From IMG/VR virus record IMGVR_UViG_3300008120_000147, positions 1 through 64,000 of that record: a stretch of DNA of 64,000 nucleotides; one strand, given 5' to 3'. The notes beneath the pieces are model-generated. The model saw only the letters and a list, made by a program, of their open reading frames with translations, made no database searches and was not told where the DNA came from. The DNA comes from an uncultured virus (IMG/VR IMGVR_UViG_3300008120_000147). Lineage: Duplodnaviria > Heunggongvirae > Uroviricota > Caudoviricetes. The position numbers and the translations under genes were made by a program. Below, in pieces: positions 1 through 64,000 of this stretch; the first letter of the stretch is position 1, and the number at the start of each line of letters is the position of its first letter.

Positions 1-55
1 AAAAAAAAAGAAAATATAATTAAATATATAGATTAATAAAAAAATTAATAAAGAC

Positions 56-1167
56 ATGAAAAAAATTGTTAAAAATTTTAGAGGATTTCAAAAAGTCTAC
101 GAAAATGAATTGAACTCTCAAGATAAATCAACTGGTAAAATTGAGACAAAACCAGAAGAAGCAAAAAAAGCAGCTGAGTTGATTAATCAATCAATTCAAC
201 AAGATTCACAAAATGCCCCAATTAAAAATCTTTTAGATAAAATCGAGGCACAATCTCAAAAAGAAATTAGAGAGGCTATTGATCCAAAATCCTTTACTAA
301 AGCAATTTCAGCATCAGATCCACAAAGTGAAGCTGAGTTAAAATCAAAAGTAGAAGCACTATCTAAAGATTTGAATGTTACTGAGGAAATGCAATCACTG
401 TATGCAACTCTAAAAGAGACAATTGAAAAAAATGCACCAAAACATCCTACTTTTGGGAAGTTAAAATATATAGATGTAGACAACTGTATTCTCCATTATG
501 AGACCGCGAAAAAGTTTGACATCTTTGGAGAAGAAGAAGGAAATATTCGATTTGAAGTGACTGAAAGTGAAAGAAAACATATTGAAAATATACTTTCTGA
601 ATCTGTTGCAAAACAAAAAACCCTTAAGTGGCTATCAGCAGCGGCACAAGTTTTAGGAGGATCAATGTTTTTATTAGGAATAGGTATGATACTATATGGT
701 GTAGGTAAGAGGAGCCAAATATATGGACGTATTCATGACGAATTAAATAGAAAGTTTGGATTTTTAGACACAGACTCTGGTGCTGATTTTGCACCAAAAC
801 ACCATTATGATCCTCAAAATTACGAAGACAGATGGACACTTTTGGAAAAAAAGAATACGGATATGTTTATAACTGGGATAAAATTTTGACATCAGATCAA
901 TCAGCAGAGCTTAGTAGCAATGCCTTAACATTCATATTAGGTGGAGCAGTCACAAGCGGTGTAGGTGCATTATCTTTTTGGGCTGGAATGGTTTTAGACG
1001 ATAAAAATAAAATAAATGATTTCTTAGATTATTTTACAACTACTTTGAAAGCAGCTTGTTTTACAATCGGACTACCTGTAGAAAAATTGACAAACACAGC
1101 TGATATAAGTGAGGTATTATCAAGAGATTTCTCAATGCAAACACGTAAACCAGGTTATATGTTTTAA
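56..1167 (+). CDS. Hypothetical membrane protein with CTS-like N-terminus, split into ORFs 56-889 and 832-1167 (-1 frame)
   Basis: Two overlapping ORFs, each with a hydrophobic segment; N-terminus MKKIVKNFRGFQKVYE; AAATATATA at 22-30; A_AAA_AAG at 847-853 in the overlap. Confidence 0.55.
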
Positions 1168-1183
1168 TAATAAAATATTAAAT

Positions 1184-1218
1184 AAAAAAAAGAGAGAATT
1201 AAATTCTCTCTTTTTTTA
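1184..1218. terminator. Bidirectional intrinsic terminator
   Basis: A-run, gagagaatt-a-aattctctc hairpin, T-run between convergent genes. Confidence 0.8.
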
Positions 1219-1585
1219 TACCCCAAATTTTATACACTGGTCAGTTATATACTTAGAGTGTTCTAATTGCAAGTGAGTTGCTAAACCAATAGTTATGTGA
1301 TATCCAAAATAAGGATCATTTAACTACGACTTCTTTTCCATCAAAAAGGTCTCTTGCTTGTAAATAAATTTCATCATCTACAATATCGTTAATAAAAGTT
1401 AAGTGAGTTCCTCTTAAAGGTTTGTTTAAGAATAAATTGAATCTTTTTTTCAAAAACCAAGAGTAGTATTCATAAAGGTCACAATCAAATTTTACGATAG
1501 CGACTTTTTTCCACGCAGATTGAGCATTGTGCTTTTTAGTCACATTGATTGGATCAAATACTATTTTTCCCTTCATCTCAAACAT
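1216..1585 (-). pseudogene. 2H phosphoesterase-like gene, frameshifted and probably internally deleted
   Basis: ORF 1316-1585 has GTHLTF; the +1 frame 1216-1317 continues DPYFGYHITIG... with the second HxT motif. Confidence 0.55.
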
Positions 1586-1589
1586 AGAA

Positions 1590-1597
1590 CAAATATA
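1590..1597 (-). promoter_or_regulatory. Bacteroidota-type -7 promoter element TAnnTTTG
   Basis: TATATTTG just upstream of the 1585 start; same class at 3252-3259(-), 33575-33582(-), 60053-60060(+). Confidence 0.55.
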
Positions 1598-1616
1598 GTA
1601 ATTTTTTTTAATATAT

Positions 1617-2012
1617 ATGTTTAATATGATATTTTGGTCAATAACAATAGCTAATATAGTTTGGATACTCTACTCTATCTCAGAGGGTGTAAGAGAAGGT
1701 TTTTTTACACATTATAAAAATCAGTGTAAAAGAAATAGTGAATACAAATGCTCAAATATATTCTATTTACAAAGAATTATAGTTTTACTCACTACATCTT
1801 CTATTTTAATTAGTGGTTTAGGTTTATTATATTCAATACCATTTATTTTAGGTCAAATTTCAATGTTTAATTTTTTTCATAAAATATCTTTAAAACAAAC
1901 CTATAAAAAGATAAATTCAGAAGATATAAAAGACGATAAAGAAAAATTATACAAACCACTAGTAATTAGTGGCATCGCACTACAAGTTTTTGTATATATA
2001 TTCATGTTATGA
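1617..2012 (+). CDS. Hypothetical multi-pass membrane protein
   Basis: 131-aa ORF with 3-4 hydrophobic segments; TAATATATA at 1609-1617. Confidence 0.65.
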   Translation: MFNMIFWSITIANIVWILYSISEGVREGFFTHYKNQCKRNSEYKCSNIFYLQRIIVLLTTSSILISGLGLLYSIPFILGQISMFNFFHKISLKQTYKKINSEDIKDDKEKLYKPLVISGIALQVFVYIFML

Positions 2013-2176
2013 AAAAATTGACAAAAAACGAAATAAAATTACTAAGAGAAAAATTCTTAGTGAAATTCTGTAAAGAAAAAAAATGGAATCCAAATGAACT
2101 GACTACTGGACAAATGTTAATTATATCAAAACATCCTGATTACCTGAACCCAAAAAAAGAATCAATTCAATTTTAA
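2009..2176 (+). CDS. Small hypothetical protein (55 aa, not in ORF track)
   Basis: ATGA overlap with the previous stop; MKKLTKNEIKLLREKFLVKFCKEKKWNPNELTTGQMLIISKHPDYLNPKKESIQF. Confidence 0.6.
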   Translation: MKKLTKNEIKLLREKFLVKFCKEKKWNPNELTTGQMLIISKHPDYLNPKKESIQF

Positions 2177-3232
2177 TCTTACTTTTGATGCACTAACTTC
2201 AGAAAGTTCAGGTATCATTTCTAATAAATCCATCCTATTTGCTAAAAACTCATAATTAGTATCAGTTTCAACATATAAAGAATTACCGTCCCAGGATAAA
2301 TCAGTCAATCCTGGATAAATGTCATTTTGTAAAATCCAATTCCGAATGTCCTGTTTTTCTTTTTCAATTTGCGACTTTGAGATATACATTTTTTTTGAAT
2401 CATCAGCTTCTCCGATGCTAAAATAAGAATACAGATCAATAGACCATTCATCATCTTCATCATACTGCCATTGTTCGTCTTCTTGCTCTTCAAAATCATT
2501 TGAAACATTTCTGACAACAGGTAGTGTTTCCCAATCAATCAAACAAACAGCCTTACAAAGTCTTTTGAGGAACTCTATATCTTGAACTTCTCTTGTAGTA
2601 TGTTCATTATAATAACCAACTGAAATATTAGTACACTCAGGAACAAGTGAGGTAAACTTAGCAGAATCAGTATAAATTCCAGTAGGATCTGGTTTGTATT
2701 CTAATTCAAGTTCTGTGTTGTTCAATCTATCACACAATTCTTTTGCAAATTCATCAGAACAACAAACACCAAAAAGTTGCTCTGTTATTACTGATGTAGT
2801 ACCTCTTCTATCAAATGATACAACTTTTGTAATATATTTAGAGAAATCAGTAGAAAGCCAATTTCTTGATAACTTACCGGAACCAACACAGCCAACTTCC
2901 TCACCTACAAAGAAATAATAAAGTCCAGGAACTTGATTTTCTATCATATAAAGAAGAACAATCATTCCGGCTTTATCATCTGCGCCTAATATTGTTGAAC
3001 CATCAGTCTTAATAAAATCACCTTCAATAACATGATTTACTTTTTCCCTGGCACCACAACTAGTGTCTAAGTGACAAGTAAACATTGTGGTTGGATTTTC
3101 ACCTATTTGTAGGTAGTAATTGTCAAATTCATCTTTGTGTATCTGTTGTGGTAAATAATTTTCAAGTAATTTTTCCGTACCGAAAGGATATGTAAAACTA
3201 GTAAGTTGTTTGAATTTTCTTGATATTCTCAT
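2162..3232 (-). CDS. M28/M20-clan zinc peptidase (paralog 1)
   Basis: CHLDT, GADDKAG, GEEVG, FDRRG, TDSA, NISVGYYNEHT motifs. Confidence 0.85.
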   Translation of the reverse strand: MRISRKFKQLTSFTYPFGTEKLLENYLPQQIHKDEFDNYYLQIGENPTTMFTCHLDTSCGAREKVNHVIEGDFIKTDGSTILGADDKAGMIVLLYMIENQVPGLYYFFVGEEVGCVGSGKLSRNWLSTDFSKYITKVVSFDRRGTTSVITEQLFGVCCSDEFAKELCDRLNNTELELEYKPDPTGIYTDSAKFTSLVPECTNISVGYYNEHTTREVQDIEFLKRLCKAVCLIDWETLPVVRNVSNDFEEQEDEQWQYDEDDEWSIDLYSYFSIGEADDSKKMYISKSQIEKEKQDIRNWILQNDIYPGLTDLSWDGNSLYVETDTNYEFLANRMDLLEMIPELSEVSASKVRLKLN

Positions 3233-3265
3233 GATTATATTAAATTATTTACAAATTTACAAAAT

Positions 3266-3802
3266 TTATTTCTTTTTTTCAAATAAATATTCTAATTTCT
3301 TATCTCTGATGTATGCTAATTTCAAAGATTCTGTAGTAGATGACGTATTGTTAATTTTATCATTTATCCAAACTTCACTTTTATACATTTCTTTATACTC
3401 AGTCCTTATGTGAAATTCATTTACATCATCATTTGATTTATAGTGAAATTCTTTAGCCACTATTATAATGGGTAAATTTAATTTTTCAATTTTTTCTAAA
3501 TATTTCCAAATTAATGATTTATTGATAGACCACATATCGATAACTATTATATCGACTCTAAAAAAATTAGACGAATTTGTTATTTTATCAACAAAGTCAT
3601 CAAAACTACTAATTATAAGCTTATTGTTTAAATAATGAAAAAGACACAAATCGTGAATTTTATTAGAAGATTGTGGTTTTGGTGGCGTTATTAATATATA
3701 ATTACTACCCGCTAAATCAAAAAAATTAACTATATCACTCACACCTCGAGCAACACAACTGATTTCACCAGTGAAATAATTATATTTTTTTAGGCTTACC
3801 AT
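3266..3802 (-). CDS. Hypothetical protein with C-terminal RDKKLEYLF motif
   Basis: 178-aa ORF; VDIIVID resembles a degenerate Walker B. Confidence 0.6.
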   Translation of the reverse strand: MVSLKKYNYFTGEISCVARGVSDIVNFFDLAGSNYILITPPKPQSSNKIHDLCLFHYLNNKLIISSFDDFVDKITNSSNFFRVDIIVIDMWSINKSLIWKYLEKIEKLNLPIIIVAKEFHYKSNDDVNEFHIRTEYKEMYKSEVWINDKINNTSSTTESLKLAYIRDKKLEYLFEKKK

Positions 3803-4178
3803 GTATATTTTTTTTCTTTACATCAACTAAAAAATTATTATTATGTAGAAATTTTCTACCTATTAATAACTGGTATTTCATATTTTTTCTATCAGTAAGA
3901 GTCACAAATATAGAATATTTTTTTTGACCTAGTATCATTTTTAATTTTATACCAAATCTTTTCTGTACCTTACCATTTGAACTCTTTACATCTATTTCAG
4001 TCCATTCATGAAAGATATATGTATGATTTGTTACTTTTACTTTTAAACCACTATCCTCAACTTTTACAAAATCTACATGCAAAGCAGCACTATAAGCACC
4101 AGTATCTATTTTACCAGTAATTACACTTCCATTTAATTTTGGAAAATAAATTTTTTCAGTTCTTCCTATTTTTTTCAT
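3780..4178 (-). CDS. Retropepsin-like (RimK-associated) aspartic protease
   Basis: KIDTGAYS and LLIGRKFL motifs. Confidence 0.85.
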   Translation of the reverse strand: MKKIGRTEKIYFPKLNGSVITGKIDTGAYSAALHVDFVKVEDSGLKVKVTNHTYIFHEWTEIDVKSSNGKVQKRFGIKLKMILGQKKYSIFVTLTDRKNMKYQLLIGRKFLHNNNFLVDVKKKNIHGKPKKI

Positions 4179-4208
4179 TTAGAATAATGTTTTTATGATA
4201 TATAGTAT

Positions 4209-6356
4209 ATGTTACTTATTACAAAAATCTCATATTTCGAATTATTAAATTATAAGAAAAATATATTTAATTGTTTAAACTTAAATTCTTCAAACTCTTT
4301 TATCAACAAGATTATTGTATTTTTGGATGCTCATTTTGATGGACTTCCTAAAAATAATAAAATACAATACATCATCAAAAAAGACTTAGACTCTAAGTTG
4401 ATAGAATACGCAATGAAACAATCTGAAGAAAAAAAATTAATATGGTCAAATCCAAATTATGTATTTACAGAGTATCATTTGAAAAATGCCTCAATTAATT
4501 CTGATTTATATGAAGAAAAAGATAAATATACTTTATTTGAAAGAGGTAAAGATAATTTCTTAGACAAATTAAGAAACAAAGAGGTTTTATTAGAAAAAAA
4601 ATCAAAATTAGTCAATTTATTAGAATCAAATGAAGATATTCCAAAAATAACAAAATCAAATAAAACAACAATAAATAACAAAATAAACAGAAAATTAGAT
4701 GTAATAATTATTTCTGTAAATTATAATGATTATCTTATAGTAACACTAAAACATAATACTAAGATATTTGAAAATATAACAATAGTCACCAGTCCTGATG
4801 ATTTTATGTGCCAAAAAATTTGCGAAGAATATAAAGTAAATTGTGTCGTAACAAATTCAATGTTTGAAAATGGTGATAAATTTAATAAAGGAAAAGCTTT
4901 AAATGTTGGTATAAATAGTTTAGAAAGTCCAGGTTTCATTTTAACATTAGACGCTGATATCATTGTCTCTGATGAAATTGATACAAGTATTTTAAATGAA
5001 AATGTATTATATACTTCAGACAGATGGATATGTCAATCCTATGATAAACTATTACAATCACAACAAGATAAAACAAATATTGGATTATATACAAAATTTG
5101 AAGAAGATAAAGGTTTAGGATTTTTTCACCTATTTCATTACACTAAACAACAATCTTACCCAGAATACTCTAAAAACGCGGCCTTTGATGACTTATTGTT
5201 TCGAGATAAATTTACAGAGAGAGAAAAAATTGAAAATCAAATTATTCATTTAGGCAAAGCCTATAAAAATTGGGACGGTAGAATCACTGAAAGATTTATA
5301 ACAGATATTGAATTTCAGTCTTTATTTGATGATATTGAAGAATACGTAACTATTCTATATCCACCCACAATAAATTGGCATTTATTATTCCAAAGACCTC
5401 AACAATTAATGAAAAATTTTGCTAATCAAAAAAATGTGAGAAGTATATTCTGGAATTCAAGAGGTGAAGTAAGACAAAAAGAAAGAATACAAAAACTAAA
5501 TAATAATTTATTTATAGTTGACCAATATCTGAAAATTGAAGAATTTCAACATCTATTCAAAGGAAAAAAAGTTTATTGGTTCTCACATCCATCACACCAT
5601 TATATAAAAGAACTGACAGATTGGGACTTGGTAATTTTTGACGCAATTGACAATCCGGTTGACGAGTTTGCTGAATGGTCAATTGAGCTTAAAACGGCTG
5701 TAGAAAAAGCAGATGTGATAATCGCATCAGCTAAAATAATGTACGATGAACACAAAAAATCCGGAAAACCAGTCTTTATGTTACCAAATGGTTCTGACTT
5801 TGAACTATTTGAAAAGTCCATCAATAAATTAGAAAAACCAAATGACTTTCCGGACTTGACAGGTCCGGTAGTTGGTTACTATGGCGCGATGGCGACTTGG
5901 CTCGATTGGGATATAGTCGAAAAAATTTCAACAAAATATCAAATTTTAATGATTGGTGGAAATAAATACTATAATGAGAAAATATCAAACGACAATATAC
6001 ACTATTTAGACCATAAAAAAATTGAAGAACTACCAAATTACTTATCTCATATAGATGTACCAATAATTCCATTTAAATTAACAGAAATGATAAAAGGTTG
6101 TGACCCTATTAAATTTTATGAATACATATCATCTGGAAAACCACCAGTAGTAACACAAATGATAGAATTAGAAAGGTTTAAAGATATTTGCTACTTTATG
6201 AATATAGATAATTGTTTGGATATTATAGAAGAGGCAGCAAATGAAGACAATAAAGAATTAGTCAAAAAAAGAATAGAGATAGCAAAACTTAATTCTTGGA
6301 ATGTGAGAGCCGAAACGGCTGTTAAAATAATAAGAAAATATCTAAATGCAAAATAA
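4209..6356 (+). CDS. Multidomain glycosyltransferase (GT-A/GT2-like plus GT-B/GT4-like)
   Basis: FNKGKALN, LDADI DxD motif; QRPQQL, PNGSD, GYYGA, DPIKFYEY. Confidence 0.85.
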   Translation: MLLITKISYFELLNYKKNIFNCLNLNSSNSFINKIIVFLDAHFDGLPKNNKIQYIIKKDLDSKLIEYAMKQSEEKKLIWSNPNYVFTEYHLKNASINSDLYEEKDKYTLFERGKDNFLDKLRNKEVLLEKKSKLVNLLESNEDIPKITKSNKTTINNKINRKLDVIIISVNYNDYLIVTLKHNTKIFENITIVTSPDDFMCQKICEEYKVNCVVTNSMFENGDKFNKGKALNVGINSLESPGFILTLDADIIVSDEIDTSILNENVLYTSDRWICQSYDKLLQSQQDKTNIGLYTKFEEDKGLGFFHLFHYTKQQSYPEYSKNAAFDDLLFRDKFTEREKIENQIIHLGKAYKNWDGRITERFITDIEFQSLFDDIEEYVTILYPPTINWHLLFQRPQQLMKNFANQKNVRSIFWNSRGEVRQKERIQKLNNNLFIVDQYLKIEEFQHLFKGKKVYWFSHPSHHYIKELTDWDLVIFDAIDNPVDEFAEWSIELKTAVEKADVIIASAKIMYDEHKKSGKPVFMLPNGSDFELFEKSINKLEKPNDFPDLTGPVVGYYGAMATWLDWDIVEKISTKYQILMIGGNKYYNEKISNDNIHYLDHKKIEELPNYLSHIDVPIIPFKLTEMIKGCDPIKFYEYISSGKPPVVTQMIELERFKDICYFMNIDNCLDIIEEAANEDNKELVKKRIEIAKLNSWNVRAETAVKIIRKYLNAK

Positions 6357-8265
6357 CTACTGGAACAATTTTTATAAAACGAATCATAATTTCGAAAATA
6401 AGCCAAGTAATTTTTGTTTATTTGTTATGGATTATCTTAAAGAATATCCAAATAATAAAAAAATGATAGATTTAGGCTGTGGTAACGGAAGAGATTTATT
6501 TCATTTTTTACAATCGGGCTATAATTGCACAGGCATCGATAATTCGACAGAAATATGCAAAATATTACAATCTCATAATAACGAAATTAATGTGATATGT
6601 GATTCATTTATCGATTATGATTATAATAATTTTGATATCTATTATTCTCGATTTACTTTGCATGCCTTATCTTATAATGATGTACTAAGATTCATAAACA
6701 ACATTTCAGAAAATATGAATGAAAATTCATTATTGTTTATCGAGACAAGATCTACTATTGGAACAGAATATGAAGAATTAGATTATATCGAGGCTAATTT
6801 CAAATCAGGAATAGGTGAAATACATAAAAGAACATTATTTAAAAAAGAGTGTTTAGTAAAACTATTTAATAAAAAGAGTATTTTTTGTGAATTTGAAATT
6901 GAAGATAAAGGTTTATCTCCTTATATGGGAGAAGATCCTTATTTAATAAGACTAGTTTTAAAAAAAATTAACAAAAAACTACAAATCAAAAAGCTTATCA
7001 GTGAAGTTGAAAAAAAACAATTTTATATTAAAAAAATAGTAGATGAGTATATTGAAATTTTGAATAGAAACGGTATAAATTATAGTATTTTTTTCGGAAA
7101 TCTATTGGGACTTATAAGGCACGATTCTCTATTTATTCCTTGGGATGACGACATAGATATAGTAATAAATAAGGAAGACCTTAATAGAGTTCAAGAATCT
7201 ATAAAAAAAGAAAGTTCTTATAAAATAAAAGAAATAAAAATATCAGACACAACTTTAATTTTTATAATTGATGATATCTGGATTGACTTTTTTTACAACT
7301 TAAAGGAATTTCATGGACTTAATGAAGAATTAGAACTATCAAAAACGATACAGAAGGAAGGCTATAAGTATGCTTTACATTTTGAAAGTATTTTTGAAAA
7401 ATTTTACAATCAAAAAATTGAAGAAATACTTAAAACATGTGTCATTTATAATCATTCATATAATAACAGATGGAATTCAAATAATTTTAATCAATTAAGA
7501 ATTGAGATAGAAGAATGCAATAATTTAGTAAGAGAATCAAGAGCCGAATTAAATAATTTTCAAGTTGAACTTTTTAAAGAATACCATAACGAATCAGGAA
7601 ATTTATATTATTTAGATACAAACTATTTCTATACTATTGAAGAATTAAATAATTTTTTAATGAATATTGTTCAAATAAAAAATTATAAAAAGATTTATCT
7701 ACTACTTGATGAATTTTTTGATTATAAATTCAAAGAATTAGAAATTGATTTTAAAAATTCAAATTTTCACGTTACTAAGCATGTTATGAGTGACAAAAAA
7801 TTAATAGAACTTTTAGGAAATGACATAGAAAGTATTTTCATCGATACTCTAAAATTAGATGAGTTAAACTACACCGATGATGTATTTGATACAATAAAAA
7901 AAATAAATCAGAAATTTGGTGTTGTATTTTTTGGATTAAGTCTTCTCTTACTTACACAAAATAAAAGAGAAATTAAAATTCTTCAGTTTATGGTAATTGA
8001 TAAAAAAATAGAAGAACTTGGATTATCAAAAGAAAAAAATAAACACTGGACTTCTTTTCAGTTTGATAAATTTCAGATAGAAATTTTTGAATATACTAAA
8101 GTAGAAAATGAACTATTCGTAAATGAAGATGTCTATAAAAACACCTTTTTGTATGATAAATTGAAATACAATGTACAATATATTGATGGATTAGTTATCA
8201 ATCCATATCTTCGATTACATAATCTAAAACTCAATGAAGAAGAAATAAAATTTATGTTCTTTTAA
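6346..8265 (+). CDS. Class I SAM methyltransferase fused to LicD-family phosphotransferase
   Basis: IDLGCGNGRD; GNLLGLIRH...IPWDDDIDI. Confidence 0.85.
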   Translation: MQNNYWNNFYKTNHNFENKPSNFCLFVMDYLKEYPNNKKMIDLGCGNGRDLFHFLQSGYNCTGIDNSTEICKILQSHNNEINVICDSFIDYDYNNFDIYYSRFTLHALSYNDVLRFINNISENMNENSLLFIETRSTIGTEYEELDYIEANFKSGIGEIHKRTLFKKECLVKLFNKKSIFCEFEIEDKGLSPYMGEDPYLIRLVLKKINKKLQIKKLISEVEKKQFYIKKIVDEYIEILNRNGINYSIFFGNLLGLIRHDSLFIPWDDDIDIVINKEDLNRVQESIKKESSYKIKEIKISDTTLIFIIDDIWIDFFYNLKEFHGLNEELELSKTIQKEGYKYALHFESIFEKFYNQKIEEILKTCVIYNHSYNNRWNSNNFNQLRIEIEECNNLVRESRAELNNFQVELFKEYHNESGNLYYLDTNYFYTIEELNNFLMNIVQIKNYKKIYLLLDEFFDYKFKELEIDFKNSNFHVTKHVMSDKKLIELLGNDIESIFIDTLKLDELNYTDDVFDTIKKINQKFGVVFFGLSLLLLTQNKREIKILQFMVIDKKIEELGLSKEKNKHWTSFQFDKFQIEIFEYTKVENELFVNEDVYKNTFLYDKLKYNVQYIDGLVINPYLRLHNLKLNEEEIKFMFF

Positions 8266-9244
8266 TTAATATCTCTTTTATTTTTTTCCAACTTAAACCA
8301 TCTCCATAAGGACAATCAGCATCAACAACATAATCATTTTTCATTAAATCAAATAGTTTAGATAATTTATCTGGAGATTCACATAAAAAACTATGAACAC
8401 CAACACTCTCAGGTCTCTCTGTAGTTTTTCTACAAACAATAATTTTCTTATTCAAAAAAGAACACTCTTCCTGAAGTCCACCACTATCACTTATAACAAA
8501 TTTACATTTTTTTATGTAGTCAATTGTCTCTGGATGAGATAAAGGACTTACAATTTTTACATTTTTTAGAATATCTCTGTGTTTTTGAACATCAGGATTA
8601 GGATGCAACGGGATAATAAACTCAATGTCTTTATTTTCAGAAGCTAGTTTGTCTATTGACTCAAACCATTTGTCCATAATAGAAAGATTGTCTCTTCTAT
8701 GTAGAGTAATTAATATTTTATCATCATAAATACAATTAGATTTGTCTATATTATCAAGTCCAGTATTCCCTACAACAAATACATTATCTCTTATATTTTC
8801 ATTCAATAAGTTTTTAGCATTAAATTCAGTTGGACATAAGTGTATAGAAGATATTCTACTTATTAATTGCCTATTCATTTCTTCTGGAAATGGATTAGAA
8901 ATATCACCAGACCTTAGTCCCGCTTCTAAATGTATTATGTTTTTTTGACAATTAAAAGCTGATATAGATATTGCACAAGCAGTAGATGTGTCACCTTGAA
9001 CTAAAACATAATCAACATCATCAAAAATATGTTCATTTCTAAGAATATTTGCTATAATATTATTTAATCTATTAGTTGATAATTCATCACTGATATTCAA
9101 CTTGATATCAACTTTAACTTCACTTAGTAGATCTTTATGTTGACCAGTAAAACAAGTCTTAACCGGTAGGTTATCTATTATTGATTTCACCTTTATATAT
9201 TCTGGTCTAGTACCAAAACAGACTAAAACTCTAGATAAGTCCAT
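8252..9244 (-). CDS. wecB: UDP-N-acetylglucosamine 2-epimerase
   Basis: GTRPEYIK, TGQH, VQGDT, HLEAGLRS, PFPEEMNR, SDSGGLQEE, TERPE. Confidence 0.95.
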   Translation of the reverse strand: MDLSRVLVCFGTRPEYIKVKSIIDNLPVKTCFTGQHKDLLSEVKVDIKLNISDELSTNRLNNIIANILRNEHIFDDVDYVLVQGDTSTACAISISAFNCQKNIIHLEAGLRSGDISNPFPEEMNRQLISRISSIHLCPTEFNAKNLLNENIRDNVFVVGNTGLDNIDKSNCIYDDKILITLHRRDNLSIMDKWFESIDKLASENKDIEFIIPLHPNPDVQKHRDILKNVKIVSPLSHPETIDYIKKCKFVISDSGGLQEECSFLNKKIIVCRKTTERPESVGVHSFLCESPDKLSKLFDLMKNDYVVDADCPYGDGLSWKKIKEILIKRT

Positions 9245-9283
9245 AAATTTAAATTTTTATTATATATAAAAACATTACTTATT

Positions 9284-9312
9284 TAAACATTAGGTAATTT
9301 ACAATCTATAAT
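9284..9312 (+). promoter_or_regulatory. Putative phage early/middle promoter TAAAC-N17/18-TATAA(C/T)
   Basis: TAAAC 9284-9288, TATAAT 9307-9312; same architecture at 19417, 44748, 51566, 55759 (+) and 37024, 53189 (-). Confidence 0.6.
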
Positions 9313-9331
9313 AAAAAAATAAAACCTATTA

Positions 9332-10090
9332 ATGGAAAAATACGCTTTCACCTATATCATAGGATATAGACACAGAGTAGATAGATTTATGAATCTAAAA
9401 AGAGTGTTAGACTGGATTAATGCATTTTCATCTGTTCAAGTAATATTAGTAGAACAAGATAAGTATTCTAAAATTTCACACTTGAATCTCAAAGCACAAC
9501 ACATCTTTTTAAAAACAGACAAACCATATAATAAATCTTGGTCTTTCAACGTGGCTCTTAAATACGTAAAATCAGATATAGTTGCATTTGCAGACTCAGA
9601 TCTTATCATGAACCCAGACGCTCTAATAGAATCACTAAAATTAATTAGTCAATATGAAATGGTGAATCCCTATAATTCTGTAATAGACTTGGACCCTCAA
9701 GAGACAGGACTACCTATAGACCAAATTGTTTCAATTAATAGACCTGGTAGAGGCGAGACGGATCATCAAAAAGTGCCTCTATGTGGGGGAATTTGCATCT
9801 TTAGAAAAGATGCAATAAACAAGATAGGCGGTTGGAATGAAAACTTCATAGGCTGGGGAGCAGAAGACGATTTTCAATCAATTAAAGTTACTAATTTTTT
9901 ATCGTGGACTGAACTACCACATAAATGTTATCATCTTTATCATGTAAGAGAAGCACCTAACATGCCGCTTTATCAAAGAAATATTCAACTATTGAATCAA
10001 TTAGCTACTCTCTCTAAAGAAGACTTAGTCAAAACCATAAATAAAGACATTCCAAAAAATGGCATGAAAAATAAATATGACAATTTTTAA
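9332..10090 (+). CDS. GT2/GT7-like glycosyltransferase
   Basis: YNKSWSFN, FADSD, GGWNENFIGWGAEDDF. Confidence 0.85.
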   Translation: MEKYAFTYIIGYRHRVDRFMNLKRVLDWINAFSSVQVILVEQDKYSKISHLNLKAQHIFLKTDKPYNKSWSFNVALKYVKSDIVAFADSDLIMNPDALIESLKLISQYEMVNPYNSVIDLDPQETGLPIDQIVSINRPGRGETDHQKVPLCGGICIFRKDAINKIGGWNENFIGWGAEDDFQSIKVTNFLSWTELPHKCYHLYHVREAPNMPLYQRNIQLLNQLATLSKEDLVKTINKDIPKNGMKNKYDNF

Positions 10091-10853
10091 AGACCAATTA
10101 AAATCTATCTGCAACTATTCAGATAAGCAGATGACTACACCAAAAGCTCAATTGATGTATGTTGATATGATATCATCAGATGATGAAGAATATAAAAGAC
10201 AGATCAAACAAAAAAATAGAGAATTAGTAGTTGATGCTATTTTAGATGATAAGATTGAAGAATTAAATACATTCAGAGAAAATAACATTGCATCACAAGT
10301 AGTTGATTTAAGCTCTCAATATAATCCGGCAGTTAGTAGTGCTGGACAACAAGTAATAAGTCCAAAAATTATGCAAATAAACTTAACTGCTAAAAAATTT
10401 GAGACTTATGAAAAATTATGGAATGAAGTAGTTGATTTTTTAAATCAAAATACACAAAATCCTAAATCTAAAGCAAATGGCCCATACACATCGTTAGATG
10501 TTACTCTAAATGGTGACTTTGAACAAGATTATAGAAGAGTAATTGCAAAATTGATGATGTCATCAAATATAATTGCAATGGATGGAAGAATTGGACCAGC
10601 AACATCACTAATTTATGGTAAAAAATCATTTCCTTATATAAATTATGCTAGAAATCAATTTGAATCAAATAATATAAATGGAATACAAACCTATTTCAGT
10701 GACTTAATTGATGATGATAAAATCATCGTATGTAGAGGAAGTAATATAGACCAACCAGGATTATTACTTATTGATAACTCTACAACAGGAAATTACTTTT
10801 TTGACAAAACACCAAACTGGCATAAACAATTTTGTTGGTTTAAAATTATTTAA
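10077..10853 (+). CDS. Truncated paralog of the major capsid protein
   Basis: Blocks colinear with MCP 40294-42018: PKAQLMYVD, ISPKI, SNIIAMDGRIGPA, DQPGLLLI, KQFCWFKI. Confidence 0.8.
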   Translation: MTIFKDQLKSICNYSDKQMTTPKAQLMYVDMISSDDEEYKRQIKQKNRELVVDAILDDKIEELNTFRENNIASQVVDLSSQYNPAVSSAGQQVISPKIMQINLTAKKFETYEKLWNEVVDFLNQNTQNPKSKANGPYTSLDVTLNGDFEQDYRRVIAKLMMSSNIIAMDGRIGPATSLIYGKKSFPYINYARNQFESNNINGIQTYFSDLIDDDKIIVCRGSNIDQPGLLLIDNSTTGNYFFDKTPNWHKQFCWFKII

Positions 10854-10856
10854 TAT

Positions 10857-11465
10857 ATGGAAATAATTGAACCAAATCCATTACTGATAAAATATGTCCA
10901 AAGATGTAATTCACTATTTACAGAATTTGATTCTTTAAAAAAAGATTTTGTTGATTCAAACGAGTGGCATTATATAATGTCTAATTTAGAACAAAATATT
11001 TTTCTTTTACAAAGATTAAAAGAAAAGAATCTTCTAAATAAGAATACAATTAACATATGTGATGCCGGTATAGGCTTAGGCGCTGCATTATTTGATATCT
11101 ATTTACAATCACAAGAAATTACTGATAAAAAATTTTATTTTACAGGTATAGAAAAATATGATTCGTATCTGAATTATCTAAATGAATACTTGATAGAAAA
11201 TTGGAAAAACAAACTTACAATTATAAAAGGTGACATAATGCAACAGGATTATTCAAAATATGATATAGTTTATTCATACTCACCTTTTAGAAGTCCAAGA
11301 TTACTTGTAGACTTCTACACAAAAGTTAAAAATGAGATATCCCCTGGTTCATTGATTATTGAAAATAGAAATAAAGGATATGGAATTGAATCAACTATGA
11401 CTATGGTCGATGGATTAGAATGTATAGTATTGGATGATATAGTTGTTTTTAAAAAAACTATTTAG
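10857..11465 (+). CDS. Class I SAM-dependent methyltransferase
   Basis: ICDAGIGLG, GIEK, KGDI, YSYSPF. Confidence 0.8.
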   Translation: MEIIEPNPLLIKYVQRCNSLFTEFDSLKKDFVDSNEWHYIMSNLEQNIFLLQRLKEKNLLNKNTINICDAGIGLGAALFDIYLQSQEITDKKFYFTGIEKYDSYLNYLNEYLIENWKNKLTIIKGDIMQQDYSKYDIVYSYSPFRSPRLLVDFYTKVKNEISPGSLIIENRNKGYGIESTMTMVDGLECIVLDDIVVFKKTI

Positions 11466-11997
11466 CAGCTACTCTAATTTTATCGTACTTAATTAATAAT
11501 TTATAAATATTTTCATATTCGTTTATTGGATCAGAAACTATTTGTTGATACCATTTGTTATTGTTAAGATACTCTACTAACATTCCTTTTTTGAAATCAC
11601 CAATTTTAGTTGGTTTCCAATATCTTACTTGCTCTAAAAATGAAAAAGATAAACCATTGTATAAATAAGAAGTGTTATCTGAGTCAGTATTATATAAAAC
11701 TATACTAAGTGGTTTTTCTTGACCATCTCTAAATACTTTTTTAGCAATTGACTCATCTCTATATTTTATTATACCACACTCTTGATGAAAATGATTCAAT
11801 AAAAATATTAAATCTTTTCTTAGTTCATCATTATCTACACCAGAAAAAGCCAAAATAGAATTTTCATACTGACCTTTATAAAAACTCTGAATAGGAATTA
11901 TTGTATAGTCTTTAGCATATAATATAGATGTCATATCATCGAGCCTATCTGATGATAGCAATATAAATGATATTTTAGGGTTTTGTAAATCTAACAC
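11458..11997 (-). CDS. Hypothetical protein
   Basis: Track ORF 11458-12042; likely GTG start at 11997, downstream of TAATATATA at 12003-12011. Confidence 0.6.
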   Translation of the reverse strand: MLDLQNPKISFILLSSDRLDDMTSILYAKDYTIIPIQSFYKGQYENSILAFSGVDNDELRKDLIFLLNHFHQECGIIKYRDESIAKKVFRDGQEKPLSIVLYNTDSDNTSYLYNGLSFSFLEQVRYWKPTKIGDFKKGMLVEYLNNNKWYQQIVSDPINEYENIYKLLIKYDKIRVAAK

Positions 11998-12022
11998 AAA
12001 CTTATATATTAAATTAGAAGTC

Positions 12023-13282
12023 TTAGAAATTGAATTGATCAAATAACTCTGTTTTAAATATAGCCTCTACTAAATTTTTATTCTTTTTTGCCATAATCAA
12101 ACTGTCGTGTACGGTTATCAATTTTACCGAAGAATCCTCTATCATTATTTTTTTTACAATTTTATTAAAGATTAAATTAGATTCCATTTTTTGCAAATCA
12201 TAAGCTAAAATTTTATAATCACCCTTTTCCTTTTTATATAGAGTTATAAAATTGTGAATTGTCGGAAATACTGATTTAAATAACTTATCAGCTCTACTAT
12301 TTGCTGCATTCCTACCGAATAAAACCTTATAAGTTAGTTCTTTTACTTCTTTTTTATCTTTTATATTTAGTTTCTGCATTAAAAATTGATAATAATTACC
12401 AGAGATAGTCAATTCTTTAAAAATATCAAACTCTTCAGATTTAACCCAATTTGTTTTAGAATCTCTAATTAATTTTGTTAGAAAAAGTGGTTGTGAATTT
12501 GAAATATCTATTTCACAAGTTTCCTCACCATCTATAAGAAGACAATTTTTTCTAATGAAACTTCTCAGGATAGTAAAATTAGTATGCATTCTACCATAAG
12601 AATCAAAATGAAAAAATATATGTTTTTCATTTATTGAATCACAAGCATAAACATTTCTATTATAGATATCAAAGTCTTTTTCTTTTAATGAATCTAAAAA
12701 GAAAATCGATCTTGGTAAGTCGATCTGAACAGAAAATAAATCAGACACTAACTTCTCACGAACCGTATCTTCAATAAGTGTATAATTTGTTTTAGAATTA
12801 TTAATTAATTCTAAAACCTTTTTTTTATATTTTTTTAATAAAACTTTATCGTAGTTTTTTATTCTTTTTTTCTTAGATTTTATGACTTTTGGATTTAGTG
12901 AGTAAATTCTAGACGTCACGCCCTTTTTATAATTAGTAATTAGTTGAAGTATGTTTCTCTCTATCAGATAATCCATATAACTTTTATACAAATAGCCATA
13001 TTTATCTTTTAAAACTTCAGCATTTATGACAAATTTGTTTTCTTTTTTGAAATAGTATTTTAATAGTAAGTTATTGACTATATCAATAAGATAAGCTGGT
13101 TTAATTTTTTGATTTTTATATTCTATAGTTTTTAATTTAGAAATAGAATCCAGACACTCTGGAAGATAATGTAGGCAGTAATTTTTTTCTCTTAATCTTT
13201 TTAAAATATTATTTGAAATTTTTAAGTTACTTACTTTGACTATATTCATATCAATCTTATTAAGATTTTCTAATAGATTCAT
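12023..13282 (-). CDS. Minimal family-A polymerase-like protein
   Basis: GRMHT, motif A-like EIDISNSQP, motif B-like KELTYKVLFG, LQKMES, motif C-like TVHDSL. Confidence 0.65.
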   Translation of the reverse strand: MNLLENLNKIDMNIVKVSNLKISNNILKRLREKNYCLHYLPECLDSISKLKTIEYKNQKIKPAYLIDIVNNLLLKYYFKKENKFVINAEVLKDKYGYLYKSYMDYLIERNILQLITNYKKGVTSRIYSLNPKVIKSKKKRIKNYDKVLLKKYKKKVLELINNSKTNYTLIEDTVREKLVSDLFSVQIDLPRSIFFLDSLKEKDFDIYNRNVYACDSINEKHIFFHFDSYGRMHTNFTILRSFIRKNCLLIDGEETCEIDISNSQPLFLTKLIRDSKTNWVKSEEFDIFKELTISGNYYQFLMQKLNIKDKKEVKELTYKVLFGRNAANSRADKLFKSVFPTIHNFITLYKKEKGDYKILAYDLQKMESNLIFNKIVKKIMIEDSSVKLITVHDSLIMAKKNKNLVEAIFKTELFDQFNF

Positions 13283-13479
13283 TGTTTGAAAATTTTATTA
13301 ATTTTTTGTTTTCTTTTACTCTTAATCATCTCACTCATTAATTGACTGGCTAAATCGTCTATATTGATACCATGATAAGATTTTAAATCATGTGATAAAT
13401 CTCGTGACCAAGTCGCTCTTAGAACTCTTGTATCAGCTTTAACTTCAACAGAAGTCATACTAAGACCAATAGATTTCAT
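13279..13479 (-). CDS. Mini-protein containing a gp23-like capsid segment
   Basis: VEVKADTRVLRATWSRDLSHDLKSYHGINID resembles the conserved gp23 AKxRxLKAxxxxELAQDLxAxHGxD block. Confidence 0.7.
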   Translation of the reverse strand: MKSIGLSMTSVEVKADTRVLRATWSRDLSHDLKSYHGINIDDLASQLMSEMIKSKRKQKINKIFKQ

Positions 13480-14819
13480 TATTTTGTTGGTGTTTGTTCT
13501 TTACCAACTTCAGGAACTATAGGCATTTTACCACCTTTACCCTTTTTCTTCTTTTGCTCACCAGATTCTTTATCAAATTCATCATATACATCTGGATAAA
13601 CTTGACCCTCAGCATCAGTGTCATATTGTATATCGAAGAAGTCTCCAAAGTCAAGAAGACCAGCTCTACCTAGCTCTATTTCTTGCATTTTATTTAAATA
13701 TTTAGATATATAATCGTCAATATCTTGAACAAAACCATTAAAAAGTTTCACGGTATTATCAGTAAATATACCAATTGCTTTTTTCTTTTTCTTATTAAGA
13801 GAACCCAATAAAACTTTGAAAATATATTCAAGTTTTGGACTTTCTTCAATATACTCTTTAGTCAATTTATTATTTATCAACTCAACATTAATTTTAAACT
13901 TTTGTTTATCAAAAAATTCAGGAACAATGAAGTCAAAGTTTAGTAAATCTTCTTTTACCTCAGAAACATAGAGGTTAAATAATTTGCTTACTAAATAAAG
14001 GTAACACTCATCTTTCTTTTCGCCTTTTAATTTTATATCTTCTATATTTAGAGATTGACAAAAATTTAAGAAATTTACAAGTATAAGTGTATAAATCTCA
14101 ACAAAATCAGTATCATTTGTTTCACTTATTCGAGTATAAAGTGGATTCAATAATTCAAAAGAAAGGTCATCTTTTAAAGTTCTTATAATCAGCTTTTCTA
14201 TGTTATTCTGAAAGTCTTCACTATTCATTAAGAAAGAGTTTTCAATGTTAGGATTTAAAATCTTATAAAAGAAATAAGAAAATGATTTTTCACCAAAAAT
14301 ATAATCTAAATCTTCTTCAGACGTATTTAGAAAATATTTTATAGCTTCTTTCATTGTTTCAGTAAGTTTACCTTGAAAAACAATTGGAACCATATCAACA
14401 TTTATTAATCTAGCATATTCGTCTAGTTCATCAATATTAAAGCCATACTTTCCTGATTTATTTATAGCAGATAACACTAAATTATTTTTAGGAATTCTAT
14501 CATATTGTATATTGGCGGGTTGATTATCTGGAAAATATTCAAAACAAAACCACCATTTCTTATTAAGAAGTGATTTTACACGATTATCTAATTGATTAAA
14601 GTAATTTATTGCAGGATTATAATAATTCTGCATCGCTAAGTCAATTAAGTTTATTGGTTCGTTTGATATAGACTTAGGCTTTAGAATAAATTCAGTTCCA
14701 TTCCAATTTACCCATATTTTACTACCTTGTATATCTTCTATTACAATAATTTCATCACTTAATATACCATCAAGTAATTCTTTTTCATTTAAGCCGTTAA
14801 GCGTAACTAATTTTGCCAT
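13479..14819 (-). CDS. RNA-ligase (Rnl2)-like fold protein lacking the motif I lysine
   Basis: IEDIQGS at the EKxDG position, FCFEY, VPIVFQG; TAATATATA at 14849-14857. Confidence 0.5.
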   Translation of the reverse strand: MAKLVTLNGLNEKELLDGILSDEIIVIEDIQGSKIWVNWNGTEFILKPKSISNEPINLIDLAMQNYYNPAINYFNQLDNRVKSLLNKKWWFCFEYFPDNQPANIQYDRIPKNNLVLSAINKSGKYGFNIDELDEYARLINVDMVPIVFQGKLTETMKEAIKYFLNTSEEDLDYIFGEKSFSYFFYKILNPNIENSFLMNSEDFQNNIEKLIIRTLKDDLSFELLNPLYTRISETNDTDFVEIYTLILVNFLNFCQSLNIEDIKLKGEKKDECYLYLVSKLFNLYVSEVKEDLLNFDFIVPEFFDKQKFKINVELINNKLTKEYIEESPKLEYIFKVLLGSLNKKKKKAIGIFTDNTVKLFNGFVQDIDDYISKYLNKMQEIELGRAGLLDFGDFFDIQYDTDAEGQVYPDVYDEFDKESGEQKKKKGKGGKMPIVPEVGKEQTPTK

Positions 14820-14854
14820 TTTGATTTCTGTTTTTTATCAAATTTTTGTATATA

Positions 14855-15127
14855 TTAATTATTCAAAAACATTAATATCTCATCTAAATTCTCTTTATTG
14901 AATCCGTGTAATGGTTTTCCACCATTTTTGAGATAATCATTATATAATTCATTATATTGATCCTCTGTATAAAAGTTATCATCTATTTCGGAAAATATAA
15001 TATTTGTGTCGTGTGATGTAATGGTCTTATTTTGTAGACGTGTCTCACCATAAGCAGGACCAACCGGACCAACAAGTTCCGTTCCAGAGACTTCTTCTAA
15101 AATAAATTCTTTAAATTTCTTAATCAT
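14855..15127 (-). CDS. Small protein with CTS-like N-terminus
   Basis: MIKKFKEFILEE. Confidence 0.7.
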   Translation of the reverse strand: MIKKFKEFILEEVSGTELVGPVGPAYGETRLQNKTITSHDTNIIFSEIDDNFYTEDQYNELYNDYLKNGGKPLHGFNKENLDEILMFLNN

Positions 15128-15578
15128 TATTTGCCTCTATTTTTTCAAAAAATTCATCTTGTTGTTGAAGCGAATATTGATTCTTTTTCACATTATAAAT
15201 TATATTATATAAGAATCTGTCACTTAGAAAATGAGTATAATCTCCTTTTAATTTTATTATACATTCTTCTTTTTCAAAATCGTTCCCAACAGAAGTAATT
15301 TGTAATCCGATTTTACCATCTCTATCAATCAAATCACAGATAACAATCTTGCTTTTGGATAACAAATCATTCAAACGGCTATAAGTTGTATTTTTACTTA
15401 ATAACATGTAATCTTTAGTATCATCATCAGTGGTCTCATTATATAAATTTAGAAAACTTTTTTCTCTATCAGATAATTTTTTCTTTTTAGAAACTTTATC
15501 CAATATTCTATTCATCTCAATATCTTTAAGAGATTCACCCAAAATGTAGTACTTAAATAGTCTTTTCACATCAGTCAT
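15120..15578 (-). CDS. Hypothetical protein with DUF6576-like motif
   Basis: NRILDKVSKKKKLSDREKSFL; TAATATATA at 15601-15609. Confidence 0.6.
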   Translation of the reverse strand: MTDVKRLFKYYILGESLKDIEMNRILDKVSKKKKLSDREKSFLNLYNETTDDDTKDYMLLSKNTTYSRLNDLLSKSKIVICDLIDRDGKIGLQITSVGNDFEKEECIIKLKGDYTHFLSDRFLYNIIYNVKKNQYSLQQQDEFFEKIEANND

Positions 15579-15657
15579 AATTTATAATAACTTACTAATA
15601 TATATATTAACTAATGAATGCTTAGTTTTTAATATATACTTTGAAAATTATTTTTGT

Positions 15658-18600
15658 ATGGATCAGAAGTTACTCAAAGCATTAGAAGATATTGGTTATG
15701 GTTTAGAGGCATTGGTTGAAGCTTTAGAAAGTAAAGAAGAAGCAAAATCAGACTCAGGTAAAGCCATACAATCCGGTGATTTTGGAAAACAACTTGAAAG
15801 TATCTCAAACCAATTGGTATCAATTAAAGCAGATACTGAAGAAATACTAAAACAACAAAAAACACTTTTAGGCATCTCTAAAGAGAAAGAGAAAGAGAAA
15901 GGAAAAGATACAAAAGAAATTGAAGGAGCGGGTGACGCTAAGAAGGAAAAAAGACTAAAAAGTGGAATAGGTACTATTTTATTAATAGCAGTAGCCGTAC
16001 TTGCTATTGGAATGGCTTTTAAACTTGTAGGTAACATAGATTTTCTTTCAGTCATTGCACTAGGTTTAGCGATTTATGTGGTCGCTCAAGCATTTGCAAA
16101 AGTTGCCGAATTGAAGCTTTCTTTAAAAGAAGCATTTATCACATCATTGACTATGGTATTAATGTCAGTAGCGATTACAGCATCTTCTTATATTTTACAA
16201 GGAATAGTTCCAATTAGCATTATTCAATTAATGACAGCAGTTGCAATTGCAGGTGTATTTGCAACAATTGGAATGTCTTTAGAAAAGTTAGGTATAGGTA
16301 TAACAATTTTCCACAAAATGCTTGGAAATAAAGTCACTTGGGTTGTGCCGTTGGTAATGGTTGCAATAGCAACGGCGATTACAGCATCATCTTGGATTAT
16401 GTCAGGTATTACTCCTATTGGAATTACACAAGCACTTACAGCAATTGCCATAGCAGGTGTTTTTGCGATAATTGGATTTTCTTTACAAAAAATAGCCGTA
16501 GGTATAGTAATAGCCCACGAAGTATTAGGAAAAAGCGCAACCTGGAAAATGCCATTAATATTGGTAGCGATAGCAACAGCAATTACAATGTCTTCTTGGA
16601 TAATGCAACTAATTGTACCAATTGGTTTTGCTCAAGTTTTAACAGCAATTGTTATTGCATTTGTATTCTGGATGATAGGTTATGCACTACCACATATAGC
16701 ATTTGCTGTATTCTTAGTAGATAAAGCTATGAATGCTAAAAAAGCAGCTTGGATAATGCCACTTATTTTAGTAGCCATAGCAACAGCAATTACAATGTCT
16801 TCTTGGATATTTTCGTTAGTAGTACCAATGGGTTGGAAAGAAGCATTAACAATCATCTTAATAACAATCGTATTTGCAGTTTTAGGATTTGTTTTACCGT
16901 GTATAGCACTTGGTGTTGTTATGGTTATAAAATTTTAGGAGCTAAAAAATTATTTGTATTACCTCTTGTATTTGTTTTTACAGCACTAGCCATAATGTTA
17001 TCATCTCACATTTTTGCAGAAATGGCTGATATTGAGATAGGTAAAATGTTCAAAATACTTCTGTATGGTGTAATCATGGCAATAGTTATAACTGCATTTT
17101 TACCAGCAGTAGTCATATCCGCAATAGCAGCAAAATTAGTTGGTATTGGAAACTTACTTGTAGGAGTTGTAGCTATAGTAGCGGTAGCCGCCGCAATAAT
17201 GGCCAGCTCATTAATATTAGAAATAGGTAGCTATGAATCATATCCTGGTTTAGGTTGGGTAATTGGTGTTGGATTAGCATTGACAGTATTCTCAGTAGCC
17301 GCGGCAGCACTTGGTCTATTAGTATTTGGCCCTCAGGCACTTATATTCTTGGCAGGACTTGCTGCTGTTTTAGGAGTGGCCGCAACAATTGTAGGTGTAT
17401 CTCACATATTGAAAGATGGTGAATATAACTTACCTGGATTTTTAAGTTGGGCTTTAGGAACTGCATTGTTATATGCAGCATTTACACCAATACTTATAAC
17501 ATTAGGCGCAGTTGGACTAGCATCAAGTGTTATAAGTTTCTTTGGACCAAATCCTTGGGAGATGGCAAAAGAAATGATGCTTCAAATTGCAGAAACTATT
17601 GTTGCGGTTTCTTATGTATTAGCCGAAGGTTCGTATAAAAAAGGACCAACTAAAGAGTGGGCAGAGGGAATAGCAATTGCCTTAGGAGCATTTGCACCTG
17701 TATATAAAATGCTAGTAGATAATGCATTTTGGTCTGTATTCGGAATGGGCGGTATAGGTCCAGATGAGTTTGCGGATGGTATATTGACAGTAACAGCTGG
17801 TATCGTAGTTGCCGCCAACGAATTTGCTAACAACGATGCCGTGTTTAAGAATGGACCACCAGTTGAGTGGGCCACTGGTGTTGGAAAAGCAATAAGTGCC
17901 TTCTCGCCAGTTTACGGTGTACTTTTAGGTCAAGGTAGAAGTTACTTTGATAAGATATTTGGTGGCCCTGGACCAACGGTTGAAGATATGAGAAAAGCCA
18001 TCATAACAATATCACAAGGTATTGTTGAAGCGGCTAAATTCTTTGCTGAAAATACATCACCATTTACTGAAGGAAATTATCCAAGTAAAAGATGGGGAGA
18101 AGGTGTAGGTGGAGCAATTTCAGCTTTTGCGCCAGTATTTACTGCAATTTCAGCTACTCCGTGGTATAGTAGTCCAGGAGAAACAATTGCAGCATTAGCT
18201 TCAGGTATATCCTCGGTATCCTCAGCAATAGTAGAAGCAGGTTGGATTTTCGCAGGAACAGAAGCCGAAATGTGGAAATCAGATAAAGTACCAAATAAAG
18301 CTTGGGGAGAAGGTGTTGCAGCATCAATAAAAGCTTTTGGTTATGTATTTGATTATATGTCACAAGAATCCGGTTGGTTTACAAGCGGTGAAGAGGTAAT
18401 AAGTGATATGTGCTATGCAGTGAGAAAAATATCAGAAACAATCGCTTATGCCGGGCAACAATTTACTTATGTAAGTGATTGGAAAAAATATCCAACTTCA
18501 ACTTGGGCAAACAATGTTAGTGATGTCTCAAAAACAATGACATATCTTTCAAAATTCTTAATAGACCAATATGGTGAAAGTGATTATGAAATTGCTTGGG

Positions 18601-19415
18601 GTCTCTATACTATGTCTTTGAAGATAAAAGAAACTGCTCAACATCTCTCAGGTTCAAATAGTTGGAAAGCACCAAAACCTATGTGGGCAAAAGATGCTGG
18701 TTTTGCTATAAGAGAAATGGCATATACAGACTATGAAATTTGGAGAGGTATAAAAGATACTTATCCTCTGGGTGATTCTGTATTAAGAATGGCAAAAAAC
18801 ATGTCAAAGGCAGCTAAGTATTTATTCTCAGCGTCAGACGCATTTGAATATAAAGTACCTGATGATTTTATACCATCACTTAGAAAAACAATGTTTGATT
18901 TTCAAGAACTTGTTTTTGAGATGGTTGAAAGAGAAGAGGATAACAAAAGTTTTGCTGATAAGTTCTTAGCAAGAATAGGTATAGGGGATGCTAAATCCAA
19001 AGATCCAATATTAGTAATGGCTAATAGATTAGTTAAACTAGCCAAAGGTTATGATGCACTAGCAAACTCTTTAACAAAACTTGGAGGAGCAATGAAGAGC
19101 TTAAATGTTAAAAGTTCTCAAGAACTCGGAAATCTAACAGCAGGTCTACTTAAAGGAAAAGCACCTAGTGCAGTTAGTGTGAATAATAACATGACTCAAA
19201 ATAGAGTTCAAATGGCTGAAATGAAAAGAGTTAAAAAAGAGGAACAAAAGAAAAAAGAAGATGAGGCAAAAAAACCAAGTGAATTACAGAAAGACATAAA
19301 ACAAATAATAAAACTTTTGAAAAACATTGATAAATCTGTAAGTTCAGTAGACGAATATATAGCAGAGGTAAGCGGAATACAATCTTCTGGTGCCGGAGGT
19401 GGCCTATTCAAATAA
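15658..19415 (+). CDS. Tape-measure-like protein, interrupted by a frameshift at about 16933-16938
   Basis: Hydrophobic Ala/Ile-rich repeats (PLILVAIATAITMSSWI; WxxGVxxAIxAFAPV) continue from ORF 15658-16938 into 16749-19415; TAATATATA at 15630-15638. Confidence 0.7.
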
Positions 19416-19448
19416 TTAAACTTTAATTTGAAATAAAATATAACTACC

Positions 19449-19877
19449 ATGAAAAAAGTATCATTTTTTAAAAAATTACAACTACTTAGAACTTTTAACA
19501 AAGCGATAAAAGAAAATAAAGTAGAGTTACAAAATAAATTTAATATTAGAATTGATAGAGCAAAAAGATTATACACTGTTCTTAATATTCCTGAAGAACT
19601 TATAGGTGAAGCATATTCACTAAAAAAATCAGATATAGATAGAATCTCGGAAACTTATATAAAAAGCTATGGTGAAGAACTAGCAACTTTTTTAAATTCA
19701 AAAGGTTTGAGTGAGCTATATCAATATTATCAAATTGAAAAAGTAGATAAATATGCTTATTTGCTTGTCTTTGGATTTAGACTAATCAAATCAGATAAAT
19801 TTTATAAAAATGTTTATTATATAATTTTACCAGCATCTGTAATAGTTAGTTTAAGCCTTCTTTTTATATTTTTATAA
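19449..19877 (+). CDS. Hypothetical protein with C-terminal TM helix
   Basis: 142-aa ORF behind TAAAC-N17-TATAAC (19417-19444). Confidence 0.65.
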   Translation: MKKVSFFKKLQLLRTFNKAIKENKVELQNKFNIRIDRAKRLYTVLNIPEELIGEAYSLKKSDIDRISETYIKSYGEELATFLNSKGLSELYQYYQIEKVDKYAYLLVFGFRLIKSDKFYKNVYYIILPASVIVSLSLLFIFL

Positions 19878-19924
19878 CAACTTTTTAATAATTTTTTTTT
19901 ATAATTAAAAAAATAAATAATCAA

Positions 19925-20353
19925 ATGGATAGATTCACAGAATTGTATCAAGACACTATTGACGACTTTAATAAAGTTTTTGATAAAAAGTCATTTCCGA
20001 TACCAATCAAATTTCAATTTATTGGAGATTCCAAACAAAAAAATCTTATAAAGATTTCAAAATTAGCAGATGACATTGCTTTTATTCTCAAAAAGGAATT
20101 AAAAGTATCAATAAATGAATCATTACTAAATGCTTATGATGAGGAATCAATTACGATTTTATTTGAACAAGAAATTGATAAAGTAAATATAAATATTGAC
20201 ACTGGTAAAATTAAACTTGTTAAAACAGATTTAAATACATTCTCTTCTTTAGTAAATAAATATGGTGTAGAAAAAGTGGCCAGAGCAAATAAAGTAGAAG
20301 AATTATATCAGCAGCAAAGACAAGATGCAACTGACGAGGAATTTATAATTTAA
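19925..20353 (+). CDS. Hypothetical protein
   Basis: 142-aa ORF in a co-directional run. Confidence 0.65.
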   Translation: MDRFTELYQDTIDDFNKVFDKKSFPIPIKFQFIGDSKQKNLIKISKLADDIAFILKKELKVSINESLLNAYDEESITILFEQEIDKVNINIDTGKIKLVKTDLNTFSSLVNKYGVEKVARANKVEELYQQQRQDATDEEFII

Positions 20354-20354
20354 T

Positions 20355-20588
20355 ATGATAGAAACAACAAAATTAGGACAAAACTACGTATCAGCACTCA
20401 GAAAAAAGTATGAAGCTGAAATGGAAGAAGCTAAAGCAAATTTAGCACTTTATGTAACCAATCTTACAGCAATTGGTGAACACTCTGATTTATTGGAAGA
20501 GCATGATAAATGGATTGAAAAATATACAAATGCTAAAGATAAATTAGAATCTTTAAATCAATTATTTACACAACCAATTAATGGATAA
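20355..20588 (+). CDS. Small coiled-coil protein of a type seen in T4-like phages
   Basis: AKANLALY...AIGEHSDL motif. Confidence 0.65.
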   Translation: MIETTKLGQNYVSALRKKYEAEMEEAKANLALYVTNLTAIGEHSDLLEEHDKWIEKYTNAKDKLESLNQLFTQPING

Positions 20589-20603
20589 AAAAAATTAAAT
20601 ATT

Positions 20604-21260
20604 ATGAAATTAGAAACAAATGTAATCAAACCAGAAATAAGTTTCTTTGAAGAAGAAAATGAAAATGTAATCCTTACCACACAATGGGAGACAAGCTTAG
20701 ATTCTAAATTAGATGAGATTTATGAATATATCAATAAAAATGATGGTAAAGATAAATCAGAGTCAGAAAAAGATGAGCTATACAAAAACGCTCAACTTTT
20801 GTGGAGAGAATTTGCTAATGTGTTAAAAGATACAAAATACAATTTCTTTTTGAACAGACCACAATATAACTTTTTGACAGATTTGATTCTCAAAAAGATT
20901 GACTATGATGTTAACACAGTTTTCTTTGCAATTGAATTGACTGACTTACTTGGCACAATGAAAGGTGTTAAGTTTAATAACGACCAAGAATTGACAGCAT
21001 TTCCAGTAAATGCTACAGAAATTACTTATATTTATCACCTTATTGCTACTCACAAAGTAAAAGGATTAGGAAAAGACGCTTATACTTTTGCACAAGTATT
21101 AAGAAGAATTGGTGAAATCAGCAAAATATTCAATTATTATGATACAGCAGCTAAAAACTCATCTACTGAAATTCAAAATTGGGTAACTTGTTTTGATTCA
21201 TCAGTAGTAATGGAAAATAGAGAAGAATCCATCAGCGCCGAAGTTTTAGATAATAACTAA
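20604..21260 (+). CDS. Hypothetical protein
   Basis: 218-aa ORF followed by a terminator. Confidence 0.7.
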   Translation: MKLETNVIKPEISFFEEENENVILTTQWETSLDSKLDEIYEYINKNDGKDKSESEKDELYKNAQLLWREFANVLKDTKYNFFLNRPQYNFLTDLILKKIDYDVNTVFFAIELTDLLGTMKGVKFNNDQELTAFPVNATEITYIYHLIATHKVKGLGKDAYTFAQVLRRIGEISKIFNYYDTAAKNSSTEIQNWVTCFDSSVVMENREESISAEVLDNN

Positions 21261-21278
21261 AATATTATATTCTAATTT

Positions 21279-21309
21279 AAAACCCATCAATTTTATTGAT
21301 GGGTTTTTT
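21279..21309. terminator. Bidirectional intrinsic terminator
   Basis: aaaacccatcaat-ttt-attgatgggtttttt. Confidence 0.85.
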
Positions 21310-21311
21310 AT

Positions 21312-24300
21312 TTAGTATACAGGTTTTATTGGATTGAATGGACCTATTGGTTCAATATAACTATATGGCTCTTGTAAATCCTTAATTCCTCTTATTTCAT
21401 AATTTTTTCTATCCGTATAAATTTGTCCATATCCGTTATCAGAAGTTACCTCAATAACTAAATACGGATCTATATTTGAATCTATTGTAAAGTTAAAAGG
21501 TAAGATATCATCGCCCCTTCGCCATTCTGTTATAGTTTGTACAGGCTCCAGGTCTATCAATTTCCATTCAGTTATGTTTAGCCAATTCAGAGCGTCTAAA
21601 TTTGGCGAAACCGGCACAGAACTTGCAGATAAACCACTATAAACATAGATATTTCTTCTATATTCTACTAAACTAGTAGGTGAATAGGAAATATTTGGTG
21701 TCCAACCCGCAACATTTTCAAATCTTCTTGGATTTTTTACACGATTATTATCTATTACAGACTCATATAATTTACCATAGTATGTGATTTTATCACCTTT
21801 CATATAAGTTAAAAAGGGTTTCCACTCTTTATATGTTTTATAAGTTCTAATTTTTATGTCAAAATAATCAGGTGTAATCAATTTAGCACCATTGTAAGGT
21901 TTATACAAGTAACCATTACCACGACGATCATACTCAATTTCAGGAGGAGGACCAGGTTGACTTGAGGTAAATCCAATGTTAGGAACTATACTATAAAAAT
22001 CCAAAACACAATTGTAAACTGTTGAACCACTATTAACAGGCATCAAGTAAGCCTCATTCAATTTAAATGTCACAGGACACATCTCTTCTTTCATGTTTAC
22101 AATTTTTGTATCTATGACTTGATGAGTAATAGCATAAGTATTTTTCTGATAAGCCTGTCCAGTAATATCTATAATTTTATGAGTCAATGGAATGACATTT
22201 CGCTTAAGCCAATATTTTAGACCCTGTAATTTTATTATAACTTCATCTAAACTATAATTCAATACATTATTTCCCTCTTCATCTGTAATTAGATATGATA
22301 GATTAAATGAATTTGTTTCTTCATATCTTTCATTAGGAAAAGTATTTTTAATATACTCATTATCAGTCCAACCATCAATTGTGTTATCAAAAATATCAGG
22401 AATTTTTACTTTATAATTTTTATCATAGTTAGGAGATTTAGGATCTATATCTCTAAAATATTCATTTAATATTAAATCATTAAAACCAAAATAATTTATA
22501 GCATTGATTATAGCTTTATAGGAACCAATGTAAGGATAAATCAGATGTTTCATCATCAACATTTCCTTTCTTTTTCTATTTAGAATTGTCCAATCAATAC
22601 CACCCTCTAATATATCATATTCTTTAAAAATGAAGACTTCATCTGGGTTAATTAATTTTCCTATATTACCCAACTCTATTTTAAATCTTTCATCTTCTTC
22701 TTCAGTTTGACCATAACAAAGAAATCTACCTATTTCTCTGTCTAATACTTTGATTGTAAATTTCAAATACGTTTTACTATTATCAACTGGATAATTATTT
22801 ACAATAGTAGATTCCGGTATAAGAACACCTAAATCACTTAAGAAACTAACTACTATCTGTCTTGTATAAACTTCTCTTATAATAAATAAAGATGCGTGAT
22901 TAGGTGAAGTATATTGATTTTTTGAATTACTGAGGTCTTTAAGATAAATAACTATTCTTTGGCCTGGCTTGAACCCCTTACCTGTAAAAATATCAGTAGA
23001 TTGCTCGTTTAATTTTATTATACCATAAGTATCATTTATATTAAAAATACTCTCAAATGTAACATAATTATTACTATTTGAATTGATTGTCAATTCCACA
23101 TCTTCTTTTTTCCAAAGTAAAAGTTGTGAATATTTAACACCCTCATCAGGACTATTAAATCCTAAAAACAATTGTAATGGTTCTATTTCTGTACTAAAAT
23201 CATCCTCATCATCGATATAACTTAATTTATAATTTACTGAATTAAAAATAGTTTGTTGATATTCTGGTAAATTTACCTTCACCACATCGACATTTGGTTT
23301 TTTATTTAAAACTATTGTATCTAATGGCTTAGGACCAGTGTAAGCATACGAACCAGTTATAGGTAATTGGTCACCTGAGAAGTCATAGATAAAAAACTCA
23401 TTGACGTCATCAGTTAACCACTTATAATAATATTGAACACTAACATCACCTTCATAATTTTCTCTTGGTTTTCTAAAAAACTCTCTAGCCTTTAACCACA
23501 TAGACGGTCTTGGTTTATAATTTGGATCTAATGTTCCATATTGATTTTCAGTGATAGGCGTATATGTACCAGATATAATATTTATTGTAGATAATAATTC
23601 AACCTTTATCTCAACTAATGATTTATTTGATGGTTGAAGTGCCCATATTGACTCTCTATCCGGATTGTAAACAATCTTTGTAGTTTGAGCAGTCATTGGT
23701 TGAGATGAAAATGAATTTTTTTGAGTATTTATAACTACTATTTTATTTGACACCTGAGATGACAAATAAACATCACCATCATACTGATTGATTTCTAAAT
23801 AACCATAATCTGTAATGTTATCTTGATTATAAATATTTGAACTTAGGTCTAATTCTGTAAAATTACCAGAAGAACCAGATATATTAATTTGACCAGTAAG
23901 ATTATTAAATATAATATCATTAAATGAATCAGATGCCAAAGTGATTGATTGAGTCAAACCATTATCAATTTTCCAAATACTAGTATTTGAAAATACATAG
24001 ATAGATTCGTTTACAGGTTCATAAAATAATGAATGTGTCAAACCAGGAATACCATAAGCTGTTTGTATTGTCCTGTTTGAATTTATTCTTAAAACCTGAT
24101 TAGCATCTGTAGTGACATATAAATCATTCTCAAAATTATTGAAAACCATTTTCCCAGTTCTTGTTGCTAATAATGGGAAATTAGTATCTAAAGAATTTAT
24201 TATATCAGTTGCTAAACTAGAAAGATTTGTATAGGACCAAATATCTAGTCTCGGGCTATTTGAATAAGAAATATAAACATCTCCATTTACAGGATTTATT

Positions 24301-27155
24301 TGCATATCAAAAGCCAAACTACCAGGGTAAGAAGCAGTAAGTGATATATTAGAAACTAAAAGATTACTAGTAGGATCGATAACATTGATTTGTTGAGCAG
24401 ATAAACAATAAATGTAATTATTTATTGGATTGAATTCCATCTCAATACTTTGAGTATTACCTGTAAACTCTATCGTAGCATAATGAAGACCAGTATTAGA
24501 ATCGATGACATTAACACCATCTCCGAAAGCATATATTGAATTTGAAACCTGAACATACTTTATATCGACCAAATTACCCGAACCAACAAAACCAGATAAA
24601 TCTAAATTGTTAATTTCATAATTATTTGTATTCACAGTTATACTAAAACCTGGACTGAATGAATCTATTGAAAAAGGCGCACCATTTCCAGTTCCGCCAG
24701 TAGGAGCGACCGGTAAAGCACAAGCGGTCTGTCCAAAACCGGTATCAAAAGCAAGTGTCACATAAGCAGAAGAACTACAAATACTATCAGTTAATCCCCA
24801 AAATGGACCCTGATAACTTATATTCATGACGTGTGGATCTAAAAAAGTGACATTGTATTCTTGATTATTCCATGGGAAAACCGTATTATTAATTGAAATA
24901 ACTCTACCAGTAGCAAATCCTTCTGACTCAAATGAAGCAGTTGATGCCTCTGGTAACATTATTTGATTCGAAGCAATCAACATACCATGATTACCCTTTA
25001 TTTTTTCGACTAAAGTATAATCTTGTAAGCCGGGTAAATTTACACGACCAGTGATAATACTAAGGTTCAATGGAACTTCCAATTGAGTCACATCAAATTT
25101 AAGAACATAATTTATATTAGTAATTAAATAACCAATAAGTGCCAATTCTTCAGAATAAGCATTAACCCAATTCTGAAGTGTAGTCGGTATATCAACAACA
25201 TTAGTCGAGGCGTAATAAACCGATTCTGTAATATACTCCTCACCATTTATTTTAACATTTACATATGGTATAGAATAACTTCCTGAGTTGAAAGTTACCT
25301 TAGAATGCTCAATATGAAATTTTGCAGCAGTTCCAACTTCAACTCTATCGATGACCATCGGTACGTTTGGATATTGAGTTTTTACGATAATTGCATTGTA
25401 AAATATTGAAGTATAATTACCAACATATTTTAACTCAACTCTGATTCCAAGAACATAAAGTCTTAGATAATTTCTTACCAACCATCTTCTTAATGTTTTA
25501 TCAATTGTTCTCTCCATATCAAGAGTCGCACCAGAATAAACATAAGCGATTTCTTCTTCATAAACCATTCCGTTTATGATTATTTTTAATCCGAATTCAT
25601 CTAAATCAGTAAAAACTATATTATAACTAAAGTTTTCAGAAAAATTATAATTTAATTCATAATTTAATTGTTCTTTTGTTTGAATTAACTTTTCATACGC
25701 CCTATTAAATGAACCTATTGAATAAGTTGGTCCAACCGCAGTATGATAAAAATTGACTATAGCATAATTAGATGGATACATCAAGTCCGCTCTTAGTCTA
25801 TTATTTTTATAATACAGGTCTATATTAAATATCTTTAAATCCTCAGCATACTTTTCTACAGCAGAAGCCATTGTTACAGGCGCACTTTGTGTATAAGACA
25901 TTTCATAATAATATTTATCCGTAGTGTAATAAATTTGAGCAAATAAAATCGACTCTTGAACCGTAGTCTGTTCAACAGGTATATAAGTTGGTAATGACCA
26001 AAATTTATTATTTAATGGTGTAATAGATGAAGTTTGAGCTTGTCCAAAACTTTGAGTATATGCCTGTATACATTCGTATATTTTATTATTGAATATTACT
26101 TGAGATTGAGTTGCAAAAAAAGTTTCATTGAATATACCATCCCAGCGAGGAATATTAGCAACTGTCAAAAAGTTCGAATTGTTTTGAGAATTTATGATTT
26201 TTATTTCTTTACCAGGTTTTATAGTTTGAGGAAATTTAGGAGTAAATGAAATGTTGATACGACCATCACCTGTGATTTCTATTCCACCTTCATATATCTT
26301 AGGAAGATCCATTCTTGTCAAAACCTCAATTATAAGATTTGATTCTGGCGGTAAGCTAGTTTTACTAACAGAATATTCGAAATGAACTTGGTCAGCTAAA
26401 TCAACACTTTTTATTGTTACAGGAACTGGTGAATATAATGGCGGTCTACTTATTTCGTCACCAACTTGTTTCCCAGTATTTATTAAATTTAATTTTTTAT
26501 TAACATAATACTTATCATAAAAAAAAGGTTCACTCCAAGGTGATATTTTAGGTAGATACTGACTATTGACATAATCATAAACACCAATAGCATTTAGACC
26601 AGTAATGGTTTTACCAACATAAGGAGATGGATTATCAAGTTCTGTTTGGTCACCACCATATGTTTCAAAATAAGTAGTTTCAAACGTATCATTATCCATC
26701 TGAGAAATAATCATTATAGCGCCTTTCTTGGATGACACAACAGCATATGTTTGAGTCACGTCAGTAAATTCTAAAAAAGGAACATCAAATCTTATTAGAG
26801 TTCCAACAGGAAACTTTTTTTCAAAATTATCTCCATAAATCCATTTAGAATAAAAATTTGAATCATTGTTGATAGGTTCAATTTTTGTATAAGATTCACT
26901 TTCATATTTTGCACCATACATATGTAGACCAAGTTCATTAAATAATTGAAATTTATCAACAGTTAGCTCACCAGGTAGTTCATATTCAAAAGCCGGTAGC
27001 TTTTCTAACATGTATAAACCATAAGTCCTAAATGTATCAGTAGAATTTTCATGGAATATGATATTACCTTCAAACCTCTCCGCAACATCATTATAATTAA
27101 AATTTAAATAATCCCCTTCTTTATTAAACCAGACAAGATTTTTGTGATTTGACAT
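21312..27155 (-). CDS. Large virion structural protein (baseplate wedge-like) with beta-propeller and carbohydrate-binding-like modules
   Basis: 1947 aa; FNPINNYIY/INPVNGDVY/YNPDRESIW propeller-like repeats; WxxxxTYxKGDKITYYGKLYES modules; YIGSYKAIINAINYFGF; TAATATATA at 27175-27183. Confidence 0.65.
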   Translation of the reverse strand: MSNHKNLVWFNKEGDYLNFNYNDVAERFEGNIIFHENSTDTFRTYGLYMLEKLPAFEYELPGELTVDKFQLFNELGLHMYGAKYESESYTKIEPINNDSNFYSKWIYGDNFEKKFPVGTLIRFDVPFLEFTDVTQTYAVVSSKKGAIMIISQMDNDTFETTYFETYGGDQTELDNPSPYVGKTITGLNAIGVYDYVNSQYLPKISPWSEPFFYDKYYVNKKLNLINTGKQVGDEISRPPLYSPVPVTIKSVDLADQVHFEYSVSKTSLPPESNLIIEVLTRMDLPKIYEGGIEITGDGRINISFTPKFPQTIKPGKEIKIINSQNNSNFLTVANIPRWDGIFNETFFATQSQVIFNNKIYECIQAYTQSFGQAQTSSITPLNNKFWSLPTYIPVEQTTVQESILFAQIYYTTDKYYYEMSYTQSAPVTMASAVEKYAEDLKIFNIDLYYKNNRLRADLMYPSNYAIVNFYHTAVGPTYSIGSFNRAYEKLIQTKEQLNYELNYNFSENFSYNIVFTDLDEFGLKIIINGMVYEEEIAYVYSGATLDMERTIDKTLRRWLVRNYLRLYVLGIRVELKYVGNYTSIFYNAIIVKTQYPNVPMVIDRVEVGTAAKFHIEHSKVTFNSGSYSIPYVNVKINGEEYITESVYYASTNVVDIPTTLQNWVNAYSEELALIGYLITNINYVLKFDVTQLEVPLNLSIITGRVNLPGLQDYTLVEKIKGNHGMLIASNQIMLPEASTASFESEGFATGRVISINNTVFPWNNQEYNVTFLDPHVMNISYQGPFWGLTDSICSSSAYVTLAFDTGFGQTACALPVAPTGGTGNGAPFSIDSFSPGFSITVNTNNYEINNLDLSGFVGSGNLVDIKYVQVSNSIYAFGDGVNVIDSNTGLHYATIEFTGNTQSIEMEFNPINNYIYCLSAQQINVIDPTSNLLVSNISLTASYPGSLAFDMQINPVNGDVYISYSNSPRLDIWSYTNLSSLATDIINSLDTNFPLLATRTGKMVFNNFENDLYVTTDANQVLRINSNRTIQTAYGIPGLTHSLFYEPVNESIYVFSNTSIWKIDNGLTQSITLASDSFNDIIFNNLTGQINISGSSGNFTELDLSSNIYNQDNITDYGYLEINQYDGDVYLSSQVSNKIVVINTQKNSFSSQPMTAQTTKIVYNPDRESIWALQPSNKSLVEIKVELLSTINIISGTYTPITENQYGTLDPNYKPRPSMWLKAREFFRKPRENYEGDVSVQYYYKWLTDDVNEFFIYDFSGDQLPITGSYAYTGPKPLDTIVLNKKPNVDVVKVNLPEYQQTIFNSVNYKLSYIDDEDDFSTEIEPLQLFLGFNSPDEGVKYSQLLLWKKEDVELTINSNSNNYVTFESIFNINDTYGIIKLNEQSTDIFTGKGFKPGQRIVIYLKDLSNSKNQYTSPNHASLFIIREVYTRQIVVSFLSDLGVLIPESTIVNNYPVDNSKTYLKFTIKVLDREIGRFLCYGQTEEEDERFKIELGNIGKLINPDEVFIFKEYDILEGGIDWTILNRKRKEMLMMKHLIYPYIGSYKAIINAINYFGFNDLILNEYFRDIDPKSPNYDKNYKVKIPDIFDNTIDGWTDNEYIKNTFPNERYEETNSFNLSYLITDEEGNNVLNYSLDEVIIKLQGLKYWLKRNVIPLTHKIIDITGQAYQKNTYAITHQVIDTKIVNMKEEMCPVTFKLNEAYLMPVNSGSTVYNCVLDFYSIVPNIGFTSSQPGPPPEIEYDRRGNGYLYKPYNGAKLITPDYFDIKIRTYKTYKEWKPFLTYMKGDKITYYGKLYESVIDNNRVKNPRRFENVAGWTPNISYSPTSLVEYRRNIYVYSGLSASSVPVSPNLDALNWLNITEWKLIDLEPVQTITEWRRGDDILPFNFTIDSNIDPYLVIEVTSDNGYGQIYTDRKNYEIRGIKDLQEPYSYIEPIGPFNPIKPVY

Positions 27156-27222
27156 CTATTATAATAGTTTTGTTTATATATTAATTTTAGTTTTCTTGAT
27201 AGAATAATTTAATATATAATAA

Positions 27223-27585
27223 ATGAAAAGGTTAAATACGTATATGAACTTTATTAATGAAGAATTTTTTAAAAAAATCAAAAAAAAATCTAAATCTAAA
27301 TCAGATAGAGTACAAGACGCATTGACAAATATTTTAAATTTTCTCAATGATAATCAAATTTATGACTGGTCAGATTTTGAAAAAATGTCACCATTTGACA
27401 GAGATATTGTGAATAAAATAATAGACCATACAGCAAAAGATATGAAAGACGTTGTTGACATAAGATTTAAATTAAAATTAGAGCTATGTGACAGAAATCA
27501 ACTGAGAAACTATCTTAAAGAATTAGAATCACAAGAAGAATTCGAAAAATGCGCAGAAGTGCTTAAAAAAATAAACGAAAAATGA
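27223..27585 (+). CDS. Hypothetical protein with CTS-like N-terminus and UVR-like C-terminus
   Basis: MKRLNTYMNFINEE; QEEFEKCAEV; TAATATATA at 27210-27218. Confidence 0.7.
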   Translation: MKRLNTYMNFINEEFFKKIKKKSKSKSDRVQDALTNILNFLNDNQIYDWSDFEKMSPFDRDIVNKIIDHTAKDMKDVVDIRFKLKLELCDRNQLRNYLKELESQEEFEKCAEVLKKINEK

Positions 27586-27791
27586 AACATCTAAAAAAGT
27601 TTAACGAAGAATTTGACTGGGATGAAGTTCTAAAAAATAATAGAAAAACTGAAGAAAAAGACAAATGGTCTAGTTTAGAAAAAGATATGATGCAAATCGT
27701 AGATAAATATACAGGTCAATTTGGAATTGACTCTTATGGAGTAATAGACGCTATGTATCAAGTTTTAGATAATATGTTTCAAAAAAAATAA
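27582..27791 (+). CDS. Small protein with CTS-like N-terminus
   Basis: MKHLKKFNEEF. Confidence 0.7.
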   Translation: MKHLKKFNEEFDWDEVLKNNRKTEEKDKWSSLEKDMMQIVDKYTGQFGIDSYGVIDAMYQVLDNMFQKK

Positions 27792-27799
27792 TATTGATT

Positions 27800-28786
27800 A
27801 TGAAAGAAATAAAAAAATTCAAAGATGCTGCTAAAAATTTAAATATCTCGGATAATAAAGAGAAAAAATCTAAAAAAGAAAAAGATATTGAAATTAAATT
27901 TAAAGCTGATTCATTGAAGAGAGATGAAGAAAAACCAGGTTTCAAAAGTTCAGTTGAACAACAAGAGAAAGTTGAAAAGGAATTCAAAAAAAATAAAGAT
28001 AAAATTGAAAAATTTGAGTCCTTCATCACAGTAAATATTGATCATGTTGATAATATTGAATGTGAAAATGACTATGACTTACAAGATGAATTAGAAATAG
28101 ATTCGGATTATGAAGAAAGTGAAATAAATGGTTGTGGATGTTGTGATTCATGTACAGGTGAGGATAATTGTTATTGTGGTTGCGCAGATTGTAAATGTGA
28201 TTCTGACGATAATATCAAAAAAGCATCAGAATTTGTGAATATTCTTTTTTCTGAAAGTCTAAAATATCATTTAGAAAAAAATAAACCAATAACTGAAAAT
28301 ATTTTCAGACCTGGTTCAGAGGCATTCTTTAGTGTTATTAAAGAGGCTCGCCAATTATTCGATTCAGGTAAAGTTAAATTATGTGAAATAGACAAAGAAA
28401 TCTATGAAAGTACAGAAATAGGTAAATTCGGTTGGTTTAACGGAGAGTTAGTTCCTCTAGATTTGCCTATGGAAAATGTTGAATTTTTATCAGAAGCTGA
28501 ATATAAAGGAAAAGAAGTTAAGTTAAACTATCCAATGCGTGGCGGCACTAAAAAATACTATGTATATGTTAAAAATCCTAAAACAGGAAACGTGAAAAAG
28601 ATTGCTTTTGGTGATGTACACGGTGGTTTAACAGCTAAAGTAAGTAATCCCGAAGCGAGAAGAAACTTTGCAGCTCGTCATAAATGCTCAACTAAGAAAG
28701 ATAAAACTAAAGCCGGATACTGGGCTTGTAGGGTAAATAAATATGGGCATCTTTGGGGAGGTAAAACTTATCCTGGTTATTGGTAA
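27800..28786 (+). CDS. Protein with Cys-rich cluster and basic C-terminal domain of a type seen in T4-like phages
   Basis: GCGCCDSCTGEDNCYCGCADCKC; KKYYVYVKNPKTGNVKKIAFGD...FAARHKC...AGYWAC. Confidence 0.7.
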   Translation: MKEIKKFKDAAKNLNISDNKEKKSKKEKDIEIKFKADSLKRDEEKPGFKSSVEQQEKVEKEFKKNKDKIEKFESFITVNIDHVDNIECENDYDLQDELEIDSDYEESEINGCGCCDSCTGEDNCYCGCADCKCDSDDNIKKASEFVNILFSESLKYHLEKNKPITENIFRPGSEAFFSVIKEARQLFDSGKVKLCEIDKEIYESTEIGKFGWFNGELVPLDLPMENVEFLSEAEYKGKEVKLNYPMRGGTKKYYVYVKNPKTGNVKKIAFGDVHGGLTAKVSNPEARRNFAARHKCSTKKDKTKAGYWACRVNKYGHLWGGKTYPGYW

Positions 28787-28790
28787 AATT

Positions 28791-29279
28791 ATGAAACATT
28801 TAAAAACATATACTGAATATAATTTTAATTTTCCAATAATAGAATCTAAAGATGTGGAAAATTTTAGTAGAGATTTACTAAAATTAGAATTAAAATCTAA
28901 AATAGATTCTTTACCTGATTCAAATCACTACCTAACACATGTAACTTCACCAGAATTTGCAAAAAGTATATTTGAAACACAGTTTAAATTCAATTTAGGC
29001 ACTGGACTTAGTGGCACAACAGCCATAACTAATAAATCAAATCTTTACACTCTACTTTCTAATATGATTGATGGTATCTCTCCACATAGAAATCAATTAG
29101 GATGTTTTTTATTAGCAATGCCTAAATCAGAATTTGGTGAAATATCGTCCGAAAGAAGAGTTAGCATAGACACAATTGAAAATGATTTACTGGACAATTA
29201 TCAAGAATTTTCTAATGGTAACATACCAGTAAAGTTTAATTACGGATATTTTGATGGTGAAAAATTAATAACAAAATAA
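28791..29279 (+). CDS. Possible ADP-ribosyltransferase-fold protein with CTS-like N-terminus
   Basis: Likely start MKHLKTYTEY; LTHVTSPEFAKSIFETQF resembles the ART HxT...AxSIxxxGF strand. Confidence 0.45.
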   Translation: MKHLKTYTEYNFNFPIIESKDVENFSRDLLKLELKSKIDSLPDSNHYLTHVTSPEFAKSIFETQFKFNLGTGLSGTTAITNKSNLYTLLSNMIDGISPHRNQLGCFLLAMPKSEFGEISSERRVSIDTIENDLLDNYQEFSNGNIPVKFNYGYFDGEKLITK

Positions 29280-29542
29280 TGTTACCTTTCAAAGAAACTA
29301 AAATATCAGATAATACTTTTATCAGAGAATTTAATCAAGAAACAGATTCTGGAGAGTTCATGTGGCACAGAGATTACGAAAATCGTATAATTGAATCTAT
29401 TAAAGATACAGATTGGATGATACAAATTGATAATGAACTACCGAAAATAATTTCTGGGGAAATCACTATACCAAAAGGTGTATTTCATAGGTTGATAAAG
29501 GGTAGCGGTGATTTAAAAATTAAATTACAAAAACTATTCTAA
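29279..29542 (+). CDS. Small cupin-fold protein
   Basis: WHRD...IPKGVFHRLIKG. Confidence 0.75.
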   Translation: MLPFKETKISDNTFIREFNQETDSGEFMWHRDYENRIIESIKDTDWMIQIDNELPKIISGEITIPKGVFHRLIKGSGDLKIKLQKLF

Positions 29543-30030
29543 GACCAAACTTCGTGTAGAAAAGATTTCTTAAACTTTGCACCGGATAAGTCACATCCAG
29601 TAAAATCTGTTAAAAAAGGAACCCAGTAAACTCTATCTAAATCTTCTTTATTTACAAATTTCCACTCAGAATTTTCACCGTCTGATGAGGTAGGTAAACT
29701 ATCAACTTTGCCAGTAAAATAATAAATAAATCCACAAGCAGAATCTGGATGACCTTTTGTATCAATCACACCCCAATCTTGAACATTTGTTGGCGTTAAC
29801 CCTGTTTCTTCTAAAACCTCTCTTAAAGCAGCTTCTTTTGGTTTTTCATCAAGATTATGGTCACCAACCACACCACCAGTAATATTCCAGTGTCCTGGTT
29901 TCCAAGGAGCAGTCATTCCTCTTTTAAGTGCTAATAATTGACCACTCTTATTGAAAAGAGCAATGACAGCAGTAACTGAATTACTCCAATCTTTAGATTC
30001 TTTAATAAATTGTGAAAATGTTTTAATCAT
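29539..30030 (-). CDS. NUDIX hydrolase with CTS-like N-terminus
   Basis: GG...EKPKEAALREVLEETGL; MIKTFSQFIKES. Confidence 0.9.
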   Translation of the reverse strand: MIKTFSQFIKESKDWSNSVTAVIALFNKSGQLLALKRGMTAPWKPGHWNITGGVVGDHNLDEKPKEAALREVLEETGLTPTNVQDWGVIDTKGHPDSACGFIYYFTGKVDSLPTSSDGENSEWKFVNKEDLDRVYWVPFLTDFTGCDLSGAKFKKSFLHEVWS

Positions 30031-32504
30031 TAGAATTGATAATTGATTCCTTTTTCTTTTAATATGTTGTTCAATTTTTGTAAATCATCTTTACTGAGTT
30101 CGTCTTTAATCCAATAATCTAAATCATATTCTTTACCTATCATTCCCTTTCTTTTACCAAAGGCTAATTTTACTTTTTGCAAATCTTTATCGTTTCTTAA
30201 TTCAGACATTTTATCAAATAATTCATCTTTTTTGTAACTTGGTCCATACATAGATTTAAATATTCTATCGGCTATGTAGTCGTAGTCCAAATCTGGTTCG
30301 AATTCTTCACCAAGCTTGACATATTTAGAGAACTCACTATAAACTACTCCGAAGCCAAATCTCAATTGTTCCCCTGATATTTCCAATTTTTCTCCATTTT
30401 TTAACTTTAATAATTTTTCTTTAATTCTATCAAATATCTTATTTCCTTTTATTATATCAATAACAAAATTTTGACCCTTGATTGAACCTCGACCAATATG
30501 CTCCTCTTTCATTGCAATTAAATATAAAATTATAGCATCAGCAATTATGTCCACGGATTCATCATTAAGCCTACTTGGATTAGATATAACTTTTATAATT
30601 AGATTATTTCCTGTGTAATCAGTAGGAGTTTGTTTAAAGCACTCTATCAAATTTAAAGAAGAGAAACTCGCTTTTTTATCAGCTCGATAGTCATACAGTC
30701 GATTAAATCCTTTATGAAATACAATTAATTTTTTTTGTAACAATTTACAAAAAACATCAATATATTTTTGAGCCAATCCATCAAAACTAAAAGTCATCAA
30801 ATAGGTAAACCTTTTAAAAGGACTCAATTTGTAATCTACTAAATTGAATCTTTTCGCATTTGTAGTTGTACCTAAGAAATCTGGGTTCGAGTCCGTCAAT
30901 TCTGTATTAATTAATAATTTTGATAATTTATCTAAGGAATCGTCAATTTTTTTATCAACAACTTCTTTTGGTAAAATTTTCATTTCATTTAACATTTTAA
31001 CAAATACATCACCGTCATATTCAGAAGTCTCAGAATATAATTCATGAGATTTTAAAAAATTATTTTTTAATACTTCTCTGAATTTTTCAACACTTTCACT
31101 ACCTCCTTCTATTTCAGAATAGATAGATGTTATAACTGAGATTGGAAATGAAATGTCTTCACTATTTTTAGAAAAATACTCACATATTTGTTCAATTTTC
31201 TTTTTGAGCAAATCTGATTTTTGACCAGACATTTTTACAAACTCTAATAAAAAAATAATCAGATTAGATAAATAATTTATAAATTCACTTTTTTCTAAAT
31301 TTCTATCTGTTAAAGGTAAATCATAGAGTCTTTTTATAATATTATCTAATACCTGTGGTTTGCTCTTTGATAAATCCGAAATCAATTCAGTAAATATCTT
31401 CTTTGATCCAATACTTGAAATGTTTATACGTGAAAAAAGTTTGACCGTCTTTTCACTATCTTTGAGAATTGATGGAATATCCAAACTTTTTATCCATTGA
31501 ACCGGTCTATTCGGGTCTATTTGTATCAACTCTTTATCATTGTCTATGATTTTACACTGAAGAATGTCTTTATTACCCACTCTTACTCTTTCGTATTGGT
31601 ACTCTAACTTAGACATTGGATTCCAAGTTCTCCCATCATCTGATGTATATCTTGTCGGTTTAGCCAAGTCTGCATCATAAATGACCAATACTCTTCCATC
31701 ATTACCACCTGTAAATGAAATACCATCAACTAATGATATAAATCCATCCATTTTACACAATCTTAGAGCAATCGGACCAGTCAAAAATCTACCCTTTTTG
31801 TCCTTTTCTAACTCTTCAACAAAACCACCTGGAGTTGTTACTTTTGTCTTTACTAAGATTTCGTTAAAACCATTCAGTAGTTCTTTATTCTTATTATAGA
31901 AATTTAAAAACTTACCACCCATTATTTTTTTCAATTGGTCAATAAGTGTGTGATTAGCTCCCCAAACTTTTTTTGCTTGATTATTTCCTTCAGTCATATC
32001 AAGTATTAAAAATTTACCAGTGTTATCGACTCTAAATTCAACAATATTTTGTCCATATCCTCTCATATCAGGTTTACCATCACCATCAAAGTCTCTAATC
32101 TGATCATCAAACTCATAACAAGTATACAAACCAACACCATAAAAATCTCCTGCACCTGCTCTGAAACCTTGAGAAATTATTCTTGGATCCTGTGTTGTAA
32201 TTTTATCACCTATTTTAACTATTGGAAAACCTCTATCATCCAATTTGATATCGGGATTCATATCACTTAGTAATTTAATATTGTTACTGATTGCTAATTG
32301 ATACTCTTTTGTATTTTTAGTTAAACCAAAAATCATAGACTCAGCAAATTGTTGATAAAAATTTACATTTGGATCAGGTTCTACATTGACTATATAACTT
32401 TGTTCGACTAATCTTGTTCTATGGTAAGCTAAAAACTGACCCGACTCTAAAGCCTCATTGATTCTTAATTCTCTAAATTTGGAAAAATCTCTTATAAATT
32501 TCAT
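30030..32504 (-). CDS. ADP-ribosyltransferase-like protein with C-terminal annexin-like repeat and CTS-like N-terminus
   Basis: AYHRT, IISQGF, GDFYGVGLYT, YGQNIVEFRV; ADRIFKSMYG...DLQKVKLAF...LDYWIKDELS. Confidence 0.6.
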   Translation of the reverse strand: MKFIRDFSKFRELRINEALESGQFLAYHRTRLVEQSYIVNVEPDPNVNFYQQFAESMIFGLTKNTKEYQLAISNNIKLLSDMNPDIKLDDRGFPIVKIGDKITTQDPRIISQGFRAGAGDFYGVGLYTCYEFDDQIRDFDGDGKPDMRGYGQNIVEFRVDNTGKFLILDMTEGNNQAKKVWGANHTLIDQLKKIMGGKFLNFYNKNKELLNGFNEILVKTKVTTPGGFVEELEKDKKGRFLTGPIALRLCKMDGFISLVDGISFTGGNDGRVLVIYDADLAKPTRYTSDDGRTWNPMSKLEYQYERVRVGNKDILQCKIIDNDKELIQIDPNRPVQWIKSLDIPSILKDSEKTVKLFSRINISSIGSKKIFTELISDLSKSKPQVLDNIIKRLYDLPLTDRNLEKSEFINYLSNLIIFLLEFVKMSGQKSDLLKKKIEQICEYFSKNSEDISFPISVITSIYSEIEGGSESVEKFREVLKNNFLKSHELYSETSEYDGDVFVKMLNEMKILPKEVVDKKIDDSLDKLSKLLINTELTDSNPDFLGTTTNAKRFNLVDYKLSPFKRFTYLMTFSFDGLAQKYIDVFCKLLQKKLIVFHKGFNRLYDYRADKKASFSSLNLIECFKQTPTDYTGNNLIIKVISNPSRLNDESVDIIADAIILYLIAMKEEHIGRGSIKGQNFVIDIIKGNKIFDRIKEKLLKLKNGEKLEISGEQLRFGFGVVYSEFSKYVKLGEEFEPDLDYDYIADRIFKSMYGPSYKKDELFDKMSELRNDKDLQKVKLAFGKRKGMIGKEYDLDYWIKDELSKDDLQKLNNILKEKGINYQF

Positions 32505-32565
32505 AATCTATATATAAAAAATAAGATTTTAATTTAATATATACTTTATAAAAAAAAATGAAACT

Positions 32566-32967
32566 ATGAAACATTTAAAAAGATTTAATGAAAGTGAAGA
32601 TACAACCAAACACTTCTACTCACCAGGATTTGGTAAAGGAACTGAGAGTAACAGAGAAGCGGCTGATAAAATGTTTGCAGAAATTGATAGAATTGCAGAT
32701 TCCGGATCTGATACAGCTCTACATGATCTTTTTTATACAATAGACCATATCGAAGAATTTATGCAACAATTCGGATATGTACCAGAAGGTGACCGAAATC
32801 AAGATGAGGTTTGGGATGACTTAAGTATGCATATACATGACTCTATGAGACCACTTATTAGAAGAGCTATAGGAAGTCCTAACTATCCATCGCGTAAACA
32901 CCAAAGACCAAATATCGCATACACTCGAAAATACTCTGATAAGTTTGTTCCAAGTTGGAAAAAATAA
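32566..32967 (+). CDS. Hypothetical protein with CTS-like N-terminus
   Basis: MKHLKRFNESE; TAATATATA at 32535-32543. Confidence 0.7.
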   Translation: MKHLKRFNESEDTTKHFYSPGFGKGTESNREAADKMFAEIDRIADSGSDTALHDLFYTIDHIEEFMQQFGYVPEGDRNQDEVWDDLSMHIHDSMRPLIRRAIGSPNYPSRKHQRPNIAYTRKYSDKFVPSWKK

Positions 32968-32969
32968 AT

Positions 32970-33002
32970 AAAAAAACCTTTGATTCAATTCAAAGGTTTT
33001 TT
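32970..33002. terminator. Bidirectional intrinsic terminator
   Basis: aaaaaacctttga...tcaaaggtttttt. Confidence 0.8.
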
Positions 33003-33570
33003 ATTTTGAGTAAGTTACTAATCCACCTAATTTTTTTTTCTCTAAAATTATTTCTTCAGTATTTATATTTGATTTTTGGAAATCTCTAATTAATTTATAA
33101 AGCCTTCTATTTACTAATCGCAATTGACCAGATATATCTTGTGTAGTATAGATTTTAGTTGAATTTGAATTCAGCCTCTCAAATTTGGAATTTACAGGAA
33201 CTAATATCATTTCACTTTTTTCTAAAAATTGATAAGAACACTTATTTGATTTTAAAATATTTCTATTTTTAGAAAATAAATTTTGAGATATATCGAACTT
33301 GAAAAAAGGCAAATAACTTCTATAGAAAGTCCGACCAGCATTAATATTAATAAATTTATGATTGGATATATCAGATACACTTATGTCAAATAACTTACAA
33401 CTTTCTTCATAAAACTCTCTGACACAAGTTTTTTCAATACTTTCCCCAAAGTCACATTTTCCACCAGCATCTGATAAAACTCCTCTTTTTGAACCAAATG
33501 TTAAAAAGTATAAGTCGTCATTTATCTTAACAATTGGTAATATACCACCACCTGAGAATTTAGTATTCAT
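33001..33570 (-). CDS. NUDIX hydrolase
   Basis: GGKCDFGESIEKTCVREFYEES; TATATTTG upstream. Confidence 0.85.
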   Translation of the reverse strand: MNTKFSGGGILPIVKINDDLYFLTFGSKRGVLSDAGGKCDFGESIEKTCVREFYEESCKLFDISVSDISNHKFININAGRTFYRSYLPFFKFDISQNLFSKNRNILKSNKCSYQFLEKSEMILVPVNSKFERLNSNSTKIYTTQDISGQLRLVNRRLYKLIRDFQKSNINTEEIILEKKKLGGLVTYSK

Positions 33571-33607
33571 AATTCAAATATACAAAAAAATATTTAATAT
33601 ATATAAT

Positions 33608-34666
33608 ATGATTATAAAGAAATTTTCAGAATTCAAATTAATATTAGAGAATACAGTAAGTCCTACTAGATTTAGAAACGCGAGTGTAGGTGATATAGTT
33701 GATTTTGTAGACCAATTTTTATACAATTCTAAAAATATAGATATAACCGAAAAAATAGCTGGACAACATCTTACCGTAACAATTAAAGATAATTTTGTCA
33801 TGGTAAATACAAAAGACCAAATTTTATCAGGGCAATCTGGAAGAAATGCATCACACTCAAGATGGGGATCAGACATCACTAGACCACTCATAGACATAAT
33901 TGCCAACCAAAAGTTACCAGATCAAACTTGGGGATTTGAGATACTAAATCCTCGTTCTAATCACGATTACATACAATATAAAAATGTAGATAAAATATAC
34001 ATTGAATACACTGGTAATCTATCTGAGGAGCTGGCAGAAGAAATAAGAAAAAAATTAAATACAGGAATAAAACTATTGACAAAAAAAGATATCAAAATTA
34101 ATATCAATAAAAATCAAGCCTTTGAAGATTTCAAAAAAGTTTGGGAAGGTGGTTTAAGAAATGAATTCATATCAATGACTTTTAAAGACGATTATAAAGT
34201 AGGTAAACTAAAAGATATGATAGGTGATTTACTAGATGAAGTAATTGTGTCTGTAGTTGATAAAGTATCACCAATTGAAGGAATTGTTATAGGAACTTCA
34301 ACACCTATAAAACTACAAACTAATAAATTTTTAAAAATTCAACGAGTTCAAATGCCAATGTATTCAGTATTCAAAATTAGCAGACATGAAATTGACCAAG
34401 TAATGAATAACCCTACTACCTCTTTTGAACAATTGAAAAATAAATTTGGCTTAAGATTAGACTCAATATATAGACAAAATCTGAGATATAGTTTATACGA
34501 AACTTTAAAATATTATCTTCAACAAAATGCTAAACTTGAAGGAACAGACACTTCTAAATACAAAAGATGGTTGTCAAGCGAAGAGTCAGAGAGTATGCTA
34601 AGAAAATTAACTCAACAAAATTGTAAAGAAATATATTTAGAACTTTACAATAAAGTCAATTCTTAG
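33608..34666 (+). CDS. Ligase/nucleotidyltransferase-like protein with CTS-like N-terminus
   Basis: TEKIAG (motif I), GFEIL (III), EGIVI (IV), IKLQ (V); MIIKKFSEFKLILE; TAATATATA at 33595-33603. Confidence 0.55.
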   Translation: MIIKKFSEFKLILENTVSPTRFRNASVGDIVDFVDQFLYNSKNIDITEKIAGQHLTVTIKDNFVMVNTKDQILSGQSGRNASHSRWGSDITRPLIDIIANQKLPDQTWGFEILNPRSNHDYIQYKNVDKIYIEYTGNLSEELAEEIRKKLNTGIKLLTKKDIKININKNQAFEDFKKVWEGGLRNEFISMTFKDDYKVGKLKDMIGDLLDEVIVSVVDKVSPIEGIVIGTSTPIKLQTNKFLKIQRVQMPMYSVFKISRHEIDQVMNNPTTSFEQLKNKFGLRLDSIYRQNLRYSLYETLKYYLQQNAKLEGTDTSKYKRWLSSEESESMLRKLTQQNCKEIYLELYNKVNS

Positions 34667-34995
34667 TCTAATAAATTATCTAAATTAAAATCTCTGTAGA
34701 CTTGTTTAGTAATATCACCTAAACCAGTATCAATCAATTTATCAAAATTTGAGTCTGTTGTATCAAATTCGTAGTCTTTTAGAGTTTCTAAATTTTTATT
34801 ATACCACATATAAAAGAAATCACAGGTAGTCTCAACTATATCTTCAAATGATGGTTCTAAAAACGAATCATATCCACAAAATAGAATTCTAAAATCCAAT
34901 GGTCGTTCAGTGTCATAAATAATATCAATTGATTTATTCCAATTTAAATTTATTGTAAAACCTAACTTTTCAATTCTATCTAAATGTTCAATCAT
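34663..34995 (-). CDS. Hypothetical protein with C-terminal RDFNLDNLL motif
   Basis: 110-aa ORF. Confidence 0.65.
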   Translation of the reverse strand: MIEHLDRIEKLGFTINLNWNKSIDIIYDTERPLDFRILFCGYDSFLEPSFEDIVETTCDFFYMWYNKNLETLKDYEFDTTDSNFDKLIDTGLGDITKQVYRDFNLDNLLD

Positions 34996-35218
34996 TTTTA
35001 AGTACTTTATTAAGTTTATATTCTCTTTTATCTTCTAATTCAATCGGCTCAACTATTAATTCACCATTTGATATTTTTATTTCCCATTTATTACCGGTTA
35101 CATCATCTAAGAGCGCTAATTTAGTTATGACACAATATCCATCTGGCTCTATTCTAAGAACAGAATCACCAGATGAACTATTCACATTAAATACATTAGG
35201 TTGAAGTTTAACAGCCAT
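34988..35218 (-). CDS. Small protein with C-terminal REYKLNKVL motif
   Basis: 76-aa ORF coupled to its neighbours. Confidence 0.65.
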   Translation of the reverse strand: MAVKLQPNVFNVNSSSGDSVLRIEPDGYCVITKLALLDDVTGNKWEIKISNGELIVEPIELEDKREYKLNKVLKND

Positions 35219-36159
35219 TATAGTTTAATACCAGTTTTAGGATCATAATTCATAATCAACAACTCAACACCTTTAGCTTGTTCAGTTTTAAGTTCGGAAT
35301 TATTTCCACCATGAGCAGAGCTTCTGAAAACCTCTTTCTCAGTCCAAACGTATTTATCTTTAGGTAATAACTCTTCTAAAAGTGGAAAATAATAATAAGA
35401 AAGAGACCAACGACACTTTGTTTTTTTAAGTAATTCTAATAACCTTCTATGAGAAGCTGGACCAAATACACCTTCTTTGTCAGCTCCATACCAAAAAAGT
35501 CTTTTAGCATCGTCCTCTCCGTTCTCATCTGGTCTAAAATAAGGAGGATCTAAATAAAGATAAGTATCTTCCGCATCATATTTAGTAATCAACTCTTCAA
35601 AGTCAATATTTAAAAATTCAGTAATTGATTGTAATTTATGAGTATATTTATTTTTCTTCAATTTATCAATGAGAACTTCTAATTTAAGACGGTCTTTATC
35701 TTTTTTATAACCATTGAAACCAGCACCTCGTGGATAAACCGAATTATGAGCAGATGTAATAAGAAAAGCATAAATAGCCGCCTTTTCAAAATCTCCAATT
35801 TCAAAGTTCATATCATCCAAGAAATCATTCTTTTGGTAGTCCTTATAAATCTTTTTATAAAAGTCCCATTTTTTTAATGGTTCTGTTTCAGTTGTGTGTA
35901 ATAAAGTATTTTTTAAATTTTCCAAATAAGGTAAAAACTCTTCAGGTTGTGATGAACACTTATATAAGTTCACCTGGTGTCGATTTTTATCATTATAGAT
36001 AACTACATCAAATTTAAGTTGATCGTCGTCCATATACGTTCCCATTGAACCAGAAAAAGGCTCTAAATATGTTTTTATTCCAGTTTTTGGAATTTTTGTA
36101 TTGATTAACTCCTGAAATGCAGAGGAACTTTTACCTCCAAAATAACTTATTACTGCCAT
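35218..36159 (-). CDS. dam: Dam-like (D12 class) DNA N6-adenine methyltransferase
   Basis: YFGGKS, YLEPFSGS, IYND, YLDPPY. Confidence 0.85.
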   Translation of the reverse strand: MAVISYFGGKSSSAFQELINTKIPKTGIKTYLEPFSGSMGTYMDDDQLKFDVVIYNDKNRHQVNLYKCSSQPEEFLPYLENLKNTLLHTTETEPLKKWDFYKKIYKDYQKNDFLDDMNFEIGDFEKAAIYAFLITSAHNSVYPRGAGFNGYKKDKDRLKLEVLIDKLKKNKYTHKLQSITEFLNIDFEELITKYDAEDTYLYLDPPYFRPDENGEDDAKRLFWYGADKEGVFGPASHRRLLELLKKTKCRWSLSYYYFPLLEELLPKDKYVWTEKEVFRSSAHGGNNSELKTEQAKGVELLIMNYDPKTGIKL

Positions 36160-36168
36160 GTTTTATTT

Positions 36169-36654
36169 TTATTTTAATATTTGTTCTAATCCGGTTTTTT
36201 GTATGCCGTTGATTTCATCTCTTACTTTCATTAATATTTTACCTAAATGATTTTCGCCTTTACCATTGAAGACGCCCCAAAAAGTATCTTTCCATAAATT
36301 GACCTCGACAATTTTAGCATCACCCGTCAACTTTAGTAGTTCTGCGAGATTTTCGTCTTTGAATTTTTCTCTGATTGCAAAATTCATAATTTCAATTTTT
36401 TTTTCAGACCAATCTTTGCGAACTTTTATTTTTTGACCTATTTTTTTTACCACACCTGGTTCTTTTATTTTAGAAATCATTTCTCTAAAGTCAGCCGATG
36501 TATAATATTTTCCATTTAACATTTGATCCGAATTAGATTTCATAGCAACATAAAAATGCTCAACTGTAGGATAGGTAATTCCCTGAAATTCAATTTTTGA
36601 TTCATAAAAATTTGATAAAAAATAATATTTACCTCTAAATTGCTCAATAGTCAT
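36169..36654 (-). CDS. NADAR (YbiA-like) family protein
   Basis: FLSNFY, YPTVEHFY, DW...M...KF, DTFWG...GENHLGKILMKVR; likely start MTIEQ at 36654. Confidence 0.92.
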   Translation of the reverse strand: MTIEQFRGKYYFLSNFYESKIEFQGITYPTVEHFYVAMKSNSDQMLNGKYYTSADFREMISKIKEPGVVKKIGQKIKVRKDWSEKKIEIMNFAIREKFKDENLAELLKLTGDAKIVEVNLWKDTFWGVFNGKGENHLGKILMKVRDEINGIQKTGLEQILK

Positions 36655-36675
36655 ATTTATTATACTATATAAAAC

Positions 36676-36699
36676 AAAAAAGTCCACTTTTGTGGACTT
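36676..36699 (-). terminator. Intrinsic terminator after tmRNA
   Basis: Minus strand aagtccac-aaaa-gtggactttttt. Confidence 0.8.
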
Positions 36700-36704
36700 A
36701 ATTT

Positions 36705-36990
36705 TAGTGGAGATGACGATGTACTGCCCATCGTGTCTTCCCTAGTTAACAATAATTATTCATTCACAGGCTTAGAAAGTTTTTCGAAACTTACAAAATA
36801 GTTAGTTGAACAACCCATCACTCTAACAATTCTGGTTTCACATTTTTAACTGTGTGATTCAGCTGGAGAATTTTTTCGAAAGCTTAAAAGATTAAACTAA
36901 AGATAGCTCTTCTGCCTTAAGCATGTTGTTTTGTAACGCCGCTACTAAATCTTCACGGGATGCTACTTCATTTGTTTTGCCATTTACGAC
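36705..36990 (-). ncRNA. ssrA: tmRNA-like RNA (tag frame plus 3' tRNA-like half; 5' part absent)
   Basis: TAAAT|GGC resume context, 29-codon tag 36981-36892, CTAAGCCTGTGA, 3' end GAC-ACGATG-GGCAGTA-CATCGT-CATCTCC-A-CTA. Confidence 0.8.
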
Positions 36991-37021
36991 TTTTATATAA
37001 TATTATAAAATACAAAAAAGT

Positions 37022-37420
37022 TTAGATATTATCTTCATATTTAAAATATATGTCCATTCTACACTCACCAGCATTATATTGAGAGTTTGGCTTATCAAAG
37101 GCAACACCAGTTCCCCAATACTTCGTCTTCTCTGAACTATATAGAAACTTATTATCTTTTAAATAATCAGAAACGACACCTATAACATCACTAACTTCAT
37201 TCCAAGTTAATTCACGAGATTCTTTTTTAAGTTTAATTATTATATAATAACCATTAGGACCTTTTCTATTACCAACTTTTACAAATCGAGACTCACCTTC
37301 AATATTTTTAAAATTCAATTCTAATAAAATATCATTAACAATAGGAGTAATATCATTAATAATCTCACTAACATCAGAATCTATTGATTCAAAAAATTTA
37401 AAATCTGTTAAATATCTCAT
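37022..37420 (-). CDS. Hypothetical protein with CTS-like N-terminus
   Basis: MRYLTDFKFFES. Confidence 0.65.
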   Translation of the reverse strand: MRYLTDFKFFESIDSDVSEIINDITPIVNDILLELNFKNIEGESRFVKVGNRKGPNGYYIIIKLKKESRELTWNEVSDVIGVVSDYLKDNKFLYSSEKTKYWGTGVAFDKPNSQYNAGECRMDIYFKYEDNI

Positions 37421-37423
37421 TAT

Positions 37424-37699
37424 TTAATTAAATACATCAGGAGAATCACCTTCTTCAGGTTCATATTCATCAGAGTCTAAACTCTTTATAATGTTTTCAA
37501 CTTCTTCATAAGAGTCATAATTTGTCCAAAGAGAACCTTTGCCAAACAATTCTTCAGCGTCTTCAGCATCTTTATAAGTTAGACCATCAGCCATCATTTT
37601 TGGAGTGAGTGCGAATATTCTAAAGTGGCTACCAACTCTATTTACAAAATATTTAACTTTATCGTTGTTAAAACTTTCAAATAATTTAATGTATTTCAT
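37424..37699 (-). CDS. Small protein with CTS-like N-terminus
   Basis: MKYIKLFESF. Confidence 0.7.
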   Translation of the reverse strand: MKYIKLFESFNNDKVKYFVNRVGSHFRIFALTPKMMADGLTYKDAEDAEELFGKGSLWTNYDSYEEVENIIKSLDSDEYEPEEGDSPDVFN

Positions 37700-37711
37700 A
37701 TTATTTATTTT

Positions 37712-38281
37712 TTAGAAAGGCATTGTATCATCATCTAAGCCTTCATCTAAAGTAAAACCAAATGAAAGTATCCCACCACCAGATTTTGATTGCCAAATGT
37801 CAAATTCAGCATCATATTGAGCTAAAATATCTCTTTTAAGTTTGTTAGCGACTTCGAAAACTTTGATAACATTTCTTAATGTTTCCTTTTTAGCCATATG
37901 AACCTCTATTACAATGTCTTCATTTCTTTTAGCGGTAATTTGCACATTATCAACTCCTGAATTTCTAAACATTTGACGAAGTAAATAAGTTAAATGCTGA
38001 ACATCATCATCTTCATCATCTTCATCATATCCATAATCATCATCATCATCATCATCAAACTTCGGATTTGATGATTTTTTTCCAGAATAGTATTTATCGT
38101 CTTCATCATCATACCAATCATCATACTCACCATAATCTTTAGTAGAATCATCATCATACTCATAATCATCTTCTGGCCAACGTGCTTCATTTTTTTTATT
38201 AGCAGAAAGACCATTGTTTAGATGACTAAATTCATCTTCTCTGATATTTTCTAAATATTTTATAAATGTTTTTATTTTCAT
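37712..38281 (-). CDS. Asp-rich protein with CTS-like N-terminus
   Basis: MKIKTFIKYLE; long D/Y-rich tract. Confidence 0.7.
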   Translation of the reverse strand: MKIKTFIKYLENIREDEFSHLNNGLSANKKNEARWPEDDYEYDDDSTKDYGEYDDWYDDEDDKYYSGKKSSNPKFDDDDDDDYGYDEDDEDDDVQHLTYLLRQMFRNSGVDNVQITAKRNEDIVIEVHMAKKETLRNVIKVFEVANKLKRDILAQYDAEFDIWQSKSGGGILSFGFTLDEGLDDDTMPF

Positions 38282-38282
38282 A

Positions 38283-39818
38283 TTATTTCAATTCTATTTT
38301 AAAATATGTCTCATCAAAGAATCCTAAATCCTCTATTTTATATTTGTTTAATATTGTTTGTACTCTAATTAGAGCATCATAAATTTCACCCATATCGGTT
38401 TCTTCTAAGTCTAAACTAACAAAGATTCTATCATCTTTACCAACAACTTTAACATCAATTCCAAAGACATTCTTTTTTATCTCATTAATCATGCTTTTAT
38501 GCTTAGCAAATAACTCTTCATTATAACCAACTTTTCTTTTAATTGGAAGTTTATTCCAATCAACTTTTACCGAAGCTTCAGCTAATCTTTTAAGGTAAGA
38601 AATATTTTGCATTTCTGTTCCTCTATGTTCATTATAATAACCAACTGATATATTTGTACATTCTGGTATGTCCTCCATTAATGACGCGGAATCTGTATAA
38701 ACACCAGTTGGATCTAATGATAAATTTAATCCATTTTTATTATATTCATCACACAAAGCCTGACCAAATTCGTTAGAACAACATTGTCTACCTAATTGAT
38801 GTGTTATAACAGATGTTGTCCTTCTTCTATCAAAAGAAACACAAGCTTTTACATCAGTTAGATAATCACATCTATCATAAATAGATGAAAGAGCATTAGA
38901 ACCAATACCACCTCTCTCTTCACCAATAAAGAAGTAATAAATACCTGGAACATTATTAGCCATCATATATAACATAACAGCAGTACCAGCTTTATCATCA
39001 GCGCCTAATATTGAAGAGCCGTCGGTATAGATATGTTCATCACCAGTTCCACTTTTTATCAATCTAAATGAATAACCTTCTTCAACTACTCGACCATTGA
39101 CTTGAAATAATTTTGTCGTTTTTTGTTCTCTATCAGCCGTATCTAAATGACAAGTAAACATTATTGTTGGTTTTTCAGAACCAATTATTTTATAATAATT
39201 TCCAACTTGGTCTCTCTCAAGAGATGGTAAAAATTTTAAAACTTCCTTTTCATGTCTACAATCATCAAAATGTGGATATGTTTTTGTAGTTAATGAAAGA
39301 AAAGTTGCTTTAACATCTTTAGGATTATACGAAAACTCAGGAACCTTTATTCTTTGAGCTGAGGTAATTGATTCATCGCCAATATTATCAGATGTCATAT
39401 CATTATATTGATATATGAATGACTTAATTTCATCTTCTGTTAATAATCCTGGCCAATAATATCTGAAAAATTTACCAATCTTCATATCAAATTTTTTACC
39501 ACCAATAGTTACTTCAAAACAATAAGGTTTATTAGAAATAGTCACATCAGTTATACCTAAACCATTCTGGTACTTAGAATCAGACTCACCTAACCAAAGC
39601 ATCTCAAAAGCAAGATAACTATCATTGTCTTCCATTTTTTTAAGAACTTTCTCTAATTCAGAAGATATTTTTATTCTAGCAGATCTATCAACATTTTTTG
39701 ATTCATCAAAGACATCTTCTTTGCTTTTGTAACCACCACTTGGTTTGTAATCTTTAGCCTGGTCAACTACACTTTGTGTACCAGCTTCAAATATTTGACT
39801 ATATTTTAATAAATTCAT
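38283..39818 (-). CDS. M28/M20-clan zinc peptidase (paralog 2) with N-terminal extension
   Basis: CHLDT, GADDKAG, GEERG, FDRR, TDSA, NISVGYYNEH; MNLLKYSQIFE; TAATATATA at 39823-39831. Confidence 0.85.
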   Translation of the reverse strand: MNLLKYSQIFEAGTQSVVDQAKDYKPSGGYKSKEDVFDESKNVDRSARIKISSELEKVLKKMEDNDSYLAFEMLWLGESDSKYQNGLGITDVTISNKPYCFEVTIGGKKFDMKIGKFFRYYWPGLLTEDEIKSFIYQYNDMTSDNIGDESITSAQRIKVPEFSYNPKDVKATFLSLTTKTYPHFDDCRHEKEVLKFLPSLERDQVGNYYKIIGSEKPTIMFTCHLDTADREQKTTKLFQVNGRVVEEGYSFRLIKSGTGDEHIYTDGSSILGADDKAGTAVMLYMMANNVPGIYYFFIGEERGGIGSNALSSIYDRCDYLTDVKACVSFDRRRTTSVITHQLGRQCCSNEFGQALCDEYNKNGLNLSLDPTGVYTDSASLMEDIPECTNISVGYYNEHRGTEMQNISYLKRLAEASVKVDWNKLPIKRKVGYNEELFAKHKSMINEIKKNVFGIDVKVVGKDDRIFVSLDLEETDMGEIYDALIRVQTILNKYKIEDLGFFDETYFKIELK

Positions 39819-39834
39819 AATGTATATATTAAAT

Positions 39835-40218
39835 TCAAATTGTTATTTCTTCTGAATTTAGATAATCAACTTTTACTTGACCATCATTCATATTTGGCTC
39901 CTTCTTAACAAACTTTCTTTGACAATATACAACTTTTACAGATGGCTCTTTAGCAGCTTTGCTATTTTTTTTAGCTAATTCCGCAGCATATTTCAATATC
40001 TCAGGTGTTGGTAAATTTTCTCTGACTCTAATTACAACATGGCTTCCAGGAACGCCTTTGACATGCATCCATATATCTTCATCTTCTGCTGTATTAAAGG
40101 TTAAAAAGTCATTAGATTTAGCGTCTCGACCAACCATTATTAAATAACCATCAACTTCTATTTTTTTGATGTCAGGAAATTTAACTTTTTTTGATTCAAA
40201 ATATTTTAAATATTTCAT
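39835..40218 (-). CDS. Stand-alone NFACT-R (DUF814) RNA-binding domain protein with CTS-like N-terminus
   Basis: VGRDAKSNDFLT, DIWMHVKGVPGSHVVI, AAELAKKNSKA, VKKE...GQV; MKYLKYFES. Confidence 0.9.
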   Translation of the reverse strand: MKYLKYFESKKVKFPDIKKIEVDGYLIMVGRDAKSNDFLTFNTAEDEDIWMHVKGVPGSHVVIRVRENLPTPEILKYAAELAKKNSKAAKEPSVKVVYCQRKFVKKEPNMNDGQVKVDYLNSEEITI

Positions 40219-40245
40219 ATACTTATATATTAATTTATATAAAAC

Positions 40246-40274
40246 AAAAAAAGACCCATTAAGGGTCTTTTTTT
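40246..40274 (-). terminator. Intrinsic terminator after MCP
   Basis: aaaaaaagaccc-atta-agggtctttttt. Confidence 0.8.
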
Positions 40275-40293
40275 GTTAATATTTAAACTATTT

Positions 40294-42018
40294 TTAGTTT
40301 AATAATCCATAAGAATCAGAAACTTTAATAGTCATAAACTGTTTTTGTGGGAACCAACCAACTTCAGCAACAGCATATCTAGATCTCAACAACATTCTTG
40401 GAGCAAAAGTAGCCTCAGAAATCAAAGAGATTGATTGTGCCATTAAATAAGGTACGAAAATGATACCTGGTTGATCAGGATTGTTCTTTCTACCAAGAAC
40501 GATTCTGTTATCATTATATCTCATATATGGATCAACGTAGATAGAAATATCACCGATTGAACCAACAGGATATAATTGACCTTGTCCGTTTAACTTAGAC
40601 TTAACTGGGTTAATAGTGTAACCAGAAATATCAGCTAAAGCAGCAGCAAGACCCCCGTTTGTGATAAGGTATTGAGCTGGACCTACACGACCTTCAGTTG
40701 CAATGTAGTTAGAAGCGTGAGCAATTTTAGTGATAAGTTTTCTTTGTACGGCGTGAGTAGTTTCACCACCAACTGTACTAGTTACATAAGTAGTATCTAA
40801 GTCAAAGATTGTTTGGCTAGCAATATTAGTTGAGAAAGTTAATCCAGCTAAAGGCGCGCTAGTTCTGTTAAGATCACCCATTTCAAAAATCTTAGCAACG
40901 ATTTGCTTAGAAATTGTTTGAGATAATTCATTAACAAGAATAGATTCCATTTTTTGAACGATATCCATACCTGTGTTAGCTTTGATATCTTCAATTTCAG
41001 TTCTTCTAAGAGCTGAAGATACTTCAATAGTACCAACTGCGATAGTTTTAGAAGAGATTTTTGGTCCGATAACTCCAGAATATCTTGAGTCATCTTGATC
41101 TCTATCCATTGGATATTGTCCAGAGAATTGAGAAGTTGAACCAGAGTTCCAGTTTGCAGAAAAACCAGGGATATGATCTTCTAACGCAGAAACCAATTCG
41201 ATTGCAGGCTCACCACCTAAAGCAGTACCACCTAAAGCAATGATTTGAGAAGCCATAGACGTTGTAGAATCAAATGTATTTCTTGTTGTATCAAAAGCCC
41301 AAGTTGTAGCTGCAGAACCAACCGCTGTATGAGACGTGTTGAATTGTCTGTAAGCTCTGAACATTGGATAACCATCAATTCTTGAGAATCCTAAAAATTC
41401 AACTTTATTTTCTTTATCAGATGGCTCTGAAGTAATTGCAGCACCTGTATCGATGTTATTCCAAATTCTACCATTTAAACCACCTGTAGTTTCGCTAATA
41501 ACTGGAGAAGAAGCTGCTAACTGAGCTCTAAGACCAGCGATAACTGCTGTTAATTTAGTAGAAGTCAATCCTGCTGTTTTAGGAGCAATTTTGAAAACTT
41601 GTGGTCTTTCATCTTCATTTCCTAAACGAGTATCATCGTATTGGAAGTCGATGTAAAGAAGGTCGATTTTCGGACCTGGAGATGGTTTAACAGCAACAAG
41701 GTCAAGACCGATTGTTTGAGCAGCAATTTTCATAGCTACAGGAAGTAAGTTTTGACCTACATCTCCTGAACCATTTGAACCACCAAAACCAGCCCAATTG
41801 TTACCAATTGTTGAACCAGCTAAAGTTGAAGGTTGTGGAGCAACAACACCACCCATACCAGCAACGTTAGAAGCATTCACATAAGCGTTCTCGTTGATTG
41901 AGTGGAACTCAGCATATTCTGACATCCAATCAATTCTCTCACCAGTAACACCCATGTTCTCAAGAACTGGAGACCATTTCTTGATAGCTTTAGATTTGTC
42001 TATTCTAATGTGTGACAT
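40294..42018 (-). CDS. Major capsid protein (T4 gp23-like)
   Basis: KKWSPVLE N-terminus, IYVDPY, FVPY, TFAPRMLLRSRYAV; directly downstream of the prohead protease. Confidence 0.9.
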   Translation of the reverse strand: MSHIRIDKSKAIKKWSPVLENMGVTGERIDWMSEYAEFHSINENAYVNASNVAGMGGVVAPQPSTLAGSTIGNNWAGFGGSNGSGDVGQNLLPVAMKIAAQTIGLDLVAVKPSPGPKIDLLYIDFQYDDTRLGNEDERPQVFKIAPKTAGLTSTKLTAVIAGLRAQLAASSPVISETTGGLNGRIWNNIDTGAAITSEPSDKENKVEFLGFSRIDGYPMFRAYRQFNTSHTAVGSAATTWAFDTTRNTFDSTTSMASQIIALGGTALGGEPAIELVSALEDHIPGFSANWNSGSTSQFSGQYPMDRDQDDSRYSGVIGPKISSKTIAVGTIEVSSALRRTEIEDIKANTGMDIVQKMESILVNELSQTISKQIVAKIFEMGDLNRTSAPLAGLTFSTNIASQTIFDLDTTYVTSTVGGETTHAVQRKLITKIAHASNYIATEGRVGPAQYLITNGGLAAALADISGYTINPVKSKLNGQGQLYPVGSIGDISIYVDPYMRYNDNRIVLGRKNNPDQPGIIFVPYLMAQSISLISEATFAPRMLLRSRYAVAEVGWFPQKQFMTIKVSDSYGLLN

Positions 42019-42102
42019 AATTTTATTTATTTTTTTTTGTTTTATAATCTATATATTTCCTTTATTTTTCGATTTTTTCGAAGGTGGATTTTTTATAGAT
42101 TA

Positions 42103-44193
42103 TTATAAATTTTTGAATCTTTCTAAGATTGCTTGAGCTTCATTGTCTGAGATTTTATCTTCTTGGATAAGTGCCTCATGTGAAACTAATTTCTTAGTAA
42201 CTGATTCATTCTTTTTGAGATTTCTAGTCAACCAGAAATGCTCAACTTGTGCTTCAGTTTTTAATACATCTTCTGGATAAAGTCTTGCTTGAGAAAGCAA
42301 TGATTTTTTAGAAGACTCATTTAACTGATTCCAGACTGGCTTAACGTTTTCAGGCATCAATCTGATAACTCTTTCTTCAAGAGTCTCGTTCTTAGTTGAT
42401 AATGCTTCTGCGATCAGACCTAACACATCTTTCTGTGTGAAATAACTTCTTTCGTTTATGTGAAGTTTTACAGTTTCCTGTTCTTCGTCTGATAATGCAT
42501 AAAAGCTATCTACTTGTGACTTGTTTAAGAACTTTAAGAAATTCAAGTCAGTAGTTTCAGAAACTTTACGTTTTTTAGCTTCTTCAATAAGTTTATTAAT
42601 AGATTCTGATAATTCAGTATCGTCTTTTCCTGTTACTTCGTAAGAAGATGGACCACATTCTTCCTCTTCTTCCTCTTTATTATGAACGTGAGTCGCTTCA
42701 GCAGCTGGAACACCATTCATGTTATATTCTGCTTCTTCATCATCTTCTTTATTCCAAGAATTTTCTTTTTCATCATCTTCAACCATTTCAAAACCAGCAG
42801 CGTTTAAAGAAGGAAATGCACCTTCTGATTCGAATAATTTACCACCATTTAATTTTTCAACGATTAATCCTTGATAAGAAATTGATTTATCTAAGCTTTC
42901 AGCGATGTATTCAGAGTAAGCAATATTATCATCTAAATGTTCAGCGATGTATTCAGAGTAAGCAATATTACCTTCAACATGCTCTGCTAAATACTCAGAA
43001 TAAGCAATAGAATTATCAACATGTTCAGCTATATACTCAGCATAAGCAATGTTTTTATCTAAGTTTTCAGCGATGTATTCAGAGTAAGCAATATTTTTGT
43101 CTAAGTTTTCAGCCAAATATTCAGAGTAAGCAATATTTTTGTCTAAGTTTTCAGCCAAATATTCAGAATAAGAAATGTTTTTGTCTAAGTTTTCAGCGAT
43201 ATATTCAGAATAAGAAATATTCTTATCAAGATTCTCAGCTAAATACTCTGAGTACTCAATATTTTTATCTAAATTTTCAGCAACATACTCTGTGTAATTA
43301 ATAGCCTTTTCTAAGTTTTCAGCTAAATAATCATTGTGTTTAACTAATTTTTCAGTCGTAGATTTAAGAGATTTGTTCTCATTTACAACAACTTGAATTT
43401 TCTCAGCTAAATAATCTAAGTATTTTACCACTTTAGAATTTGTCTCGTTTAACTCCTCATAATACTCAAGTAGTTGTTCTAATTTTTTAGGACTCATATT
43501 TCCTTTAGAAATTGCATTTTTGACTTCTTTCTTAGTAGAGGCAATCTCATTTACTAAGTATTGTGAATAATCAGTCAACTGTTTTTTTGTTACGAATTCG
43601 TTTTTGTTCATGTTGAATAATTCATTTATTTTAGACTCGTCGGACATTTCATATATCCTAAAGTTAGATTGTGGATTGTATCCTAAGGACTCATTCAAAA
43701 CTTTAACACTCATTTTTGCAGAAGCAAAACCTGGGTCAGCTACTATATCATATGTGAAAAGTTTTTTCAAAGAAACAGAACCATCAGATTCAGTGATACC
43801 AGCTGCTCTTGATGATACAAATACTGGACAACCATCATCAACCAAAGCCTTTGCCTCTTTACCCCAATAAGTTGATAAAAGTTTAATTTCACCAGATACT
43901 AAGTTTTGTTCTTTAATGTATTGCGCTTTAGTGATTGTGTGAGATGCTCTTGCCAAAGATGTATCAAAAACATCTGGGTGGTCAAATTCACCATAAACAG
44001 CACCTAAACTATTCATTCTTTCGTTTAATTCATCTAAGGCAGGAAGGAATTTATCTGCAGTATAGATTCTTTCGTTTCTATTCTTAACACCAAATTCCGT
44101 GAATGTACCTCCTAAGATATAATCCTTCTTACTAGAAGAATTTTCTCTAATAAGAGAATTAGTTGAGTTTTCTACTATTAAAACTGGTTTCAT
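42103..44193 (-). CDS. Prohead protease (gp21-like) fused to scaffold/core (gp22-like)
   Basis: KNRNERIY, GEFDHP, SH, VSSRAAG, TYDIVADPG; then coiled coil with YLDYLAE and 14-aa repeats. Confidence 0.9.
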   Translation of the reverse strand: MKPVLIVENSTNSLIRENSSSKKDYILGGTFTEFGVKNRNERIYTADKFLPALDELNERMNSLGAVYGEFDHPDVFDTSLARASHTITKAQYIKEQNLVSGEIKLLSTYWGKEAKALVDDGCPVFVSSRAAGITESDGSVSLKKLFTYDIVADPGFASAKMSVKVLNESLGYNPQSNFRIYEMSDESKINELFNMNKNEFVTKKQLTDYSQYLVNEIASTKKEVKNAISKGNMSPKKLEQLLEYYEELNETNSKVVKYLDYLAEKIQVVVNENKSLKSTTEKLVKHNDYLAENLEKAINYTEYVAENLDKNIEYSEYLAENLDKNISYSEYIAENLDKNISYSEYLAENLDKNIAYSEYLAENLDKNIAYSEYIAENLDKNIAYAEYIAEHVDNSIAYSEYLAEHVEGNIAYSEYIAEHLDDNIAYSEYIAESLDKSISYQGLIVEKLNGGKLFESEGAFPSLNAAGFEMVEDDEKENSWNKEDDEEAEYNMNGVPAAEATHVHNKEEEEEECGPSSYEVTGKDDTELSESINKLIEEAKKRKVSETTDLNFLKFLNKSQVDSFYALSDEEQETVKLHINERSYFTQKDVLGLIAEALSTKNETLEERVIRLMPENVKPVWNQLNESSKKSLLSQARLYPEDVLKTEAQVEHFWLTRNLKKNESVTKKLVSHEALIQEDKISDNEAQAILERFKNL
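42875..43336 (-). repeat. About 11 tandem 42-bp (14-aa) repeats, consensus YSEY(L/I)AENLDKNIA
   Basis: Visible in both DNA and protein. Confidence 0.9.
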
Positions 44194-44256
44194 TCGCGAA
44201 TAATTATTTTTTTCAGTTCAAAGTATATATATGCTTTATAAAACCATACTTTTTAA

Positions 44257-44270
44257 AAGGTGGATTTTTT
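44257..44270 (-). promoter_or_regulatory. 14-bp element AAAAAATCCACCTT shared by the protease and MCP upstream regions
   Basis: Identical copy at 42081-42094; both lie about 23-25 bp upstream of an ATATATA box. Confidence 0.5.
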
Positions 44271-44367
44271 ACAGAACTTCTAATTCTTTTGACAAACACT
44301 ACGTTTCAAAGGACTAAAAAGGAAGAATTAACTTTTTAATAAATAATTAAATTTTTTGCGGTTTTTT

Positions 44368-44769
44368 ATGATTTTGACCAGAGAGATAGTAGTAAAAATA
44401 AATGAGGCCAATTTCTCATACTATGAGAATTTAGGCTATGAGGATATAATAATAGGCGAAGAACTCATGATACCCGTAGAATTATTATCAAAAGGTTCTC
44501 ATCACAAAATAAAGTGCAAATGTGATTCATGTGGTATTGAAAAAGATGTGATATTTAAAAATTATGTAAAGTACGATAATAAATTTGGAGAATATAGTTG
44601 TAGAAAATGCTCCGAAAAGAAAAGAAAAGAAACATTACAAAAAAACTACGGTGTGGATTATCCTATTCAAAATAAAAAAGTTATGAGTAAAATGAAGAAA
44701 ACACTTGTAAAAAAATATGGTGTAGACAATATTTCGAAAAGAGAAACTAAACAAAAGAGTTCTAAATAA
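44368..44769 (+). CDS. Zn-ribbon protein with KYGV-type repeats (homing-endonuclease-associated type, no nuclease domain)
   Basis: CDSCG...CRKC; KETLQKNYGVD, KKTLVKKYGVD. Confidence 0.65.
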   Translation: MILTREIVVKINEANFSYYENLGYEDIIIGEELMIPVELLSKGSHHKIKCKCDSCGIEKDVIFKNYVKYDNKFGEYSCRKCSEKKRKETLQKNYGVDYPIQNKKVMSKMKKTLVKKYGVDNISKRETKQKSSK

Positions 44770-44779
44770 TAAAACTTCT

Positions 44780-46657
44780 ATGATAAATATAATAGAAGGT
44801 GACCGATATGAAGGTCAAATAGAGTTTTCGAATAACGGAAATGCAACAACAACAATAGGTGAAAAATTAATATTCATACATAGAAAAAACACAAAAAATT
44901 CTTTACACTTAGATAATGTACGAATAGAAATATTCAAAGGTGAAAAAAAACTTGAAGGAAAAGTTATAGAAGTTATTTCAAGATTCAGAACAGAATTTGT
45001 AGGCAGAGTTCAAATAGGAAAAAAATCAACATTTGTAATTCCAGATAGTGATAAATTATCAGTCGATTTTTATATAAAAGGAGGTTTAGTAGCAAAGGAT
45101 GGTCAAAAAGTAATTGTAGAACTTACAAAATGGGAAGATAGCAAATCACCACAGGGAAAAATAACAAAAATATTAGGAGATGCTGGTGATAACAACGCAG
45201 AGATGAATTCAATAATGTATGAATATAATCTACCAGTAGATTTTCCACAAGAAGTACTTAACGAGTCGGAATTAGTTCCAGAAGTTATATTTGATAAAGA
45301 AATATCTCTAAGAAGAGATATGAGAAACATAACTACATTAACAATTGATCCAGTAGATGCTAGAGACTTTGATGACGCTCTTTCAATTAATATAATAAAT
45401 GAAAATAATATTGAAGTTGGGGTTCATATTGCAGATGTAGGTCATTATGTAAAACCAGGAACTAAATTAGACGATGAGGCATTTAAGAGAGCAACTTCTG
45501 TCTATCTTGTAGATAGATGTGTACCAATGATTCCCGAAAGACTAAGTAATGGAATATGCTCATTAAAACCAAATGAGGACAGATTAGCATTTTCAGTTGT
45601 TTTTAATATTGACAAAGATGGAAAGATTATCAATGAGTGGCATGGAAAAACTGTCATTCACTCCGATAGAAGATTTACTTATGAAGAAGCTCAAGAAATA
45701 ATTGAAGGACAAGAAGGTGATTTCCAAAATGAAATAAGAGTTCTTAACGGACTAGCTCAAAAAATTAGAAAGAAAAGAATAAGTGATGGCTCCATTGAAA
45801 TGGGTGGAATTGAAGTCAGGTTTAAGTTAGCAGATGATAATAAAAAACCGATTGGTGTCTATTTCAAAGAACAAAAAGAAGCTAACAAACTTATTGAAGA
45901 ATTTATGCTACTTGCAAACAAGTCAGTAGCTAAGATACTTTCTAATAATCAATGGTTTAATGTCTATAGAATACACGATACACCAAATATGGAAAAACTT
46001 CAACAACTTGTAGGAGTTTGTCAAAATTTTGGACACGATGTTGCAATAGAAGGCGAGGGTGATGAGTTAAAAAAATCCATAAACAAATTACTAAAAGAAA
46101 TAAAAGGAACTCCTGAAGAAAACATGATTGAAACTTTAGTAACAAGATGTATGTCTAAAGCAAAATACACAATAAAAAACATTGGACACTACGGATTAGG
46201 TTTCACACATTACTCACACTTTACCTCACCAATTAGGAGATATCCAGACTTAATAACACATAGAATTCTTTTTGATTTTTTAAATAAAGGAAAACAAGGA
46301 AATCCTAATAAAATTGAAGAACAAGCCAGTTGGTGTTCAAGTAGAGAGCTAATTGCGGCAAAAGCTCAACGAGATTCAATTAAGTATAAACAAGCAGAAT
46401 TCTTACAAGATAAAATTGGTCAAGTTTTTGATGGAATAGTATCAGGAGTCACTGATTGGGGTATCTATGTAGAGCTTATAGATTCTAAATGCGAAGGAAT
46501 GATTCGATATAATAGTATTGGTAAAGTAAAAGTAGATTTAGACCACTATACCATCACTGATGAAATGGGAAATAAAATCAGACTAGGAGATCCTTTAAAA
46601 GTTATTGTTTCATCAGTTGATTTAGAAAAGAAACAAATTGATTTTAAATTATTCTGA
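44780..46657 (+). CDS. rnr: Ribonuclease R
   Basis: TIDPVDARDFDDALS, HIADV, RATSVY, IEEFMLLAN, HFTSPIRRYPDL, C-terminal S1. Confidence 0.95.
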   Translation: MINIIEGDRYEGQIEFSNNGNATTTIGEKLIFIHRKNTKNSLHLDNVRIEIFKGEKKLEGKVIEVISRFRTEFVGRVQIGKKSTFVIPDSDKLSVDFYIKGGLVAKDGQKVIVELTKWEDSKSPQGKITKILGDAGDNNAEMNSIMYEYNLPVDFPQEVLNESELVPEVIFDKEISLRRDMRNITTLTIDPVDARDFDDALSINIINENNIEVGVHIADVGHYVKPGTKLDDEAFKRATSVYLVDRCVPMIPERLSNGICSLKPNEDRLAFSVVFNIDKDGKIINEWHGKTVIHSDRRFTYEEAQEIIEGQEGDFQNEIRVLNGLAQKIRKKRISDGSIEMGGIEVRFKLADDNKKPIGVYFKEQKEANKLIEEFMLLANKSVAKILSNNQWFNVYRIHDTPNMEKLQQLVGVCQNFGHDVAIEGEGDELKKSINKLLKEIKGTPEENMIETLVTRCMSKAKYTIKNIGHYGLGFTHYSHFTSPIRRYPDLITHRILFDFLNKGKQGNPNKIEEQASWCSSRELIAAKAQRDSIKYKQAEFLQDKIGQVFDGIVSGVTDWGIYVELIDSKCEGMIRYNSIGKVKVDLDHYTITDEMGNKIRLGDPLKVIVSSVDLEKKQIDFKLF

Positions 46658-47094
46658 TGACAAAAGAGTTTAGTGTTGAGTTAGATAATAATAAAATAAC
46701 TGATTATGAACATTTATTATCGAGATTTTCAAATTGGAAAAAATACAAAAGAGAAATAAATCTCAACCAATTATTAGAGAAAGGAAAAAAAATTCAATTT
46801 GATATAGAAATCAAAAATAATCCAATGGTCTTTTATATCTCAGTAAGTGACCAAGAATATACATACACAACATCACTAACAAATGCATGTTCATCTTTGA
46901 AAAAATTAACTTTTATAATTTTAGAAAATGAAATTTTGAAACTAGAAGCTGAATTAATTTTATTAAACACACGATGGGGTAAAGTAATTAAAAACTTAGT
47001 AGAGTCCGGCTTAGAATTAAAACTTAATCAACATATAAATATAGAAGGACAAATAGATAACTTTTATTTTGAATTACCAAAACAAGCAGCATGA
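46657..47094 (+). CDS. Hypothetical protein with REINLNQLL motif
   Basis: 145-aa ORF coupled to rnr. Confidence 0.65.
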   Translation: MTKEFSVELDNNKITDYEHLLSRFSNWKKYKREINLNQLLEKGKKIQFDIEIKNNPMVFYISVSDQEYTYTTSLTNACSSLKKLTFIILENEILKLEAELILLNTRWGKVIKNLVESGLELKLNQHINIEGQIDNFYFELPKQAA

Positions 47095-47525
47095 GGTTTT
47101 ATAAGATAACAACCACTAAACACCAAAGAGAGATTGATGAAATAATTATGTCTATGTCATCAACAGAGGTAGATTATGTATCAACATTATACAACAAGAT
47201 ATCAATGGTTGAGTTTACCGATGAAAAAGAATACGAATGTATGTTTGCCATTCTAGACAAATATCTATTAAATAAGATATCTGAACTATATCTAAAATAC
47301 TCTATCGATCATAAAATATTTGATTTGACAAAGGATATTATTTTTGATAATAATTTAAAATTATCATATAAAAACTATAGAAATCAACCAGTTAAGAATG
47401 AAGTTCTAAAACTTATTAAATTGTTCAAAAAAGACTGGACTACAAAAGATGATGTTTTGGATAAAATACTAGAAAAAGGAATCAATTCATTATCAGATTT
47501 TGATTTAGAAATTCTGAACTCTTAG
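47091..47525 (+). CDS. Hypothetical protein with C-terminal DUF6576-like motif
   Basis: DDVLDKILEKGINSLSDFDLEIL. Confidence 0.65.
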   Translation: MRFYKITTTKHQREIDEIIMSMSSTEVDYVSTLYNKISMVEFTDEKEYECMFAILDKYLLNKISELYLKYSIDHKIFDLTKDIIFDNNLKLSYKNYRNQPVKNEVLKLIKLFKKDWTTKDDVLDKILEKGINSLSDFDLEILNS

Positions 47526-49243
47526 AATTCAAACTCTCCACCACCTTCTCCACCACCTTCAGCAGGAGCTTCTCCACCACCTTCAGCAGGAGCTTCACCT
47601 TCAGCAGGAGCCGCTTCACCACCTTCCGCAGGAGCTGCCTCACCGCCTTCAGCCGGAGCTGCCTCACCACCCTCTGCAGGAGCAGCACCAGCTGCACCAG
47701 CCGCGACATTCGCCACATCTCTAGCCCAATATCTTTCATTTTCAGCCTTCTGTTCAGGTGTTAGTTTGAATACATTATCCATAATCCATTCAATATGGAA
47801 ATAAGGTTTTTCACCATTCATAACTCCTAATAAAGTTCCAACAATCTCAGATCTTTTAGACAGATTATTGATTTTCTTCCAATCTTCAAATAGTTGATTA
47901 GAATAGAATTGAATATCTACCTGATTTGTGAAAACTTCATCATCTTTCAGTTCAGGAAACTCTATCAACATCTGTAGTTTCAGAGGTTTCACTATCAATT
48001 CTTTAAAGTTAGCACGTAATCTTGAAATGAAATTGTGAAATTTAATTTCATCTCTAGTCATTTCTGATGAGTCTCCAAATAAATTTCCACCACCATTCTC
48101 AGCCTCAAATCGTTGCATAGGTATCTTAGAGGCTCTTTTAAGAGCTTTATAAAACCAAGATAGCATAGTTTCATCATTCAAATCATGACCCTGTGGAGAA
48201 ACTAATTCCATATTCGGAGTTCCAGCATCACCTTCAGGAAACCATATTTGTTTATTATAAGGTAAATGCTTGGCGCCATTAATAGTCAAAGTTCCTAAAG
48301 AATCATCCCATTCAACTTCTTCTGAATAATCATGAATAAGTTGACCTATTTGTTCCTCAGCTCTTTGTCTTGATAAACCTTTGATTGGAATCGTGAATTT
48401 TTGATATACAGTCGCATTTACTATATTGAACATAATTCTTGTTTGTTCAAGTATTTTTAATTGATTATAAGGCTTTATTAAACCCTCAACATAAGATGTC
48501 TCTGAATAATCATTTTGTGTAGAGTAGGAGACATAAATAATCTGAGAATCTAAAAATATTCTTCTTAATTGAGGATCTTCAGGAAACTGAATCCATAGAT
48601 GTCCTATAGTTGGTTCATATGCCGGAACTAAAGTGTCAGGTCTCAATCTATTAAAACCAATAATGTTTTTCTTTTTATCATCAAAAATTATTTCTATTGC
48701 AATATGACCATCAATTAGAAAATCTTTCATCATACTCCAAGCAGTTATATTATCAGAAAATCCAAATTTGTTATAAATTTTCTCAAAATATTCTTGATAT
48801 TTGTCTCTTACCTCTTGAGAATATTCATTTGAAATAGATTTAGGAGCACAAAAGTCACTATCATCATTGAAAACAATAGATTCATCACAAATTGTAGAAA
48901 CAAAATCTCTTATTTCATCTTTGATTGAATATTCTCTTAATATTCTTCTTTTATCAGCATATGCTTTATCTAAATAAGGTATAGATTTTCTGTTCAAAAC
49001 AGACGCAACTGCTCTTTGAGAAAAGAAATCATACATCGAGTTACCTTTAGCCGCATATGGATCTTCATTTATACCAATACCAACTTGATTACGAATTATC
49101 ATATCATCGTAATTCATTCCATAGTTAGAAAGTGTTCTGAGAATCCTAGAAAATAATCCTTTGTTTTCTACTGCAGAATTAGAAGCAAATGCAAAGTTTG
49201 AATTATTTTGTTGAGTGGAACCAAAATTGTTATAAGTTGCCAT
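47522..49243 (-). CDS. Portal protein (T4 gp20-like)
   Basis: IDG, IKPYNQLKILE, AEEQI, ALKRASKIP, TRDEIKFHNFISRLR; TAATATATA at 49269-49277. Confidence 0.92.
   Translation of the reverse strand: MATYNNFGSTQQNNSNFAFASNSAVENKGLFSRILRTLSNYGMNYDDMIIRNQVGIGINEDPYAAKGNSMYDFFSQRAVASVLNRKSIPYLDKAYADKRRILREYSIKDEIRDFVSTICDESIVFNDDSDFCAPKSISNEYSQEVRDKYQEYFEKIYNKFGFSDNITAWSMMKDFLIDGHIAIEIIFDDKKKNIIGFNRLRPDTLVPAYEPTIGHLWIQFPEDPQLRRIFLDSQIIYVSYSTQNDYSETSYVEGLIKPYNQLKILEQTRIMFNIVNATVYQKFTIPIKGLSRQRAEEQIGQLIHDYSEEVEWDDSLGTLTINGAKHLPYNKQIWFPEGDAGTPNMELVSPQGHDLNDETMLSWFYKALKRASKIPMQRFEAENGGGNLFGDSSEMTRDEIKFHNFISRLRANFKELIVKPLKLQMLIEFPELKDDEVFTNQVDIQFYSNQLFEDWKKINNLSKRSEIVGTLLGVMNGEKPYFHIEWIMDNVFKLTPEQKAENERYWARDVANVAAGAAGAAPAEGGEAAPAEGGEAAPAEGGEAAPAEGEAPAEGGGEAPAEGGGEGGGEFEF
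47535..47700 (-). repeat. Imperfect (A)APAEGGE repeats in the portal C-terminal tail
   Basis: About 6 APAEG units in a locally GC-rich patch. Confidence 0.8.
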
Positions 49244-49315
49244 CTATTATTTATATAAAAATTTACCATATATATTAAATTATGGTTATTCCTCCAAAAC
49301 AAAAAAAAATCGAGA

Positions 49316-49624
49316 CTATTTCTCGATTTTAAAAATATCATGACCTGTTCTACCAGCTCTTGGTTTGTATTTTGAATTTAATTCTTTTATAGCTTTTATA
49401 TAATCTTCTGCCTCAGGACCAAACAATCTATCAGATATTTCTTGTAAGAAATATGGATCCATAGATTTTATCTTCTCTTTTTCTTTTTTTGTATCAGAGA
49501 TTAATTTTTGTAACTCATCATCACTTAATCTGTTTACAGGTTGAAATGGTCTTTCTACCGTTTTCTTTACACCCATAGGTTTTAACTCTGACTCTTTTTT
49601 TGATTTAAAATTGAAAATTTTCAT
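49316..49624 (-). CDS. Hypothetical protein
   Basis: 102-aa ORF; hairpin at 49303-49330 overlaps its stop. Confidence 0.6.
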   Translation of the reverse strand: MKIFNFKSKKESELKPMGVKKTVERPFQPVNRLSDDELQKLISDTKKEKEKIKSMDPYFLQEISDRLFGPEAEDYIKAIKELNSKYKPRAGRTGHDIFKIEK

Positions 49625-49629
49625 ATGAT

Positions 49630-50331
49630 TTATTTTAACTTGTTTCCGTATTTTATTTGATTTGTTCTAATTCGATTTATATGGTTTTTTAACGTACTAT
49701 ATTTTTCATCTATATCAAAAGCAACATCATAAAATTCACTTAATATTGAAGTTGTCATTTCTTTATGTCTGCTATCTCTTTTTTCTAATTTAACTTTCCA
49801 AATATCCACTAACTTTTTAGGATCATATAAATTTTTAGGATGTTGATGATATAAAAATCTTGGCAATACATTTAATCCGATTCTATGAACTAATTGTATT
49901 CTAGAAGAATCAAACTCCATAAGTGCATATTCAAATCCTATACTTCTTAATTCATTATACATACCATTAAAATCTACTTTTAAAAAATTATTTTTTTCAA
50001 AATCTTCAGGTTTTATAAACTTATCAAATAAAAAAACTCTGATTTCCAATGGTATTAAATTAAAGTTTACTGCAAATATAATAATTTTATTTGAAAACTT
50101 CCTAAAATCCGAAACAAAAACAGGAGACCATTTCATCCAGTTAGAATCATCTAAATAATGAAAGAAATAAAATCCACCAGGAAATATATCTTTTGTTTGA
50201 ATATTTTTAATCTCTTCAGAAGATTTTTGGTATTGTTCATAAAACCATAAAGAATTTTTTTTGAAATTATCAGCCAAACCATTACCATTAACTAACAAAC
50301 TAAGCTTAGACCTTTCGATTAATTCACCCAT
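49630..50331 (-). CDS. DNA end protector-like protein (T4 gp2-like)
   Basis: PGGFYFFHY, SPVF, AVNFNLIP...R; divergent from the gp4-like gene. Confidence 0.65.
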   Translation of the reverse strand: MGELIERSKLSLLVNGNGLADNFKKNSLWFYEQYQKSSEEIKNIQTKDIFPGGFYFFHYLDDSNWMKWSPVFVSDFRKFSNKIIIFAVNFNLIPLEIRVFLFDKFIKPEDFEKNNFLKVDFNGMYNELRSIGFEYALMEFDSSRIQLVHRIGLNVLPRFLYHQHPKNLYDPKKLVDIWKVKLEKRDSRHKEMTTSILSEFYDVAFDIDEKYSTLKNHINRIRTNQIKYGNKLK

Positions 50332-50376
50332 AAAGAGTTTTTGTTTTTATATATAAAATAAAGAAAGTAGACAAAT

Positions 50377-50904
50377 ATGTTAAACTCTAAGCCAAATAAT
50401 ACTAATTATTCTCAAGGTAATTATATTCCTAAAAACAAAGATAAAATAATAAAATTAAATACAATAGGTGGTGTTTACTACAGAAGTTCTTGGGAAAAAA
50501 AAATTATGACTTGGTTAGATCATAATGAAAAAATAACTAAGTGGGGAGCAGAATGTATGAGAATACCTTATCAAATGACTCATTTTGATAATGGTGACAT
50601 GAAAGTAAAAGAGCACTGCTACTATCCAGATTTTTATTATGAGATGAGAAACGAAAACGGTCAGTTAAGGCAAGTAGTTGTAGAAGTAAAACCTATGAAA
50701 GAATATAAAATGGTCATTGCGTTAAACGAAGGTAAACTCCAAGTTCCAGAAAAGGGTACAAAAAAGTTAAAAAACTTTGAATATGATTTGAAAATGGCAT
50801 ATAAGAATAAAAACAAGTGGGAAACGATGATAAACTGGTGCAATAAAAAGGGTTATGAGTTTATAATAATTACTGAAGACCATCTAAAGAAATTTAATGT
50901 TTGA
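50377..50904 (+). CDS. Head completion nuclease (T4 gp4-like, TnsA-type)
   Basis: YRSSWE, WGAE, YYPDFY, EVKP, NKWE, FIIITE. Confidence 0.9.
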   Translation: MLNSKPNNTNYSQGNYIPKNKDKIIKLNTIGGVYYRSSWEKKIMTWLDHNEKITKWGAECMRIPYQMTHFDNGDMKVKEHCYYPDFYYEMRNENGQLRQVVVEVKPMKEYKMVIALNEGKLQVPEKGTKKLKNFEYDLKMAYKNKNKWETMINWCNKKGYEFIIITEDHLKKFNV

Positions 50905-51241
50905 AAAACAAATAAAACATTATAATTATCATTATTATTATAGAAAATATCGGAACCAAAACATTATATAATCTATATAATTTTTTAACTAAATGATAAA
51001 TCGGAAACTTGGCTATATTTATTAAAATCATTGATAAGAAGAAAAAGTAGATTGATGTAAAAAAACCAATAAACAACCAAATCCAATAAGTTACTCTTAA
51101 AAAATAGTAAAAAAAATCACTCTTACTCATATTAGACAAATCTTTCTGGTAAAATCTAGCATCTAATTTAGTCAAATTAGCTAAATAGTATAGATTCATC
51201 CATATAAAGAATGGTATAAATATGTAAAAAATACTAGTCAT
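50894..51241 (-). CDS. Hypothetical membrane protein
   Basis: About 4 hydrophobic segments. Confidence 0.6.
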   Translation of the reverse strand: MTSIFYIFIPFFIWMNLYYLANLTKLDARFYQKDLSNMSKSDFFYYFLRVTYWIWLFIGFFTSIYFFFLSMILINIAKFPIYHLVKKLYRLYNVLVPIFSIIIMIIIMFYLFFKH

Positions 51242-51533
51242 TTGATATTTCGATTTCTCTTAGACCTAAAAGATTATTAAACTCATGTTCCTGTAGTCTA
51301 ACGTTTTTATCTCTTTGTAGAATTCCATATATTACATCATTCACAAAAACATAAACAGGATCACCAACAAAGTTTTCATATATAGCAGGAACAATTTCAC
51401 TATTTCTAGAATTTACTATAAAATTAATATATTCTTTATGACTTGCATAATCCAAATGTAACGAACAACCATCCGGTCTTAATTGATTTCCTAACTCTGA
51501 TTCCTCCCAAATCTGTAATAATATTTGATTCAT
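51234..51533 (-). CDS. Hypothetical protein
   Basis: QIWEESE...RPDGCSLH. Confidence 0.65.
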   Translation of the reverse strand: MNQILLQIWEESELGNQLRPDGCSLHLDYASHKEYINFIVNSRNSEIVPAIYENFVGDPVYVFVNDVIYGILQRDKNVRLQEHEFNNLLGLREIEISND

Positions 51534-51607
51534 AAAAACAATTTATGATTTTTGTATTTAAAAATTAAACAAAGTTTAAATATGAAATAAAATAAAAAAA
51601 ACACTTT

Positions 51608-52681
51608 ATGAAAATTAAATTAGAGTATATTTGGTTAGATGGTTCTGAGCCACAACAACTCAGAAGTAAAACAAAAATTGTTGACAAAGCAGATACAAAT
51701 AATCCAGAGGATTACGCAATGTGGTCTTTTGATGGAAGTTCAACTCTTCAAGCAGAGGCAGGAAAAGGGAAAAACACTGATTGTTTACTAAAACCAGTTT
51801 TTGTCTGTAAAGACCCATTTAGAGAGTATCCTAATAAATTGGTATTTTGTGAGGTACTTAGTCCAGATGGAACTCCTCATCCAACAAATAATAGAAGAAA
51901 TTTATCTAATGTTATAGATGAGTTAAATCTTACGAATTTAACTAAAGACGAGTCTCCATGGTTTGGTTGGGAGCAAGAGTATACACTTACTCATAAACCA
52001 GGATTGCCATTTGGTGAGGGTGTTGGTCTTCCACTTGGATTTGAAATTGGTAAAACACCAAGAGCACAAGGTGATTATTATTGCGGAATCGGAGCTGACA
52101 CTGTAATTGGAAGACAAATAGTTGAAGAGCACATGGATATGTGTTTAGAGATTGGTTTAGATATTTCTGGTATTAATGCTGAGGTTTTACTTGGTCAATG
52201 GGAATATCAAATTGGCCCCGTAACTGCTTTGAACGGTTCTGATCAATTATGGATATCAAGATATATTTTGGAAAGAGTTGCAGAAAAACATAATGTCAAC
52301 GTATCTTTACATCCGAAACCAATTAAAGGAGATTGGAATGGAACCGGTTGTCACGTCAATTTCTCTTCTAAAGAAATGAGAAAAGATGGTGGTATCGAAT
52401 TGATTAAAGAAACAATGACAAAGCTTGAATCAACTCATATGGAACACATCCAGGTTTATGGTCTACATAATGAACAAAGACTTACTGGTGAACATGAGAC
52501 ATCAGGAATTCATGAATTTAGTTATGGATATAGCACTAGAGATACTTCTATTAGAATTCCAGCACAATCTTTGGTTGAAGGTAGAGGTTATTTTGAAGAC
52601 AGACGACCAGCCTCAAATTGTGACCCTTACTTAGTATCTGCTAAAATGTTAGAAACAGTTTATTCTGAAGTATTAGTATAA
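51608..52681 (+). CDS. glnII: Glutamine synthetase, type II-like
   Basis: LEYIWLDG, LRSKT, FDGSST, EQEY, NAEV...GQWEYQIG, GDWNGTGCH, RLTGEHET, EDRRPASNCDPY. Confidence 0.93.
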   Translation: MKIKLEYIWLDGSEPQQLRSKTKIVDKADTNNPEDYAMWSFDGSSTLQAEAGKGKNTDCLLKPVFVCKDPFREYPNKLVFCEVLSPDGTPHPTNNRRNLSNVIDELNLTNLTKDESPWFGWEQEYTLTHKPGLPFGEGVGLPLGFEIGKTPRAQGDYYCGIGADTVIGRQIVEEHMDMCLEIGLDISGINAEVLLGQWEYQIGPVTALNGSDQLWISRYILERVAEKHNVNVSLHPKPIKGDWNGTGCHVNFSSKEMRKDGGIELIKETMTKLESTHMEHIQVYGLHNEQRLTGEHETSGIHEFSYGYSTRDTSIRIPAQSLVEGRGYFEDRRPASNCDPYLVSAKMLETVYSEVLV

Positions 52682-52692
52682 ACATACTACTC

Positions 52693-52727
52693 AAAAAAAA
52701 CCCACTCAATTTGAGTGGGTTTTTTTT
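52693..52727. terminator. Bidirectional intrinsic terminator
   Basis: aaaaaaaacccactcaa-t-ttgagtgggtttttttt. Confidence 0.85.
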
Positions 52728-52742
52728 ATTTTGATAAACTAT

Positions 52743-53108
52743 TTAAATAGAATGTAGTCCTTGGCCATCATTACTACCTTCTATAGATATTAATTTTATT
52801 TGATTCTCATTATCACCCTTTTTCTTATACAACTCATTAAAACCCTTAGCTATTCCTCTTTTAAAGACTTCTGTAAAATAAGCAAAAGCATTCACTGATT
52901 TATCTTCATTAAAATTATACCAATTTTGATACATATCTAATAAACCCGATTGATAACAATCAAGTTTATCATCATTTGACCAATATCTCATTTTTTTGAT
53001 TGTTTTCTTACCAAGAAGTTCTAACATTTTTTCAGCATTTCTGGTCAGTTTACCTTGTGCTTTTGATACGATTATCTCAACATAGAGATCTTTATTATTT
53101 AAATACAT
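52743..53108 (-). CDS. Late-transcription sigma factor (T4 gp55-like), very short
   Basis: YLNNKDL, NFNEDKSVNAFAYFT; preceded by TAAAC-N17-TATAAC (53189-53162). Confidence 0.8.
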   Translation of the reverse strand: MYLNNKDLYVEIIVSKAQGKLTRNAEKMLELLGKKTIKKMRYWSNDDKLDCYQSGLLDMYQNWYNFNEDKSVNAFAYFTEVFKRGIAKGFNELYKKKGDNENQIKLISIEGSNDGQGLHSI

Positions 53109-53195
53109 CCATTATAGCTTATTTTTTTAAGAGATTAACTCTTTGAAGCTATTTACTTCATGTTATATCTCTATAGTCTAAAAAGTTTAAAAAAT

Positions 53196-53222
53196 AAAAA
53201 ACCCTCAAAAAGAGGGTTTTTT
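53196..53222 (-). terminator. Intrinsic terminator
   Basis: aaaaaaccctc-aaaaa-gagggtttttt. Confidence 0.8.
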
Positions 53223-53239
53223 ATTTTTATTTATATAAA

Positions 53240-54520
53240 TTAAATTTTAACTCTTTCTTTATATTGTAATTCTTTAACACCTAACAATTCAGCATCTAAA
53301 TTAGCTCTTCTTTTTTCAAGATTTTTAAGAGCAGTAGAAAGAATTTCAGACTCACCTAAAAGCTCCATAGAACCTTTAACCTTTTCAATGTTGAATTGAA
53401 CATCTTCTAATTTAAGAGTAACTTCTCTTTCTTTATCTTCAAGTTTTCTTTTAATAACTAATTCTTTATCTAATGTAGTTTCATAACAATAACTCAAATC
53501 ATAATTTAACTCATTCTTAACTTCATTAACTAATTCTATAGCAGATTCATATTTAAAGAATGAATTACCATATCTTTCATCACATCTATAAAGAAATGTA
53601 TTATTTTTATAATTAAAAGCAAAACACTCCAAATGTGGATTAATTAAATTATTAATTCTTTTAACAACATCTAATTCAACAAACTTATCCATATTTTGAG
53701 ATACTTCTAATAACACAGGATAAAAGTTTTTATTTACTATCGGAACAATAGGAGATGAGAAAAGAGACTCTAACGTAGTTTCGTCATTCAATTCATCTTC
53801 ATTAATAAAAATTCCTTTTCCATTAACACCTAAACCAATTGTTAAGTACTCAGATACTCTAAAATTAACTCTATCCTCAGAAATTTGAGCATATTTTAAA
53901 GCAGATTCAATAACTCTTAAAGTTTTCAACTCAGCTTCATCTTTAACATGATTTTCTAAAAGTGTTTTCTCAATTGAATTTTCAGTAAGTAAGAACCAAG
54001 AATCCTTAACTAAAGCAATATGACCATCTTCAACTTGTTCTACAATAGTAAATACAGATTCACCCTTACCACCACTTAACAAGTTTGTTCTCTGTTCAGG
54101 TGATTTTGTCAAATTATGAACAAATAATTTAATCTCAGGAACCCAATCATAAATAGCCAATTCATTAAGAACTTTAGACATCCTATCTTGTTCTGACTCT
54201 ACGTTAATAGCTTCTAAAAGAACATTGATAGGTTGTCTATACAATTCTCCTTGATTTTTAGAGTTCAATATGTTATATAGACTTTTAAGTTCATATAACA
54301 ATTCATGAGCTTTAACATCATCATTCAAATTTTCTAAAAGAGATTTTACACTTTTATCATATGTATACGCTTTTAATTTTTCATTAAGAGAATTAATAAT
54401 AGTCTTTTCTGAATGTTCATTGCATGCATTCATATGCCCTTCAATTATAACTGAAATCTCTTCTTGGTCAAGTGAAAGATTCTTTTTGAAGTTAAACAAT
54501 TCTAGTTTAAGATTCTTCAT
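53240..54520 (-). CDS. Late hypothetical protein (possible head/core component)
   Basis: 426 aa, Glu/Leu-rich, C-terminal coiled coil; TAATATATA at 54550-54558. Confidence 0.6.
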   Translation of the reverse strand: MKNLKLELFNFKKNLSLDQEEISVIIEGHMNACNEHSEKTIINSLNEKLKAYTYDKSVKSLLENLNDDVKAHELLYELKSLYNILNSKNQGELYRQPINVLLEAINVESEQDRMSKVLNELAIYDWVPEIKLFVHNLTKSPEQRTNLLSGGKGESVFTIVEQVEDGHIALVKDSWFLLTENSIEKTLLENHVKDEAELKTLRVIESALKYAQISEDRVNFRVSEYLTIGLGVNGKGIFINEDELNDETTLESLFSSPIVPIVNKNFYPVLLEVSQNMDKFVELDVVKRINNLINPHLECFAFNYKNNTFLYRCDERYGNSFFKYESAIELVNEVKNELNYDLSYCYETTLDKELVIKRKLEDKEREVTLKLEDVQFNIEKVKGSMELLGESEILSTALKNLEKRRANLDAELLGVKELQYKERVKI

Positions 54521-54592
54521 ACTTATAAATATTATTTTTTTATATAATCTATATATTAAGACAAAAAACTCATTTTTTGCTATTTTTTATTT

Positions 54593-55729
54593 TTAAATTG
54601 GATTCGGATTTATAGGTGGATTTTGAGTATCATTTCCATTTGCACCTTTACCAGCATTTGGATTTGAATTTATTGCATTCGCATTTTGTCTTGCTTTCAA
54701 TATATTATTAAACCACCTAGTTCTTTTCGGAGCATATGAAAAATAATCAGAGTCAGACTTAGGAGTAGGAGCAGAACCAGCGGGCCATCCACCAAAACTA
54801 CCAGTTTGTCCATATTGAGGAAGTTCACCAGGTATATCAAACGGAGTTTCGTTGTAAGGCCAAGGAAGCGAACCAGGGAAAGGTCTACCTGGTGGACCAC
54901 CAGGTGGTAATGAATCCGGATTTAAAGGTATAAAATCAGGTCCATTAGGATCACCAGTGACAGTAGGATTAGGCGCAGTACCATCACCACCAACATCAAA
55001 GGCATTACCTAAATCACTACCAGTGTTCCAATTATTCAAATCAGCACCATCTGACTGACCAGTACCATAAAGTGTAGGATAACCATCTAGATTTACTCTA
55101 TCTCTTCTAAATGCAGGATAGTATGTTTGAACTTGAAATGATAATGTCAACTTTATCGTATTATCACTTGTTAAATTTTTTTCTCTGTTTATTTCAATTG
55201 AACTTGAATCAGGCATTATTATCACAGCATCTATGTTCATGAAATTATGCTCAAAATACATGAATTTATAAATCCAAAGAGTATCCAAAATAGCTTGACT
55301 ACATTTAAATGTATCAATTTCATTTGACAGAAGTATAGATAGTTCATAATCAACCGTGATAGGAACTGCCCTAACCTTTGCTAATATTTTTCGTATCTCT
55401 ACCTGGTTCTCTACAACCATTCTTAACCAAACATTTGGATTAGCAAATTCATCTGACATAATATTAAACGACTTAAGTGTTATATGTCCTCTCGGGATTA
55501 TATCAGTGTTTAATTCTACAAATCTGTTTTCAGAAACTATATCATCCTGAAAAGTATCAAGCAAAAATCTTTCATCTCCAGAAAGTGAGTAATAAAAGGG
55601 AACCTGAACATATATATCACCTGATGAAAATCTGTTAACCCATTTTATTTGACCCTCTAATGTATCAAGTACACAGACTGTCAAATCTCGAAAGAACACA
55701 TCTTCCATGTTAAACTTTCCTGCTATCAT
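54593..55729 (-). CDS. Tail terminator/sheath stabilizer (T4 gp15-like) with Pro/Gly-rich tail
   Basis: VQVPFYY, IPRG, VPITVDYEL, LTLSFQVQTY; likely start MIAG after TAATATATA at 55735-55743. Confidence 0.75.
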   Translation of the reverse strand: MIAGKFNMEDVFFRDLTVCVLDTLEGQIKWVNRFSSGDIYVQVPFYYSLSGDERFLLDTFQDDIVSENRFVELNTDIIPRGHITLKSFNIMSDEFANPNVWLRMVVENQVEIRKILAKVRAVPITVDYELSILLSNEIDTFKCSQAILDTLWIYKFMYFEHNFMNIDAVIIMPDSSSIEINREKNLTSDNTIKLTLSFQVQTYYPAFRRDRVNLDGYPTLYGTGQSDGADLNNWNTGSDLGNAFDVGGDGTAPNPTVTGDPNGPDFIPLNPDSLPPGGPPGRPFPGSLPWPYNETPFDIPGELPQYGQTGSFGGWPAGSAPTPKSDSDYFSYAPKRTRWFNNILKARQNANAINSNPNAGKGANGNDTQNPPINPNPI

Positions 55730-55791
55730 AAGCATATATATTAAATAGAGTTTGTCCCTAAACTTATTCAATATTTAAAAATATATTTTCT

Positions 55792-56757
55792 ATGAGCATA
55801 AATAAATTATTACTTTGGGAAAAATGGAGACCAAAAAAAATTGATGACATTATATTACTACCAAGAATAAAAAAACATTTTGAAGATGGATTAAATGGTA
55901 ACTATATATTTTATGGTAATTATGGTACAGGTAAAACAAGTCTGGCTAGAATATTAATAGGTAAGTATTCAAAAGATAAACCAAATTTAGAGATAAATAG
56001 CTCACTTTCAACTTCAATAAATATTTTAAGAAGTGAAATTGAAGACTTTTGTAAATTTACACCTATGATGGAATCAGAATCAGACTTAAAATATGTATTT
56101 TTAGATGAATTTGAAAGAACATCACCTGAATTTCAGGATGCATTCAAAGCATTCATCGAAACATACTCAAAAAGAGGCGTAAGGTTTATTATAACAACTA
56201 ATCACATTAATAAAATATCAGATGGAATAAAAAGTAGAATACCTCAAATAAATTTTGATTGCCAGAATATTGAAGAAGAAAAATATTTAAAACAAGAAAT
56301 TTACAAAAGAATATCAAATACAATATTACCATCTGAAAATTTTGAAATTCCAAAAGAAGATTTAGTTACAATAATAACAAAAAAATTTCCAGACTTTAGA
56401 TCCACATTAGTAGAAGTAGGTAACTATATCAACACAGGTTCTCTAACTTCTTCATCAAATACAATAAACACAAAGACTAAATTAGAACTATACAATTTAA
56501 TTTATGATAAAAATATAGACTATATCTCAATATATAATTTTGTGATTTCAAATTTTGGACCCGAAAAAATAGATGTTTTAATTAATTTATTAGGCAAATA
56601 TTTCATAGATTGGTCATTAAATGAAAATAAAAATATAGAAAAACTATTTGAATGTAACTATATAATAGCTGATTACACATCAAAGTTAGAGACTAACACT
56701 GATCCTATAGTATTAGCATTAACAATAATAGGTAAATTCAGGGATATATTATTATAA
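55792..56757 (+). CDS. Clamp loader AAA+ subunit (T4 gp44/RFC-like)
   Basis: WEKWRPKKIDDIIL, GNYGTGKTS, LDEFE, FIITTN, SR, FPDFR. Confidence 0.92.
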   Translation: MSINKLLLWEKWRPKKIDDIILLPRIKKHFEDGLNGNYIFYGNYGTGKTSLARILIGKYSKDKPNLEINSSLSTSINILRSEIEDFCKFTPMMESESDLKYVFLDEFERTSPEFQDAFKAFIETYSKRGVRFIITTNHINKISDGIKSRIPQINFDCQNIEEEKYLKQEIYKRISNTILPSENFEIPKEDLVTIITKKFPDFRSTLVEVGNYINTGSLTSSSNTINTKTKLELYNLIYDKNIDYISIYNFVISNFGPEKIDVLINLLGKYFIDWSLNENKNIEKLFECNYIIADYTSKLETNTDPIVLALTIIGKFRDILL

Positions 56758-56782
56758 GATAAAATATTTTAATATATAAAAT

Positions 56783-57157
56783 ATGCCAGTAAACTTTAAA
56801 GATTTCTACATAGGATATAAAGGTCATCCAAGATACGAATCTTCTAAATTTATAGAAGATGATGTAATTAGAGTAATCGTTCAAAAATATGAAATGATAA
56901 TTTTCACTAACAAAGGTGAGTTATTAGGTGATCCTAGTTTTGGTGCTGATTTACCGCTATTACTTCATGAGACAAGACTCTCAGAAGATAGTATACAAGG
57001 CGATATAAACGCTCAAATATTTGAATATATACCTGAAATAAGTAATATACCCTATACTTTAGAGGTCAATATTTATGATGATCCAGAAAGACACCAAGAG
57101 TGGATGGAAATTCTTTTTCAGATTAGAGACTTAGAAGTATACGCAACAGTAATCTAA
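56783..57157 (+). CDS. Baseplate wedge protein (gp25-like)
   Basis: FTNKGELLGDPSFGADL; TAATATATA at 56770-56778. Confidence 0.8.
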   Translation: MPVNFKDFYIGYKGHPRYESSKFIEDDVIRVIVQKYEMIIFTNKGELLGDPSFGADLPLLLHETRLSEDSIQGDINAQIFEYIPEISNIPYTLEVNIYDDPERHQEWMEILFQIRDLEVYATVI

Positions 57158-57606
57158 TCTACTCTATAACTATTTCTTTGCCAATATCTTTTACCATAAC
57201 CGACAAATATTTCTTCACCGGAACGAATATCTCTATCAGCAACTAAAACAACTTCATCATCATCATTCATTGTTATGATAGAATTATTTTTGAAATTTGA
57301 AGAGATACCCTCCGCATCATTTGCAAATTTCGCAAAACAAAAAGTTTTCTTACAATCTAATGTTTCACCAGACGGCAACATCATAAAATAATCATCTTCT
57401 TTTGCATTTGCTCTTTTTGCGGCCTCTTCATTTGATATTACTTCACCCATAAATTTTGATATTACTTCACCACATTCTATATCTATAGATGTAAAGAGTC
57501 CATTTCCGGAATTTGGAATTTGAGAAGACTGTACATATAAAAAATCTTCTTCTGGTAAATCTATTGAGTCGTAATCGAAATTTTCAAAAAATTTAAGATA
57601 TTTCAT
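57154..57606 (-). CDS. SET-domain protein lysine methyltransferase with CTS-like N-terminus
   Basis: SQIPNSGNGLF, FAKFAND, ADRDIRSGEEIFVGYG; MKYLKFFENF. Confidence 0.9.
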   Translation of the reverse strand: MKYLKFFENFDYDSIDLPEEDFLYVQSSQIPNSGNGLFTSIDIECGEVISKFMGEVISNEEAAKRANAKEDDYFMMLPSGETLDCKKTFCFAKFANDAEGISSNFKNNSIITMNDDDEVVLVADRDIRSGEEIFVGYGKRYWQRNSYRVD

Positions 57607-57619
57607 ATACACTTAGGCT

Positions 57620-58234
57620 TTATTTGATAGGACAACTTGTGGCTGTCCAGATATATTTATAGTCTCTTTTTATTTTAACTCCTAAACTTTCAGCGGTTGT
57701 TACAACATCCTCCAAACACTCACCATCAGCACCACCAACTATTACTACCTCTCTTCCTTTAAGATCGGTAAGTAATTCATAAAGTTTTTTAGGACAATGA
57801 AACCAAACGTGATTGTTGTTGATAAAAGTAATTATTGTACCTTCTTTTGTTGGAAATATATCACCTTTTTTTAAAGACTTATTTTCTTCCCTTTTGCTAA
57901 TGTCTTCATATACATTTTTATCTAATATTTTCTTGTAAAAATCAGCATCAACATCGTAATTATATCTTTTTTCAATTAATTCTTTTTGATTAGGAAAATG
58001 GTACAAATCTTTGTGTATTGGAATTTCAGGTTCATCTTCATATAAATAATCTTTATCTACGTTTTTACCATCAGGATGATTATCCCAAATTTGATAAACA
58101 TTATTAAAATTTTTACAATATTTTTTAAGTTCATTTAGATACATTTCAGAAAAAAACTTTCTGAATGATTTTTGAACATCAACTATTATTAGCGTATCTT
58201 CATTATAACTCTCAAAGGTTTTAAGAAATCTCAT
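57620..58234 (-). CDS. Isochorismatase/nicotinamidase-like cysteine hydrolase with CTS-like N-terminus
   Basis: LIIVDVQ, EK, VVIVGGADGEC; MRFLKTFESYNE; TAATATATA at 58239-58247. Confidence 0.7.
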   Translation of the reverse strand: MRFLKTFESYNEDTLIIVDVQKSFRKFFSEMYLNELKKYCKNFNNVYQIWDNHPDGKNVDKDYLYEDEPEIPIHKDLYHFPNQKELIEKRYNYDVDADFYKKILDKNVYEDISKREENKSLKKGDIFPTKEGTIITFINNNHVWFHCPKKLYELLTDLKGREVVIVGGADGECLEDVVTTAESLGVKIKRDYKYIWTATSCPIK

Positions 58235-58296
58235 AAACTATATATTAAATAAAAAACCCATCATTTCTGATGGGTTACTTAAATATTTTAATTAGA

Positions 58297-59014
58297 TTAA
58301 GCCGGTAGTTCTTCCTCACCCTCTTCCTCTTCTTGTGCTTGACCCTGTCCTTGTGCTTGACCCTGTCCTTGTGCTTGACCCTGTCCTTGTGCTTGACCCT
58401 GTCCTTGTGCTTGACCCTGTCCTTGTGCTTGAGGTTCTTCAAATTTGTCCTTGTGCTTGACCCTGTCCTTGTGCTTGAGGTTCTTCAAATTCACCTTCTT
58501 GAGCTTGAGCTTGACCTTGTGCTTGACCTTGTCCTTGTGCTTGACCTTGTGGCTGTGCTTGACCTTGTCCTTGTGCTTGACCTTGTCCTTGTGCTTGACC
58601 TTGTCCTTGTGCTTGACCTTGTGGTTGTGCTTGACTTTGTGGCTGTGCTTGACCTTGTGGCTGTGCTTGCATTTGAGCCTCACCTTCTACTTCAACTTGC
58701 GGTTGAGATTGAGATGATTGTCCCTGAGCTTGACCACCCATAAGAGCATTACCTGGAAGCTTTTCAACGTCCAAATTATTCATATTAATATATTTAACAA
58801 TTTCCTCGGCGATATCAACATCCCCAAAAAATTGGCGTAAATTCTTACCTGTTGTATCTTTTACTTTTTTAACATAAGCATTGATTAATGACTGAGGAAT
58901 GTCAATCATTGTCTTAACTTTATAGATATCGTTTACTTGTAAAACAGATTCTTTTATAATCTCTTCTCTGTTTTTTCTAATACGATAACTTTCAAATGTT
59001 CTAATGTGCTTCAT
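58297..59014 (-). CDS. CTS-bearing protein with (QAQGQG)n low-complexity tail, frameshifted by a 46-bp duplication
   Basis: MKHIRTFESYR; removing one copy of 58400-58445/58446-58491 gives a single 223-aa ORF; TAATATATA at 59039-59047. Confidence 0.7.
58332..58670. repeat. 18-bp tandem repeat (cttgtgcttgacc(c/t)tgtc) encoding QAQGQG/QAQPQG
   Basis: Directly visible. Confidence 0.9.
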
Positions 59015-59071
59015 TTTTTAGCTATATTTTTTATAAATTATATATTAAGTAAAAAAAATCATTTTTTTCAC

Positions 59072-59563
59072 TTATTTTAGAATAGATAATAATATCAATC
59101 CTATTATTCCAGCAACGCCTATACCATAACCAACATTCTTTTTCACCTTTAATCTTGTTATCTCACCTTCCAAAGTCGTGACTTTAGTATTTAATTCAAT
59201 TTTCTGATTCTCACACTCGACAGAGAGCCTATTTGCATTGTCTAATCTTTGTTGTAAATTTGAAATAAGTAAATCTTTATCAACTAATTGTTCTTTTAAC
59301 AACTTTACATCTAATTCAAGAAAAGAAATTGTCTTTTTTTGCTCATCTATAACTTTTATATAAGAATTACTAAGATTATCACAATCCACTATTGCCTTTT
59401 CTAAAAGTGATAATATTTCCATATTGTTGTCTAATTTTTGAGCCTGTTCTATAGTCATCACTACAACTTTATTACCACTCGAATCAACTTCAATTTTAGG
59501 GTAGGTTTGTGAAAAACAAAGTAAGCTAGTAAATAAAACTAATATAGTAAGAACGTGTTTCAT
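59072..59563 (-). CDS. Exported coiled-coil protein with C-terminal TM (spanin-like candidate)
   Basis: Signal peptide ending CFS|Q, coiled coil, C-terminal hydrophobic helix. Confidence 0.5.
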   Translation of the reverse strand: MKHVLTILVLFTSLLCFSQTYPKIEVDSSGNKVVVMTIEQAQKLDNNMEILSLLEKAIVDCDNLSNSYIKVIDEQKKTISFLELDVKLLKEQLVDKDLLISNLQQRLDNANRLSVECENQKIELNTKVTTLEGEITRLKVKKNVGYGIGVAGIIGLILLSILK

Positions 59564-59567
59564 ATAT

Positions 59568-59984
59568 TCAATTATTTTTTAATTTGTCTTTTAAAGAATT
59601 TATTAAGTCATCACCTTCTCTTTTTAAAGGATTATCTTTAAGTTTCTGTATTCTTTTTTTTGACTCTTCAAGTATTTTTTTATTATCAGATAATTGATTG
59701 TTTGCAATTATCAAATTATTTTTTGCCACTCTTAAATCTTTTTCAATATTTTTTATTTTTTCATCCCTATTAGAGATTATTTTCTGTATAGAAATATAAT
59801 CTTTTTCCAATTTTTTATTTACTATTTTCAAAGAGTCTCTAATCTTTTCTATTTCTTGAATCTTTCTATCAGATTCTTTAATTTTCTTCTTATAATCACT
59901 ACCTTGCATATACCACATTGTAGCAAAAATGATAGAACTAACAAGTAATGCTAAAGTTATTATTGAATTAACATTTAACTTCAT
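59568..59984 (-). CDS. N-terminally anchored coiled-coil protein (i-spanin-like candidate)
   Basis: N-terminal TM followed by a long coiled coil. Confidence 0.5.
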   Translation of the reverse strand: MKLNVNSIITLALLVSSIIFATMWYMQGSDYKKKIKESDRKIQEIEKIRDSLKIVNKKLEKDYISIQKIISNRDEKIKNIEKDLRVAKNNLIIANNQLSDNKKILEESKKRIQKLKDNPLKREGDDLINSLKDKLKNN

Positions 59985-60086
59985 AAACTTTAATTTTTTT
60001 GATTATATATAATTATAGTTACCTTCAATTTTGATTTAAAAAACAAAATTTGTATTTTTGTATCAAATTATTTTAATAAATAAGAA

Positions 60087-60668
60087 ATGTCTAAAACTTT
60101 ATACTCATTCGATTTTGACGATACTCTTTGTCATACTATGTTACCAGAAAATGGTGAAAAAATCTGGTTTGAAAAAACTGGAACAAAGTGGCCTTATAGA
60201 GGATGGTGGTCAAAACCAGAAACAGTAGACCCTGAAATATTTTTTACTCCAAAGAATGAATGGGTTTATTTAGAGTATTTAAAAGCCAAAAGAGATGAAG
60301 ACTCTACAATTATTATGGCAACTGGTAGATTACAAATAGTTCCTAATATGAGAGAAAATATCATAAAAATCTTAAACCAACATAATTTATCTTTTGATGA
60401 AGTTTGGATTATAAATTCCACAGACGAACAACAAAGTGGAAATGGAAAAGATGGAATTTATTTAAATTGGGGCGGTGATACATTTATGTTTAAAACTACA
60501 CTTTTTGAAAAACTAATATCTATTACTCAATGCGAACACTTTGTAATGTATGACGATAGACAAGAACACTTAGGTAGATTTGAAGAGTGGGCATCAACTC
60601 AAAATTGTAAAGTAACAATAGTAGACGTTGTAAATAAAAAATCAACAATTATAAACGAAAATATATAA
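60087..60668 (+). CDS. HAD-family phosphatase (RNA-repair-associated type)
   Basis: FDFDDTL, WWSKPET, ATGR, FK, YDDR..H. Confidence 0.8.
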   Translation: MSKTLYSFDFDDTLCHTMLPENGEKIWFEKTGTKWPYRGWWSKPETVDPEIFFTPKNEWVYLEYLKAKRDEDSTIIMATGRLQIVPNMRENIIKILNQHNLSFDEVWIINSTDEQQSGNGKDGIYLNWGGDTFMFKTTLFEKLISITQCEHFVMYDDRQEHLGRFEEWASTQNCKVTIVDVVNKKSTIINENI

Positions 60669-60669
60669 G

Positions 60670-60960
60670 ATGAATATGGCAACAATTACAAAAAAGAAAA
60701 CATCAACAAAAGTTGAAGAATTATTATCTAAACCATATCTTTTGGTTTTACACAATGATGATTATAACACATTCGACCACGTAATAAATTGTCTGATGAA
60801 ACACTGCGGTCATGAATTTGAACAAGCGAATCAGTGCGCACATATAGTTCATTTTAATGGTAAATGTGACGTCAAATATGGAGATTATGACACGATTTCA
60901 ACTATGAAAGATAAATTGAAAAATGCGGGTCTTTCGGTAACAATGGAGGCTAATTCATAA
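60670..60960 (+). CDS. clpS: Clp protease adaptor ClpS
   Basis: LVLHNDDYNTFDHVINCL...EQANQCAHIVHFNGKCDVKYG. Confidence 0.92.
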   Translation: MNMATITKKKTSTKVEELLSKPYLLVLHNDDYNTFDHVINCLMKHCGHEFEQANQCAHIVHFNGKCDVKYGDYDTISTMKDKLKNAGLSVTMEANS

Positions 60961-63099
60961 TTATTTTAATCCAAACCAATTTCCATTATTTCCAACACTT
61001 CCTTTAGAACGATTTAAAAATTGTCTTCTAACCTTAAGAACTTGACCATAGTCAACACCCTCGACATAGTCAACGTTCTTTAAACAATCATTAATATAGT
61101 TAGTCATTGATTTATCCATGTGCCTTGACATCCAGTCCTCACACATTTCCTTGAACTCATTTTTACCAAAAAAAGATGTTGTGTTTACAATAGTCATAAC
61201 TGTGTCATCATGACCGACATCGGCTGCATATTTTATATTACCAGCGTTTGTAGTATGTTTAACAAAAGTAGTAATTTCTCTAATTGTATCTTCATTATTA
61301 ATATAGAAAGATTTCGATGTCATCAAGTCTTGGTAATCTTTTACTAATAAATTTTTATTTTCTCCAACCTTTAATCCTATTTTTTCTTCGTTAGAGTCTG
61401 CTCTGTGTTTATATCTTACAAATACAGATGAGCCATAATTATTATTACCATCAAAAACTTGTGGCATCTCGGCTAATAATGTATTACCATAATTATTTAA
61501 TTCTAATACAACTTTACAATTTTCCGGATTCAAATATTCAAAAACTAGAAGGTATAATAACTCGGCTAATTGTTTTACAGAAACTAAATTACTTCTATAT
61601 ATTCCAACTTGTTCTAATCTAAAAAAATCAACTAAGGATTTATAAGAATTTTTTTGAGATTCTATTGTGTCTTTGGTTTTACTATTTAATTTAAAAATAT
61701 TAATAACTGAATAATCTTGTCCCAGACCCTCTGAGATATCGACCGAGATTACAAATCTATACTCCTTTCTTCTTAGTGGAATATAAACGTCATCGTCGTC
61801 TATCCAGATTAAATCTTTATAACTAAATTTTATCTTTCTTTCAAACTCAGACAATTCTTCCCATTCATAATTTCTTTTATTATTAGTAAGATCATTAATT
61901 ATAGCCTCATTTAATAATGATTTAGAAGCATTAATAAATCTAAGTCCATATTCCTGGTTAAAAGCATCCTCTCCACCAATATCCTTTATCGCCTCTTCTT
62001 TCCATGTAGTTATCTCAGCTAATGATAATAGAGGTATTTCATAATCTTTATCATTTTTCAACGTAAAAGTCTTAATTTCTTGATCTGAACAAGCATCATT
62101 ATTATAAATGGATATAACATCTTTTTGTAAGTCAGTATTCCAATACATCTCTACTTTGGTGAGATGACCCCATTTAGATTTAATAATATCAAAAACATCT
62201 TCTTTTTTCAAACCATTATCAAATAACTGATGATTATTTAATCTTACATAAGTTACAAATCTACCCGGCACTTGATACCAGTATACCCTCATTGGTTTAT
62301 AGTTGTTTTTTAATGGATCACCCTGAGGTCTCTCAGCATCTGTAAGTAATTTATGAAACAAATTCATACCATTTGGAGTTGATGTAATTATAATTTTAGA
62401 ATTTTGAACAGCGGCTGTTGTAGGAAATGCAGCGGTGTAATATGGCTCTATTATATTAGATGGTATATGGGCAAACTCATCTAAGTAAAGCACATCTATT
62501 GTAAAACCAATAGCAGGTGTTTTAGTTCTAGCAGATGTTTTGATTCGACAACCATTCTCAAATGTCAGCGATTTTTGATTCCAAGTTTTTATACCTGGTT
62601 TTAAAAAAAATGGTAGTAGTGAATAAATTGACTTTATCTTATCAACAATTTCAACAGCAGTATCACCTTTATTAGCAACTATCATTATGTTTTTATCGTT
62701 ATCAAATAAAATTTTATGCAACATGAAAATTGCAGAAGATATTGTTTTACCAACCTGCCTTGATGCCATTAATATATTAAATCTATTATTAATAAAATTA
62801 TCAAGTATCTCTTTTTGATAATCTCTTAAAAGTATATTACCTATACTACCATCTTCTCTTTTTACTTTACAATATTTCTCAACAAAATAATGCACATCTA
62901 ATGCACATCTAACATATTCCTGTTGCTCATCTGGTGTCATTCTGAAAGTCACACCTGATCTTCTTAATCCAACTTCACTTTTCAACCAAGGATTTTGATA
63001 TCGCTTTACAACAATACCATCATTTATTTTATCTGTTGCCTCATCTACTAATTTAGTAGTAAATATCATTTGTTTTTCTTGAGCTTCATTAAAAGCCAT
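60961..63099 (-). CDS. terL: Terminase large subunit (T4 gp17-like)
   Basis: LRDYQ, ASRQVGKT, YLDEFAH, TSTPNG, FNQEY, VDISEGLGQDYS, HDDTVM. Confidence 0.95.
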   Translation of the reverse strand: MAFNEAQEKQMIFTTKLVDEATDKINDGIVVKRYQNPWLKSEVGLRRSGVTFRMTPDEQQEYVRCALDVHYFVEKYCKVKREDGSIGNILLRDYQKEILDNFINNRFNILMASRQVGKTISSAIFMLHKILFDNDKNIMIVANKGDTAVEIVDKIKSIYSLLPFFLKPGIKTWNQKSLTFENGCRIKTSARTKTPAIGFTIDVLYLDEFAHIPSNIIEPYYTAAFPTTAAVQNSKIIITSTPNGMNLFHKLLTDAERPQGDPLKNNYKPMRVYWYQVPGRFVTYVRLNNHQLFDNGLKKEDVFDIIKSKWGHLTKVEMYWNTDLQKDVISIYNNDACSDQEIKTFTLKNDKDYEIPLLSLAEITTWKEEAIKDIGGEDAFNQEYGLRFINASKSLLNEAIINDLTNNKRNYEWEELSEFERKIKFSYKDLIWIDDDDVYIPLRRKEYRFVISVDISEGLGQDYSVINIFKLNSKTKDTIESQKNSYKSLVDFFRLEQVGIYRSNLVSVKQLAELLYLLVFEYLNPENCKVVLELNNYGNTLLAEMPQVFDGNNNYGSSVFVRYKHRADSNEEKIGLKVGENKNLLVKDYQDLMTSKSFYINNEDTIREITTFVKHTTNAGNIKYAADVGHDDTVMTIVNTTSFFGKNEFKEMCEDWMSRHMDKSMTNYINDCLKNVDYVEGVDYGQVLKVRRQFLNRSKGSVGNNGNWFGLK

Positions 63100-63143
63100 A
63101 CAGAGAAGTTATTTTTTATATATATTGCAAAAACCGAATCTCT

Positions 63144-63788
63144 ATGTCTAAATCAGAAAATGAAAGAAATAGAATTAAAGACGAATTTGACCAAATTCAA
63201 TCAGAAGGTGGTGATTTTGATATATCAAAGCATTTAGCATCACCGGATGATTTACCGGATCTAGGCGAAATTGAAATATATGACTACGATTCGGACTTAA
63301 CAGCCTCTTCACATCAGTCAATGGATGTATTAGAATCTCTTGTAGATTTGTATCTCAGTGATGTACCTCAACTAAAAGAACATCCTTACATAAAAAATAA
63401 AATGAAAGAAGACGCAACAGTCTACGCTGAGGCTATTTTTTTATCTAAAATGACGAGAAAAAACTTTTTAAATCAACTAAGACAAGTTGATAATGGTGAT
63501 AATTCAGCCAGAATGCATGAAGTTGTCAATCAAACCATAGGACAAATTAGAGAAAATTCTAAATTTTTATCAGGACAAAGAACCGAATTAGAAAAATTCT
63601 ATAAAACATTAAGAAAGGATTTAGGATTAAATGACATAGAAAATCCAGAAGTAATAAAATCACAAAATATTACCGAGGAGAACAACCCAGAAAACCAAAA
63701 TGGTGAGATTTTTGACAACAGAAAGTTAAACGATTTAATAAAATCAGCAATGATAGCAAAAGATCAAGATAACAAAAAGAAAGACTAA
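63144..63788 (+). CDS. Possible terminase small subunit
   Basis: Helical protein divergent from terL; SARMHEV resembles the gp16 PRxxEV motif; NRKLNDLI tail. Confidence 0.45.
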   Translation: MSKSENERNRIKDEFDQIQSEGGDFDISKHLASPDDLPDLGEIEIYDYDSDLTASSHQSMDVLESLVDLYLSDVPQLKEHPYIKNKMKEDATVYAEAIFLSKMTRKNFLNQLRQVDNGDNSARMHEVVNQTIGQIRENSKFLSGQRTELEKFYKTLRKDLGLNDIENPEVIKSQNITEENNPENQNGEIFDNRKLNDLIKSAMIAKDQDNKKKD

Positions 63789-64000
63789 TACCTGTATTTA
63801 AAACTCTCAAACGTTTTTACTATGTTTGAAAATTTTATTGGGACTTTTGTTTCTTGAATAGGATTTGCGAGATTGTGTGTGACTTGTTTTACAAAAATAA
63901 AATGTTCCTGTGATTTCAAATCACTTTTTATGACTGAAACTAAATCTTTATCTGTGTTTGAAATTAAAAAATCAAACATTTGAGCAGAATTTTTAGCCAA
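63785..64000 (-). CDS. 3' end of a gene extending beyond the window
   Basis: Open frame to the window edge; ends IVKTFESFKYRY. Confidence 0.55.
   Translation of the reverse strand: MAKNSAQMFDFLISNTDKDLVSVIKSDLKSQEHFIFVKQVTHNLANPIQETKVPIKFSNIVKTFESFKYRY

Follow-up and report, generated by a model that had tools for sequence, protein, structure and literature searches.

A conserved mini-gene joining a gp23-derived capsid segment to a shared C-terminal label in Mahaphage-like phages

The mini-gene, its locus and its conservation

The window analyzed here is a 64,000-nucleotide stretch of DNA from an uncultured tailed virus (positions 1 to 64,000 of IMG/VR record IMGVR_UViG_3300008120_000147). 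A mini-gene with an ATG start and a product of 66 aa lies at positions 13279-13479 (minus strand), and its translation agrees with that in an earlier note made from the sequence alone. Two parts can be told apart: a gp23-derived part (residues 2-54; 13318-13476, minus strand), delimited by Pfam, the alignment with T4 gp23, a structural model and dN/dS, and a C-terminal label (residues 56-64; 13288-13314, minus strand), recognized from the alignment, dN/dS and its genome-wide enrichment. Both neighbours are conserved and overlap the mini-gene. The stop of the upstream 446-aa gene (13479-14819, minus strand), our synteny anchor, shares one base with the mini-gene start (TAATG), and the start of the downstream 419-aa gene (12023-13282, minus strand) shares four bases with its stop (ATGA). 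The upstream gene matched no Pfam or PHROG family above cut-off and the downstream gene had no Pfam or PHROG match; some stretches of the latter presumably correspond to palm motifs of family-A polymerases.

The resident major capsid protein (574 aa; 40294-42018, minus strand), a member of the gp23 family, is encoded beside the head protease gene (42103-44193) at a distance of 27 kb, and the mini-gene is hence located outside the head gene cluster. Promoter and terminator scans of the window remained at chance level (promoters 36 vs 28.5 ± 4.6). Four public RNA runs were available, with a best share of 0.06, and two of them gave no informative cover of the mini-gene. Elsewhere in the window, two consecutive ORFs (15658-16938 and 16749-19415, both plus strand) correspond to a single 994-aa ORF with the same N-terminus (L163:10519-13503) in G001, one of five near-complete related genomes (G001 to G005); the split is possibly a frameshift or an assembly error in the window. 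Many window ORFs begin with a similar MKxLKxFxE-type N-terminus (14855, 27223, 29539, 32566, 37712, 57620, 58439 and others), which we take to resemble the capsid-targeting sequence of T4. A Gln-rich tandem repeat (58297-59014, minus strand) closes a 191-aa ORF, and repeat ORFs overlap there in other frames.

In the model of the peptide, helices span residues 26-34 and 40-63 and the N-terminal part is extended; at a pTM of 0.34, the peptide alone is predicted to have no fold of its own. It covers the strand, the short helix and the start of the long helix found at residues 252-299 of T4 gp23, a stretch which we take to be the P-domain strand and spine helix of the HK97 fold. Conserved residues include R18, W24 and D31, and within the label R56 is invariant and I60 almost invariant (alignment of 35 sequences). 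Family members measure 53-73 aa, and some have lost parts of the capsid segment.

With the upstream gene as anchor, an orthologue in this position was present at 52 of 80 related loci, a count that includes duplicates, a truncated copy and a locus with the same sequence as the window; five of the 80 loci end too early, four of them without a match. After removal of identical upstream proteins and of 11 loci (short, broken, or ending before the downstream gene), the mini-gene was present in 39 of 55 distinct lineages, with five gains or losses on the tree compared with 14 when the labels were shuffled. Over 11 non-overlapping pairs, dN/dS was 0.305 for the capsid part (p = 9e-19) and 0.08 for the label, the latter value being partly built in by the definition of the label stretch through its own pattern. 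Thirty genes gave 435 pairs, of which 301 were unsaturated, and dN/dS was below 1 in 300 of these. The mini-gene is a conserved gene under purifying selection and not a remnant.

The earlier note had named the lack of a gp23 match, or a random remnant not conserved or not expressed, as outcomes that would speak against its reading; a gp23 match was found (below), and orthologues at 52 of 80 loci and a dN/dS of 0.31 in the capsid part show conservation instead. A gene decaying after recombination of a capsid gene would nevertheless be in keeping with the median dN/dS over unsaturated pairs (0.46, vs 0.13 and 0.17 for the neighbours), with the L058 orthologue, which appears frameshifted, and with the public RNA runs, which gave no support for the gene. 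Decay is contradicted by the open frame, own start and both overlaps, which are kept across the 39 lineages, as well as by the 300 of 301 pairs below 1. A profile search of 1.84 billion representatives returned 1255 matches, and among the best 150 of these (50%-identity library) 106 were stand-alone proteins of at most 80 aa, 84 of them with the label at the end. Decay is refuted by the selection tests, and we consider it very improbable. Mean identity was 42% for the mini-gene, compared with 73% and 63% for the neighbours; such faster change would be of the kind to which conflict genes tend.

Relationship of the capsid part to foreign and resident gp23

Residues 2-54 of the peptide align with positions 132-184 of the Pfam Gp23 family (PF07068; E 1.2e-9, 38.5 bits with a cut-off of 24.4), in line with the gp23 resemblance proposed in the earlier note, and the peptide also matched the PHROG 138 major head protein (E 1.1e-7). 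Against T4 gp23 252-299, the E-value was 0.066 for the single sequence and 3.3e-6 for the family profile, and the peptide is homologous also to the matching stretch of the gp24 vertex protein. A tblastn search recovered 646 GenBank phage records at E ≤ 0.1; among the 30 matches listed, all were annotated as capsid or vertex proteins except one unannotated record and one hypothetical protein. The ESM Atlas gave only clusters auto-named Gp23 domain, and a single-sequence homologue search with the peptide only three proteins. Residues 2-54 are thus homologous to T4-type gp23 and gp24 (PF07068, PHROG 138; PDB 5vf3, 6uzc, 1yue) and pass the sequence cut-off of the family, whereas the complete HK97 fold and a location in the head cluster were not found. 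In contrast to gp23, the peptide covers 53 of 376 profile positions and has no axial domain; it could not form a shell, and the label is absent from gp23.

The resident capsid protein is a far poorer match. BLASTP with the peptide gave only E 4.9, and the family profile matched the resident segment weakly (HHalign probability 43.9, E 2.4e-4) compared with a foreign gp23 (probability 97.8, E 1.2e-12), so that two claims of the earlier note held: the peptide is nearer to canonical gp23 than to the phage's own capsid protein, and the corresponding resident segment is the more diverged. That segment (residues ~322-384) differs from canonical gp23 and is nearly invariant in six relatives. Of 140 family members, 134 scored higher against canonical gp23 segments (n = 23) than against resident segments (n = 6), and the window peptide scored 101 and 34, respectively; this contrast is inflated, since the canonical set was collected with the peptide as query. 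The other six scored at least as well against the resident type. Pfam, PDB and the 646 GenBank phage records agree on the likeness to foreign gp23, and the gp23 part of the mini-gene derives from gp23 and is nearer to the foreign than to the resident type.

A tree of 64 short segments had few columns and unsettled bootstrap values and did not resolve the peptides from canonical gp23, and we therefore claim no donor for the gp23 piece. Three of the 35 peptides in this tree lean toward the resident type, on long branches. In a separate lineage (L053, L054 and L081), the same locus encodes a peptide more like the capsid of resident type (L081 and L054: 41-43% over 30-34 residues). The tail KQKINKIF aligns without offset to KQIVAKIF, with which the resident long helix ends; the spacing varies in the family, and we treat this correspondence as unproven for that reason.

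The resident capsid protein is 75% identical to that of LR745206 (634,780 bases), which carries a 61-aa mini-gene orthologue at the same place, 74% to that of LR756502 (642,428 bases), 67% to that of G003 and 52-53% to those of records of 735,411 and 636,363 bases. The four largest genomes of Al-Shayeb et al. belong to the Mahaphage clade, for which that source gives predicted Bacteroidetes hosts (PMC7162821), and the relatives found here are probably these genomes.

Divergence of the phage's own capsid at the peptide's site favours a poison aimed at rival capsids. The piece would invade the folding or assembly of gp23 of a co-infecting T4-like phage, or take its scaffold or chaperone; the C-terminal label may bring a protease, and the own capsid may be spared by its divergence. 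The scores of the 134 members and of the window peptide fit such a role, and so does the best-matching class of full gp23, which has cultured relatives among Flavobacterium phages (41% identity), while the resident capsid groups with genomes that agree in size with those predicted in the source above (PMC7162821) to infect Bacteroidetes, which suggests that the phages may have hosts in common. Moreover, the residues with the best conservation in the peptides (R, W, E, D, D) belong to those that gp23 itself retains. Several positions that are more than 90% conserved in canonical gp23 are lost in the peptides, however, the canonical contrast is inflated as described, and the label occurs on many proteins with no link to the capsid. 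The six members nearer or equal to the resident type, together with N-terminal pieces and a 258-aa paralogue of own type (below), fit a pure poison of competitors poorly. We regard this explanation as doubtful, although it ranks second to the one preferred below. The capsid-interference factors CpmB, Psu and TcaP of satellites and prophages are small proteins that act on the capsid assembly of another phage; they are scaffold-like or decoration proteins of satellites and are not known to be pieces of capsid proteins. Their likeness to the mini-gene concerns only the poisoning of rivals, and by these descriptions they are set apart from it.

The C-terminal label and the set of labelled capsid pieces

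The KRKQKINKIF stretch was described in the earlier note simply as a tail that follows the capsid fragment. Its presence was confirmed, but it is not incidental: it is a label common to many unrelated proteins. Counted in the last 21 residues, the pattern R-x-x-K-I/L-x-x-I/L-L/F ends 4-17% of the genes in the five near-complete relatives. It was found in 101 of 611 genes in G001 (3 in the control stretch), 59 of 602 in G002 (2), 48 of 445 in G004 (6), 52 of 841 in G003 (2) and 7 of 182 in the 200 kb examined of G005 (3). The 76-kb record of the window itself has 4 of 81 (2 in the control); the enrichment holds in the relatives and not in this record. Of 2762 genes, 271 carry the label in frame, vs 20 and 17 in the other frames; its codon use equals the background, and we therefore read it as a feature of the protein. 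An origin as by-product of the A-rich start of the next gene was ruled out by the same in-frame excess and ordinary codon use; the variable distance to the next start and copies inserted inside proteins also speak against it. In a scan of 117 labelled proteins, most had no match to a known family.

Within the window, a conserved 178-aa protein (3266-3802, minus strand) ends in the same label, and a 145-aa protein (46657-47094, plus strand) combines an internal label-like stretch with a weak likeness to the phage head protease (own-protease profile, domain E 0.004). Label and DUF6576 are contiguous in one protein (L185:5982-6194), which gives a lead that the label may be the first helix of DUF6576. 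This domain has 3-7 matches per genome in the relatives and was found only in Bacteroides among 14 control genomes; the term did not occur in the literature searched. A DUF6576-like short motif is also present in phage proteins of the window at 47091-47525 (plus strand) and 15120-15578 (minus strand).

The label is constrained more strongly than the capsid part (0.08 vs 0.31). This would be expected if the label did the work, as a sorting signal, degron or competitor of a single host or phage protein, and the gp23 part were captured filler serving as a soluble helical carrier. The value for the label is partly built in, as noted, but members that have lost parts of the capsid segment and the dozens of unrelated labelled proteins per genome point the same way. 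On the other hand, the capsid part is itself under purifying selection (p 9e-19), gp23-specific residues are kept across members that are only 42% alike, and in other groups of phages the gp23 segment persists between different flanking sequences, without this label. We consider it unlikely that the label alone matters. The same gp23 segment occurs as small genes in those other phages (L102:2748-3363, P0066, P0072, P0081, P0111, P0116, P0117, P0150), often joined to the N-terminal piece of gp23 in swapped order and flanked by a different short FKF-type motif, and these genes are possibly an independent invention.

The mini-gene belongs to a labelled set of capsid pieces in Mahaphage-like phages. 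PF07068 matches, with the real capsid gene included, numbered seven each in G001 and G002, six in G004, three in G005 and one in G003. The pieces cover profile positions 6-51, 126-185, 155-197, 184-305, 197-260 and 300-376, some of these matches falling below the cut-off, and they are orthologous between the genomes of the relatives. Among ORFs of 30-150 aa, a profile of foreign gp23 matched 12 of the 260 with the label and none of the 1309 without it, so that every small ORF matched carries the label. G003 (597 kb, 98% complete), with the label on its 52 genes, contains no gp23 piece.

N-terminal pieces resemble the phage's own capsid protein, and so does a 258-aa capsid paralogue in the window (10077-10853, plus strand; BLASTP 4e-8) with an internal copy of the label (R48, ~10218-10244). 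Its model (pLDDT 79.9) shows a partial HK97-type fold, with T4 head proteins as Foldseek matches (E 8.7e-8, TM 0.53), but without the long-helix block and the C-terminal hairpin. This paralogue had been pointed out in the earlier note as lacking roughly the region found in the peptide; it is real, and by alignment most of the peptide's block is missing from it. At 59 loci with intact flanks, both genes were found in 40, neither in 9, the peptide alone in 7 and the paralogue alone in 3, as counted at the locus and not elsewhere in those genomes. A second capsid-derived paralogue of ~250 aa with the label at its end was observed at L194:4179-4931 and L166:9912-10661 (both plus strand).

These observations allow for an accessory of the phage's own head assembly, or for a part of a split capsid-like protein; the peptide and the other pieces (N-terminal piece, C-terminal hairpin, 258-aa paralogue) would join, or would tune the timing or size of the phage's own head. 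The missing block of the paralogue and the association of the two genes would agree with this, as would other phages in which the same segment is fused, in swapped order, to a gp23 N-terminal piece (P0066, P0081, P0117, L102:2959-3363) and is followed by a gene for the C-terminal piece, and G005, where two gp23 pieces are neighbours. Yet 10 of the 59 loci have only one of the two genes, so that complementation of the paralogue is not obligatory and the strict co-occurrence expected of split capsid or vertex halves is absent; the loci are also related, and the association is for that reason not an independent one. The pieces, furthermore, overlap each other along gp23, and the peptide is nearer to a foreign capsid, has disappeared from several lineages and is missing in G003, where the capsid protein has 67% identity. 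A complex prediction for three gp23 pieces of one relative (the C-terminal piece, residues 45-146 of the N-terminal piece and the peptide orthologue) scored 0.00, which speaks neither for nor against. A role in the phage's own heads is in our opinion unlikely, yet ranks above action of the label alone.

Labelled pieces of core proteins other than the capsid protein are a weaker case. Nine labelled mini-ORFs and 0 of 1167 unlabelled ones have motifs of terminase, family-B polymerase, ssDNA-binding protein, sheath or portal, the motifs having been written after seeing the matches. No labelled small ORF was matched by profiles of terminase, portal, sheath, helicase and polymerase from the phages themselves, and two were matched by that of their head protease. 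Pairwise phmmer searches of small ORFs against long proteins gave matches for 10 of 120 labelled, 0 of 120 reversed and 11 of 400 unlabelled ORFs (sampled from 888, with many genes cut at locus edges); given the unlabelled matches, only the gp23 subset is informative. Among single cases, a 66-aa ORF of G001 (L171:6192-6392, plus strand) has a sheath-like N-terminal motif, the label and a terminase-like motif, and the long sheath and terminase proteins that these phages encode contain both motifs as well. Labelled mini-ORFs at L172:1969-2157 and L199:11693-11827 (both plus strand) and in L273 have a motif like the terminase Walker A, with one relative at 70% identity and a PHROG terminase match of only E 0.022. 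Labelled ORFs at L169:7466-7636, L197:9152-9340 and L219:6494-6682 (all plus strand), from three genomes, have what we take to be a motif like motif B of family-B polymerases, and those at L184:14186-14335 (minus strand) and L199:11433-11696 (plus strand) presumably a stretch from gp32-type ssDNA-binding proteins.

A possible capsid-epitope mimic with a docking handle

The earlier note read the gene as a captured foreign capsid fragment used as a decoy or to poison the capsid assembly of co-infecting T4-like phages. A foreign-type gp23 piece kept as a working gene is supported by Pfam, HHalign, the 52 of 80 loci and dN/dS. As a whole that reading covers too little: the gene has companions in a labelled set of gp23 pieces, selection acts more strongly on the label than on the capsid part, and own-type members exist. 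The peptide is homologous to gp23 but does not qualify as a capsid protein. Judged from the sequence, it appears to have the anatomy both of a mimic and of an adaptor.

We tentatively prefer, as a possibility short of probable, that the product of the mini-gene mimics a capsid epitope, carries a docking handle and is directed at host sensors of the capsid. The front 54 residues reproduce the strand-helix-helix stretch that is conserved best in T4-type capsid proteins, and would serve as bait for host proteins that recognize capsid motifs, such as sensors of the Lit or CapRel kind. The last ten residues would form a helical handle, common to many accessory proteins of these phages, through which the bait, together with what it has caught, would be brought to a single common partner, and the sensor may thereby be titrated or removed during infection. 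The pieces that together cover gp23 could act as a decoy panel against several sensors. A front with no fold alone must, we infer, bind something that recognizes the gp23 sequence.

The resemblance to a molecule sensed by defence is given by homology to gp23, capsid proteins being sensed by CapRel, Lit and Avs7, Avs8 and Avs10. Within gp23, the Gol peptide lies nearer to the N-terminus. In the model given for CapRel, with HDX support cited, the contacts are to the P-domain sheet and spine helix of a capsid protein with HK97 fold, and the short gp23 peptide Gol activates Lit (PMC9712102); Lit and CapRel detect the capsid via short motifs, Avs7, Avs8 and Avs10 wrap the whole fold, and Avs families sense most core phage proteins (PMC13581612). 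If our assignment of the fold is right, the peptide would copy the region modelled for CapRel and, like the motifs of CapRel and Lit, it is a short capsid stretch; those motifs are parts of a full capsid protein that trigger defence (PMC9712102), whereas here the piece is a gene of its own. Several points speak against a decoy. The segment of the phage's own capsid is of another type and nearly invariant, and the need for a foreign-type decoy is not obvious, which is a weak point. The whole-fold grip of Avs7, Avs8 and Avs10 cannot be copied by a foldless piece of 54 residues. A capsid peptide can also trigger a sensor instead of blocking it, as described for Gol (PMC9712102). Finally, G003 has the label and no gp23 piece, and most labelled proteins match nothing known.

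Mimics of this kind have counterparts in DSAD1 (PMC11087589) and the DNA mimic Ocr, likewise small phage proteins that occupy the trigger site of a sensor. DSAD1 competes with the tail tube for DSR2 (PMC11087589). Unlike the mini-gene product, each acts alone on one system and carries no shared label, and the passages considered here do not present DSAD1 as a cut-out of the trigger (PMC11087589). If the function were plain competition for a sensor, the novelty would shrink to a variant of such mimic anti-defence proteins. For the gene design itself, capsid cut-outs combined with a proteome-wide label, no earlier description was found: neither gp23 pieces nor the label were described in the literature searched, which consisted mainly of openly accessible main texts and included two jumbo-phage papers (PMC7824862, PMC12607003). 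Pieces of gp23 chosen by selection would amount to a map of candidate immune epitopes or of weak points in assembly, and one label on up to one gene in six, in some of the largest phages known, would point to an unrecognized sorting or docking machinery.

In a broader form of the mimic-and-handle explanation, dozens of small proteins of these huge Bacteroidota phages would share one docking helix, with cut-outs of phage proteins as baits, and deliver their catch to one effector, e.g. a ClpC that has no N-domain, together with ClpP. The baits would certainly include the capsid and possibly terminase, polymerase, ssDNA-binding protein and sheath, and the targets might be host immune sensors or proteins of rival phages that bind these motifs. 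This extended form is unlikely, ranking between the poisoning of rival capsids and a role in the phage's own heads. If true, it would be a phage-encoded platform for targeted removal and a read-out of the linear phage motifs sensed by bacteria. An explanation other than all those considered is improbable, less so than decay.

Variable fronts combined with a constant docking helix are typical of SspB, MecA, F-box and SOCS-box proteins. The same adaptor anatomy, a variable bait and a constant short peptide, is present here, with a protein-level label on 4-17% of genes, and a ClpC-type ATPase is conserved in the relatives, four of the five of which encode ClpP. This ATPase together with ClpP is a candidate reader of the label. 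Clp adaptors, however, usually dock on the N-domain, whereas the phage ATPase (L177:4643-6775, L202:15339-17453 and L258:11557-13656, all plus strand) has none, the Clp N-domain PF02861 being found in 0 of the 5 genomes, and no sequence link to known adaptors was found. DnaK, DnaJ, GrpE and a rhomboid protein are also phage-encoded. Three labelled small proteins match the coiled-coil middle region of the phage ClpC-type ATPase.
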